From Octopus sinensis (Eukaryota): a stretch of DNA of 64,000 nt. The position numbers were made by a program, and so were the translations under genes. Positions 1-64,000 of the stretch are shown in pieces; position 1 is the stretch's first letter; each line of letters opens with the position of its first letter. The stretch lies in the NCBI RefSeq assembly GCF_006345805.1, contig NC_042997.1:13082001-13146000 (forward strand), written 5' to 3'. The notes under the pieces were generated by a model. It did not search any database. It had not been told where the DNA came from and saw only the letters and a program-made list of their open reading frames with translations.

Positions 1-246
1 AAGAAGAAAAAACAACAATCTTGATATAAAAGACAAAAGAACGAATACTTGCTGGAATTCTCGCCGGCAACCTGAAACTTTCTGCGAACTATTATGTATA
101 TTATGCTATTACATTTATATGTATGTCAAAAGATATTTATCTCTCAGTTTTTGAAAGGATACTGAAATGTAATGTAATCAATGCTAAAGGTCTAACCCAA
201 AGGTAAAACTAGGTTTAATTATCACACATACAATTCCGTTTATCTT

Positions 247-780
247 TTACATCGCGCAAAATATTGAAAATATAATGAAAGTAGAGTGGGCCGTATGATA
301 GAAATTATAATAGGAAACACACATACAAAAAAACAATAACCACTGTAACATCAACTGCAGTAGCAGCATAGCAACAACACAACTTATATGGGACTGCATC
401 CACAGGCCAATATTGTTACATTTTAGTTCAGCATAGAATGAAAATGACAAAGACAAAGCCAAAGACGAAGATAATAGAGAATGAAATGACTCAATTGAAT
501 AGAAGCTATCATCATTGAAGAATTTACATTTACAGACGAAAGATAGATGAATTAAAACTTCACCGTTAGGAACGTATCCGAAAATAGAAATATGAAAAAT
601 AAAAGAACAGACATAAGATTGAATAAGTAATGAAACAATTGACATCTATATTACCAATGCGTTTCATGGACTATAACCTAGAGCACACGTAGTCTCCGAA
701 AATAATAGTGAAGCACTGTGTGTAACTGTGATGATTTCACGAGAGAGAGATAGATTGGTAAATGTCAGTGCTGACAATAA
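247..780 (-). pseudogene. Putative decayed CUB-like/TM protein segment
   Basis: 132-codon ORF (VPNGEVLIHLSF...NDDSF; hydrophobic C-terminus). The same frame extends upstream through two stops to a hydrophobic SVLLSALTF stretch. Motif similarity by eye only. Confidence 0.3.
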
Positions 781-972
781 CACCGATATATTTCAAAGCA
801 AAATTTTGTAAATTTGTTTGAGCGAAACTAAAGAACAAATCCCAATTCATAGACTTTAAAGATAAGGATTAAAACAGCAATCCCCCCAAAAATGATGTAG
901 TCACGTAGTCACGTTTCAGATTCATATCTAGATACATAAACACTCACAAAGTCACGCATACATACATGTGTG

Positions 973-1072
<100 letters not shown>

Positions 1073-1074
1073 CT

Positions 1075-1441
1075 CTTTTATTTACTCTTGTATTCTTTTT
1101 CTTCTTTTAGTCATTTGACTGCAGCCATGCTGGAACACCGCCTTTCCAACGACCACTGGTACTTATTCTATAAGTCATTTTTGCTGCACCACCAAGTTAC
1201 GGAGACGTAAACACACCAACATCGGATGTCAAGTGACTGTGGTGGCGACTGGCACAGTTACAAAGACACACACATAAATATGCATACATGCATATATATA
1301 CGAAGGCGTCCTTCAATTTCCTTTTACCAAATCCACTCACAACGCTTCAGTCGGTCCGAGGCTATATAGGTTCCACACAGTGAGACTGAAGCCATGTGGT
1401 TGGGAAGCAAGCTTCTTATCATCTAGCCACTCCTGCGCCTA
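1075..1441 (-). mobile_element. CORE-type tRNA-derived SINE (OR2-like), degenerate
   Basis: Head rc GGCGCAGGAGTGGCT and tail rc GGCGGTGTTCCAGCATGGCTGCAGTCAAATGAC; internal deletion relative to other copies. Confidence 0.75.
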
Positions 1442-1512
1442 TGTATGTATGTATGTATGTATGTATGTATGTATGTATGTATGTATGTATGTATGTATGT
1501 ATGTATGTATGT
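1441..1512. repeat. (ATGT)n microsatellite; representative of dozens of (TA)n, (CA)n, (AGAT)n, (AAT)n, (ATGT)n arrays across the window
   Basis: Directly visible. Other examples: (AGAT)n 11605-11690, 39915-40020, 43385-43430; (AAT)n 12023-12090, 35325-35385; TG-rich 58400-58700. Confidence 0.98.
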
Positions 1513-1516
1513 ATAT

Positions 1517-1907
1517 TTTCTCTTTTACTTGTTTCAGTCATTTGTTGGAGCACCGCCTTTAGTCAAGGAAATCGACCCCAGGAATTATTCTTTGTAAGCA
1601 TAGTCTTATTCTATCGATCTTTTTTCCGAACTGCTAAGTTACGGGGACGTCACGCCAACATCGGTTGTCAAGCGAAGTTGGGGGAACAAACACAGACACA
1701 CACACACACACACATACACATATATATATATATATACACATATACGACGGGCTTCTTTCAGTTTCCATCTACCAAATCCACTCAAAATCTTTGGTCGGCC
1801 TGAGGCTATAGTAGAAAGCACTTGACCAATGTGCCACGCAGTGGGACTGAACGCGGAACATATGGTTGGCAAGCAAGCTACTTAGCACACAGCCACTCCT
1901 GTGCCTA
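1517..1907 (-). mobile_element. CORE-type SINE (OR2-like)
   Basis: Matches the 13085, 38071, 40888 and 42259 copies along its length. Confidence 0.85.
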
Positions 1908-1915
1908 TATATATA

Positions 1916-1986
<71 letters not shown>

Positions 1987-2272
1987 GTACTCCTGCGCCT
2001 ATATATATATATATATACAAGATAAGAAAATGGAAATACATCTAATCAAATATCAATTACCAGATAATACTCATCACATACTTTATTAAACCACCAACAT
2101 TTATGTATTAACTTGTGTGACTTCACTAGCAGTATATTGGATATATGTTATCCCATGGAGGGTTGCATTTACAACCCTATCTCATTTGTATATATATATA
2201 TATATAATGCATACATATAACACATATTTATATATACATGTAAATGTCACTCCCCTCTCGCTCTTCTCTCTT

Positions 2273-2369
<97 letters not shown>

Positions 2370-2391
2370 TATATACATCTGTACATATGTA

Positions 2392-2440
<49 letters not shown>

Positions 2441-2799
2441 ATGGATTTGTTGTTGGTTTATTAAATATTTTTTTTGTTTCTTGAAAAATACTCTAACTCG
2501 AGTTTAACATACTTTTACCAACATGAAGTATGATGGCTATATTACCCAAATCATAAATGCCGTTAATCATTTTAAAATAATTCACCCAGTACAGATGTAG
2601 TAACGAATGATTTGATGTGTTATACTGCTAAAATTGTTCATTTATTAAGGAGCTATTCACATCCGTGATAAAAATACTTAGAATTCATCCAACTTTTAAA
2701 AGATACTTAAATCATGGAATTAATAAAAAAAAAATATTACGTATCATCAAGGATTATATGCAAAACAAAATTATCAATCAGATATGACATGAGATATAC

Positions 2800-3225
2800 A
2801 TCTTCATGAATGGAGGCAGTATTCATAAGCATTAGCATTTGTAAGCATTCTCTCTACTTCGAGATACTCAATAGACAGAAAGAAAAATTAAGTTTCCCAA
2901 ACATCAAGGTATATTTGCATAATCTCTTCCTAATCATATTAGCATGACGTTCTTTTCTTACGTCATGAAAGGAAAATATTATCTACAGAAACTTAGCGGT
3001 TATCGACTGAATATGTATTGCTAAAGCAATGCATCTTCAGCTGATTAAAAATTTGTCTTCAAATAAAAATGTTTTAAGTATTTTTATGATGATATTAATT
3101 CGTCCATGCCCGCCAAAATCCGTGACCACTACTGTTTGATGATTAAACGCACTGCAAATAAACACACAAAAGACAGGGTTATATGTTTTTTTTTTATAAT
3201 TTAATCCTTTGGAGATCTCTTGCAA
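2800..3225 (-). pseudogene. Putative decayed CUB-like segment
   Basis: ORF 3037-3225 (VFICSAFNHQTVVVTDFGGHGRI) continues past stops as RCIALAIHIQSITAKFL*IIFSFHDVR. Confidence 0.25.
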
Positions 3226-3799
3226 GAATTTTATTCTATGTAGACAGCGTTTCTAAGTATTAACAGTTAGGTACAAATCTTACCTCAGTAAGTTCTTGTT
3301 TCCCGTTGGTTATATATCTAAGCCCATGTGATCGATTTATATTTCTCTACTGGTCACTGGGAATATGGCCTTCGTGAAATATTTCTTATTAATTCGATAT
3401 ATCAGATTTCTTATCTTTATTTTAAGCTTGTGATGTAGTCTCAAATAATTTACACTTATGTTAATTAGACAATGAACACTTTCAGTTAGTTATATTTTGC
3501 TTAGACTTAATGAGATTGATTCAAGCTAAGTTCTTAAAAGCGTTATTTCCATAAATATACATGTGCGTTTGTCTGTGCGTGTGCAAGTGCGTGTGTTTCC
3601 GTGTCCGCTCATGTGTGAGCAACTATGTGAAGATGTGTGTGTTTATGTGTGTTTGCCTATACGTTTGCGTTTATAGTGTTTAAAGAAAACTCGTCAGACT
3701 GAGTTGGTCGCTGGTTAATTATATACACATAAATCGTTTCGAACATTTATGGCATCTGGAAAAAAAGCTTTTGGGATCAGGTATGGGAAGACTTTGGCA

Positions 3800-4560
3800 G
3801 GACTGGATAACTTACTGTAGTTGTTTGAATGGCAGGACTGAATTACGTCAGGGTTGGATTTTTATTATTTCAGCTTGTTGTAAATATGTTTTTCTTCTGA
3901 AGACAGAGTTCCCTAGTAATAAATTTGATGTAATAGATAAATGTTGCATTAACAGGAGAGGTCCGAGATATCTCTGTAATAGTATTGCTAAGAAAATTCT
4001 AAAGTTATTGTGGGGGAAGAAATTTTGTCGATCCTTAATCGTATTCTATAAGTATTTATATGTGCTTAGCTGTAATGTAACATCTGACATTAAATCATCG
4101 CTTGTTTTCATCATTGTATAAAATACTCCAATAAACATTTAGATCAACAACAAAATCAGTTTAAAACTCATTTGTCGCAGATATTGGTCCAGGGTGTGCA
4201 AAGTCCGATGGATAATACATTATACATCTCTATCCTGAATTGCAAACTCCCATGGTATCCTGTTTAATCTAAACACTTTTAAAAAAAATCTTCCACTCAA
4301 ACTCATTTGACGGGCAGAAAAATACACGTCGTTAGTCAGCATTCGGAAGTATTTTACCCAATTAAATAACCTCATCGACCTCGTGTTTGCTATTCCTTGA
4401 ATACTGAGCGAAACCCACATCCGTTCAATCGAAAGCTTATGGAAACCATAATATAAATTCAGTTAGTGTAGAAGAAGTTATGTTTATGAAGAATAACAAA
4501 AGATTATAGTCAAGGCTCGTTACACGTTTTCCTATGCAATTGTTTTGTATGACTGTTTCT
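3800..4560 (-). pseudogene. Putative decayed CUB-like segment
   Basis: Frame-broken peptides CIGKRVTSLDYNLLLFFINITSS / LYYGFHKL..IQGIANTRSMRLFNWVKYFRMLTND / PGPISATNEF. Confidence 0.3.
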
Positions 4561-5005
4561 TATAACTAAAATTTATAGCATCATAATTATTACGCGAGTT
4601 TTTAGAATTATGTAATATTCAATATAGATCGAAAATGTTCAAATAATTGAATAGTAAACGTTACTGGCTAGAATCTAAAAGCTGAATTTCGCAACATAAC
4701 GATTTTGAATTTTCAGTATCAACCAGTCAAGATATATATCCAAATTGCTGTTTCGTTCTGGTGCGATTCGAGCATATATACTATATACAAGAAAACTCCA
4801 TATAAAGTATTTTCCTGTATATATTAATTTTTCTGCTTATCACTTGAAAGTTGGATGAACATTCTCTAAATGCCACTTTCTTTATTTTTATGTTTGTTGA
4901 AATGCTATGTTAGAAATAGAATACAATAAGAAATTTTTCCCACAATTTGGACATATGTCTCAGCGTCCATTCACACTATTGTATTGCAAATCATTTACAA
5001 GATTA

Positions 5006-5223
5006 TACGAGGTGGGGCTGAAAACTTTCTCGCTTTGGGCAAAAGAAAACACAGAAGCATTAGTTAATCATAATTTTATTCAACATATTCCCCTCTCAGA
5101 TTCACAAACTTATTGCAGCAGTTTTCGAGTTTTTCAAGGCCTTGTGAAAAAACTCGAAATGTTGGGCCACCAATCAGGCTTTTCGTTATAATCTTAAAGC
5201 AAAGAACATTTCAGCACTCCCTC

Positions 5224-5226
<3 letters not shown>
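5006..5226. mobile_element. Mariner-derived MITE
   Basis: Imperfect TIRs TACGAGGTGGGGCTGAAAA / TTTCAGCACTCCCTCGTA with TA flanks; body similar to 42706-42928. Confidence 0.75.
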
Positions 5227-5271
<45 letters not shown>

Positions 5272-5564
5272 CGAGAAGCTGAGGTTATAAGAGATAATGG
5301 TGCCATTGATACCCAAAGTTGTCAGGTAATGCTGAATAGGTGCTATAGACAGACAATAGTTTAGTTCCAGATTCGGTAATATTGCGAATAAAGAGTTCAA
5401 CGTTGGTTCTATGCAAGCGTGTGTATGTAAGGATTTTTTGCGTAACAAGATAAACAACCAAGGCTGTATAGATATTAGAGCATTTATAGATAGAAGGTCT
5501 TATCCCTTCATCGTCAGCCTAGGTTTTTTTTATCTTATTACGCAAAAGTTTTATATGTGTGTAT

Positions 5565-5607
<43 letters not shown>

Positions 5608-5644
5608 CATATATATATAAGATAGTGTATGCGTAATTATTTAT

Positions 5645-5725
5645 ACCTCCGAAGGAGAAAAAGGACTAAATTTATCGATATATTTATTTAGATTCATTTC
5701 CTTCCATATCTGAAACATCTGTGAA
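5645..5725 (+). ncRNA. Degenerate hammerhead-like fold (CCGAAG core)
   Basis: CCGAAGG-AG...CT-GAAAC-ATCT-GT with internal hairpin AAGGA-CTAAAT/ATTTAG-TCCTT; stem I poor. Confidence 0.3.
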
Positions 5726-6181
5726 ACTCACTTTGCTTTATTTATTTTTTTGCACTGGTTGCGCAAATTAATGGGGCGTATTCAATAGTTACTTCACTAC
5801 ATTGTGCAAAAGATATTAACGATAATTTTGTATGCTATCCGATGATATTTAATGATCAAATATGTCTGCGGTATAGATTACATTAATAAAACTTTCTAAC
5901 TTACATGTTGTACTTTTGAATTTCCATTGTATACCAAAGTGCATTGTGCTACTTCCTATTATAATTGGTATTTCAAGTTTACACTAAATTACATGCGACT
6001 AGTAAAATAATACAATGATTTCTTCTTCCTATCTTCTTATACACTTACATACAATCACATATAAATGTAAATACACACACACACACATACACCGCATACA
6101 TATGTAAATATATATACATGAATATACATATATATATATATAATATATATTATATTAATATATATATATTTGCCTACATTG

Positions 6182-6247
<66 letters not shown>

Positions 6248-6288
6248 CCTACATTGATAAATATATATATATATATAATAAATAATAA

Positions 6289-6333
<45 letters not shown>

Positions 6334-6758
6334 TATATATATATTATATATATATATATAACACATGCATATATATATAGGCATGTATGTATTTATAATT
6401 ACATATAGTAGCATGTGTGTACGTACATGCATGGGATTGTTTATTTAGCAGTTACTAATACACCGATTAATTGTACGAATGAAAACGTGTTGCTTAATAA
6501 ACGATTCATTCAGTAATGGAGAGCGCAAGGGCATCTTTCTTTCTGTCAGTACTTCCTTCCGACCCATTAAGACTAAACTGGAATTTCGAATGTGAGCGAT
6601 TAACTATTTGACCTTATAGTCAATAAGTGACTATCAAAAGTAAACAATGAATTCAATGAGAGGAAAAAAATATCAATACTCTAGGGTTACATTGTACAAT
6701 GTATGAACTTCGAACAATCTGTCACTCAGTTTATTTCTCCTTATCTATATATATCTAC

Positions 6759-6818
<60 letters not shown>

Positions 6819-6826
6819 TAAATACA

Positions 6827-6862
<36 letters not shown>

Positions 6863-7219
6863 CATATATATATATGTATATAATATATATACATATATAT
6901 ATATATATGCATATATATGCATATACACATATATATTTATACATATATAAGTGTATATATATATATATATATATATATACATACATATATGCATGCATAC
7001 ATATACGTATACCCACTTAGAAACATGTTCACACGCGAGGATTGTAATTAAAGTGATGAAAAAAAACAGGTATAACCATTTTATTAACTGCCATATGTCC
7101 TTGAAATTGCTCACGTTGTAAAGCAATTATTCTGCTGGAAAAAGTCTTGTTTCTGTTTTTCAATGTAGGCAAATAATGTGTGCCAAATGGAAGAAAGGTG
7201 GAAATGAGCTGCCATTGAG

Positions 7220-7420
7220 TTCTTTGATAATAAAGAATGTGTGCAGGATGTCCGACATAGCCAGAAGGTTGCAGGTTGTTTATAGAGATGACATCATTTA
7301 TGAGGGTCATATGAAAAGATATATGAAACGTGTATATATATATATGAAAACAGCGTTGAATACATACGAAACAGTGGGAGACCAACGAGTGCGACCACTC
7401 ACACATCTGCAAGCAGAGGA
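7220..7420 (+). mobile_element. Possible degraded RTE-type LINE C-terminal fragment
   Basis: VCRMSD...KRY..KTAL..YETVGDQR loosely resembles the RTE ORF2 C-terminus. Confidence 0.25.
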
Positions 7421-7482
7421 ATTTAACTCTGCAGACGAGCAAGTAGCACTCTGTGAGTGCTTAATGCATTAAAGGTGCGAGG

Positions 7483-7871
7483 GTGGAGGCGCAATGGCCC
7501 AGTGGTTAGGGCAGCGGACTCGCGGTCGTAGGATCGCGGTTTCGATTCCCAGACCGGGCGTTGTGAGTGTTTATTGAGCGAAAACACCTAAAAGCTCCAC
7601 GAGGCACCGGCAGGGATGGTGGAGATCCCTACTGTACTCTTTTACCACAACTTTCTCTCACTCTTACTTCCTGTTTCTGTTGTACCTGTATTTGAAAGGG
7701 CCGGCCTTGTCACTCTCTATGTCACGCTGAATATCCCCGAGAACTACGTTAGGGGTGCACGTGTCTGTGGAGTGCTCAGCCACTTACACGTTAATTTCAC
7801 GAGCAGGCTGTTCCGTTGATCGGATCAACCGGAACCCTCGTCGTCGTAACCGACGGAGTGCTTCCAATCCC
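7483..7871 (+). mobile_element. tRNA-derived SINE (OR1-like)
   Basis: A/B-box head GTGGAGGCGCAATGGCCCAGTGGTTAG...GGTTTCGATTCC; near-identical to 21101-21487; imperfect TSD AAAGGTGCGAGG / AAAGGCGTGAGG. Confidence 0.9.
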
Positions 7872-8614
7872 AAAGGCGTGAGGAAGGTCACTGTAGGTAT
7901 AAGAAAGTGTGTTTAAAATAAAGTTCAGTGTTAACGCCAGATTTGAAAGACATCTTGGTGCGTATTCTCAGGGATGTAAGTTCGTGTCTCATGGCAGGCC
8001 GGTAAGGTATTTTTCTGCAATATATGGATAATTTATCCTGATCACGCAAATTATTAGCATTATCACGCTTTTAAGAATAAAAATACATTTTAAAATTTAT
8101 TTCTGTATCTTTCAATACATCTCAACGCTTCTAAAACAAACTGTGTTTGTTTATTTTAATCGCAAGTTGAATTCAACGTTAACGTCTTATGAAGCTAAAA
8201 TTATATGTTCTAAGATTGCAGAAGAATTCGTTACTGGGCAGTTTAGCATAATGGTAAAGCACTTGACGCGTAATCACAGGAATGTGAGATCGAGTTTCAT
8301 GGCTGAGCGGTAACGGATTCATCATCATCACCATAATCATCATATATATTTATATGCACACACGTACACACACACACACCACACACACACACACACATTT
8401 CGTTTACTATCTGGTTTGCAAGATTCGTGTATTGAAATAAAACTTTGTTGCATTTGGGGAGAGACGTAGTACCTTAATATAATACATTCACCAGTTCAAT
8501 TTCCAATAATTTATTTATGTAACTATCTGAAAACCATTTTCGTCGCTGCATTGGCAACTGTATCAAGATATTTTGATATATATATATGTATATAATATAT
8601 ATATATTATAATAT

Positions 8615-8653
<39 letters not shown>

Positions 8654-8754
8654 TTCGTTTTGTCAGAATCGGCATTTTTCATAATATATAACATAAAACT
8701 TTCTAATTCTATTACGCAGTCAAAAGAGAAGCATAATAAATACAAATCTTGTGG

Positions 8755-9030
8755 TTATGAATATAAATTCCTTAAGATAAAAATGCATTGCATGAGAAAA
8801 GATATTCTACCTGGGGAACCCAAATAAACGGTGAAAGAAACTGAGAATAAATTCATGAAGTATTGGAGTGTATATGGCCGAATATTTAAGAAATTCACTA
8901 TGCACATATATCTCTTGATTTGTTTCGTCATACTTGAGTAACTTCTTGTGAAATTCTCTTTACCTATAACTTCAAATAGTTTCAGTCCTTGTGAGTGTAA
9001 ATATGTAGGCGGAAATTGCAAAAGGCCCTT
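8755..9030 (-). pseudogene. Putative decayed CUB-like segment
   Basis: 88-codon ORF; PPTYLHSQGLKLFEVI resembles PPQSLLSQGSVMLNFI at 26.8 kb. Confidence 0.3.
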
Positions 9031-9089
9031 CGGATTTATTTAACAAGTAATTAAAGAGTACAGTCTGGTTGGAATGCTTCTGGAAGAGA

Positions 9090-9390
9090 AATACTTTAAG
9101 GGTGCTATGTGGGAAAGAATGTCGCCTTGCAGCCATGTGGTATGGAGTGCAGTCCCAGCACTTGCATTCGTGGACAAGTGTCTTCTATAATTGCCCCAGG
9201 CTGGTCATCACTAAGTGTCTTCTAAGTTGTTATAAGTAAATGTGATTTTTATATATATATATATATATATTGATATAAATGGTAAGACAACAAAAGAATG
9301 AAAGAGACCTCGATATTATGTAATAGACTACAGCTTTGCGAGTGGATTTGATAGACGAAAACTAAAAGAATCCCGTCGTACATAAGTATA
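9090..9390 (+). mobile_element. Degenerate OR2-like SINE 5' half, interrupted
   Basis: GGACAAGTGTCTTCTATA and GAGTGGATTTGATAGACGAAAACTAAAAGAATCCCGTCG blocks. Confidence 0.55.
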
Positions 9391-9420
9391 TATGCATATA
9401 TATATATGTATATATATATT

Positions 9421-9546
<126 letters not shown>

Positions 9547-9784
9547 AAATATAAATATATGTATGTTTATATTTATACATATAACCTAATGAATATATCT
9601 GAAAGTAAACTTATGGTGTCCATTTGCACATCACGAAATATACTTAATGACATAATCATTATACCAGCAGGGTATATACAATACTTGCTTAATTATCTCC
9701 TTCTTTAGTTAACTCTAAATTAATTAAATATGAAGGAACTACACGTGTTTCAGTATTAGAAGATTTTAAAAATACATACACACT

Positions 9785-9844
<60 letters not shown>

Positions 9845-9849
<5 letters not shown>

Positions 9850-11085
9850 ACCATGCAGTGGGTGTCCCGTCCTGTTGTTTGTGTAAGTGACAATAACAAA
9901 GTTTGGAACTAGTTTTTCTCGCTTTTTCCAGATGTATATTATTGCATATCTTTCCTGCCTTCGCTTCAGGACGTAGAGTCTTAAATTTTTCAGTCTCTCT
10001 CAGTAGCTGATATGTCACATTATATCGGTCTTCTTTATTTAGTTTCACTAGATCGCCTCGAGTTCTGTCGTTAATTTTACACTGGTGACCACATTTTGGA
10101 ATAGTAATCCAGACTACTGAGAATGAATGTCCTCCACAGAACCATCATGGTTTTCTTTTCTCTTGCTTAGAAGATTCGAAGGACCAACTCTGCCAGACAT
10201 CTTCATTTTATTGCCAACTTAGTAATGTGCAACTGAAAAGATGCATCATTACTCATGTCGATGCCCAACTCACGCACTGATTTTGATTGAGGGATTGGAA
10301 TCCTTCCTGGGCCTGTGTATCCTATCTGCTTTTCATTGAGCTTCTTTTGTTGCATATTGCGTCATTGCAGAAGCCCAACGGCTCCATGGTCCTGAATCCT
10401 CTGAGAGACTTTTGTATATTCTGTATAGCCAGCACAGGTAGCTATTTAAAAAGTTGAGGTCATGTCAGAGAGGGCCACTATGAATAGCTTGTGGCCCCAG
10501 AACATTGCCATGGGGAACACTACTCATCATTTGTGTTTTCTTGTAGGTGCCCTCATTGACCAACACTACCTTCTATTTTTTAGAAAGCCATGTAGCTATG
10601 TTCCAAGTTTTCCAAATATGCCAAGAGTTCGGAGCGTGTGACTTATCAACGGTCGGCTTTGTCAAAGGATTTTGTAACGGCGAGTTATATCACGTCCACA
10701 TTTGAGTTGTTGTACAGATGCTTTAGCTCCCAATCGTAATGCTACAAGATCTGAGTCAGCAGCTTCTGCCTGGTCGAAATACGATGCTGGGTGTCAGTCA
10801 ACAAGTCATTCTCTTCAAGGAATGCAATTAATTTCCTTCAGACAATACGTCCCATGACTTTGCTGATAAGTGAGATCAGAGAGATAGACCTGTTCTTTTT
10901 AGCATCTACTATGCTCCCTCCTTTATGGATAGAGCATATATCTTCCTTTAGTTTGTTCATGAGCTTAACATTAGCGAGGGAAAGTAGCTGAAAAAGTAGC
11001 TGCAATGGTTTTGCAAGGACTCGTTTGCATGACTTGAGAAGGATTGCTGGAAATCCATCAGGATAGGTAACTGAGTTTGCATGTA
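9845..11085 (-). mobile_element. CR1-clade LINE ORF2 fragment (RT and C-terminus), decayed
   Basis: PDGFPAILLKSCKRVLAKPLQ and downstream blocks are collinear with the 51.8-53.1 kb LINE sequence. Confidence 0.85.
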
Positions 11086-11114
11086 TACTATATATATATA
11101 TATACACGCATATC

Positions 11115-11430
11115 CTGAGTCGATTTACTCGACAAAGGGCGGTGCTCCAACATGGCCGCGGACAGATGACTGAAACACGTAGAAACATGATATATGTGCG
11201 CGCATGTGTACGCGTGTGTATGAGTGCGCGTGTGTGTGTGTGTGCCTTTGAGTCTGTGTTTGTACACTTCAACCGCTGACAACCTCTGTTGGTGTATTTA
11301 CATCTCCATAACTTCGCGGTTCGGCAAAAGATACCGATACAATAAGTACCAAGCTTTAAAAGCAAATTCTTCAAGGCGGTGCCCCAGCATGGCCCTAATC
11401 TAATAATTGGCGCATATAAAAGATAAAAGA
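11115..11430 (+). mobile_element. Two tandem OR2-like SINE 3' fragments
   Basis: Two GGCGGTGCYCCARCATGGCC tail motifs (about 11138 and 11375). Confidence 0.65.
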
Positions 11431-11605
11431 TGCATATCTATGCATATTTTCACACACACACACACACGCCACACTCATATATGCACACACACATACACAC
11501 ACACGTATATACACATACATTCATGCATGCATAGGCACATCCATATAAACATATAAACATGTGTGCCGCATATAAATAGACACACACACAGGCACACAGA
11601 CACAC

Positions 11606-11682
<77 letters not shown>

Positions 11683-12021
11683 AATAGATAGAGATATATA
11701 TATATATAGATAGATAGATAAAGAGAGGCCGCTATATTCGTCGGGGTATATAAATATGTATGCATTCAAGCAAGTGTAAATATATGTATATTTCTATATA
11801 GTATGAATTTGTTTTTCTTAAAGGCAATGTTACTCTCCATTTTTGCTTTCTTTCTTCCTGTTATCACATATTTCAATGCAGCTCTTTCGCTATTCTTCAA
11901 TGTTTAATTAAAATTTCGTCTAGGGTCTCTTTGATACGTTTATTTGTGCTAATGATCACATTCATACTATTAGTTTCAAAATCTTTTGTATAGTGTTTAC
12001 CTACTTCAGTTTGTTATTGGC

Positions 12022-12073
<52 letters not shown>

Positions 12074-12561
12074 TAATAATAATAATAGTAACAACAAAAA
12101 CAACAACAATAATAACCGTTCAGTTTCGAATTCAATGATGTTGAGTTTGGCAACATATTGATTTAAATTTTTAGTGAACCATTTTCATTCTGCTGTATGC
12201 TTTATCAATGAAACGCAGAAAGTTTAGCTTTGCTTCCCCACAGCAACGCTAAATATTTTAAGAGAAAGATTCATATAAATGTCAAAATTCTACGAAATTC
12301 TAAATGTAGTATTAATAATAATTCTATATACTATTGTTTTCAGAACATTTTCGCCATCATAAAATTGTGTTATTATAGAGGAACAATGCAAGACTAATGC
12401 AAATTCTGCCGTCAGAAATTATAACTTTTCTTCACTTCGAATATTATAAATTAACTATAAGATGCAGGGCACAAATACAACGCGCACACATTTTCATGCA
12501 TTCCGTCATCCACTTACATTCGCTCTATTACATATACATATATCTATGTACATGTGTGTGA

Positions 12562-12599
<38 letters not shown>

Positions 12600-12620
12600 C
12601 CATATATCCATATATACATC

Positions 12621-12676
<56 letters not shown>

Positions 12677-13084
12677 ATAACTATAAACACGTCTGCATAC
12701 ATACACACATACACACATACACACACACATATGTATGTGTGTATGCATGTATGAATGTATGCATGCATGTATGTATGAACGTACACAAACATACACACTC
12801 AAGGGGAGAGAGGAGGATAGAGAGAAAGCGATTAACAATAAGAGCGTATACAAATTGATTTGTCGTGTTGGAGAGTATAATGAACAATTAATTCAATGCT
12901 GGTGAGAAGGAAAATCAATACAGACTTTATGTCACGCTGCTACTGGCAAATCATTTGTTAAAAATCTACCGATCCAGTTTCAATTCTAGATTGAATCTGA
13001 TTTATCTTAAAATGGCATCGTATGTATATATCTCTAGTTATCATATACAATATTGCTTCATGTGATTCTCTCTCTCCCTCTCTC

Positions 13085-13468
13085 TCTTTTATTCTTTTAC
13101 TTGCTTCAGTCATTTGACTGCGGCCATGCTGGAGCACCGCCTTTAGTCGAGCAAATCGACCCCAGGACTTATTCTTTGTAAGCCTAGAACTTATTCTCTC
13201 GGTCTCTTTTGCCGAACCGCTAAGTTACGGGGATGTAAACACACCAGCATCGGTTGTCAAGCGATATTGGAGGAACACGCACACACACACATATATATAT
13301 ACATATATATACGACGGGCTTCTTTCAGTTTCCGTCTATCAAATTCACTCACAAGGCTTTGGTCGGCCCAAGGCTAGAGTAGAAGACACTTGCCCAAAGT
13401 GCCATGCAGTGGGACTGAACATAGAACCATGTGGTTGGTAAGCAAGCTACTTACCACACAGCCACTTC
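13085..13468 (-). mobile_element. CORE-type SINE (OR2-like)
   Basis: Near full-length; rc contains CTTTGGGCAAGTGTCTTCTACT (CORE-like). Confidence 0.9.
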
Positions 13469-14103
13469 TATGACTAAAAATATATAATAACGAATAAAGA
13501 CAATTCACAATTATTTCAAAATTATAGTGAAATGCATGTCAGTGTGTCACCCAAAAACTTTCATAAAATTTATGTCTATCTAGTGGTATGGCTTGCTTGA
13601 ACCAACAGCCACACATTACTCAGATCAAAATCTACTGTATTTAAAAGTTTTAAAAAGGGCATGCTGGCTGATATTTTCACAATATGCTCTGTGCGGGGAA
13701 AAATGTAAATAAATGTCAAGTTAATCGACCTACTGAATTCAGACTCTGCGCTTAATCTATAACAGATCTCCCTCTAAGTTAGATCTCCATCTTCGATTTT
13801 GCCGTCTGGATTATTATATGTCAAAGGATGAGAAATGGCTGCTTCATAGAAGAGTACTTCGATGATTTTTATATCAGGTTAATGTATCCCTTGAGCGAGT
13901 CCAAACCATGATAAGGGTGTTAAAACATAGTCCCTCCACAGATACACCTGATAGGTAAATGTCACGGAATATATTTATCTATTTACTATTTTGATGGAGA
14001 AAAAATAAAGTATAGGAAAAATTTTCCAAGAAAAAAAATGAAATGCCCATGTAAATTCTTTAGAAATGCTAAAGAATTTTATTAAAGAATTTACACACAG
14101 AAA

Positions 14104-14300
14104 TGCGGCGAGCTGGCAGTATCGTTAGCACATCGGGCAAAATGCTTAGCGGTATTTTTTCCATCACTATGCTCAAATTCCGTCGTTGTCGACTTTGGCT
14201 TTCATATTTTCGGGACCGATAAAATAAGTACCAGTTGAGCACGGAGTCGATGTAATCGAGTTTTCCTCTTCCTTGAAATTTCTGGCCTTGTGCCAAAATT
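14104..14300 (+). mobile_element. tRNA-derived SINE with GTCGACTTTGCCTTTCATCC-type central domain (OK/Meta-like), tail type A
   Basis: GCGGCGAGCTGGCAG head; GATAAAATAAGTACCAG; tail CCTTGTGCCAAAATTT. Confidence 0.75.
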
Positions 14301-14422
14301 TTATATATATATATATATATAATACAAAATGGGACAAGAACACAAAACATCCGGACATCTATGTGATACAAAAAGGGACAACACACCATCCAGATAGACG
14401 ATACAAAGAAAACAAGGACAGA

Positions 14423-14872
14423 TCATTCGAAGTTTTCTATCTTCAGTCAGGAACCAGATTATCCTCGCAATTTCGGCTGATTATTCTTGAGATTGCTCCA
14501 ATCTGGCCAGCCCCTAGAAAAAACTAAGCTAAGAGTATTAGAATCCTTGGAAGAAAGCATCGAATGTATACAAATACAAAGTCGGAAAAAACAGACAATG
14601 TTACAGACATATAAATACAATAAAAATACAATAAAAATAATAACAGGGCATAACAACAGGTGTCTTTCGACTAAGGACGAATTAAATGAAGCTGGTGCGT
14701 GTGGAAATGAAGCTTTAAGCTTCTTTGACTAAGTAGGATGGATGGTTAAAGAGTGGGAGAAGGTTCTACACCAGATGTTGGGGCCTGGCCAGATTGGAGC
14801 AATCTCAAGTATAATCAGCCGAAATTGCGAAGATAATCTGGTTCGTGACTGAAGATAGAGAACTTCGAATGA
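14423..14872. repeat. About 92-bp inverted repeat with about 265-bp spacer (Penelope pLTR-like foldback)
   Basis: 14423-14514 is the reverse complement of 14780-14872 with few mismatches. Confidence 0.85.
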
Positions 14873-15349
14873 CCCTCCTTGAGGAACATCATTTAATAAA
14901 TCAGTGAACTACAACTATTTTGTTATCTTTTACTCGTGTAAAATTCGACACTACACTCTTCTATAATAAATAAATATTTTACTGACCATACTTTACAATA
15001 AAGTACAAGGCATGCATTTTCGAAGGGAAAGAGTTAGTCGATACAACTGGCCCTTGGTTCTTGAATGCTACCTTATTTTATCGAGCTATAAAGTAGACCA
15101 AGGTGGGATTTGATCTCAGAACTTTGAGAAATCGAAGAAATTACCTAAAGCATATTTCGCTAAAATTCATACCAATCCAACACTTTTCTATTGAACATGT
15201 ATATTGAAGCATGGAAAGATTATATAAAATAGTTAATTTTCAGAAGAGTTCAGATAAAATCACTCCAGTTCTGGGAGGAGAAATTTATGCGCTTTTGCTG
15301 TATTTGAAAGTATCTTGAGAAAGGAGAACTAAGCACGTGGAAAACATTT

Positions 15350-15830
15350 TGATTTTAGAGTCTTTAACCAAACATAATAAATATTACCCTGGAGCAATTC
15401 GCAGATGTTTCGAAGACAACATTCTTATCAAGCAAATTTCAGAAAGGAACATAGCAGCTGAAGACATCCTACTCCATTTAAATTATACAGGAACGATGGT
15501 TATCATTTGGCCAGAGGTTGAGTGGGGGTAACTCTCTCAAACCAGTTTACATAACATGCTTTGCCTGAATGAAGACAAAGCCAATCAACTGAATAGGAAC
15601 ATCTACAGATGAATGTAACATTTCACTAATTTTTGTAACAGGATTTTTTTTGAGGGGGTGCACCCTTGACTTTCTCAAACTTGACTGAGTTAATAATTGT
15701 ATGGCAAATGTATAACTAGAAAAATCAAGATGCAGTGATATCAATATATGATTTTGTTATTGCGATTTCCAGCTTGCGATAGATTCCGCGAAAAACACAT
15801 TTAATATTGAGCTGTTTTGTATGCAATGGA
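15350..15830 (-). pseudogene. Putative decayed CUB-like segment
   Basis: ISLHLDFSSYTF and LWPNDNHRSCII* peptides in broken frames. Confidence 0.22.
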
Positions 15831-17057
15831 CGTTAGTAAACCATAATTTTTTGTTTAAATATCAAGGGGAAAAATATTTAGATATCCAAAATTTGCCTGA
15901 CATCATGGAACACCTGCATACGCAAACACATAAACATGTAGCAACCCAATTACTCTAGCCGTTAGTTAAAATTACTAATCACCTTTTTTCTTTAATAAAC
16001 GTATCAAACGATGGTTCAATTAAAGTTTCTAGAAATGTAAGTCGAAGAGAAGACTTTCAAAGCTATCATAAGAGCTACTGGAAATTTTGACTAAAACTCA
16101 TATTACCTTCTTTGAAATATATGATAAAAATTAGATAATTTACACATCTAAGCTATGGCTGAAACAAAAGGACAAAAGAAGAATGGAACGCTTGCAGTCG
16201 CAGGTCTTTTCTTGACTCTATCTCAATGGAATTACAATATCAAATGGTTTATAATATAAAAGTTACGAACAAAGTTACATGATGCTGTATTACAGCTTAT
16301 TTATGTGTATGTGTTTATGAAAAATCAATCGATAATTGATGACCGTAAATACTATCACAACATAGAACTCCAGACATTTGCCAATAATGGCATAGTATAA
16401 TGACGTTGTACCAGTCAAAAGAGGATATTGGATATTTCATAAACGTGTCACTGTTGAGATTTTCAATTCATCCTCGATTCTGAGAAAGCAGGTATTTTTA
16501 TTGTAAATTAATTTTATTATAAATATATTTCTCTCTCTCTCTCTCTCTCTCTTTACACACACACACGTAAACATATAAAGTCATAAATGGTGGAGAAATA
16601 TTTTGATGAGTTTTATTCAACACGAAGAACATTCTAATTCCACAACAAATCGTTTCGTAACTTAAAGACATGTAAATAATTTATATTATTATATTTAATA
16701 ATGAATAAATTAATTACATGCCTACGTTAATGCAAACTGCGAAAAAGAACCCTTGAAAATGATGCAGAATTTAAGCTACATCATCAGTTGAAAGAAAGTT
16801 TTTGTTAAATAGTACATTCTCGACCTAATGTTACAGCAATACAAAGTCTACATTTTAAAAGATTACGGAATATAATAATAAAATTGCTATAAATTAATAA
16901 GAGGATGTTCTAATAAATGAAAGGGAATTTTAGTAATATGATTAAATAATAACTACTAGGCATTATTATTTCAATAAAATAAAAGAGATATATTACTAAA
17001 AATGTAGAAAATAAAAGATCGTAAACACAGACAAAAAATATAATAATAATAATAATA

Positions 17058-17112
<55 letters not shown>

Positions 17113-17124
17113 TAATAATAATAA

Positions 17125-17453
17125 GCATCATAGCCATGTGTTGAGAGGGATTCTTTGGGGTTTGAATAGTTCACCTCTGGAAACATGGGTGGTTTTTTCA
17201 ACATCCTTAAACAACCCTTATTCAGGGACCTTTTGAGCGGGATGGTCTACTCAACCTGAAGAAAATTCTAACTGGGCCCCACCTGCAAGGTCATGCGCTG
17301 TTTATCTTGATATGAGATCACCATGTCGCGCACATATGGTTGTGATGCATGTGCCTTGTGTACCCTTATCAGACGGGTACTCATGATGGGTATATTGGGC
17401 TTCGTATATTTTACCCCAGTGTCACTTTGATGGCATGAACTGCTCTCCCACTC

Positions 17454-17550
<97 letters not shown>

Positions 17551-17878
17551 GCATCATAGCCATGTGTTGAGAGGGATTCTTTGGGGTTTGAATAGTTCAC
17601 CTCTGGAAACATGGGTGGTTTTTTCAACATCCTTAAACAACCCTTATTCAGGGACCTTTTGAGCGGGATGGTCTACTCAACCTGAAGAAAATTCTAACTG
17701 GGCCCCACCTGCAAGGTCATGCGCTGTTTATCTTGATATGAGATCACATGTCGCGCACATATGGTTGTGATGCATGTGCCTTGTGTACCCTTATCAGACG
17801 GGTACTCATGATGGGTATATTGGGCTTCGTATATTTTACCCCAGTGTCACTTTGATGGCATGAACTGCTCTCCCACTC
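17125..17878 (+). repeat. Two near-identical ~329-bp retroelement 3'-end units embedded in (AAT)n
   Basis: 17125-17453 and 17551-17878 differ by one C indel as far as I can see; each ends CTCTCCCACTC-(AAT)n. Confidence 0.9.
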
Positions 17879-17894
17879 AATAATAATAATAATA

Positions 17895-17933
<39 letters not shown>

Positions 17934-17934
<1 letters not shown>

Positions 17935-18240
17935 CAGAGTGGCAGCGACTTAAGTGATTTAAAGGAGAACAGAAAATTTTAGATGAGTTGTAGGAAGTAA
18001 TGAATAAAGGAGTAAGAAAAAGACTGCTAGCATTACAAGACATCAACAGAAGGAAGATGCTAGAAATGACTAGGAAAGTAGATTCTGTTATCAATAGGAT
18101 AAATACTAAAAATGTAGGAGACACTAACATACTGATCTATGCAGGAGGGGCAGTAGTCACTTGGAAAATAGATATCTCACATGAAAATATTGAAAAAGTG
18201 CAAAAGGGGAAAAAGGAGACTAGAAAATAAAATGAAGAAT
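17934..18240 (+). mobile_element. R4/Dong-like non-LTR ORF N-terminal fragment
   Basis: RLLALQDINRRKMLEMTRKVDSVINRINTKNVGDTNILIYAGGAVV resembles the pre-RT region of RLE-type LINEs; starts directly after (AAT)n. Confidence 0.55.
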
Positions 18241-19523
18241 GTAAGGCAATAGAAAAGTTCTGTCCGATTTTACCTTATTTAAAACTGAATGCAGTTTAAT
18301 AATATTTTAGAATGTCTAATGGAATAAAAAAAAATATTTTTTATGCATTTGTGTACATTTCAACTAATTAAATATTATTTTACAGAATAGTAGAATTAAA
18401 ATTTCTTTAATTAAAACCCTTTCTAACACGGAAGTATCCAAAGAGCATTTAAGGCACATAATGATTTATGAGTACACAAAAGGAAACTCTGCAGCCGAAG
18501 CGACTCGAAACACACACTCAGTTTATGGGAAAGAATGCTTGAATGAAAAAACTTGCAGAAGGTGGTTTTCAAAATTCAAAAGTGGAGATTTCAGCCCTGA
18601 AGATGATGATCAAACAGGACGTTCTGTTGAGCTTGCTGATAAGCTCCTTGAGGCATTACTTGAAGAAAATCCTGCATTATCAGTTGAAGAATAGGCGATA
18701 CAGCTTAGTTCAAGCTATACAACTGTTCATCGTCATCTTCGACAACTTGGAAAGGTTCTTAAACTTGGAAAATGTGTACCTCATCAATTGTTCGAATGCA
18801 ACCGCAAAAACCCAAGTTGACAGCTATTCTTCTTTCCATTCTCGCGAACTCATTTCATCCTTTTTGGATAGACTTGTGACTGGTGACGAAAAATGGATCT
18901 TCTATCGAAATGTTAACCTTCGTAAGCAGTGGCTTGGTAAAAGCTCAACCACAACCAAGAAGGGAACTTCATGGGAAAAAGTCACTTCTCCCTATTTGGT
19001 GGAATTGCAAAGGAGTAATTCATTTTGAATTGTTACCACCTAATACCACAATCAATGCTTAAGTCTACTCTCAACAATTAGAGCTTTTGAACCAAGCTTT
19101 GAAGAAAAAAAGACCCGCTTTAGGGAATCGAAAAGGAGTGATGTTTCATCAGGACAATGCGTGACCCCACACTGCAAAGATCACATCACAGAAGATCGAA
19201 GAGCTTGGTTGGGAAAAAAAGTCCTTTCCACCTTACTCTCCCGACCTTGCTCCTTCAGTCTACCGTTTGTTTTGTAGTTTACAGAATAATTTAGGGGACA
19301 TAACTTTCGCAAACCAGGAGGAGGTCGAAACTGACATTTCAGAGTTCTTTTTGAAACCAAATGAGTTTTACATTGATGGGATTAAAAAGCTTGTAAATAA
19401 ATGGAAGGAAGTCATAGATAATCAGGGAAAGTACAGTGATGATTAAATTTCAATTAAATATAACATTTGATCACTTGTTTTCTTTATTCAAAATTGGGAC
19501 AGAACTTATGGGATGACCTGATA
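18240..19523 (+). mobile_element. Mariner (D,D34D) transposon relic
   Basis: HTH, CVPHQL, VTGDEKW, HQDNA, YSPDLAPS motifs with stops/frameshifts; TIR core AAGTTCTGTCC at both ends. Confidence 0.9.
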
Positions 19524-20033
19524 ATAAACGTAAACTTAGCTCCTACTATCTACAAACCTACCATAGACCTACACAATGAAAACACTAACACCGATCACAA
19601 TAACATATCTAACACCTATGGCCAGACCAATTTCAGCAAATTAAACATACATAATATAATCCGCACCTCTGAGGGTAATGGGCGCACACCTGAAACCGAC
19701 GCAAACACTAATAGGCACACTGATACTAACAATACTAATTACATTATAACCACTACAACTACTAATACATGTACTTCAACTACTAATAGGAATAGTCATA
19801 ATATTAATACTAACACCATTACTGAAAACTGTACTATAATTAACACTCCCACCACTAACGCAACTATTTATAGCCGTAATGATAACATCACTAATACCAC
19901 CTCCTCTACTACCGCTAATACTGACACTACTATCGATGATCATGCTACTGCAACCACTGCCGCTGCTGCTACTACTTTTATTAGTAATACTACCAATACT
20001 ATTGCTACTACTGCTACTACAACTACTACTAGC

Positions 20034-20090
<57 letters not shown>

Positions 20091-21100
20091 GCTACTACTA
20101 ATAATGATAATAACAATAATGATGATGATAATAGTAATTACAACAGCCGATAATGATAATGATAAGGACGAGAATAATAACAATGGTAACGCTCGCACTG
20201 ATATTGATACTAGAAACGACAGCAACGATACATCTATTACCATCACAGCCACTACCATCACCATCTCATCCATTTCTCCAATTAAGCACTGTAGAACCGG
20301 TAACTGCAACTGCAGGCCCGGAACAGATTGCCCGCTGCAAGCCCAATGCAGAAGATTCAACATCGTATACCGGTGCACTGTTCCCAACATGAGAAATAAC
20401 TCCTCTATCTACTACATTGATTCTAGCATCAATTATAAACAAAGGTATTACGCACATTTAAACTCGTTTAAATATAAGGAGAATAGCAATTCCACATCAC
20501 TAGCCAGCCGCACACACCATCTAATTAATAGAAAAATACAGTATAAACTTCCCTGGGCTATAATAGACTCGGATACCCCATATCAGGGCCAACACTCTAG
20601 CTTAAATGAAGCTCTCAAAATTCTAACCCTCAACTCACCACAATTGCTTAATAAATACGGAGGCCGTCACTACGTGTAAGTACAAATTCTTCCGCACTTT
20701 TAAATTCTTTCATAAATTTAAATGTCAGCTCACCCCCCCCCCACTCACATATAAACCCCTATGATCATTAACACATACCCCTTCTATATTGCTATAACTC
20801 TTATTTCTACCTTATGTCTTACCTCATATCTATCTACCGCACTTCATCACACTATATTAATTCTTTAATTTATCCTTAATCTATTTTTAACCTTAACCAA
20901 ATAAATCCCTTACTATAAACCCCTAACTCTAACTCCCACTCGTAAATAATTTAACATTTAACTAGCTCTTCCATTCGCGACTACCTACGCACACACAGCC
21001 CCATTGCTAAAAATAACTCTAAAGCCACTGACCTTAGGCAGGACGGACACAAACAATTACTACCGCACAATTCTTAGACACCATACACATATGCACCTTA

Positions 21101-21487
21101 ATGTGGAGACGCAATGGCCCAGTGGTTAGGGCAGCGGACTTGCGGTCGTAGGATCGTGGTTTCGATTCCCAGACCGGGCGTTGTGAGTGTTTATTGAGTG
21201 AATACATCTAAAGCTCCACGAAGCTCCAGCAGAGGATGGTGGTGATCCCTGCTGTACCCTTTCACCACAACTTTCTCTCACTCTTACTTCCTGTTTCTGT
21301 TGTACCTGTATTTCAAAGGGCCGGCCTTGTCACTCTCTGTGTCACGCTGAATATCCCCGAGAACTACGTTAAGGGTACACGTGTCTGTGGAGTGCTCAGA
21401 CACTTACACGTTAATTTCACGAGCAGGCTGTTCCGTTGATCGGATCAACCGGAACCCTCGTCGTCGTAACCGACGGAGTGCTTCCAC
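21101..21487 (+). mobile_element. OR1-like SINE inserted in the Penelope-like 3' region
   Basis: TSD ATGCACCTTA at 21091-21100 and 21488-21497. Confidence 0.9.
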
Positions 21488-21891
21488 ATGCACCTTACTT
21501 TATTCTATAGCCAATCCTTAAAATCCCTCCTACCTCACTCTATTTACCTCTCTTCCTATTTCTTTTCTTTTCTTTTCTTTACTTTTTCCAATTAATTACC
21601 ACCTCCGCAACCATTCTGTCACTGAACGTTGACATGGTCACGTCTTTTGCTTGGGATGTCGACTACATCAAAACTTTAACCAACATGGATATACGCAGGA
21701 TTGTATCTTGAAGACTTACGCTCATGGTTCTACGCAGGATTGGTTTCTAGAACATCAGAAAGTTCAGCTATGAACATTTATGCTTTTTTTTTCTTCTCCC
21801 TTTCCATCTCCTTATTCTTTTACTCCCTTCCTCTATGTTGGCATCTTATTTATACATACCATTCTCATCTTCCATACCCCCCCCCCATTTG

Positions 21892-21945
21892 TCTCTGATG
21901 TTGGAATATCCCATACTCAGGGATATCCCAGAAACAGGCGTAAGA
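21892..21945 (+). ncRNA. Type-I hammerhead-like fold (A9U)
   Basis: TCT-CTGATGT-TGGAATATCCC/GGGATATCCCA-GAAAC-AGGC-GTA-AGA. Confidence 0.55.
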
Positions 21946-22027
21946 TTTTGAATTTCTTCCTATAATAATATTGTATATGACTTGAGATGTTTGCTTTGCC
22001 TTAATGTTTGACGTCCTGTTTAATAAT

Positions 22028-22087
<60 letters not shown>

Positions 22088-22355
22088 CGTATATATATAT
22101 ATATATATATATACATACATACATACGTATATATATACATACATACGTATATATATACATACATGCATACATACATATATATATATATACATACATACAT
22201 ACATACACACATATATATAAATATATATATATTATATATATATATATATATATAAAAATTTGGCGCGAGTGCGATGATTTGAAAATTTTAGGTCAGATAT
22301 TGCTGAGACAGTGGTGAAAGTGCCTCGTGTAAATATCTGCTCCGACCTGGCCGTT

Positions 22356-22456
22356 CTTTACTGATGAATCTATCGGCCTATGGAAGATTGGCTTGATTTA
22401 ATTTAATCAGGTTAGTTTACCATTAAACAATAGAAGAAACGGTGCATCGTATAAAG
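22356..22456 (+). ncRNA. Type-I hammerhead ribozyme candidate, canonical core
   Basis: CTTTA-CTGATGA-[stem II]-GAA-ACGGTGCATCGT-A-TAAAG; 5-bp stem I, near-palindromic stem III, GUA site. Confidence 0.7.
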
Positions 22457-22580
22457 AATTACAGGGTAAATGTTTTTTTAATTTTCTCCTGGTTTACGGA
22501 ATTAATGTTGTTTTGCGGTTGAAGCCTTGGCTGATATTTCTAGTGGGTGAATGGCCTATTATGGCCGTTCCTTGATTTTG

Positions 22581-22654
<74 letters not shown>

Positions 22655-23382
22655 GTATGTATTAATATCCAGTAACGCTGCCGTAATCTCCTTTAGAGAG
22701 ACTTAGTAATTTTAATATTTCTATTATATATATATATAGATATAGATATAGGTATACATAATGTAAATGTACAGGTATATGCATACACAAACTCACACAC
22801 ACACACAAACACATACATACACACACTTACACACACATATTCAGTGAAAATATATGCACTACAAAAATCGGCTTGGACTACGAATATTTGTTAATACGCT
22901 GCGTCCGGTATATTAGCAGTATTTTGTGCTCATAAGCAGCTCGGCAAAATGTATAATGGATACATCCATTCAAGTTGCATTTTATTCTCAGATTTCCTCC
23001 TTCTTTGTCTTCTACTGACGTCGTATTTCACTCCCTCATGTTACCTCCCTATCTCTCTTTTTTTCTCGCATTTTCTCTAAAGGCAGGAAGAGACAACCGA
23101 TGTACTTTAAATAGATTGAGCGAACAACCCACAGCTGGCATGACATGTCAAATATGCCTTTAGATATATCCACACCGGCGCCATGTACATAGCAAGGGTA
23201 CAGTGAGGGGAGCATTAGTTGGGTCAACTTTTCTAAGGAAGTCTAAATGAGCCAAGTGTAAACGTACTGGAAAGGGAAGATTGATGTAAGGAATGCTACT
23301 GCTGCTGCTGGTCCTGCTGTCGCAGATGATGACGAGGACGACTACGACCATGATGATGATAATGACAATAATGATGATAATT

Positions 23383-23416
<34 letters not shown>

Positions 23417-24097
23417 GTACGACGGTGATGATAACAATCAAAAGGGGAAAAAATCCACTAAAGGCAGTCAGAATACAACATCTTAGTGTATGCTACGGGG
23501 CCCCGTTGTTAATTGCAGATTCTTTCTTCTTTCGTTCTTGCTGAAAATCCCTGCAGTCAATATTGCCAAGTTGACATTCATAAGCTAAATGCGGATGTTC
23601 CTAATGGGCTAGAACACCTCCAAAACGTTGAGACAGACTTCCATGCTGGCATTCTGAAAAGGGGATATGTGGCGAATGATATAAGAAGAATTGAGAAAAA
23701 CGAAGATAGAAATATGTTTGGCTTGATAGAGGAGAGTAATTTAATGTGAAATGATAGTGATGTTCTGCAAAAGGAAAAAAAAAAATCAGAAAAAGAATTC
23801 TGTGAAAGTAAAAGAGGAAAAGAGGAAATAAAAGAAAGACACGGAGAATTAGGGAAAATGGTAACTAATATAATCTCGGTCCATAAGCTGAGTTATAAGT
23901 AAAAGTCGAATTATAAAATTTAGATGTCACAGAATGATTAATATCAAAGAATATTCAGTGAATACCATTGATAAGAGGATCGAAGATGTAGGTTACAAAA
24001 TATTAAAGACGCACACAAACACACAAGCTCAGTATTTGTCGCACACAGACACACACACACGCACGCACGCGTATATCTACATACATACATACATACA

Positions 24098-24167
<70 letters not shown>

Positions 24168-24219
24168 ATATATATATATGCGTATGTATATATACACACA
24201 TATATGGTTAATTTATATT

Positions 24220-24555
24220 AAAATTATAAATAAAGTGCTGAATGATTACATCACCAGTCTGCTAGAAATAGACTCCAAATGGTCTATGAACCACTTAGAT
24301 TATTACTCCACTACACAAGGTTGTAAACGAGGAAAATAGACAGCGAGGATTTATAAAATAATTTGGATAGTCCAAAATCTTTAGATTTCACGGTTTGAGT
24401 TTTATTAAAAACACTTTCCGATCATCAGTGGAAACATACCGAAACTTAAAGAAATGAAAAATACATTACGCATACCGTCATAAGCACAAAATAATGTACA
24501 CGGGGTCTATTTCTAGCAGACTGGTGTTGTAATCATTCATCACCCTTATAATTTT
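24220..24555. repeat. Foldback mini-element (arms 24239-24276 / 24503-24539)
   Basis: TGAATGATTACAWCACCAGTCTGCTAGAAATAGAC inverted; hammerhead-like relic in spacer. Confidence 0.75.
24371..24432 (-). ncRNA. Degenerate hammerhead-like fold
   Basis: rc TCCA-CTGATGA-TCGG...CCGT-GAA-ATCT-AA-AGAT-T-T-TGGA; one extra T in stem I. Confidence 0.35.
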
Positions 24556-24697
24556 AATGTAAATTAGCCATTGTGGTATTCTTAGTGTGCTGGCCACTGA
24601 TAAAACATTAAATAATGATTTTATCCTAATTATATATACACATATATATCACTTAATGAATGACAAAGGAAATGGATTCACTTAAGAAATTTCATTA

Positions 24698-24738
24698 GCT
24701 TACAGCTGTTTCTGCTGTAAAAAGTAATGCACTCAGAG
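24698..24738 (-). ncRNA. Degenerate hammerhead-like fold
   Basis: rc CT-CTGAG-TGC...GCA-GAAACAGCTGTA-AG; core lacks two bases. The same GAAACAGCTGTAAG motif is at about 63518-63531 (-), with a variant at 56446 (+). Confidence 0.35.
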
Positions 24739-24994
24739 TTCTGGACACATTCGTACCTTTTCCTATAGGCATGATGTAACAAAAGCTTCGGCTACATCTC
24801 TGCTAGTGGTCTTACAGCATGCCGTACACCAACCTGCAATTTCTAAGCCTCCCTATTATTGCTACATAGTCGACGTTTCTAAGTTGTGTTTATCCGGAAG
24901 GTATTGCTTTTGTCCTTCTGGAATTTTAGGCCACTCTCCACATCAGATATGTAAGCTGAAGGATATAAAATATTATAAATTAACAGGGATATTG

Positions 24995-25208
24995 ATTTCA
25001 AACTTTGGCACAAAACCGGCAAGCTCGAAGGAGGAGTTAGGTCGATTACATCGACCCCAATGCTCAAATAGTACTTATTTTATCGACCCCCAGAAAGATG
25101 GAAGGCAAAATTGACTTCGACGGAATTTGGACTCAGAATGTGAAGGTGAACGAAATGCCGCAAAGCATTTTACCCAGCGTGCTAGCAATTCTGCCATCTC
25201 ACCGCCTT
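24995..25208 (-). mobile_element. OK/Meta-like SINE, tail type A
   Basis: Reverse complement of the 14104 family. Confidence 0.8.
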
Positions 25209-25299
25209 AGATTAACACTGATTAAAATGATTAAATCATAAAAGGTATTCATTGCATCGCCTTTTAACTGTTTAAAAGTGTGTTGTCAAATTGAAATGC

Positions 25300-26080
25300 A
25301 TAATTTATAAGAATATCTGTAAGGTTGACATTTTCTGTATAGGCAGTAGTGGTCTAGATGCGCTTATTATCTGAAGTGGAATACGTAGGTTTTCTGAGGG
25401 GCATTTATTACTGTAGAGATGAACCAATATTTTTTTCAGGCAGGACAGAATTTTTCATGATATATCTGGACATGAACTCCTTACAACAGGTTAGATGGAT
25501 AAACAATTTCACTTTGTCAACATCAACATAACGGAATATATCACTCACATCTGCATCAATGGGTACAAAGGAATTGCATCCATTCCGTCAAGAATTCAGT
25601 TGATGAAATGATATTCACTGTCAAACTCATTGACATTGCAGAGGATATCTACTACAGTGCCACGTATATTCGCAAGAGCAAGTGCATATAACGTGGGTAG
25701 CTCAGCAACATGGTTTGTGTGGGTTTTATGATCCTTCCGCAGGCCATGCAAAGGGAATATCTCATTATTACCAGCCCGGAAGTTATTCAATGCTGTTATC
25801 TCTAATAATAAGATCTTATCGCATATATGAATAGTTAGGAATTTAATATACTTTTATACTTTTTATCGAGTCAGATATACACTATAAATATTTATAATGT
25901 ATGTAAAACGTTTAGTGTTATAGTTGACAATAACGAACCGAGAATCTCTACTTTATGAGTAACCTGTTTTCCACACGCCCCCCACGTATTTCTACATAAC
26001 ACAAGACATGAAATTATCACAATAAAGTATAGCTGTAGAAGTATGTTATTGGTCTGCAGTAAACAGCTCCTTCTCGCCAT
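25300..26080 (-). pseudogene. Putative decayed signal-peptide + CUB-like gene
   Basis: MARRSCLLQTNNILLQLYFIVIISCLVLCRNTWG-ACGKQVTHKVEILGSLLS, then broken frames DKILLLEITAL, GCNSFVPI, CPSENLRI. Confidence 0.35.
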
Positions 26081-26593
26081 CTATCATACAAGCATGACAT
26101 TTGTGAGCAATAAACTCCCGATAGCAGACTATTCTAATATTATGCGATGTTTACATCGGTAAGTAAACCTATGACGACAAAATGCTATAAACGAATATCG
26201 TATAAATATCAACGATGCAAGACATTTATGATAATTAAACTTGGACAGAAAAAGAATATCCTCTACAATAAACTCAAAATCTTGTATCAATCATATAAAG
26301 GAAGACACAGAGCCACCGAAAGCTACATACAACCGGCATTCTTTTATTAACAAATTTCGGTAAAGAAAAAGGAAAATTTGTAAAGACTGAGCAGGCCTAT
26401 GAACAAAAGCACTTCACGAACGATCGTTTCCATCTCTCTCAAGTATTATGTCGCTAAAAATGGCATTAACTAATGTGGCTCTTTGAATTATTTTGGTAGC
26501 AAATCGTGGGCTCAAAACTGAAATTTTGTAAATTTAGCAGAATTCTCTAAATACTGTTAAATATTGATTTCAAAACTTACCGAAATTACATAA

Positions 26594-27276
26594 ATGCCAC
26601 TCAAGTACTGTGGACTGCTGCAATTTTTTTTAGTTTTGTTAGTGATTGTGTTTTCTAAAAATAGAAGTAGAGTCTTGATATCCAAACACAATGCCTTGCG
26701 ATATTTAGTTACCCCAATGTATGTTCTAAGTTCAAACGTCCCTGGAATTGACAGAATGTTCCCTTATTTTGGGGACAATAAAATAACTATTATTCCTGTA
26801 GTAGTATGGCTGATGAGAGAGTAAATAGAATCCTCCCCACCTCAATCTCTCTTATCTCAAGGCTCGGTGATGTTGAACTTCATCTTTTATCTATGTTTAA
26901 TTCATCTTAAACGTACCAACCGAACAACTATTATTGACTATATCATGTCCCTTTCAGTAGCGCGCGATTCAACGTTATACTCGCCCTCCAAGAAAATTTT
27001 TAAAAACCCATCAAACAACGAATGACTAATGTCATATCCAGTGGAATTTTGTTTCGCATATCCCGCACGAGTCATAAAACAGTCTCATTTATCTTTGATG
27101 CTCTGAATAAAATAATTGTTAAGAAAGACGAAGACAAGGATGGAAATATATTTGAGTATGCTTATGGTGTAATATTATCACTTGTTGACATAAGTTTCGA
27201 TCAATTTCCGTTGAATTCAGGAAATACGTTATTTAGATTCTATGAGTTATTATACCATTTCCATGATTCCTTATGA
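26594..27276 (+). pseudogene. Signal-peptide + CUB-like pseudogene (best-preserved copy)
   Basis: About 228 codons with one internal TAA (26822) and one -1 frameshift (about 27022); MPLKYCGLLQFFLVLLVIVFS..YLVTPMY..PPQSLLSQGSVMLNF..LYSP..ISFDQFPLNSGNTLFRFYE. Confidence 0.45.
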
Positions 27277-27314
27277 AAGTGTAATATTAGAGTTTATAAC
27301 TATTATTGACTATA

Positions 27315-27630
27315 TCGGAGTCGATAAAATAAGTACCAGTCGAGTAGTGTGGTCGATGTAATCGACTTTCTCATAAACTACCGGCCTTGTGCCAAAATTT
27401 GAAACCTCTAAGTATTTCTGATTTATAGTTGGCGAGCTGGCAGAATTGCTATTGTCTTGGTTTAATTGTTCAGCATTTCTTTTGGCTCCTTCCACTCCCT
27501 AATACAATAGCTTCTGAAGCCGACATTGCCTTTCATCCTTTAAGGATAATTGCTAGTTTCGCATTGCAGTCGACTTAACCAGCCCCACTTTCTCTCAAAA
27601 TTGCTCAACTAGAGCCAAAATTAGAAATAA
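27315..27630 (+). mobile_element. Two degenerate OK/Meta-like SINE fragments
   Basis: GTCGATAAAATAAGTACCAG and GGCGAGCTGGCAGAA blocks. Confidence 0.6.
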
Positions 27631-27699
27631 ATATTTTCTGATACTGATGTCTATAAAGAGAGTTCGTTCGCGTTTATATATCAGGTCATTAAGAATTAA

Positions 27700-28740
27700 A
27701 TATCCGATTTTGAACTGCATTTAATCAAAGTATGCACCTAAATTATCAACAGGATTTTACCATTTCATCAGTAGCTTATTTATGCTGGCAGCGAATAATA
27801 CTGAAGAGCAAGAGGTGATGAAATCACGAAAGGCTGTTTTGAATCTTCATCATATTTGAAATATTTTCATTGCAAAAGGTTGTCTAATGCCTAAAAAAGT
27901 TGATAATCAGTTGGCGCAAGGTCTGGTGAAGATGGTGGATGACAGAGCACTTCCAAATTCAGTTCCTGTAACTTGAGTAGCATTCATGTGGTCGTATTGT
28001 CTTGCAAGAGATTTGGCCTGTCTCTATTGACCAATCTCGGTTGTTTAACTGCAAGTTCACTCATCGTTTCATCCAGTTGGTTGATGTATGCATCAGCTGT
28101 AATTGACTTACTAGGCCTCATGAAGCTGTGGTGGATGACACCAGCGCTGGAGCACCAAACAGTCATAATCAGATTATCAGATTTTTTTGGTGGATATTCT
28201 TTGTTGGATTGTCATTTGGAACTTCGTCTCTATCCAACCATCGTGCATAATGCTTGCTATTGTTGAAAAGAATCCATTTTCCATCATACGTAACAATACT
28301 ATGCAAAATGGTTCGCTTTTATGCCGTGACAGCAAAGGACAGCAAGTTTCAAGACGACGTGTCATTTGACGTTCGTTCAGTTCTAGAGGTGCCTACTTGA
28401 CCATCTTCTTTGCCTTACCGATTTGTTTCAGATGGTCCAATACATCAAACCTTGCTTCTAACTCACGCGTAATTTGAGATGGATCCGCTTCCACTATAGC
28501 ATCCAGTTCGTCATTATTCACCTTGGTCTCTGGTCTACCACGGGGCTGATTTTCGAAAGAAATGTCACTAGACCGAAACTTCTGAGACCATCGACGTACA
28601 GCGCGCTCATTCGCCCCGTTTCCACCAAACACTTTATTGATGTTTCGAGCATTCAGGGATGCATTGTTTCCACGACGCATCTCATATTCATAAACAACAC
28701 GAATTTTTTTATCTATGCATGGGTACACAAAAACTGATTT
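27700..28740 (-). mobile_element. Mariner transposase relic
   Basis: ORF 28393-28728 is an HTH (RRWSQKFRSSDISFENQPRGRP); downstream QDN, HPPSSPDLAP, GAYFD*. Confidence 0.85.
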
Positions 28741-28764
28741 GCAAGAGAAAACTTACAATATAAC

Positions 28765-28970
28765 AATGCAGCACGGATTTTTGTCAGTGAAGAGGTCGCG
28801 GTCTCAAAGCGACGAAGATATTTTGACAAATTAAACTTAAATGTTGAAGTGAATCGAACGGCTCTTGTGTGTTTCTTAAATGGCTTACAAACACCTTCCA
28901 CGCTGCAATTGTTTTCGTTTCAGCACACGATCTCAGATCAAATCACTTGCTATGCAAGTACATCTCCGTA
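28765..28970 (+). mobile_element. Penelope pLTR-like repeat; same family as 61377-61732
   Basis: Aligns with both arms of the 61.4-61.7 kb element. Confidence 0.7.
28780..28830 (+). ncRNA. Hammerhead-like fold with G3
   Basis: TTTGTCA-GTGAAGA-G-GTCGC/GCGAC-GAA-GATATT-T-TGACAAA. Confidence 0.45.
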
Positions 28971-30068
28971 CTTACAATATAATCAGGCACTATGAATTGC
29001 ATTTCGAAAATTGATGATGTAAGTCTTCAATGATGTAAAACAAAGAATTGTTAGGATAAAACATTAGAGGTAACTTGATGCATAAGAAAATCGAAGATGT
29101 CAATCTTAATGACCTGATATTTCATACAAATTATAAAACTTTTATTGTTGGTAGAGTCATAAAAAGAGGGTAGCGAGCATATACTTCTTGGGAACTCCAT
29201 TACTTGTAAAGGACTGAAGGAAGTTACCATCGGACCAGGCACCTGTAGCGAATGCTTGAAATAGACTGAATACCTGTAAATCTACCCAAAGCCTTCACAA
29301 TATTATTTAACAAGACGATGAATTGCACTTTTGTTTTCAAGAGAAATTGGCATTTCCCCTGACACTTTACATGAGGGAGGAATTTATCCTCAAGTCGCAG
29401 GCCTGGTCAGAATAATTGCAACAAAGTGGACTCAGGTCAAAATCACAAGACAAGTGATAGTGTGAAGAAAAGAGAGTCTACCACCTAATTAGACCATAGT
29501 CTGATTTGAACTCAGCACAGAACAAAGCACTCCTTTCTATTTTTTAGCGTCTCTTTATTCCACCACCTTAGACTGCTACTTTATTTTTCTACCTCGGAAG
29601 AAAGAAAAGTAGAGTCGAACTCATTGAAATTCGATCTCAGAACGCAAGGTATCAAGCTAAATACTATAATGCGTATCGTTAGACGCGCTAAGGAATCAGA
29701 CGACCCTCTTCCACTTTGTTTCTCTTCAACCAAATTTCAATCACAACGCGTTAACCGACCAGCAAATAAGGAGAAAGGCAGCTAGCTAAGGTATTACGCA
29801 TTGGAAATCGAACTCGAAAACTTGTAGTTATCAGAACTGCATACCCACGCAGGTATAACCGTGCCAACCTGCTTGTAGAAGGGAAAATTTATTTAGAATT
29901 TTTTTTTATATATAATAAAGCGAGAAAAGAACGAGGAAAAGCAATAGATTTGAGATATCCGGTGCATTAACTTCATTGAAGATTATTTATATGACTATAC
30001 AAATATATTTACAAATATATGATTCAACACACACAAGTATTCTACATAAAAACATATATATGTATATA

Positions 30069-30162
<94 letters not shown>

Positions 30163-30663
30163 CCTGTGTGTATATGTGTTTGTGTAAACTACTGTATATA
30201 CTTGCAAAACAACACGTAACTTTTTATTTATGGATATGCAGCCATCTATCATTAGAAACGTAACTCTGAAAATTTCATTCTATTTGTATTTCTAATTCAT
30301 CTTGTCATTGATACATTGCATACCTGAATAATTTGCATTGCTTTCCTTTAGCTATATCAGCACATTCCATTCATTCTTCCCTCTAGACACTTGTGCTTCA
30401 TTTGGATATCTCAAGGGAGTTATTTCCCCTTAATTCCTTTTCGAACAGTGTCACTTTATATCCCTGCTAGTCTTAATAGTCTAACGTCATTAATATGAAT
30501 CACACACAGTGTTGCTCTCTGATTCATCAACCTTTATAATATTCTAAATTCCTAATATTCTTCAACAAGCCTCAGAATACGAGCGCACGCATTCATACAC
30601 GCATACGCTCACACACAGATTCTTACATACAACACACGTACACGCACACACACACACGCACAA

Positions 30664-30718
<55 letters not shown>

Positions 30719-30879
30719 CCACATACGCTCGCAAACGCACATACAAAGACGGAGACAACTAGACAAAACTAACACAATACAAACACAGAACATGCAGCTG
30801 CAAATTCAAATGAAGGCATTCGGTTGTGCTCCTGTAGGGCATGTTTGTAGTCATAATTTTATTTAAATCATGAGAAATC

Positions 30880-31376
30880 TTTATATTGTATTCAATATTT
30901 CTTCTTTATACGGAGATATATTCATCAGTGTGTACTAAGATGTGTTCTGTCTTTGTAAAAGGTGACTTCTTTGTAAATAGATCCGTGTCCTTTACATTTA
31001 CCTACATGTTTCGGGAATATCAAGAGTCTTAAAACGCCTCAATGTTCCCAGAATTAATGGATATTCACTTGTTTAAAATATATGGAGATATATCTATTTA
31101 TAGAATATTGTTTTTCTGTTGTAAACATGAGGTAGCTGTAGGATTTGTGCGGAAAACAAACGAACAAGCCAGCAGATTACTGTAGATGTGAAGGAGCAAG
31201 AGAGAGGAAACATTCTCCACTACATATTTCAAACTGCCCAATTTATTGTCGAAAGATGAGTGCAGCACTAAATTTCTGTATTCTATATCAGCTATATAGA
31301 AGAGCCTAGAGATCATACAGGTAGATCCTCGACAGCTCAGACTAGCGTGTAAAATTATAAGTACATTATGTAACAT
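30880..31376 (-). pseudogene. Putative decayed CUB-like segment
   Basis: 92-codon ORF (YSNLLACSFVFRTN) followed by RYISIYFKQVNIH in another frame. Confidence 0.25.
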
Positions 31377-31499
31377 GGAAATTATAGAAAATTAATACAA
31401 CTAGCAATATATGTTTTGATTGAACCATAGTCTGTTTTACTTGATTTGTGTTACCTTCTAATAGATTGCTTATTACACAACTGTTAGGGCGACAATATA

Positions 31500-31718
31500 T
31501 ATTGGGTTATCCGGAAAGTTCGTGCCGATTTTTAAAGGAAAGAAAAAAGTCAATAAATACTTATCATTACATTTTTAATCAACTAAATATGAACCATTTT
31601 GTTGCACAATCTTTCCTTTAAGTTGAAAATACTCCCTTCCCAGAATTGAGGTGCCTGGGAGGGTAAGTCGAAAGGCAAGCTACTATAAATCGGCAAGAAC
31701 TTTACGGACAACCCAATA
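31500..31718. mobile_element. Mariner-derived MITE
   Basis: About 30-bp TIRs TATTGGGTTATCCGGAAAGTTCGTGCCGATTT / AAATCGGCAAGAACTTTACGGACAACCCAATA. Confidence 0.85.
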
Positions 31719-32229
31719 TTACAATAGGCTATTTGAAGTATCAGTTATACATTCGTTGTAATTTATTGATATAGAGATAATATTTCCTTATTTGGGTTGG
31801 ATTATTAGAAATATTTGTAATGAAGAGGTTTGGATAAATACGTTTGATCTAAAAATGAAAAATTTTTAAATGATCGACATTAAATCTCCTTCCACATAAA
31901 TAAGAAGTTTGAAACACTGATGCCTTTCAAATACTAAACCAAACGTTTAAATTATTTTCCTCGCTAGTCGCCGTGCCTTCATTAAATTATATCAACTTCT
32001 TATTGCACGCAGAAAGATATTTAAGTATAGAAATTTAATGCGATAACAGCTTTGATAATTTAAATAGAACGGTAACAGAAAGTAAGCATCGATAATTTGA
32101 GATGACTGAAGGATATCATAAGAGTATATTGTTTTCTATAATACGTAGAAATTATCTCTATTGTTGTTGGTAATGCAATATCAGAGCCTATAATATATAC
32201 ACTAAATATTCTTTAATTCATTTAGGTTT

Positions 32230-33462
32230 ACATGTTTACACTTTTATCGCCTTCAAAGTGTTCTCCATTGAAAGAAACGCATCGGTCCAGATGCGTTTCC
32301 ACTGTTTGAAGAAGTCCTGAACCTTTTGTGAAGTGATGCCTTTTAACGCCTCCGTCGATTTTTTTTTCTTCGCCTCTTCCATATTTGCAAAATGTTTTCC
32401 TTTAAAGACTTTTTTTGTTCGGGGAAGCAGAAAAAGTTCGCAGAGAGCGAGATCGGGTGAATTGCGAGGGTGGGTTAGCGAGGTTATAACATTTTTAGGA
32501 AAAACTGTCTGAAATTCAAGACGGTGTGCGCAGGCGCATTGTCGTGATGAAACAATTCCTTCACTTTACCACAAATTGGGGCATTTTCACCTCACCGCGT
32601 CTCGCAAATGCTTCAGAACTTCTAAGTAAAATGTCTGATTAGCAGTTTGACCAAGAGGGAAAAAACATTGTGTGGACGAAAGCTTTCGCATCGATGGAAT
32701 AAATCAGCATCGTCTTAACACTGGACGTCACTTGACGCACTTTTGTGGAGCGTGGTAACATTGAATGCTTCCATTGACTTGCTCTGTTTCCGGGTCATAG
32801 CCGTATCACCAGCTTTCGTCACCAGTAATGACATTCAGAAAAAGGTTCATATCAACTTCCAAAAGTTCTTTCAGTTCCCGACACGCATTCAGGAGTGACT
32901 GCTTTTGATCTTGCATGAGCAAACGTGGCACAAATTTTGTTGTAACTCTTTTCATTCGCAATCCCTCGCTGAAACTTCGTTGACAGGAGCTCCAAGATAC
33001 ATTAGTGATATCAACAAGTTCGTCAATTGTTCGGTGACTATCCTCCAAAATCAGTTCATGAATCTTTGTGATGTTTTCATTCGTCCGAGAGGTCGATGGT
33101 GGCCCTGAAGGAGGCTGCTTTCCAAGCTACAAGTGACCATACCTAAATCTTGAAAACCACTCGTAAAGTTATGTTTTGCTCATGGCAGCATCCTTGTAAA
33201 GCAATAGAAGCATGAAAACTGTTTCAGCCGCCGTTTTCTCTAGCAGCAAACAGAATTTCACGAAAGCATGCTGTTACTTCGTTTCAACTATTGCAAAAAT
33301 CGACAAACAGGGAAAAGCATATAACAGTACGACTCAACCCAAGAATGCCAGTCGGCAGACTGATGCCTGAAAATCGCATCAAGTTGCTTCTAGCTGCGGA
33401 GGTCTGAACTACAAAGGGCTTGTCCCACAATGGACGTCTTCTGTTACTTTTGGGTACCTCCT
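32230..33462 (-). mobile_element. Mariner relic
   Basis: KFVPRLL, VITGDESW, HHDNAPAH, PDLA, GEHFEGDK; 5' TIR TACGAGGAGGTACCCAAAAGT. Confidence 0.85.
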
Positions 33463-33504
33463 CGTATATATATATATATATCAAATGATCAAATAAGCTA
33501 TCGG

Positions 33505-33710
33505 TTGTTGTTGTTGTTATACATTGTTGGTCCTCGCTTTGCTACATTCTTTGATTTTCGAATGATGCCACTAATCTGGCGTGGCGAGCAGACCAACATA
33601 ACCTTTGATTGGAAAGCTAGTCCGTCGCAGGGTTACACATTTACAGCTGAGAGTACTGGAGCAGCGTGAAATTAAATGTTCTGCCAAGAAAACTAAACGG
33701 CGCTTGGTCG
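33505..33710 (-). mobile_element. Degenerate V-domain-like SINE fragment
   Basis: rc CAGCTGTAAATGTGTAACCCTGCGACGGACTAGC resembles the V-SINE central domain. Confidence 0.45.
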
Positions 33711-33736
33711 TATGTATGTATGTATGTATGTATGTA

Positions 33737-33967
33737 AGGCGGCGAGCTGGCAGATCGTTACCACACCGGGCGAAATGCGTAGCCATATTTCGTCTGTCGT
33801 TACGTTCTGAGTTCAAATTCCGCCGAGGTCGACTTTGCCTTTCATCCTTTCGGGCTCGATTAAATAAGTACCAGTTACGCACTGGGGTCGATATAATCGA
33901 CTTAATCCGTTTGTCTTGTCCTTGTTTGTCCCCTCTGTGTTTAACCCCTTGTGGGTAGTAAAGAAAT
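33737..33967 (+). mobile_element. OK/Meta-like SINE, tail type B, inserted in (TATG)n
   Basis: Intact head and GAGGTCGACTTTGCCTTTCATCCTTTCGGG domain; tail CCCCTTGTGGGTAGTAAAGAAAT. Confidence 0.9.
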
Positions 33968-34083
33968 ATGTATGTATGTATGTATGTATGTTGTATGTAT
34001 GTATGTATGTATGTATGTATGTATGTATGTATGTACGCATGTCAAAACTGCGAGCCAGTCCCAAATTCCCGATGAGATATTTA

Positions 34084-34122
34084 CAACCGAGGAAGCATGT
34101 CATGTCGAAACACACCGTCTGG
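34084..34122 (+). ncRNA. Degenerate hammerhead-like fold (CCGAGGA core)
   Basis: CAA-CCGAGGA-AGCATGTCATGTC-GAAAC-ACACC-GTC-TGG. Confidence 0.35.
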
Positions 34123-34329
34123 AGAATCACTGAAGCGATTTGAAGTATTTCTGCTTGATGAAATTTTACACAAAACCTGAGACAAAAATTCTTCTGCAGT
34201 AGTCCATCAGAGTCTAATGTGTGCTTAAAATGCATTAAGTTCATCTTGGCAAGCCTCACCATACTCTCGTAAATGTTTAGTTTGTTATTGTCTAAATAAG
34301 TAGAAGTTTTTACCTAGATCCAGATGACT

Positions 34330-34480
34330 GAAGCTTTATCTACAGTTGAATATGAAAAAATCACTCCGAAAAATCTGTGCCGGTGATCCAATGACGGCGT
34401 TTAGAGCTCAGCTTGATGTGTTCTTATATACAGAGCCGGAAATAAAATTACGCAGCAATAGCCTTTCTCATTTTGATGCA
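34330..34480 (+). mobile_element. Possible CR1 ORF2 C-terminal fragment
   Basis: SLRKI..DPMTAFRAQLDVFL..EP..RSNSL parallels LRDL..DVFKVKLDPFL..DEP..SNSL at 53.2 kb. Confidence 0.35.
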
Positions 34481-35325
34481 TGGGAACACGATAACATAGA
34501 CATGTATACATTACTTCATGTGCTTATACTGTATGTGTGCTAGTGTGTGTGAGTATGTGTGTGCTTGTTCATGCGTGCGTGCGTGTGTGTGTACGACAGA
34601 TTTTTAAAAAAGCTTCCATCTACCTGAATTCACACACAAGGCTTTGTCAGTCCTTGGCTGTTAAATGAAAATCATGCTCAAGGCATCGATCGGTGAGATC
34701 GAACGCTGGAGCATGAGCTGGCGTTGTATTCAGACACTGCTATATAGATGCATCTATTTTGTTTTATATATAACTGTTCTATGTTGAAACGTAATGTTTT
34801 CTTTTTCACTACCAACAACATTTTTTGAAGAACATTTTCCTTGAACATATCTCTTCTCCAAATAATATATTTATCAACACCTGTTTTTTTCAACTGCTTC
34901 GTTCATAGATTGATCACTGTACATACACTATAGGAAATTCAGTTACATCTTTTACTCTTCATTATCCTATTGTAGGCTTATTCATCCCTAGGGTCAACAC
35001 CTGAATTATTCCATTTCATTGTAAAAATTGAATTTTTTTTTATCTTTGAAGCAGTGAAATAGCTAAAAGGAAACCTCTCTTACAAATTACAACTGTTTTC
35101 AACAAGAAAGTTTTGAAGTTTCCTTTTAATTGGATTGTCATTGTTCTTAACGCTAAAATCTACCCAATGTCTATTTCTTTAATGCCATAATAGTCTGGAG
35201 ACATCTTTCTGTCATATACTCTGTAAATATACATTTGCCAATATTCTATCTTAATGTCAGTTATATTCCAAACTATTTTTTACAATCAGATAACAAGACT
35301 ATTGTAACTTTTTCCGTTAAATTTT

Positions 35326-35385
<60 letters not shown>

Positions 35386-35619
35386 GTGTACACAAGACAT
35401 TTACCACATTCAGAAATATTCTATGTCTGACAGAAAAATTGCCATCCTTATTTTGGAAATATTATCTTCTTTGAAACATATTCCTATTACTTCTCCCCCG
35501 CTTCCTCTCACTAAAACACACACACACACACACAGACATAGTGCGGTGATAAGTATGCAATTCAGTATTACAAGGAAATTTCTTTCTAATATGCATTTAA
35601 GTATTGTGAATTTAAAGAC

Positions 35620-36560
35620 ACACAGTAGACACGAATTACTATATGCGGAGCAATATCCATACTAAACGTTTAGACATATATTAACAAGTAAAGATTTGTA
35701 AAAAGACATAGCCTGTGAGCCGAAAAAGATCGAGCCTTTTTGAAGTGAATTCAACTGTCAGAAATAGCTGTCAAATCTATCCATGTTACACTCACTACAT
35801 TTAGAAATGTAGTTTATATTAAATAATATAATGCTTAATGAGTTGGACGCTTGTGATAATATATTTTTCCGAATAATCCTAACCTGGCGTTAAAGATGAA
35901 CAACATGTAATATATGTACATTTATATACCAATGAGATTTATATAGCAGAATATCCATGAGAGCGCTTTCAAATGACCTTAAATTTCATAATTCTGTAAC
36001 TATACACACTCTTCAATAGGGCGACGACCTCTGTCTTAGTATTTGCATTCAGGGAACTTGCGAAGACACACGTTTAGAAACATTATATTTTATGTATAAG
36101 TTTATGGTCGTTAGAAGAGAACTTTTCGGTTTTGCGGAACCTTAGAGTATCGGACTGATTCAGTTTGAAATCCCAAAACTTAAATCTAATCGCTTTAAAA
36201 GGGAATACTATATTCAATGCCGTGCAGTTATGGGATCGTCTTGCCTTTATAATTGTGATGAGTGACACATCATATGTCGAGAGCACATTTCTTTCAATAA
36301 GCTTAACCGCTAAGCTGCAAACAGTGACATTTCTTTTGAAGATATATTTTCCGATATTTTGGTGGGTCCCAGACTGAAATGTTTCTGTCAGTTATTCTCT
36401 TTCGGCAGAAGTTAGACATTCGCTTAAATTTCCAATATCAAATTCAAAAAGTAATTCATGTAACGAATATGAAAATCCCCTGTCAGTTAATTTGACATGT
36501 TTTAAGCTGAAGTAAATTAACATTTCATCTTCTGCTTCTTTTCCATGACAGATCTATACT
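35620..36560 (-). pseudogene. Putative decayed multi-CUB-like segment
   Basis: About 105-codon frame containing HNCTALNIVFPFKAIRFKFWDFKLNQSDTL; downstream broken frames SQASNSLSIILF and LFLTVEFTS..TGY. Confidence 0.4.
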
Positions 36561-36675
36561 ATCTTTTTCTTATACAATAATTTGACGCCCAAAGAAAATT
36601 TCTAATGTAAAACAAGTAATCACCGTTTAAACAATTTTACCTTTCTTTATATACAAAACAATTTGAAACCAATTT

Positions 36676-36699
<24 letters not shown>

Positions 36700-36712
<13 letters not shown>

Positions 36713-37893
36713 CTTTTAACCACCAAGTGTCGAAGTGCATCCCTTAACCAAGTTTGCATATATGAAACTGATAACATCATAAAATTTGGAAGACTGCTCT
36801 ATGAATGGCGTTCTTTGTCTGATCACCTTAAAATATGCCCAAAGAAGTCACACGACTCTACGGCAACATATCATCAGATAAAGGATGAGCGTATATGAGC
36901 AGAAGGTTATGCATCGATATGTTAGTAGAAAGCTCCGAGATGATAGTAACATTGATCATAAAGCAGTCTATCATGGGGCATCAACCGGATTACTACCTCG
37001 CTCCTACTTTGAAGGATATGCGTTTGCAATCCAGCAAATATCAACCAAATACTTGATGCACAAAAGGGATACAGGTGCAGAATAATCATTAAATCGGAAA
37101 ACTGGTGCAGACTTTGCCGTTGTTAACACCGTATATATCACGTACATCATAAGTAGTTGTCCGAAAACGCCATCACTGTATTATCTATCGATGAGACATG
37201 ATGTAGCTAGGCCACTGTAACGAGATCCGTCGAAAGGATAACTCGAGGTCAAAGAAATAAGAACCCACAGGATGGTAGAAGCTATAGCCACTCATAATGA
37301 AAAGGAGTACTGGTAGAATGTCTCAGTGAAAACCTCAATAAAATGTTAACACAATACGCCTGATATAATGATTTGAGATAGAGAAGAGAGACTGTGTACA
37401 GTTGTGGAAATCAGCCGGCCAGTGGATGTTAAAACACAGCTGAAGATCAGTCAAATAGAGATTATCTAAGCTGAACTATTGAGAAATCTACAGTTACTTT
37501 ATCCAGATTACATGCTCAAGTTTATACCTGTAATTATTGGGGCTCTGGGATATGTAACAAACTGTTTAAGTAACAATCTTGAGAAATTAGGCTTCTCAAA
37601 ATCGGAAAGGAGAAAGCTGATTGGAAGACTACAGATCCAAACCATCCCTGGAACTGTAAAAGTCTGTAAAACTTACCTGGAATTTGTCATTTAAATATAT
37701 ATGATCATGTCTAGAATATGCATGAGAAGACATATATAAAGCAAACGTACAAATATGCACGTATACATACATGTATGCAAAAACATTCTGTTGTTGATGT
37801 TGAAGTTCCAATAAAATAACCTTGGATCTAGGTTAGAAACCGGCTGCTTCTATATTGGCAAGAAATTTTGAAATAAAACTGAATAATAACATA
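36700..37893 (+). mobile_element. R4/Dong-like LINE 3' part (zinc knuckle + restriction-like endonuclease)
   Basis: EGYAFAIQ, HIISSCPK, RHDVVA, PDIMI..R..CTVVEIS, IPVIIGALG, GTVKVCK; AATAAT tail. Confidence 0.8.
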
Positions 37894-38070
37894 CATAAAG
37901 CCGTCATACTGACAGCTCCAGAAGATACTCTGAATTTATATTTAAAATTCTTTTTCAAAGATTACTGTACATTAAGTCTTACCTGGGTCAATGGCTTTTC
38001 AATTTCTATTTAATATCGGTTAAACCTGATTTAGACATCTTTTAAGGGGCTTCATGACATGTACCTGCCT

Positions 38071-38280
38071 TACTCTTTTACTCTTTTACTTGTTTCAGTC
38101 ATTTGACTGCGGCCATGCTGGAGCACCGCCTTTAGTCGAGCAAATCAACCCCGGGACTTATTCTTTGTAAGCCCAGTACTTATTCTATCTGTCTCTTTTT
38201 GCCGAACCGCTAAGTGACGGGGACGTAAACACATCAGCATCGGTTGTCAAGCAATGCTAGGGGGACAAACACAGACACAC

Positions 38281-38317
<37 letters not shown>

Positions 38318-38475
38318 CGACCGGCTTCTTTCAGTTTCCGTCTACCAAATCCACTCACAAGGCATTGGTCGGCCCGGGGCTATGGCAGAAGACACTTGCC
38401 CAAGATGCCACGCAGTGGGGCTGAACCCGGAACCATGTGGTTGGTTAGCAAGCTACTTACCACACAGCCACTCCC
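38071..38475 (-). mobile_element. CORE-type SINE (OR2-like), young subfamily
   Basis: Full length; (TACTCTTT)n tail. Confidence 0.92.
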
Positions 38476-38778
38476 GTCTTACAAGAAACTAACTCAAGGA
38501 TATAAGCTTTCCTGACGTTTACAATATTTCGCTACTATTTTTCACTATAGTTAAATTATAAAATGAGCATACTTGCTCTATTATGAATATTTGCTTCTAC
38601 TTACTCGTTTTAATATCCCGTGAATCCTAACCCGTCAGCGTATTATAAATTCTACACATGCATCTATGTATATATCAATTCATATGCCTACTTAGTGCTT
38701 GGCTCATTCTTTCAGTATATCTCACCGCTTCTCTCTTAATATATATATGTGTGTGTATATGATGTATATATGTATATA

Positions 38779-38827
<49 letters not shown>

Positions 38828-38877
38828 ATATTTATATACACACACATATATATATATATGTGTGTATGTGGTGTGTG

Positions 38878-38918
<41 letters not shown>

Positions 38919-39181
38919 GCGAAAGAGAGAGAGAGAGAGAAGGAGGCAGGCTGACAGAGTGAAAGAGGACTATGCTCTTATAGGTATGAGAGAAACAATG
39001 AAATATACGAATGTTTACATATGTAAGCAAGTATAGAAAGGCACACACACGTATACACACAAACATACATACATAGGTATATATATAATCTTGTACGGCT
39101 ATTATTCCCTATACCGCTCCCTTTCCCTCAGTTAGTCTACGTTTATATGTATGTGTGTGATTGTGTGTACATATATACATT

Positions 39182-39250
<69 letters not shown>

Positions 39251-39470
39251 ATGTGTGTGTGTGTATGTGTGTGTACGTATATATATACATATATATATAG
39301 ACATATTTATGTATGTATACATAAGATATGCATATAAAATATGTGCGTGCGTGTGTGTGTGTGTGAGTGTGTGTGTGTGTGTATGCGTGTGTGTGTGTAT
39401 TCATAACATCGTGGCGAATATAGATGCCGGAGGCTTTGGTAAATGTTATTTAAAACAATACCCTAATTAG

Positions 39471-39534
39471 CTTCCGATGAAGACAATCAATCTTCATTTA
39501 GAATATGATTTATTGCTGAAATAGAATGTCCAAT
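39471..39534 (+). ncRNA. Degenerate hammerhead-like fold (CCGATGA core)
   Basis: CCGATGA-AG.CAAT...ATTG-CT-GAAA-TAGAAT-GTC; stem I poor. Confidence 0.25.
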
Positions 39535-39944
39535 ATTGGTATTTTCTTGGGCGAATTCAAGTGAATTGTTTTGGGAAGCTAAGAATGGTTAAGAGAAAAA
39601 AATATATATATTAAATTCTTTTGTTTAAAAGTCAATTCTCCATTTTCATTCTTTATTTTTTTTTTTCTCTTTACTAAATATTTCTTGAAAATTTTAATTA
39701 AATATTACTTTCCGAAACAGAAAAATAGCTTGCGAATTGCGTTATTATGGTATTTATAAATATATACACACGTAAGTAGGTATATGCTTGTATCGAAAAT
39801 TGTATATGTATGGGTTTATGTGTAGGTTTTAGTGTTTAAGTTCATGTGTTTAATGTAATATTTCTTTTCCATTAGCGAGCTTCTTTGAGTGACTGACATA
39901 TATCTATGTCTATCTGTCTGTCTATCTATCTATCTATCTCTCTC

Positions 39945-40011
<67 letters not shown>

Positions 40012-40096
40012 GTCTGTCTCTATGTATCTATCAAGCTATATCTCACTCTCTCTCTATCTCTCTCTGTATACATACATATATATATTTATTTATATA

Positions 40097-40146
<50 letters not shown>

Positions 40147-40494
40147 ATATATATATAATTAAGTTACCTCTTCAAATTCTAAGTGTAAATAATCATGATC
40201 TGCATACGTATAATTCAAACATAGGGGAATCTATATCATACCTACAAAGCAATATCCTATATACCACGTGTAGATGCAATATGCATCACATATACGCGCA
40301 TATACTTTGTTTGTCTATATAAACAAATGCACCGCGTCTTTAAAATGGTGTATCTGCATCTATTCAGAAGGATATACTGCATTCAGTACGAGAATATTCG
40401 TAAGTATATCTAAATTTATACAAGCGAAGTAGCTAGTCAGAATGTCTCTATAAGAGATTAACTTATATACTGAGAAGTAATATTTATTGCCACA

Positions 40495-40718
40495 TCAACA
40501 TGGCTGTTCCGTACGAACCGACGTCACTACTATTTTTGACCCCAAGAGGAAGCAGAAGCCTGGTGGTCTGCTGGTCCTGACAAGTCGCTAGTAGGTAGTA
40601 GAGAATCACTCCTCTGATTCAATCGGGTGTTGATTGCATCGATAACCAGCTACAGGAGGGTTTTCTCTTGGGATTAAAAATAATAGTAATATCATTTCAC
40701 ACGGAACAGCCATGTTGA
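40495..40718. repeat. Foldback mini-element
   Basis: TCAACATGGCTGTTCCGT / ACGGAACAGCCATGTTGA perfect, extended imperfectly to about 55 bp; CTCCT-CTGA...GATAAC..AGGAG relic in spacer. Confidence 0.8.
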
Positions 40719-40821
40719 GTAGCGATAAACATTATTTCTATATTTATACACATATAACAAATGTGTATGTGTGTAAATATGTTTTTACATATCTCTCTAT
40801 CGCTCGCTATTTTATCTCTTC

Positions 40822-40870
<49 letters not shown>

Positions 40871-40887
40871 ATATAAATATATATATA

Positions 40888-41112
40888 TACTCTTTACTCT
40901 TTTACTCTTTTACATGTTTCAGTCATTTGACTGCGGCCATGCTGGAGCACCGCCTGTAATCGAACAAATCGACCCCGGAACTTATTCTTTGTAAGCCCAG
41001 TACTTATTCTATCGGTCTCTTTTTGCCGAACCGCTAAGTGATGGGGACGTAAACACACCAACATCGGTTGTCAAGCAATGCTAGCGGGACAAACACAGAC
41101 ACACAAACACAT

Positions 41113-41149
<37 letters not shown>

Positions 41150-41296
41150 ACAGGCTTCTTTCAGTTTCCGTCTACCAAATCCACTCACAAGGCTTTGGTC
41201 GGCCCGGGGCTATAGCAGAAGACACTTGCCCAAGATGCCACGCAGTAGGACTGAACCCGGAACCATGTGGTTGGTTAGCACACAGCCACTCCTGCG

Positions 41297-41300
<4 letters not shown>
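40888..41300 (-). mobile_element. CORE-type SINE (OR2-like), young subfamily
   Basis: Full length; near-identical to the 38071 and 42259 copies. Confidence 0.92.
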
Positions 41301-41359
<59 letters not shown>

Positions 41360-41494
41360 GTGTGTGTGTGTGTATGTACGCATATAATTATATATAAACT
41401 GAACCACAAAAATAACGTCGAACACATAGACTGTCATAGCATTGATTGAAGAGTATGAATTAAGAATTTCCTGAAACATATTTGACGTCATATG

Positions 41495-41760
41495 GTGTCA
41501 CGTGATGACAGAGTGGACCACCGTTAGCGCTGGTTACTGCCAAGCATCTTCTGTATATTGAATGCACCAAACGATTGATGAAGGCCATGGGGATAGCAGC
41601 CCACACTCTGTTAAAACTTGCAGTGAGTTGTTCCGCAGTTGTCGGCCTTGGACGGACGTCTTTTGCCTGCTTCGATTTCGTCCTACAGGTGCTCTATGGG
41701 GTCTGGACCTAGGGCAGGCTATGGTAGTGTCTACATGTTGTGCAATCCTTGTTTTCATAA
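41495..41760 (-). mobile_element. Tc1-like transposase C-terminal fragment
   Basis: P*PALGPD-PIEHL*DEI..VWAAIPMAFINRLVHSIYRRCLAV..ANGG. Confidence 0.7.
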
Positions 41761-42258
41761 AATAGTGGTATTGTAGATTAGTGACATCTTCCTGATGTCA
41801 AATTACCTAGAAATGTGGCATAAATTTTAACATCGCACTACTAAAACTGCTAACTCTTGTCAATGCCTGATTTCGATATTACTGACAAACTGCATTCCAT
41901 ATTATGTCATTAAGTCGACATAGAATTTTCTATCAGTGATATTTCAAGCTTAATATTCTTTTGTATTCCTTACAATATACATCTTTATTTAATTGCCAAT
42001 ATCTATATACATTGGTTTGTTGTTAGGTTAGATGAGTGGTTGGCCTTGTGATTTCTCTAGTCACGTGTTACATTGTATTAATAGACGGGAAGAAAGAGTA
42101 AACGAATGGTACAAAAGATAGTTAGAATAAGGGGTGCAGGATGCTAACAATAAGTAGTCGTCTTGGTGGTGAAAATTTGTCAAAGTACGCAGCATACTAA
42201 ATGGATGAGTATAATCACAAAGTTGGATGATGAGGAAGAAAAATTACAGAGGTGTTGT

Positions 42259-42499
42259 ACTCTCTTTTACTCTTTTACTCTTTTACTTGTTTCAGTCATT
42301 TGACTGCGGCCATGCTGGAGCACCGCCTTTAGTCGAGCAAATCGACCCCGGGACTTATTCTTTGTAAGCCCAGTACTTATTCTATCGGTCTCTTTTGCCG
42401 AACCGCTAAGTAACGGGGACGTAAACACACCAACATCGGTTGTCAAGCAATGCTAGCGGACAAACACAGACACACAAACACATACACACACATACATAT

Positions 42500-42542
<43 letters not shown>

Positions 42543-42702
42543 GACAGGCTTCTTTCAGTTTCCGTCTACCAAATCCACTCATAAGGCATTGGCCGGCCCG
42601 GGGCTATAGCAGAAGACATTTGCCCAAGATGCCACGCAGTGGGACTGAACCGGGAACCATGTGGTTGGTTAGCAAGCTATTTACCACACAGCCACTCCTG
42701 CG
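42259..42702 (-). mobile_element. CORE-type SINE (OR2-like), young subfamily
   Basis: Full length. Confidence 0.92.
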
Positions 42703-42705
42703 AAA

Positions 42706-42928
42706 TACGAGAGGATATTGAAAATTGCTTGGCTGTGGATAAAAAAAAAAAATACTGGAAAATCAGATATCTACCATTTTATTCAACATATTCCCCTTTC
42801 AGATTCACACACTTATTGTTGCAGTCCTTCAGTTTTTCCAAGCCCTGTAAAAGAATTCGGAATTTGAGCCTCCAACAAGGTCTTTCGCGATAACTCTTAA
42901 AGCAGAAACTTTTCAACAACCTCTCGTA
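42706..42928. mobile_element. Mariner-derived MITE (family of 5006-5226)
   Basis: TACGAGAGGATATTGAAAA / TTTTCAACAACCTCTCGTA. Confidence 0.75.
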
Positions 42929-43284
42929 CATACATGCTTGTGTAAAATAAAATGCATGACTTGGTGTGTATGCCTGGTTAACAGTTTAATAAAAAATTTA
43001 AACTTCCACATTTATCGAAAACTTGTGTGCAAAATGTCATTTAAATATATGCATTTAATAAGAATCGGAAGGGGAGAAGTATGTGAAGTGGAAAATGGTC
43101 AACGCGCCCCCGATTATAAAAATTATTTTTAAGGTATGAACATAACCGTAATGTGCACAATGGGAAATTTATCGCTGCAAAATTTCATCAAAATAAATAT
43201 GCATTCTTAAAGAAATTATGAGAACAGAGATTAGGTTGGACACCAATCTGTATATTTGTATGTGTGCATGTGTATATGTGTGTT

Positions 43285-43368
<84 letters not shown>

Positions 43369-43385
43369 CGTGTGTGTATATATAT

Positions 43386-43431
<46 letters not shown>

Positions 43432-43899
43432 GGAGAGAGAGAGGGGTGGAGAAAAGGAGAAAGATACATTCACACGCACATATATATGCAACAATATATG
43501 AATGTGTGCGTGAGTGATGGCATATGTCTGTATGTATATGAGGTCAGAAATGTACAAGAATAAACTTAAATATCTATAGCTATTCCACCAGCTTTCCCGT
43601 AAGCACTAAGATTAATTAAACTAATGGAATTAGCGTTTTGTCGTTTATTTTATCAAACCACAAAATACCACATTTTACAATTTTTGTTGACACATTTTTA
43701 CTCCAGAATGTTTGTAAATGTCCCCTGTGTAACTGTCGATTACAGAATGAGAGAAAGAGAGAGATAAAGAGAGAAAGAAAGAGATTGTCGCGAGATTTAA
43801 AAGCATGTAGTGTTATAGCATGCAAAAATTTTCAAATGTCAATTACTAGACAGGTGCAGTAGCAAAAAATATCATCATTTAAATTTAACATTTTATCCA

Positions 43900-44790
43900 T
43901 TTTTATTTCTCATTTAAACGGAACTGCTGTTTTGTTAATAATACCATCTCTAAACCAGTAGATCATATATAAAATTTCTGGGCGATATCATCAAGTGAAA
44001 CGAACGTCAATGAAGTATACGAATATAGTTTTTTCAGTAAATTGTATCATGAAACTACTCTCCTTTCAAATATAAGCATCTCCCCTAGAAACCAGAAATA
44101 AATCATATACAATGCAGCCGATTCCGTTTATTTATAATTCTTGATAAGTTTAATTTTACAAGAGATTTATATAAGTCTATTAGATAGTCATACGAGATAT
44201 ATCAGCCCTCAGGATCGCGACTATTAACTGCTTATACAAAATATATTCTTTTAAGTTGTCTTTTTCTACAGAGACCTTTGAAACCATATTTACTGTCTGA
44301 GACAGCTGTTGATTATTTCAATGGAATCAAGTGAAGCTAAAAATTACCATTGGCATAAAATTATCTTGACTTTCTTGAATAGTGGAAGCTAACATTAGAT
44401 ATAATGAATAACTCGCCAGCATGATATCGGGAACACACCTACAGGCCAAAATAAATAAAGAGCCAACGAAAGAACTTCCAAAATGTCAATCTGTTAGAAA
44501 TAGCAGCTAAATATCCTAGAAAATTATGGCCCTAAAATTGGAAGCACAAGAAGATAATGTTTTTCCAGTTAAATATGAATGAATATCGTGCACAGAATGC
44601 CTTATCTTGTAAGTCTGCTCCATCAAGTTTGAGGATGTTGCTCATAAATATCAACAAAAGTATTACGAATACATATATAACAATGTTTCTTTACATGGTG
44701 TATATTGCACGCCATTTCATTATTTTTGTTATATATGACGAGGTTAACGTTACCATAACAAGTTTAACTATCGATGGTGTGTCTTTTTAA
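43900..44790 (-). pseudogene. Putative heavily decayed CUB-like segment
   Basis: DSKYGFKG, EG*YISYDY, SSFMIQFTEKTIFVYFIDVRF; many stops. Confidence 0.2.
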
Positions 44791-45436
44791 AATTTAAATC
44801 TGATTTCTTAGAGATTGCTATCTCAGCTCTTTGTCGATATATTTACGATTATTAAAACTTCTAAATATGTTTCATTCAGACATACTTATGCAATTAATAG
44901 TAATTTATTTAACATTTGTAAAAGATGTAAAACTTTGGAATTAAGGAATTGATAATATATCAACATTACTTTGTAAGAAAACTCGTAATCATAGCCTAGC
45001 CTACCGTCTAAGAAAAGCCAATTTCTTTAACAATAGTTATTCACTGTCGAATTAAAGCTAGTCAGACTTTCATGAGCAGAAAACTGTGATATTTAGAACA
45101 GAAGAATTGACCCGTATCTACTTTGACACCACGGCCTACCCTTTGATACCTTTAAAAGAATAAACTTTATGCGAAGCATTCATGCCATGTATCCAGTCTG
45201 AAGGTAATCTCATTTCTCACCACAAATCTCTATATTAAAGCGAATATATAATCATGAAATTTCATCTTATGCTTTGGGTTGGAACGTAATCGTCCACAAA
45301 CAATTGTTTAAACATCATAAATACATAGACTCGCGCGTGTATGTATTCATAGATGTATGTGAGTGTATTTGTGTGTGTATATACATATATACACACACAA
45401 ATACACTCACACACACCTATACATACCTATACATAC

Positions 45437-45469
<33 letters not shown>

Positions 45470-45514
45470 ATATATATATATATATATAATATATGTATAT
45501 ATATATATATATAT

Positions 45515-45548
<34 letters not shown>

Positions 45549-45953
45549 TGTATATATTGTTCAAAAAGTTTAGATATCTTTACAAATCAAATTTTTATAT
45601 GTAAAAGATGGAGGTAGAAATACCACAGAAGCAAGTCTCAGACATTTCAATTTAAGAGGGAATTTAATAAAAAATTATATGAAGAAAATATTACCGCTTT
45701 CGATGTATCTCATCTTATCGAAATATCAGAAAACATTTATAAAATATTGAAGTAAAAACAGGTTATCTTCTCTCTGGTTGTCACTGTTCTTGACCCCTAG
45801 AGAGAAGATAAACTGTTTTTACTTCATATGTTTTATAAATATTTACTGATATTTGATAAGATAATATACATCGAAACAGGTAATATTTTCTTTAAATAAT
45901 CTTTTTATTAAATTTCCTCTTAAATTGAAATGTCTCAGACTTACTTCTGTGCT

Positions 45954-45985
<32 letters not shown>

Positions 45986-45988
45986 GCG

Positions 45989-46210
45989 TTTCTTTATTAC
46001 CCACAAGGGGCTAAACATAGAGGGGACAAAGACAGACAAAGGGATTAAGTCGATTATATCGACCCCAGTGCGTAACTGGTACTTTATTTATCCATCCCGA
46101 AAGGATGAAAGGCAAAGTCGACCTCGGCGGAATTTGAACTCAGAACGTAGCGGCAGACGAAATACGGCTACGCATTTCGCCCGGCGTGCTAACGTTTCTG
46201 CCAGCTCGCC
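45989..46210 (-). mobile_element. OK/Meta-like SINE, tail type B
   Basis: Reverse complement of the 33737 copy. Confidence 0.9.
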
Positions 46211-46299
46211 ATATATATATGCGTGTGTGTGTGTGTGTGTTTGTGCGTGCATGTACACAAGATAATATCAAAACCTTCCCCGACTAGTTGTGTAGTACC

Positions 46300-47030
46300 C
46301 CAACACACACTGTCACGTGCACCGTGAGAGCCAGATCTGACATTCTTGAAACAGCGTACCGAGTGACATTGCTGAGTTTACTGCACAATTTGTGAAATTT
46401 GTGTTTTTTTGTTCACGTGTATGCTGTAGTCTGCGATTTTGCCATAGACAGGAACAAAGAGCCAACGTGATATTTTGCGTTAAACTTGGGAAGTCTGCTA
46501 CAGAGACATTGTGCATGCTTCGGCATGCTTACGGCAACGAAGCCATGGGTCGTAGTCAATGTCTCGATTTGCACAGACGCTTCCAAAGCTGGATAATGTC
46601 TCTAGAAGACAATGAGCGATCTGGAAGAAATGAGCAATTTGGAAGACCAGCACGAGCTTCACCCGTGGAATTGTGGTATTTTGCATCGAGAATTCGTCCC
46701 CCAGGACTAGATTGTCGATTGAGAGTTCTACTGTGACGTTTTGAAGCGTTTGAAGGAATTCGGTGAAAGCAACCGGATCTGTGGAGTGAGAAAAATTGGC
46801 TTTTTTTACTACGACAATGTACCTTGGGTTTTTTACTACGACAATGTACCTTGTTACGGATCTCTCCTCATTCGTGAGATTCCCACAAGAAACAACATGG
46901 TATCAGCTCTGTACCAACCTTATTCGCCAGATTTATCCCCATACATACTTCCATCTCTTCTCCAAAATGAAACTGCTGCTCGAAGATCACCGTTGTCGAG
47001 ATCCAGAGCAAATCACTGAAGGTCCACAAC
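46300..47030 (+). mobile_element. Internally deleted mariner
   Basis: EQRANVIFCVKLGKSATETL..SLEDNERSGR joined to DNVP and PYSPDLSP; 27-bp tandem duplication near 46800. Confidence 0.8.
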
Positions 47031-47034
47031 TCTC

Positions 47035-48140
47035 TTACACGAAGAGAAAACCATTATGTGGTCTTCTTTCATGCTAAAAGGTGCAGTCAAATTCCCAAAG
47101 CACGAAAGAACATTCTTTGATTGTAAGCAAGAAGGACAATTTGAACAAATTAAAATATAAGTTAATTCTATACTCCGAAGTTTCACAATTAATGATTAAA
47201 TAAATCAATTAATCAATCAATTGATGGATTAACCATCCGTGGATTCTCAGTAAAATCTCTGCGACACATAATTATAAAACTCCAGTATGCACCGAAACAC
47301 ATGCAGCAGTGAATATAAGTTTAACAGTGAATTATCTCACCCAAGAATTAAAATATTCAAGTATAGATATAAAGGGTAAAATTATTAAAAATAATAATTT
47401 ATACCAAGTGGCTATCATGCATAAAAAAATATCAATAGACATAAATATTTTAAGAGTACATACGAGTTTATAAAAATTTTTACACAGAGAGAAGACCACT
47501 ATGTGGTTTTCTTGCATGATAAAAAGGGATGTCAAATTCCCAACACGAGAAAGAACACTTTTATAGCACTTTGGTTGTAAGCGAGCTACATTTATAAATT
47601 ATTTTAAATAATTTTTACCCTTTATGCTTATAGTTATTTTAATTCTTGGGTCAGAATGTTCACAGTTAAACTTATATTCACTGCTGTATTATTCTGCCGC
47701 AGAACGATCATTTGAATTGAATTCTTGGTGTGTAACGATGAAACGCACTATGCACTTGCTTCGGTGCGTATTAGAGTTTTATAAGTATGTGTAGCAGCGA
47801 TTCTACTGATAATCCACGGATGGTTAATTCATCAACTGATTGATCAATTAATTGATTTATTTAATCATTAAAGGTGGAACTTCGGAGTATAGAATTGACT
47901 GATATTTAATTCTTCCAAATTGTCCTTCTCGCTTACAAAGTGCTACAAATAAGACTGTCCTTTCGTGGATTGGGAAATTGACAGCACTTTTTAGCATACA
48001 AGAAGACCACATTTTGGACTTCTCCTCTTGTATAAATTTTTATACCCTCATATATATTTAAAAAAATATCAATGTCTACTCACATTTTAACGCATGCTAG
48101 CCCCATGGTATGAATTATTTTTAATAATATTACCCTTTAT
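47035..48140. repeat. About 1.1-kb imperfect palindrome built from a ~440-bp tandem unit
   Basis: 47035-47400 is inverted against 47585-48030; 47480-47580 directly repeats 47035-47135; 47400-47480 is inverted against 48030-48140. Confidence 0.85.
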
Positions 48141-48265
48141 ATATATAAATATATATATACCTGTGTGTGTATGTATATATATATATATGTATGTATGTAT
48201 GTATATACATACACACACTCACACCCACCCACCCACCCACACACATACATACATATATATGTATA

Positions 48266-48863
48266 TAATCATATCAAAAGGAAATGGAAATTAATAGAAA
48301 TTTTCATTTCCAGTGGCTTAGCGTGTAAAACTTTAGTTCAAAACTATGCATTAGACATAAAATACAGTGTACATTTAAACACATGAGGAATCCACTCATG
48401 GGATTCAACACGCTAGAAAGAACAGCAAGGTTCTGTAACCATAACATTAGGGATAAAATTCGACAGGAATGAAATGAAAAAATAAAAACATTTTACCATC
48501 TAATTTCCTTGACCAATTGGTTTCTGATTTTTGTTTAGCAAGTAAATAACTTATACACACGAGGTAAAATCGTTTTCAACAGGGATAACTTAGATTTAAA
48601 TATATAAACACTAGGCAATCAACTATATGCCTCTTGTTTATACATCCTAATCTTTTTTTAAATCTACCACGCAGGCGCAGTCCTTCGCCGGCAATAAAAA
48701 AAATGCCAACTTTTAAAAACCGGAAATTATCCGAAGACTTATAATATTTAATCATATCAAAGGGAAATAGAAATTGATAGAAATTTTCATTTCCAGTGGC
48801 CTAGCATTTAAAGATTTAGTCCAAAGACAATGTATGAGTCACAAAATACAGTGTACATTTAAA
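48266..48863 (+). repeat. About 115-bp direct repeat (48266-48379 / 48749-48863)
   Basis: TAATCATATCAAA.GGAAAT...AAAATACAGTGTACATTTAAA in both. Confidence 0.85.
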
Positions 48864-48867
48864 TCTA

Positions 48868-48913
<46 letters not shown>

Positions 48914-48920
48914 ATGTATA

Positions 48921-50175
48921 TATTGGGTTGACAACAATGTTCCCGCTGTTTTTCAAATTTTGAAATTTATTGCGTTTTTAAATTTCGGAATCTATTTTGT
49001 TGTTTTTCTAATTAATTTTAGTTATTTTTTGTTTATTTTCAGATCATTAAAATGGCATGTCAAGTTAAGAAAAACGAGCACTTTCAACATCTCCTTCTTT
49101 TTGCTTTTAGCAAGGTTCTAAGGCCGCAAGAGCTGCTCGTGACTTTTGTGCTGTGTATGGAGCGGGTTTGATAGTTGAAAGAACCGCTTGCGATTGGTAT
49201 ACCAAGTTCAAAAATGGAAATTTTTAACTCAAAACCACTCTTCGCTCTGGTCGCCCAGTTGAGTTCGATGAAGAGCGATTAAACCAACTTTTGCACGAAA
49301 ATTCTCGTCAAACAACAAGGAAACTGGCAGAGAAAATGGAATGCTCCCACACTGCCATAGAGAAGCATCTTCACTCGGTGGGAACGATTCAGAAGTATGG
49401 AGCAAGGATTCCGCATGTTTTAAGTGACAACGACAAAAATCAACGAGCCACAATCTCCGCTGGTTTGGTTGGTCGTCACCGCTCAACTCATGGATACAAT
49501 CAACGTTTTTTTTTTTAATACCGAATCGTTACTGGCGACGAAAAATGGTGCCTGTACATCAGTATGAAGCAGCGAAAGGAATGGCTTAGCCCCGGTAAAC
49601 AAGAGACACCGCGTGTGAAACAGAATCTTCATCCGCGTAAAATAATGTTGTGCGTATGCTGCGATTGGGAAGGGATTATCCATTACGAATTGCTGGAATG
49701 GAACCAAACGGTCAACGCGGAATTCTATGTTTAACAGATGGAACGACACAACACGGCTATTCAAGAGAAAAAACCTAATAAGCAGCATGGAGTTCTTCTG
49801 CTGCACGACAACGCCCGCCCTCATATCACCAATATGACCAAGGAAGCCATTCAAACGCAAGGCTGAGAAGTGCTGCCACTCCCACCGTACTCTCCTGATT
49901 TGGCACTAACGGATTTCCACCTCTTTCGATCTTTTTCAAATGCTATGTGCGCAGTTTCATTCAATACTGATGCACAAATGAGAGCTTGGTTGGATCAATT
50001 TTTCGATCGAAATCGGGTGATTTCTAACAACGAGGTATTGAAAATCTTGTTGAACGTTGGGAATAATTTGTAAACAACAAGGGTGAATATATTATTGATT
50101 AATTAATTATTTTTTATTAAAGCATTTAAAAATTTTAAATAAAAACCCCGCGAGAATTTAGTTGCCAACCAAATA
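48921..50175 (+). mobile_element. Full-length mariner relic (~1.25 kb)
   Basis: TIRs TATTGGGTTGACAAC / GTTGCCAACCAAATA; VTGDEKW, LHDNARPH, YSPDLALTDF. Confidence 0.92.
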
Positions 50176-50227
50176 TATATATATCCGTATATATATATAT
50201 CCGTATATATATATATATATATATATG

Positions 50228-50534
50228 ACTTCGTAACTTCGGGACCGACCAGACCATCAGATGTTGTTACACATCGCTTGTCACAATGCGTTCGCATTGT
50301 TTTAGCCTTCGAATGACGCCACCCCGCTGGCTAAGCGAGCAGGCCAACAGAAGAAAGAGTGAGAGAAAGAGTAGTGAAAGAGTACAGCAGGGATCACCAC
50401 CCCCTGCCGCAGCCTCGTGGAGCTTTTAGGTGTTTTCGCTCAATAAACACTAACAACGCCCGGTCTGGGAATCGAAACCGCGATCCTGCGACCGCGAATC
50501 CGCTACCCTGACCACTAGGCCATTGCGCCTCCAC
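50228..50534 (-). mobile_element. OR1-like SINE with alternative 3' tail
   Basis: Head and body match 7483/21101 up to CTTTCTCTCACTCT, then unrelated. Confidence 0.85.
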
Positions 50535-50551
50535 ACACACACATATATATA

Positions 50552-53388
50552 TATGTTGTACTACGGACCGACAGAAAAGAAAGTAGTCATGGAGGAGTTG
50601 CTATGTACATTCGTGAGGACCTCACACCCCAGGTCCTTTTGTCATACACAAACTCGGTGTGTGACACACTAATTGTACATATAAGGCAACTTGATGTAGT
50701 TGTGTGTGCTACATATCGCCCTCCAGATGCCACAAGCCATGTAGGCAAGTTTGAAGACTGCCTTATAAAAATAGAAGTTCTAATCACATTAGAACAACAC
50801 ATAAGTGTACTTCTTATAGGAGAATTCAATCTACCCAATGTCAGATGGCCCGAGGGCCTTTCTCTCCCAGGAATGACAAGATGTGAACGAGGACAGGCGA
50901 GGTCCCTCCTGAACCTCATCAACACCCTGTACATGGAGCAAGTAATACTCCAACCAACCAGGGCAGGTAACACACTGGATCTCTGCTTCACAAATAATAT
51001 GGATCTCATCCATAATGTGAAAGTGACACCGACACTACTCTCGGATCACAACATGGCAGAGCTGACCATGTACGGGCCAAAGGAAAGCATGGACATACAG
51101 CCTACAAGAAAACCTCAGAATCTTACCAGCTTGAACTTCCATAAGGCAAACTGGAAACAAATTGAGAAAGAGATCCTAAAACAAAACTGGCCTGAATGTC
51201 TTTCCTCGCCAGACATCGACGTGAAACTTCAACAATTCATGTCTGTAATGCAAGCCATATGCTACAAATGTGTCCCAGAGAGAAAGGCCACTGTACACAA
51301 GAACAAAATCCCCAGAGAGAGGAAAATTTTAATAAGACGGCGTACAAAAATTTCAAATCGCATAAACAAACAAATTGAAAGCAGTGAAAAGTCCCGCCTG
51401 AAAATAAAACTGTTGGAAATTGAAAAAATGTCTGAAACTCTCCCATGAAAAGGAAAGAGCAGACAAAGAAGCCTGGGCTATAGACAACATAAAATCTAAC
51501 CCCAGAGCTTTCTACAGGTATTCCAAAGACACAGCTACGGTGCACTGTAGGATAGGGCCACTCCTTGAAAAGGATGGCACACTCACAGGAAAACCAATGA
51601 GGGTATGTGAAATACTGAATGAGCAATTCAAGAGTGTTTTCACTCCACCCCTTGGGCATTTCCAAATCACCAATCCAACTAACATCTTTACCACTGCAGA
51701 TATAAAATACATCGATATAGAGGAAGACGATGTAATAAAGGCTATAGATCAAATGAAAACAGACTCAGCTACTGGTCCCGATGGATTCCCGGCAATCCTT
51801 CTAAAAGTATGTAAGAGAGTCCTAGCAAGGCCACTGCAGTTCCTCTTTCAGTGCTTCCTTGCAACTGGCAAACTTCCAAGAAAACTGAAGGAAGGTAAAA
51901 TATGCCCTATTCATAAAGGAGGTAGCAGAGCGGAGGCCAAGAACTACAGACCTATCTCTCTGACCTCACACATCAGCAAGGTCATAGAACGAATAGTCAG
52001 AAGGAAACTGATCACCTTCCTTGAAGAAAGTGACTTGTTGCCTGACACCCAACATGGTTTCCGACCAGGAAGAAGCTGCTTAACTCAGCTCCTACAACAC
52101 TATGACTGGGTGCTGAAACGACTGCTCAACCACTCAAATGTGGAAGTGATATATCTCGACTTTTCAAAGGCCTTTGATAAAGTCGATCATGGAATGATAT
52201 GTCACAAACTGCGTGATCTTAGCATAGTTGGAAAACTGGGAGAATGGCTTCATGACTTTCTGAAAGATAGAAGTCAGGTGATAGTAGCCAATGGGGCCAC
52301 TTCCATTAACACGCAAATAGTGAGCGGTGTTCCGCAGGGCACTATTTTGGGACCACTACTGTTCATAATGGCCCTCTCAGACATGCCCTCAGCCACGATC
52401 ACAAGTTATGCAGATGATACAAAAGTTGCACAGGCAATACAGAACCCTGAGGACACTAAACGCCTGCAATGTGAGCTGGACAAAATATACAAGTGGGCTG
52501 AAAAGAATAGCATGCAGTTGAATGCTGAGAAGTTTCAAGCTTTATACTATCAGCATGCAAAACTAAATGCAATACCCAATGAATACACTGGACCCGGAGG
52601 AATTGCAATCCCAGAGGCACAATCAGTGCGTGACCTGGGTATTTACATGAGTGATGACGCAACCTTTCGTGTACATGTTGCTAAATTGGCAATGAAATGT
52701 AGACGACTGGCCCGATGGATTCACAGAACCTTTAGAACAAGAGAACAAGAAACCATGATGGTCCTCTGGAGGTCACACTTGTCATAAGCCACTTTGACTA
52801 TTGCTCTCAGCTATGGTCACCATCCAGTGTCAAGTTGATCACAGAACCTGAGGCGATCCAACGTAGCTACACGAAGAAGATAGCCTCTGTGCAGAATATA
52901 AGCTACTGGGAAAGACTCAAGAGATTAAAACTCTATTCCTTGGAGCGTAGGCGAGAAAGATATGCCATAATATACATCTGGAAGATCCTGGAGGGACTTG
53001 TCCCAAACTTTGGCTTCGAGAGTTACACAAATGCCAGAACTGGGCGCCACTGCGTGGTGCCTAGGACTCCAAATTTTCCATCAGGATGTAGGACAAGATA
53101 CTGTGATAGCCTGGGCTTCCGAGGCCCACAGCTCTTCAATATCCTCCCGAAGAACCTAAGAGACCTGCATGGGGTGGATGCAGATGTCTTTAAAGTGAAA
53201 CTGGATCCCTTCTTGTTAGGTATCCCAGATGAACCAACTTCACGGCAGGAGGTACAGATGAGGGCAGCTGCATCGAACTCTCTCATGCACCAAATGGCAG
53301 TTGCTAAAAGGCATTAGTGAAGTAAAACCATGTAGCAACACCAAATGGCGGTGCCCCAGCATGGCCACAGCTCGTGAGCTGAAACTAG

Positions 53389-53426
<38 letters not shown>
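50552..53426 (+). mobile_element. 5'-truncated CR1-clade LINE (APE endonuclease, RT), three frame segments, (AATC)n tail
   Basis: ORFs 50603-51448, 51420-52787, 52835-53317; GEFNLP, TRAGNTLDL, YRPISLTS, QHGF, LDFSKAFD, GVPQGTILGP, YADD. Confidence 0.95.
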
Positions 53427-53428
<2 letters not shown>

Positions 53429-53439
53429 TATATGCACTA

Positions 53440-56400
53440 TGGCTAATAATCCCATATGCAATGCAGATTAAAACAGATATAGTTAGAATAATACATAATT
53501 TATTATATAGGCACTTTGTTAAGGGTAAGAATAAATTTAGCCAAATAATTAACAATAAAACTATTAGAATAGGAAATAGCATTACGCATAATTTAGCCAC
53601 CATCATTTCCTCCTTTAACAACAGGAAACTAGATTGCTTCTATAATGATAGAAAGATAAATTTGGGTAGTAGTAATGTGCCTCCCTATAACCGTAGAGGC
53701 AATAAATCTATTAGCGAGAACGTGAGCAACCCTCACGCTAGTTATAATAGTACTACACCTGTGACGACAAATATTAATTTAATGGATGATACTGCTATCC
53801 ACAATAGTAATCCTATTGATAAGAATATCACCAATAATATTAAACATAAACTCTCGTTAAATTTAGGATTAGGTAGTGAAAATATGTGTAATACTATTAA
53901 TAAGAATAGGGATACAGGGAATCTTGCCAAGGTTAAATTTCCTCAATCTGTTAATAGCTGCAATTGCAGAAACAGCAATCAATGTGTGTTTAGTAATGAA
54001 TGCCTGAGGAAAGAGGTAGTTTATCAATGCACTGTAAATACACAATATAGCAGTAGCGTGTACATTGGTGCGACTAAAAATAGTATGAAACATCGTCTAA
54101 ACTATCATAGATATACTTTTAAAAATAAAAATAGGATGAATTCTATGGGGTTAAGTACGTATATTTGGGAACTCAAGAATAAGAACATAGATTTTAAATT
54201 GAATTGGGAAATACTAACTTCTGCACCAGTATACAATAGAAGAAAAAAATATGTTCTTTATGTATCAATGAAATTTTCTTCATCATCAAAGCTGGCCTAC
54301 CCATTATTAATAATATTAACGAGCGAAATTGATTTTGCCTTCACAAATTAGCGTATACTTTCTCTAGATTTAAATAGCACATAGTTTTTCTACCAGTAAT
54401 CTTTTAACATTCCTCTATATTGGATTGTACTATTGGTCTCTTTAATTTATAATTTATAATTTTGTATCTCCATATATATGTTCTATATTGATTGTTTTTG
54501 TCCCGGCTTGAAAAATATATTGAAATATATATGTATTTTGATATATACATGATATTCTGATCTTCATGGAGTTTTCCACGGGTGTCGGGCGTATATGCGT
54601 ATCATATCTTAGGGCGCTGGTTTGGGACTTTGTTATACTAATTATGTAAGAAATGTGGGTCTATATTTAGTATACGTTATTTATTTTGGATGAGCATATA
54701 AGTTTTTACATGTATTTGTTTGGCTGTCTTATATATTAAGTTTATCTTTGAACTCATATTTATTTGTATTTTATTTTATTTATCTATTTATTTATTTATA
54801 TATAGTTATATATAGATATTTCTATTTATTTATTTATTCATTCATTCTTATTTATTCTTATTTGTTTGTTTTTTTAAATTTATTTATTTATTTTTTATAT
54901 TTTTTTCATTTTATTTTATTTTATTTTATTTTTTTAAGTAATAGCACTTATTAATTTATTATTAATTTGATTTATAATTAATTTACTTATATCTTAATTA
55001 ATGGTAATTTCTGTTAACTTATTGTGTATGTATTTATACGTCTTTTGACGGGCAGACATATATTTTGTAATTTCGTAAATATATGTGGATATGTCGAAAT
55101 GTGTTCATATGTATATGTATGTGCATGCATGTTTTTATATGTATATGTATATTCATGGGTGGATATATGTGTATATGTTTTTCTTATACGTATGAGTACG
55201 CAAATACATATTTAAATATGTGTATAGGTATATGCGAATGTTTGCAGATGCAGTGCATGCGAGTGTATAGATGTTTATGGATATGTGCGGATGTGCGTGT
55301 ATGTGTATATATGTTGGTATAGTTTTCCCATGCCTGTGCTGGTTTATTAGTGAAAATTTGAATAGAAACTCAGTCGAAATTGTAACGATATAGAAGTTTC
55401 AGTGGCACGATAATTTGTTTACGAAATATACGGTGTTATTTTAATTATGTATCTTATGATAATAACGTACATTGACTGGGTATAGATGTCCGTGTGCTTG
55501 CATGTATGCATTTTTACGGATGTATGTGAGGAGATTTGTATGTAAGCATGTGGGGGGGGGGCTGGTATCTCTTATGTTGTGAATTGTCTGTGTATGTGCG
55601 TGTGGGCGCACGTTTGCAAGTGTGCGTGTGTGGATGTTGCTTAACAAACCAACCGTAAAGAAGACAATTGTAATTTAAATTTAAATGTACAAGCCAATCA
55701 TATATTAGCGTTCGATTCTTAACTATTTCTGAACGTAATACTGGTTTTGTGTCACAGTTGAAATTATAAATTGCAATCGTATGTACATCTATAAACCTGT
55801 GGAACTTAAATATCATGTAAACCAAATGCTTTTATTTCTCATTTTGTATGTGTATGCAAATATCTAATGCTTTGCATGGTACTGTAGTACTATTGTTGTT
55901 CTTGGTTTTGCTATTATGTTGCTAATAATGTGATCTTCATATTGTTTTGCTAGTATTAGTGTTATTAATAATAAGAATGATGATATTGGTAGCATTAGTG
56001 GTAATGATAATAGTAATGATGTTAACATTAATGACATTTTGTAAATCAATATAAATTAATATAATGTACTCTTGACTCTGTATATCTGCATTTGAGTATT
56101 AATATGTGTATGTTTTCTAAATTGTAATATCACAATATTAAGTTGAAAAACTGTAACATTGAATATGGAACATTTGTATGTTTATTGATTTATATTATTT
56201 ATATTATTATGTATATGTATATATATATGTATAGGAGTATGAGTATATGCACTCATATGTATGTGTATATGATATATTATGGGTATTTACCCACACTTAT
56301 ATGGATGTATATTTAATTTGGTTTGTATTTCATAATCTCCGAAGAGGCCTTGGGATATTTTTGCCAATGTCTCATTTATAACTACATATTGACCTATCAC

Positions 56401-56540
56401 ACATGGTTAATATAAGTAAAATGAGACACCCATATCTGCATGGCCGAGACAGCTGTAAGATGTAGTTTATATTTATTCATATTCTCTTATACATATTGTA
56501 CTTATTGTATCATATTACTCCTTCATGTACACTGTTTTGT
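53440..56540 (+). mobile_element. 5'-truncated Penelope-like element (RT thumb end, N-rich linker, GIY-YIG, long 3' region)
   Basis: ORF 53461-54351: KTDI..L..HF..NK..IIN...N...IIS.FN; CNCRNSNQCVFSNEC; VVYQCTV..VYIG; LSTYIWELK; frameshifted CSLC. The 3' limit is inferred from the hammerhead position. Confidence 0.8.
56335..56461 (+). ncRNA. Type-I hammerhead-like fold with ~100-nt stem II
   Basis: ATCT-CCGAAGA-GGCC...GGCC-GAG-ACAGCTGT-A-AGAT. Confidence 0.6.
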
Positions 56541-56656
56541 TCTATATTATTATGTTTAACCTTATTGTTCATATGTAGTGGTTTAATAAAGTATGTGATT
56601 GGGTATTATCTGGTAGTTGATAATTGATTTAGATGTATTTCTCCATTTTCTTATTT

Positions 56657-56731
<75 letters not shown>

Positions 56732-56750
56732 ATATATACATATATATATA

Positions 56751-56834
<84 letters not shown>

Positions 56835-57779
56835 ATATTTATGTCTTCGTTTCGGTTGGTTTGTTGTATGTCCTGTTTTTGTTATCAACTTTAACCCTTC
56901 ACAAATCCCAAATTTTATTTTAGTTCGTGGGAGCATCTGCCTTCAAAGTCTTATAATTGTTGCTTATTGCTCGAAGTAAGGAGTAGAATGACAGCTGTTC
57001 TTTGCGTACCTAACTTTATTTTCGTACTTCAGGTTGCTACATTTACAGATAAATTCCTCTATTTACATAATATCGAGGTCGCTTTCATTCTTTTGTTCTC
57101 GTGCCATTTCTATCAAATGGTCAGGCCCTTGGTTTCATGTTTATAAGGCCGTAGTTTCAAATCCTGAGTGAGTGCTGTGTTGTACCCTCGCACAATGTAT
57201 CTCATATCAGTTTATTCCACTCTACTCCTGTGTCAATCAATACCATACTAGTATTGGTGTAGCTTTGTTTTCCCTATATCGATCATATCTACGATGCTGC
57301 GCTTTATCAAGTTTAAGGATGCTGCGAGAGAGTGTTTATTTGCTAAAAAGATTAATGAATGTGTGGTTCGAGTTAGCAAGTCATACATACATCTGAAGGT
57401 TACACACACAGAAGTACCCACATATAATTGCATGCATGTATTTGTGTGTAGATGTATATTTATCAATGTATATATAATATTTATTACATTAAAGCAGTTT
57501 AACCCTGGGTGGCAGTATTCTTGATTTTAAGGTAGAATGAATTGTTTGCAGCTAATATAATAGTGTCTTGACTTCGAACGTCTGTGTGCATGGATGGGGT
57601 GAAAGTCTTCGAAAAATAATTTCAATAAATTTTGTTCCACCTATATATGACCGAATCCGTTTTAGAAACAACAATTATTATTTGCTTTATATTAATATCT
57701 ATTCTCCTTAATTAGGCAATTATATTTTCATTTATACAACTCCACCTTCACCGAAGAAAGGTAAATTAATTTGTAATAC

Positions 57780-58235
57780 TTGATATATTACTTATAATAA
57801 AAAAAAAGAATAGAATGAGGTTCCAAATCCTGACGATTTTAATAAATTTATTTTCATAGCATGAGAAAAAGATTCCAACAAAAACTAGTTTCTTGAATTT
57901 CTGAGTTATTAATAAAGACAAGTTTCGTTTTGTCCAGAATCCAAGGGTATTATGGATCCAAATGTGTGACTATGATGCTGTTGTATTTCTAGTAACTAGA
58001 GTACTATATTTTAAACTAGAATGTATGGTAACTGCTTTACCAAGCAATAAAAAAATTTAAATCGCCCAAAATGTATTTTACAAGAATAACGATGCCATAC
58101 ATTTTTTCTCATGTACCATGATATAAGGTTAAACACGTTAACTTTATTTGTATGATTTTTATCGAAATCGGGAATTAAAATCCATATCGTTATATATATG
58201 CGTGTACGTATTTGTCTGTGTGTAGCTTTTTGCAT
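57780..58235 (-). pseudogene. Putative decayed CUB-like segment
   Basis: CKIHFGRFKF and SHTFGSNNTLGFWT peptides. Confidence 0.2.
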
Positions 58236-58261
58236 GTTTGTGTGTGTGTATGCGCGCGTGT

Positions 58262-58310
<49 letters not shown>

Positions 58311-59128
58311 TGTACTGCGTATGTATATTGCATGCATATATTGTGTATGTATATTGCTTACATGCTGTATGTGTATATTGTATGTGTGTATATATATGCT
58401 AGGTGTATTTGTGTGATATTTATATTTGTATGTATGTGTGCGTGTGTTGTGTGTGTGTGTGTGTGTGTTGTGTGTTGTGTGTGTATGTGTGTTATATATC
58501 TGTGTATGTATATATAGATACATATTATATTTGTGTGCTGTGTGTATATGTGATATATGTGGGTGCGTTTGTGTGTGGTGTGTGTGTTCTGTGTGTGTGT
58601 GTGTGTTGTTTGTATGTGGTGTGTGTTTGTTTACTATGTGTGTGTGTGTGTGTGTGTGTTTTTGTGTGTGTGTGTGTGTGGTGTGTATATATGTGTGTGA
58701 CAAATAGACGCTATCTGACCAGCGGGCACGAACACATCTATTCACACCCGCATACTAACCTCCTGATAACCCCAAATCATTCATGCATAAAGGGGAAGTA
58801 TACACCACATTGGCTACTTCCTCTGTTCTCTCAGTTCAGCCTTTCTGCTAATCCCAACAGGTCAGTAAAAACATATTCTCGCCTTGTACTTAAAATATTC
58901 TGAGATGTATAAAAAAGCCATTCTAATTTTTGCTGTCAAAAGGCTGATATATATACCGAAGATTGTATATATATACATGTAATGTGACAATTTGCGACAA
59001 CCAATAATTAACGCAACCATTCCCAATTCCCATAATATATTTGTTTTATCCTTTTCTGCCAAATTTTCCCAAACATTCTCATCACACTATTGAACTTCTC
59101 TGTTACCAAACACTATATCTATACATGT

Positions 59129-59352
59129 AATGTGACAATTATGTATAAAAAAACATTTTTGAATTCATAATATCCAATGTGACAATTATGTAAAAACCTT
59201 TTTGAATGCATAATACTCAATGTGACAATTATGTAAAAACCTTTTTGAATGCATAATACTCAATGTGACAATTATGTAAAAACCTTTTTGAATGCATAAT
59301 ACTCAATGTGACAATTATGTAAAAAACTTTTTTGAACCCATATTATTCAATG
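59129..59352 (+). repeat. 43-bp minisatellite, about 5 copies (3 perfect)
   Basis: AATGTGACAATTATGTAAAAACCTTTTTGAATGCATAATACTC at 59176, 59219 and 59262. Confidence 0.95.
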
Positions 59353-59443
59353 TTCCTTAAATGTAACTTTTGACAATCTTTTCCAAAGTGAAAACCGGTT
59401 AAGTAAAAAACATCGTTTAAATTGCATTTTCAAACCTTTTTTT

Positions 59444-59497
<54 letters not shown>

Positions 59498-59714
59498 GTA
59501 TGTATGTATGTATGTATGTATGGATGTATGTATATGTATATGTGTCTGTGATTATGCATGTGTGTGTATCATGTATGAATGTATGTAAGCCTGTGTGCGT
59601 CTGTGTGAAGATATACGTATGCATGTGTGCTCGCGATCACCAAAGTATAGAATATAAGCTTGCAGCGAGTGGAGACTACGTCTTGTTTTCGACTTTTTCT
59701 TCCAACTATTAAGT

Positions 59715-60750
59715 TTACTTATTTTCACGATCTCCTTGGAATAGCTCTGAACGTGACAACACATGATCATTATTCCATTTTTTCCCTTTATCTATTTTTT
59801 GCAAATGTAAAAAGTAAAGAAAGTCCCGAGGCTTCATTCTGCACGGGAAATAGGAAGCGAAACCACTCCTGACGCTATGCATTAAGTTATTTACTGGCAG
59901 TAACTTACAAAGTAATCTAGGTTTGGAAACGTATAAACTATTTCGAAAATTAGCATTAAATAATTTTTTGAACGCTGACTGTATTTGATATTTTAATATG
60001 CTAAACCCTAATGCCAGAGTGTACATCAGAATATCTCTTACATTTCAACCTATTTTAAAATTTACTTTTAATATATTTTTTCAAATTTAAAAGTAACTTC
60101 AGAACAAACAACCTAATTTATAAAGTTCTACAAAAGCATATGTACTACTGAGTATATGCTTGAAGTCATAAGAGAAATGTCAACGGTTTAAAATTTTCAT
60201 TTTGCTTTCCCGTTGAGAGAAAATAGAAATTTCACCTCTAGCAGAATAGAAAAACCATCTTAACTTGTAGGCTAGGCAATAGAAATGCTTCCATAAAGTA
60301 AAATTTACATCATCTTCCATTACATACGTGACATGATTCAAGTATTTCTAACAAACGAATAGAAAAAAGAAATTAAATAAAAGAGAAAAACGATTCGGTT
60401 TTAAAATTTATAAAATCCAAAAATAACATCTGAAGGAGAACTTGTATCTTTCAAATGCAGTAATTTTCTGTTTATTTTAAATTAAAATTTATTTAAAGCA
60501 TAAATATTACAACGTATCGTGCAGTGATTTGCGATTAGAAAGAAAAAAAGCTATACATGATTCATTCATATAGTAAATGTCCATAAGTGATAAATTGTGT
60601 ATCAACTTCATAGAATATTGATTCAGTTTCACTAGGCACAAGTAGGGTAATATATGTGTGCAAGTTTGTACAGTCGACAAAATTAAAATCAGTTTGCATC
60701 TAGAGTTTTTGTTTCTCGCCGAACACGAAACAAACATTTCAAATCCCAAA
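59715..60750 (-). pseudogene. Putative decayed CUB-like segments
   Basis: 80-codon ORF (YYMNESCIAFFLSN) and 103-codon ORF (KYQIQSAFKKLF..VNNLMHSVRSGFASYF). Confidence 0.3.
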
Positions 60751-60887
60751 ACATAACGTTACTAAATATATTAATCATATAATTGTTTTCGCTTTTCCAT
60801 TCTAGTCAATATCATCTCTTGCTCGCTCTCTCTCTCTCTCCTTTCTCTCACTCACTCTCTTTCTCTTTCCGCACATATCTACACATA

Positions 60888-60929
<42 letters not shown>

Positions 60930-60984
60930 GTTTAAATATTTGTTGTGCAAGATTTTTTTATGTGAAGTCGTGTGTTGAAACAGA

Positions 60985-61284
60985 TATTGTTATATTTCGG
61001 AATGGTCATTTTGCCAGTTTAGCCAATAAAAACACACGCACTATATATTTGGTGTTATTTTGCTTCAGTGTTATTTGCTGACGGTTAGTAAAGAGAGACA
61101 CAAATAATAAAGAAGAAAACAAACGACCACTGATGCGGTCACAGGAGTGTGACGAAAGAACTCTGGCCGAAATAAGATTAAGATTAATGTAAAAAAATAA
61201 ATAACACTGAAGCAAAATAACACCAAATAAATAGTGCGTGTGTTTTTATTGGCTAAACTGGCAAAATGACATTCCGAAATATAG

Positions 61285-61289
<5 letters not shown>
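60985..61289. repeat. Foldback mini-element with ~90-bp arms
   Basis: 60985-61076 is inverted against about 61198-61289. Confidence 0.9.
61127..61166 (+). ncRNA. Hammerhead-like fold in foldback spacer
   Basis: CCA-CTGATGC-G-GTCAC/GTGAC-GAA-AGAACT-C-TGG. Confidence 0.45.
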
Positions 61290-61376
<87 letters not shown>

Positions 61377-61381
<5 letters not shown>

Positions 61382-61729
61382 TGCAGCGTGGAAGGTGTTT
61401 ATAAGCCATTTAAGAAACACACAAAATCTGTGAGATTCAATTCAACATTTAAATTTAATTTGTCAAATTATTTTCGTCGCTTTGAGACCGCGACCTGTTC
61501 ACTGACAAAATTCCGTGCTGTCCGCCTTCGAAGACTGGAACCGAAACTGAGGGCGAGTCCATACGCCCCCAAACCTGCGATGGTGCTGCAGGGGAACGCG
61601 AACTCTAAGCACTTACCTAGGTATGTGACAGGTGTTTCTTAAATGGCTTCTAAACAGCAGCCACGCTGCAATTGTTTTCGTTCCAACACACGATCTGAGA
61701 TCAGGTCACTTGCTATGCAAATGCATCTC

Positions 61730-61732
<3 letters not shown>
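61377..61732. mobile_element. Divergently inverted pLTR-like pair (Penelope-type)
   Basis: Arms 61377-61420 / 61632-61675; both match 28765-28970. Confidence 0.75.
61459..61509 (-). ncRNA. Hammerhead-like fold with G3:C8 core
   Basis: rc TTTGTCA-GTGAACA-G-GTCGC/GCGAC-GAA-AATAAT-T-TGACAAA. Confidence 0.5.
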
Positions 61733-61770
<38 letters not shown>

Positions 61771-61861
61771 GGAAAGTTTACGAAAAAAAAGCAAAAGACG
61801 AAGACAGGTGGTGTACAAAACAAACAGATGTATTAGTATAGCGCTCAGGAATAGAAAAAGT

Positions 61862-61897
61862 CTTTTACGTTTCGAGCCTACGCTCTTCTACAGAAAG
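61862..61897 (-). ncRNA. Minimal hammerhead-like fold (U6, +1 nt after A9)
   Basis: rc CTTT-CTGTAGA-A-GAGC/GCTC-GAA-ACGT-A-AAAG. Confidence 0.5.
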
Positions 61898-61949
61898 GGA
61901 CACAGAAAAAAACGAGGGAAACAGGGAGAGAAAAAATTATTATATATAA

Positions 61950-63458
61950 TAAGGAAGAAGATTCAAGTGAGAAACCTGCCCGGGAAGTAAACCCAAGTGC
62001 AAGTGCTCCTACCAGCACCAAAAGCCATGGAGATGAAAGAGCCAAAAAAGAAATAAAAGGAGGAAAACTAAAAGAAAAACAAAAGATGAAACAGTCAAAG
62101 AAGGAAAAACTAAAACTCAAACAAAACCAAAAAATGAAACAGCCAAGGATAGAAGCAAACCTGACTATCCATGTACGAAAAAGGATGGAAACAGACAGCG
62201 CACACGGGTGTGTAGGTTCTACCTGAGAGGTGTCTGCTGGCATGGAGAGGAAGGTGCAGGCTGCCGTTTTGCACATCGGGGACCCTGCCGCAGAAACACG
62301 AAACAAGTCAGAAACCAACTACCAAAAGGAAAAGGGATGGACCACGCACCACCTGCTCCAAAACGGAGGTACGCAGATGTGGTGCGTGCTACAAACCGCC
62401 AACATGTTATTGAAAGGGCAGCTGCTGAACAAGAAACTTTTTTGTGCATGGCACAAAAGATTGTACAGCAGCTAACCTGGCTACATCAAACTCAAACTTG
62501 CAGATGGGACTATCCACAATACACAAGACCACCACAGCAAATAGACCCAAGGTGGACACCACCGGCAACAGCATACACCTCACCCCGATGCTCCTACTGA
62601 ACATCAGAGGACTGCTAACACTCAGTAACAGGACAAAAATCCCGTTCTTGAGAGACTTTGTTGCATGCAATCAAGCCCTATGCATAGCACTTACGGAAAC
62701 ACACCTGAAACCGGACATAGCAGATGCGGAAATACACATACCACATTATGTTGTACTGCGGACCGACAGAAAAGAAAGGAGTCATGGAGGAGTTGCTATG
62801 TACATCCGTGAGGACCTCACACCCCAGGTCCTTTTGTCACACTCAAATTCGGTGTGTGACACACTAATTGTACATATAAGGCAACTTAGTGTAGTTATAT
62901 GTGCTACATATCGCCCTCCAGATGTCCCAAGCCATGTAGGCAAGTTTGAAGACTGCCTTATAAAAATAGAAGTTCTAGTCACATTAGAACAACACATAAG
63001 TGTACTTCTTATGAGAGACTTCAATCTGCCCAATGTCAGATGGCCCGAGGGCCTGCCTGAAAATAAAACTGTTGGAAGTTGAAAAATGTCTGCAACTCTC
63101 CCATGAAAAAGAAAGAGCAGACAAAGAAGCCTGGGCTATAGACAACATAAAATCTAACCCCAGAGCTTTCTACAGGTATGCCAAAGAAACGGCTACGGTG
63201 CACTGTAGGATAGAGCCACTCCTTGAAAAGGATGGCACACTCACAGGAAATCCAATGAGGGTAAGTGAAATACTAAATGAGCAATTCAAGAGTATTTTCA
63301 CGCCACCCCTAGGGCATTTTCAAGTCAGCAATCCAACTGACTTCTTTACCACTGCAGATATAAAATCGGAGGCAGCAATGATTGATTACATCAATATAAA
63401 GGAAGACGATGTAATAAAGGCTATTGATGAAATGAAAACAAACTCAGCTACTGGCCCA
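61950..63458 (+). mobile_element. CR1-clade LINE: ORF1 end (CCCH finger) + APE, internally deleted, 3'-truncated
   Basis: CRFYLRGVCWHGEEGAGCRFAH; MLLLNIRGL, LTETHL; near-identical to 50552-51790 apart from a ~536-bp gap. Confidence 0.9.
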
Positions 63459-63768
63459 CTAAATTCATTAGCTTATAGTTAGCTTACATACAATTCAGCA
63501 GCTTACAATTCATTAGCTTACAGCTGTTTCCGTTATAACATGCAATGTACATATTTGGGTGCTTGTGTAGTAAATTATTGCTGCATGCAGTTTTTCAAAA
63601 ATGAAACGCAGTTTATTCGGGAAAGCATTCACAAGAATATATGCACCAAAAAGTATTACCAGACAAAACGGCATAAACACATTTAGGAAGTGAAGGAGTT
63701 TGAGGGATAGAAGCTCTATCCCCCAAAAGTAGATTGTGATAAATTTTATCTATCTATCTCTCACTTTC

Positions 63769-63800
<32 letters not shown>

Positions 63801-64000
63801 CGAGAGAGAGAAGGAGAGAGAGAGAGAGAGAGAGTTGTGTGTGTGTGTAAAAATAGGTATATGAAAAACACTTCTAATAAAAGTAAAAACGGAAACGTAA
63901 AAATACAACTGGGAAAGGAGATAGAAAGTGACAGAATCTAAGTCGATAAGAGATAGAAACTGAAAGCTTTATAAGGATCATAAAGATTCTTCTACATAAC

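What the first reader, a model, noticed from the sequence alone, without database searches (positions are those of the whole stretch)
53344..53390. CORE-type SINE and CR1 LINE share a 3' tail with a compensatorily mutated hairpin
The LINE ends GGCGGTGCCCCAGCATGGCCACAGCTCGTGAGCTGAAAC-(AATC)n. The SINE (e.g. 42259, 38071, 13085 rc) ends GGCGGTGCTCCAGCATGGCCGCAGTCAAATGACTGAAAC-(AAGTAAAAGAG). The first 24 nt match at 22 positions. Next comes a 5-bp hairpin, CAGCT/AGCTG versus CAGTC/GACTG, where two pairs are swapped yet still pair. This fits the established model in which SINEs borrow the stem-loop recognised by their partner LINE RT, and it names the likely mobiliser of this SINE. I do not know whether this pair has been reported.
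Basis: partly seen in the sequence, partly recalled or inferred. Interest (0 to 1): 0.7.

Follow-up and report, generated by a model that had tools for sequence, protein, structure and literature searches.

The report
Octopod LINE and SINE share tail
A dead copy of an octopus-type jumping gene (LINE) and the abundant short parasite elements (SINEs) around it end in the same 39-base, two-hairpin RNA tail; this is the classic way a SINE hijacks a LINE's copying enzyme, and I found no published report of it for octopods.

Summary
At 53347-53385 a degenerate, 5'-truncated APE+RT LINE ends in GGCGGTGCCCCAGCATGGCC-A-CAGCT-CGTG-AGCTG-AAAC, followed by (AATC)n. Six to eight copies of a tRNA/CORE-type SINE in the window end in the same module. 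They match at 22 of the first 24 bases, and the stem is CAGTC/GACTG.

Six further LINE lineages carry the module 1-46 nt after the ORF2 stop, including two copies in Argonauta hians. Their ORF2 C-terminal domains are 62-73% identical to the window's. Third codon positions are only about 40% identical, yet the 20-nt box is 93% identical.

All eight tails fold into the same two hairpins. All 84 of 84 pair cells pair, and three pairs changed on both sides.

Two corrections apply:
- The ancestral stem is CAGCC/GGCTG. The SINE and the window LINE each carry one compensated change from it.
- The window LINE is the least SINE-like of the seven LINE tails, and its end repeat differs. Sister lineages end in (TAAAAGAR)n like the SINE, so the mobiliser is more likely a sister subfamily.

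This is a new member of a well-known kind. The CR1 label is plausible but untested.

The parts
50561..53427 (+). Degenerate, 5'-truncated non-LTR retrotransposon (LINE) copy. Its ORF2 is split into three pieces by frame breaks.
   Evidence: ORFs are listed. Pfam finds Exo_endo_phos_2 (E 2e-9) and RVT_1 (E 2.5e-29). The closest solved structures are LINE-1 ORF2p and R2 RTs.
50603..51448 (+). ORF piece holding the C-terminal part of the APE endonuclease domain plus the EN-RT linker
51420..52787 (+). ORF piece holding the reverse transcriptase domain
   Evidence: The best named relative is an Argonauta hians hypothetical protein at 55% identity.
52835..53317 (+). ORF piece holding the conserved C-terminal domain of ORF2, ending in a TAG stop
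   Evidence: The search found 144 relatives. Invariant motifs include YCNSLGF and PDEPT.
53318..53346 (+). Non-conserved 3' UTR spacer of 29 nt. Relatives have 1-46 nt here and the spacers cannot be aligned.
53347..53366 (+). Hairpin 1, the 'box' GGCGGTGCCCCAGCATGGCC. It has a 3-bp lower stem, a G/G mismatch, a 4-bp upper stem with a G.U pair, and a CCCA tetraloop.
   Evidence: The fold is and the pair counts. The box is 93% identical among LINE lineages whose third codon positions are 40% identical.
53368..53381 (+). Hairpin 2: CAGCT-CGTG-AGCTG.
53382..53385 (+). AAAC, invariant in all eight tails
53389..53427 (+). Terminal microsatellite (AATC)9.8. It differs from the SINE's (TAAAAGAG)n.
38061..38477 (-). 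Full-length SINE copy: tRNA-like head, CORE-like region, internal (TA)n(TG)n, 3' body, tail module at 38092-38130, and (TAAAAGAG)n.
   Evidence: The covariance model scores it at 62.5 bits.
42267..42698 (-). SINE copy with its tail module at 42289-42327
40894..41280 (-). SINE copy with a partly deleted head; tail module at 40916-40954
13084..13466 (-). SINE copy with its tail module at 13103-13141
1082..1433 (-). Old, decayed SINE copy with its tail module at 1104-1142
1516..1902 (-). SINE copy with a 12-nt deletion inside the tail module
11119..11184 (+). SINE 3' fragment with a decayed tail module at 11138-11176. It abuts the start of the inverted LINE copy.
11277..11430 (+). Divergent SINE subfamily 3' part. 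It has the box with the LINE-like C in the loop, but no canonical hairpin 2, followed by (TAAAAGA)2.
9850..11095 (-). Second, related LINE copy (61% aa identity in the RT). Its 3' end is lost at a (TA)n run, so it says nothing about the tail.
62756..63457 (+). Third LINE fragment, 5' part only, 88-94% nt identical to the main copy. It has no 3' end.

Best explanation
The 39-nt module is hairpin 1, one linker base, hairpin 2 and AAAC, followed by a short tandem repeat. It is the 3'-terminal RNA element of an octopod APE+RT LINE clade of the CR1/L2 kind. By analogy with stringent-type LINEs, the ORF2 protein binds this folded tail of its own transcript and starts target-primed reverse transcription on the terminal repeats.

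A tRNA-derived, CORE-type SINE acquired a copy of this module. Its Pol III transcripts therefore present the same tail and are reverse-transcribed and inserted by the LINE enzyme.

What is shown:
- SINE and LINE share the tail.
- The tail lies at the extreme 3' end of many LINE lineages.
- It is under strong purifying selection.
- It folds on the sense strand, with compensatory changes.

What is inferred:
- ORF2p binds it.
- It is what mobilises the SINE.

The direct donor and mobiliser is most likely a sister subfamily ending in (TAAAAGAR)n, like contigs L032, L005 and L002. It is less likely to be the (AATC)n-tailed copy in this window.
For: 1. The box occurs 8 times in the window against 0 expected.
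2. Six LINE lineages outside the window were found through their ORF2 C-terminal domain or RT, not through the tail. All six carry the module 1-46 nt after the stop: L001, L002, L003, L005, L032 and Argonauta hians L030 (two copies).
3. Among the seven LINE lineages (window included), the last 300 nt of the ORF are 61% identical on average and third codon positions 40%. The 20-nt box is 93% identical, and the spacer cannot be aligned.
4. All eight tails give the same minimum-free-energy fold, (((.((((....)))).))).(((((...))))). Six of the eight have z-scores from -3.0 to -4.1.
5. 84 of 84 pair cells are standard pairs, and three pairs changed on both sides. Only 2 of 500 shuffles reach this, and slid registers pair at 19-44%. 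All other variable positions lie in loops or the linker.
6. A covariance model built without L005 finds it at 56 bits.
7. The G.U pairs, and the weaker and inconsistent antisense folds, point to a structure in the sense RNA.
8. On polarity: Argonauta LINEs have the module, but five Argonauta CORE-SINE copies in the same 22 kb have a different 3' end. The SINE stem is also a derived state of the LINE consensus stem.
9. On terminal repeats: L032 has AGAG-TAAAAGAG, L005 and L002 have (TAAAAGAA)2, and the SINE has (TAAAAGAG)2-3.
10. From the literature: stringent LINE ORF2 proteins recognise the cognate 3' stem-loop strictly (PMC4176376). A hairpin plus an 8-bp microsatellite is the CR1 3' signature (PMC8665684). 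UnaL2 repeats are linked to template slippage (PMC3747384).
Against: - There is no experimental evidence of binding or mobilisation.
- Only seven independent LINE tails were sampled, so the covariation statistics are modest.
- The source species of five of the external contigs are unknown (ENA metagenome assemblies and one unnamed NCBI assembly). It is therefore not shown that a (TAAAAGAR)n-tailed LINE lives in the same genome as the SINE.
- No LINE with the SINE's exact stem (CAGTC/GACTG) or loop (AAAU) was found.
- In zebrafish L2 elements the loop carries the specificity (PMC4176376). The SINE's hairpin-2 loop differs from every LINE loop sampled.
- The LINE copy in the window is dead: its ORF is broken and its 5' end is truncated.
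Confidence: 0.8

Rival explanations
1. The LINE subfamily seen in this window, with stem CAGCT/AGCTG and tail (AATC)n, is itself the enzyme source for this SINE. The RT would tolerate the different stem pairs, loop and end repeat.
For: It is the only LINE 3' end in the window, and it shares the module with the SINE copies in the same 64 kb. Hairpin 1, the most conserved part, differs from the SINE's only at one loop base.
Against: It is the most SINE-distant of the seven LINE tails, with 6 differences against 3-5. It is the only one ending in (AATC)n, while three sister lineages end in the SINE-like (TAAAAGAR)n. Stringent LINEs discriminate between cognate and non-cognate tails (PMC4176376), and terminal repeats matter for priming in UnaL2 (PMC3747384).
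Confidence: 0.2
2. The module is conserved in LINE and SINE RNAs for a role other than RT recognition, such as 3'-end formation, RNA stability or export. The SINE would then be mobilised through some other feature or by another LINE.
For: Conservation and covariation prove a selected RNA structure, not what binds it.
Against: The module sits at the extreme 3' end, immediately before the terminal repeats where TPRT must start. A non-coding parasite also copied it. Both are the pattern of every tested stringent SINE/LINE pair (PMC1636434, PMC4176376, PMC3747384). The SINE has no other similarity to the LINE.
Confidence: 0.1
3. Reverse polarity: the SINE owned the tail first, and a LINE captured it by template switching.
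For: Template switching between SINE and LINE RNAs is known in other systems (e.g. the passerine SINE papers listed).
Against: The module is present in seven LINE lineages that are saturated at third codon positions, including Argonauta LINEs. The Argonauta CORE-SINEs sampled lack it. The SINE stem is a derived variant of the LINE consensus.
Confidence: 0.03
4. Artefact: this LINE copy merely abuts a SINE fragment, or the match is chance.
For: None was found.
Against: There is no SINE body sequence upstream of the box in the LINE. The same arrangement is found in six other LINE lineages. Zero matches are expected by chance.
Confidence: 0.01

Closest known systems
Eel UnaL2 LINE / UnaSINE1 (a CORE-SINE) and zebrafish ZfL2-1/ZfL2-2: stringent-type recognition of a shared 3' stem-loop plus terminal repeats (PMC1636434, PMC4176376, PMC3747384)
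   Same: A tRNA-derived CORE-type SINE and a LINE share a tail of about 40 nt. The tail has a conserved stem-loop followed by short tandem repeats, and the stems covary.
   Different: There is no sequence or model similarity: the Rfam scan of the tail found no known family. Here there are two adjacent hairpins, and the first is almost invariant with a YCCA tetraloop. The end repeats are 8-mers (or AATC) rather than TGTAA. Nothing has been tested experimentally.
Amniote CR1 3' end: hairpin plus an 8-bp microsatellite (ATTCTRTG)n, proposed as the RT recognition site (PMC8665684, PMC4316615)
   Same: A hairpin or hairpins sit immediately upstream of an octamer microsatellite at the extreme 3' end of an APE+RT LINE without poly(A). 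SINEs parasitise it.
   Different: The sequence is different and so is the octamer (TAAAAGAR). The octopod element's membership of the CR1 clade is unproven here.
[quoted passage not shown]
   Same: These are molluscan CORE SINEs whose 35-61-bp tails are homologous to CR1/L2-type LINE 3' ends. The SINE Core/LINE CR1 pairing was reported as previously unknown as recently as 2024.
   Different: They are in a different class (Bivalvia) and are different elements. Cephalopods were not covered: that paper has 0 mentions of octopus or cephalopod.
Octopus tRNA-derived SINEs OR1/OR2 (Ohshima & Okada 1994), cited as the molluscan CORE-SINE (PMC4824008, PMC4758252); 'tRNA-Core' SINEs are a main octopus SINE component (PMC8967140)
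   Same: The window SINE has a tRNA-like head and the CORE-like motif CTTGGGCAAGT, and it is very abundant (8 copies in 64 kb).
   Different: I could not obtain the OR1/OR2 sequences, so identity with them is not verified. No LINE partner is listed for them in the sources I could read: the 2013 table of SINE/LINE pairs has no octopus entry.

Membership tests
SINE/LINE pair with a common 3' tail (stringent type; Ohshima/Okada model) | The SINE 3' end is homologous to the 3' end of a LINE | tested here: met
   The 39-nt modules align. The first 24 nt match at 22 positions, and 29 of the 35 positions outside the hairpin-2 loop are identical. Chance expectation is 0.
SINE/LINE pair with a common 3' tail (stringent type; Ohshima/Okada model) | The tail is an intrinsic, terminal part of the LINE, present in independent LINE copies and lineages | tested here: met
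   Seven LINE lineages carry it 1-46 nt after the ORF2 stop.
SINE/LINE pair with a common 3' tail (stringent type; Ohshima/Okada model) | A conserved stem-loop supported by compensatory change | tested here: met
   Identical folds. 84 of 84 cells pair and three pairs changed on both sides. A held-out sequence was recovered by the covariance model.
SINE/LINE pair with a common 3' tail (stringent type; Ohshima/Okada model) | SINE and partner LINE end in the same terminal repeat | tested here: not met
   This refers to the window LINE copy, which has (AATC)n against the SINE's (TAAAAGAG)n. The feature is met by the sister lineages L032, L005 and L002, whose species of origin is unknown.
SINE/LINE pair with a common 3' tail (stringent type; Ohshima/Okada model) | The LINE protein binds the tail and mobilises the SINE in trans | not testable with these tools
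   This needs binding and retrotransposition assays.
CORE-SINE superfamily | The conserved ~60-65-nt CORE central domain | tested here: inconclusive
It scores 24 against a shuffle maximum of 23. The literature reports tRNA-Core as a main octopus SINE type (PMC8967140). No CORE reference sequence was available.
CORE-SINE superfamily | A tRNA-derived head with Pol III A and B boxes | tested here: inconclusive
   ARAGORN finds no tRNA in the window, and Rfam gives no tRNA hit on a full copy. A-box-like TGGCTGTGTGG and B-box-like GGTTCAGTCCC are seen by eye in the sequence.
CR1 clade of non-LTR retrotransposons | An ORF2 with an N-terminal APE endonuclease and RT, and no REL endonuclease | tested here: met
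   Pfam PF14529 and PF00078.
CR1 clade of non-LTR retrotransposons | A 3' end made of a hairpin plus microsatellite instead of poly(A) | tested here: met
   Compare PMC8665684.
CR1 clade of non-LTR retrotransposons | The RT domain groups with CR1 rather than L2, Rex1, Crack, Daphne or Jockey in a phylogeny with reference elements | not testable with these tools
   No Repbase/Dfam references were at hand. The named database relatives are uninformative: 'hypothetical protein' and 'X-element-like'.
Rfam families of known LINE 3' elements (e.g. UnaL2 3' element) | A match to the curated covariance model | tested here: not met
   A permissive Rfam scan of 53200-53500 gave only three chance-level hits to unrelated families, with E above 7.

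The most novel reading that the evidence does not exclude
The two-hairpin element has an invariant G.U pair, a G/G mismatch and a YCCA tetraloop in hairpin 1. It may be the ancient RT-docking site of a wide invertebrate LINE clade. LINEs only about 50% identical in ORF2 (L034, L035) carry an ACG.GUGUAC[CCCA/CCUA]GUACA.ACGU hairpin of the same architecture right after their stop codon.

Its capture by a CORE SINE in the Octopus lineage, but not in the Argonauta sample, would be the event that enabled the octopus-specific SINE expansion. SINEs are about 12% of the O. vulgaris genome according to PMC13282606.
Probability: 0.3. Interest if true: 0.6.

Novelty: new member of a known kind. Interest (0 to 1): 0.4.

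Why it matters
SINEs make up about 11.6% of the Octopus vulgaris genome, against 12.9% for LINEs, and are viewed as an octopus-specific expansion (PMC13282606, PMC8967140). None of the papers I could search names the LINE that drives them.

A defined 39-nt tail shared with one LINE clade gives three things:
- a concrete candidate engine for the SINE expansion;
- a marker for annotating 3'-anchored LINE and SINE copies in cephalopod genomes, since the covariance model works;
- a compact RNA element, with natural compensatory variants and natural repeat variants, for testing how a CR1/L2-type RT chooses its template.

Conceptually it adds an example to a thirty-year-old model rather than changing it.

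Tried and rejected
- **JGI metagenome scan for the box plus GAAAC.** It gave 23 hits, all chance matches inside high-GC bacterial contigs with no hairpin.
- **Other collection scans.** The same pattern gave 0 hits in IMG/VR. A stricter pattern gave 0 in GTDB genomes. Protein-pattern scans of GTDB and IMG/VR with the C-terminal-domain alignment gave no confirmed relatives.
- **Rfam.** Nothing for the LINE tail, and no tRNA hit for the SINE head. ARAGORN found no tRNA.
- **In-window second LINE 3' end.** The inverted copy at 9850-11095 is broken by a (TA)n run before its 3' end. The copy at 62756-63457 is only a 5' part.
- **Target-site duplications.** None of 7 nt or more were found for four SINE copies. 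This is uninformative; by my own background knowledge (not checked here) it is compatible with CR1/L2-type insertion.
- **More distant LINE relatives (47-52% aa identity).**
  - L004 ends in (AAGT)n and L033 in (TTCAAAGGTA-like)2. Neither has the module.
  - L034 and L035 have only a hairpin-1-like structure.
  - L006 is truncated by bacterial-looking sequence.
- **MAFFT alignment of all eight tails.** It misplaced the 3' stem of L005. The pair count was therefore done on seven tails, and L005 served as a held-out test.
- **Literature.** No paper in the searchable library holds the box sequence or describes an octopus SINE/LINE tail pair. Gilbert & Labuda 1999, Ohshima et al. 1996 and Albertin et al. 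2015 could not be opened.
- **Source organisms.** The organisms of the ENA contigs and of assembly GCA_024449705.1 could not be determined.
Full report
**What is in the window**

The window is AT-rich animal DNA (65% A+T), full of (TA)n and (TG)n runs and interspersed repeats. The best named protein relative of its LINE comes from the octopod Argonauta hians. The abundant SINE matches published descriptions of octopus tRNA-Core SINEs (PMC8967140, PMC4824008). I therefore treat the source as an octopod, most likely an Octopus species. This is an inference.

From about 50561 to 53427 on the + strand lies a dead LINE copy.
- One ORF piece holds the distal part of an APE endonuclease (Pfam PF14529).
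- A second holds the RT (PF00078).
- A third, of 160 aa, holds a C-terminal domain ending in TAG at 53315-53317.
- After the stop come a 29-nt spacer, the 39-nt module at 53347-53385, TAG, and (AATC)9.8 at 53389-53427.

**Check of the observation**

- The LINE reads GGCGGTGCCCCAGCATGGCC-A-CAGCT-CGTG-AGCTG-AAAC.
- Four young SINE copies (minus strand, modules at 38092, 40916, 42289 and 13103) read GGCGGTGCTCCAGCATGGCC-G-CAGTC-AAAT-GACTG-AAAC-AAG(TAAAAGAG)2-3.
- The first 24 bases match at 22 positions.
- Two stem pairs differ on both sides, and both still pair.
- The 20-mer with up to 3 mismatches occurs 8 times in the window against 0 in 100 shuffles.
- BLAST of the whole SINE 3' half finds nothing else in the LINE, so the similarity is confined to the module.

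The two other LINE copies in the window lack 3' ends, so I looked outside the window.

I searched with the C-terminal ORF piece and with the RT piece, that is, without using the tail. I then fetched the DNA encoding the best hits.

Every relative with 62-73% identity in the C-terminal domain has the module directly after its stop codon:
- L001, L002 and L003;
- L005;
- L032;
- two copies of a LINE on an Argonauta hians chromosome, L030.

The spacer between the stop and the box is 1-46 nt and cannot be aligned. None of these contigs has SINE body sequence upstream of the box. The module is therefore a genuine terminal part of this LINE clade.

More distant relatives (47-52% identity: L004, L033, L034, L035) do not match the model.

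**Selection on the module**

Among the seven LINE lineages, the last 300 nt of the ORF are 61% identical on average, and third codon positions are 40% identical. That is near saturation. The 20-nt box is 93% identical. Neutral descent cannot explain this contrast.

**Structure**

RNAfold gives the same minimum-free-energy structure for all eight tails:
- Hairpin 1 is the box itself. It has a 3-bp lower stem, a G/G mismatch, a 4-bp upper stem with a G.U pair, and an NCCA tetraloop.
- One linker base follows.
- Hairpin 2 has 5-6 bp and loops of 3-8 nt.
- AAAC follows, unpaired.

On the seven-sequence alignment, all 84 pair cells are standard pairs. The three pairs that vary all kept pairing through a change on both sides:
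- Box position 3 with 18 is C-G in most tails, U-A in L003, and the U.G intermediate in L001.
- Stem position 4 of hairpin 2 is U-A in the SINE.
- Stem position 5 of hairpin 2 is U-A in the window LINE.

Only 2 of 500 shuffles reach these values, and slid registers pair at 19-44%. Every other variable base lies in a loop or the linker.

A covariance model built without L005 recovers L005 at 56 bits.

The antisense strand folds less stably, by 2.5-7 kcal/mol, and inconsistently across sequences. Together with the G.U pairs, this points to a structure in the sense RNA.

The sample is small (seven LINE tails plus one SINE consensus). The covariation is convincing but not overwhelming.

**Corrections to the interpretation**

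First, the LINE consensus stem is CAGCC/GGCTG. The SINE and the window LINE each differ from it by one compensated pair, rather than from each other by a 'swap'.

Second, the window LINE is the worst match to the SINE among the seven LINE tails. It has 6 differences outside the hairpin-2 loop, against 3 for L002, 4 for L032, L005 and L030, and 5 for L001 and L003.

Third, the window LINE alone ends in (AATC)n. L032 ends in AGAG-TAAAAGAG, and L005 and L002 end in (TAAAAGAA)2. These are the SINE's own kind of octamer.

In the tested stringent LINEs, the ORF2 protein discriminates between cognate and non-cognate tails (PMC4176376), and the terminal repeats take part in priming (PMC3747384). The likely mobiliser is therefore a (TAAAAGAR)n-tailed sister subfamily.

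L032 is 76% identical in nucleotides to the window LINE over 1.6 kb. I could not show that such a subfamily lives in the same genome, because the species of those contigs are unknown.

**Polarity of transfer**

The 22 kb of Argonauta DNA around its LINE holds five CORE-SINE copies. Their core is 81-87% identical to the window SINE's, but their head and their whole 3' part differ, ending in (TTTACA)n-like repeats.

So the LINE module predates the Octopus/Argonauta split, while its fusion to a CORE SINE is seen only in the window's lineage. This is the tail-swapping behaviour long described for CORE-SINEs, and it argues for transfer from LINE to SINE. The sample is small: two Argonauta loci.

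**Mechanism**

The mechanism is inferred by analogy with UnaL2/UnaSINE1, ZfL2 and amniote CR1 (PMC1636434, PMC4176376, PMC8665684).
1. ORF2p binds the folded tail of the RNA.
2. It nicks the target DNA.
3. It primes reverse transcription on the terminal repeat.
4. SINE Pol III transcripts that carry the same tail compete for the enzyme.

The near-invariant hairpin 1, with its YCCA loop, G.U pair and G/G mismatch, is the best candidate for the specific contact. Hairpin 2 behaves like a stem whose shape matters but whose sequence does not. None of this is tested.

**Comparison with what is known, and novelty**

The principle has been established since the 1990s. CORE-SINEs with CR1/L2-type tails are known in vertebrates, sea urchin, cnidarians and, since 2016-2024, bivalves (PMC3747384 Table 1, PMC4824008, PMC4758252, PMC11481361).

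I found no report for cephalopods.
- The 2013 compilation of pairs has no octopus entry.
- Recent octopus repeat papers list tRNA-Core SINEs and CR1 LINEs separately, without partners.
- No searchable paper contains the box sequence.

Repbase and Dfam entries and several older papers could not be consulted. I rate the finding as a new member of a known kind.

The 'CR1' label fits the domain order, the missing poly(A) and the hairpin-plus-octamer end. The defining RT phylogeny could not be run.

**Verdict**

It is extended, because the module has two hairpins and is conserved across the octopod LINE lineages sampled. It is corrected, because the mobiliser is probably a sister subfamily. Interest is moderate: it offers a candidate engine for the large octopus SINE expansion and a neat natural mutant series, but no new principle.

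Noticed in passing
L030:1-520, 12350-12860(-), 13350-13870(-), 14960-15420, 15330-15850 (Argonauta hians chromosome BAAFZT010000002.1): There are five copies of a CORE-SINE whose core is 81-87% identical to the window SINE's. Their head and entire 3' part are different, ending in (TTTACA)n-like repeats. Two copies lie head to tail. The same core carries a different tail in a sister octopod lineage.
   Followed up: partly
L034:1012-1090 and L035:1601-1675 (ENA metagenome contigs, hosts unknown): These LINEs are only 49-52% identical in the ORF2 C-terminal domain. Right after the stop they carry ACG.GUGUAC[CCCA or CCUA]GUACA.ACGU. It has the same lower-stem/mismatch/upper-stem/NCCA-tetraloop architecture as hairpin 1 but different stem bases, and L035 has a second small hairpin one base later. 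This may be a deep homologue of the module. The fold energies are not better than shuffles.
   Followed up: partly
window 50230-50545 (-), 7475-7675 (+), 21102-21295 (+): This is a second, unrelated SINE family with a clear tRNA-like head (GGAGGCGCAATGGCCTAGTGGT...GGTTTCGATTCCC). One copy sits exactly at the truncated 5' end of the LINE. Its tail and partner were not examined.
   Followed up: partly
window 11277-11430 (+): This divergent SINE subfamily copy has a box carrying the LINE-like C in the hairpin-1 loop. The box is followed by CTAATCTAATAATTGG instead of the canonical hairpin 2, then (TAAAAGA)2. It may be an older tail variant.
   Followed up: no
window 53461-54351 (+): A 296-aa ORF with no Pfam match starts 34 nt after the LINE's microsatellite. 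By eye it contains a VYIGATKNS...RLNYH stretch reminiscent of GIY-YIG nuclease motifs. It may belong to another mobile element into which, or next to which, the LINE inserted.
   Followed up: partly
window 49291-50073 (+): Short ORFs with an HTH-like stretch (only weak Pfam HTH hits) and a PPYSPDLALTDFHLF motif look, from my own knowledge, like remnants of a mariner/Tc1-type transposase.
   Followed up: partly
P0005 (WP_347046854.1): A 94-aa fragment 71% identical to the LINE's C-terminal domain is filed in NCBI/UniRef as 'hypothetical protein, partial [Escherichia coli]' on a 563-bp contig. This is almost certainly animal (octopod-like) DNA contaminating a bacterial assembly.
   Followed up: partly
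window SINE copies, e.g. 38265-38320: Every SINE copy carries an internal (TA)n(TG)n microsatellite of variable length between the CORE region and the 3' body. This explains part of the window's microsatellite load and produces spurious miRNA-like Rfam hits.
   Followed up: no
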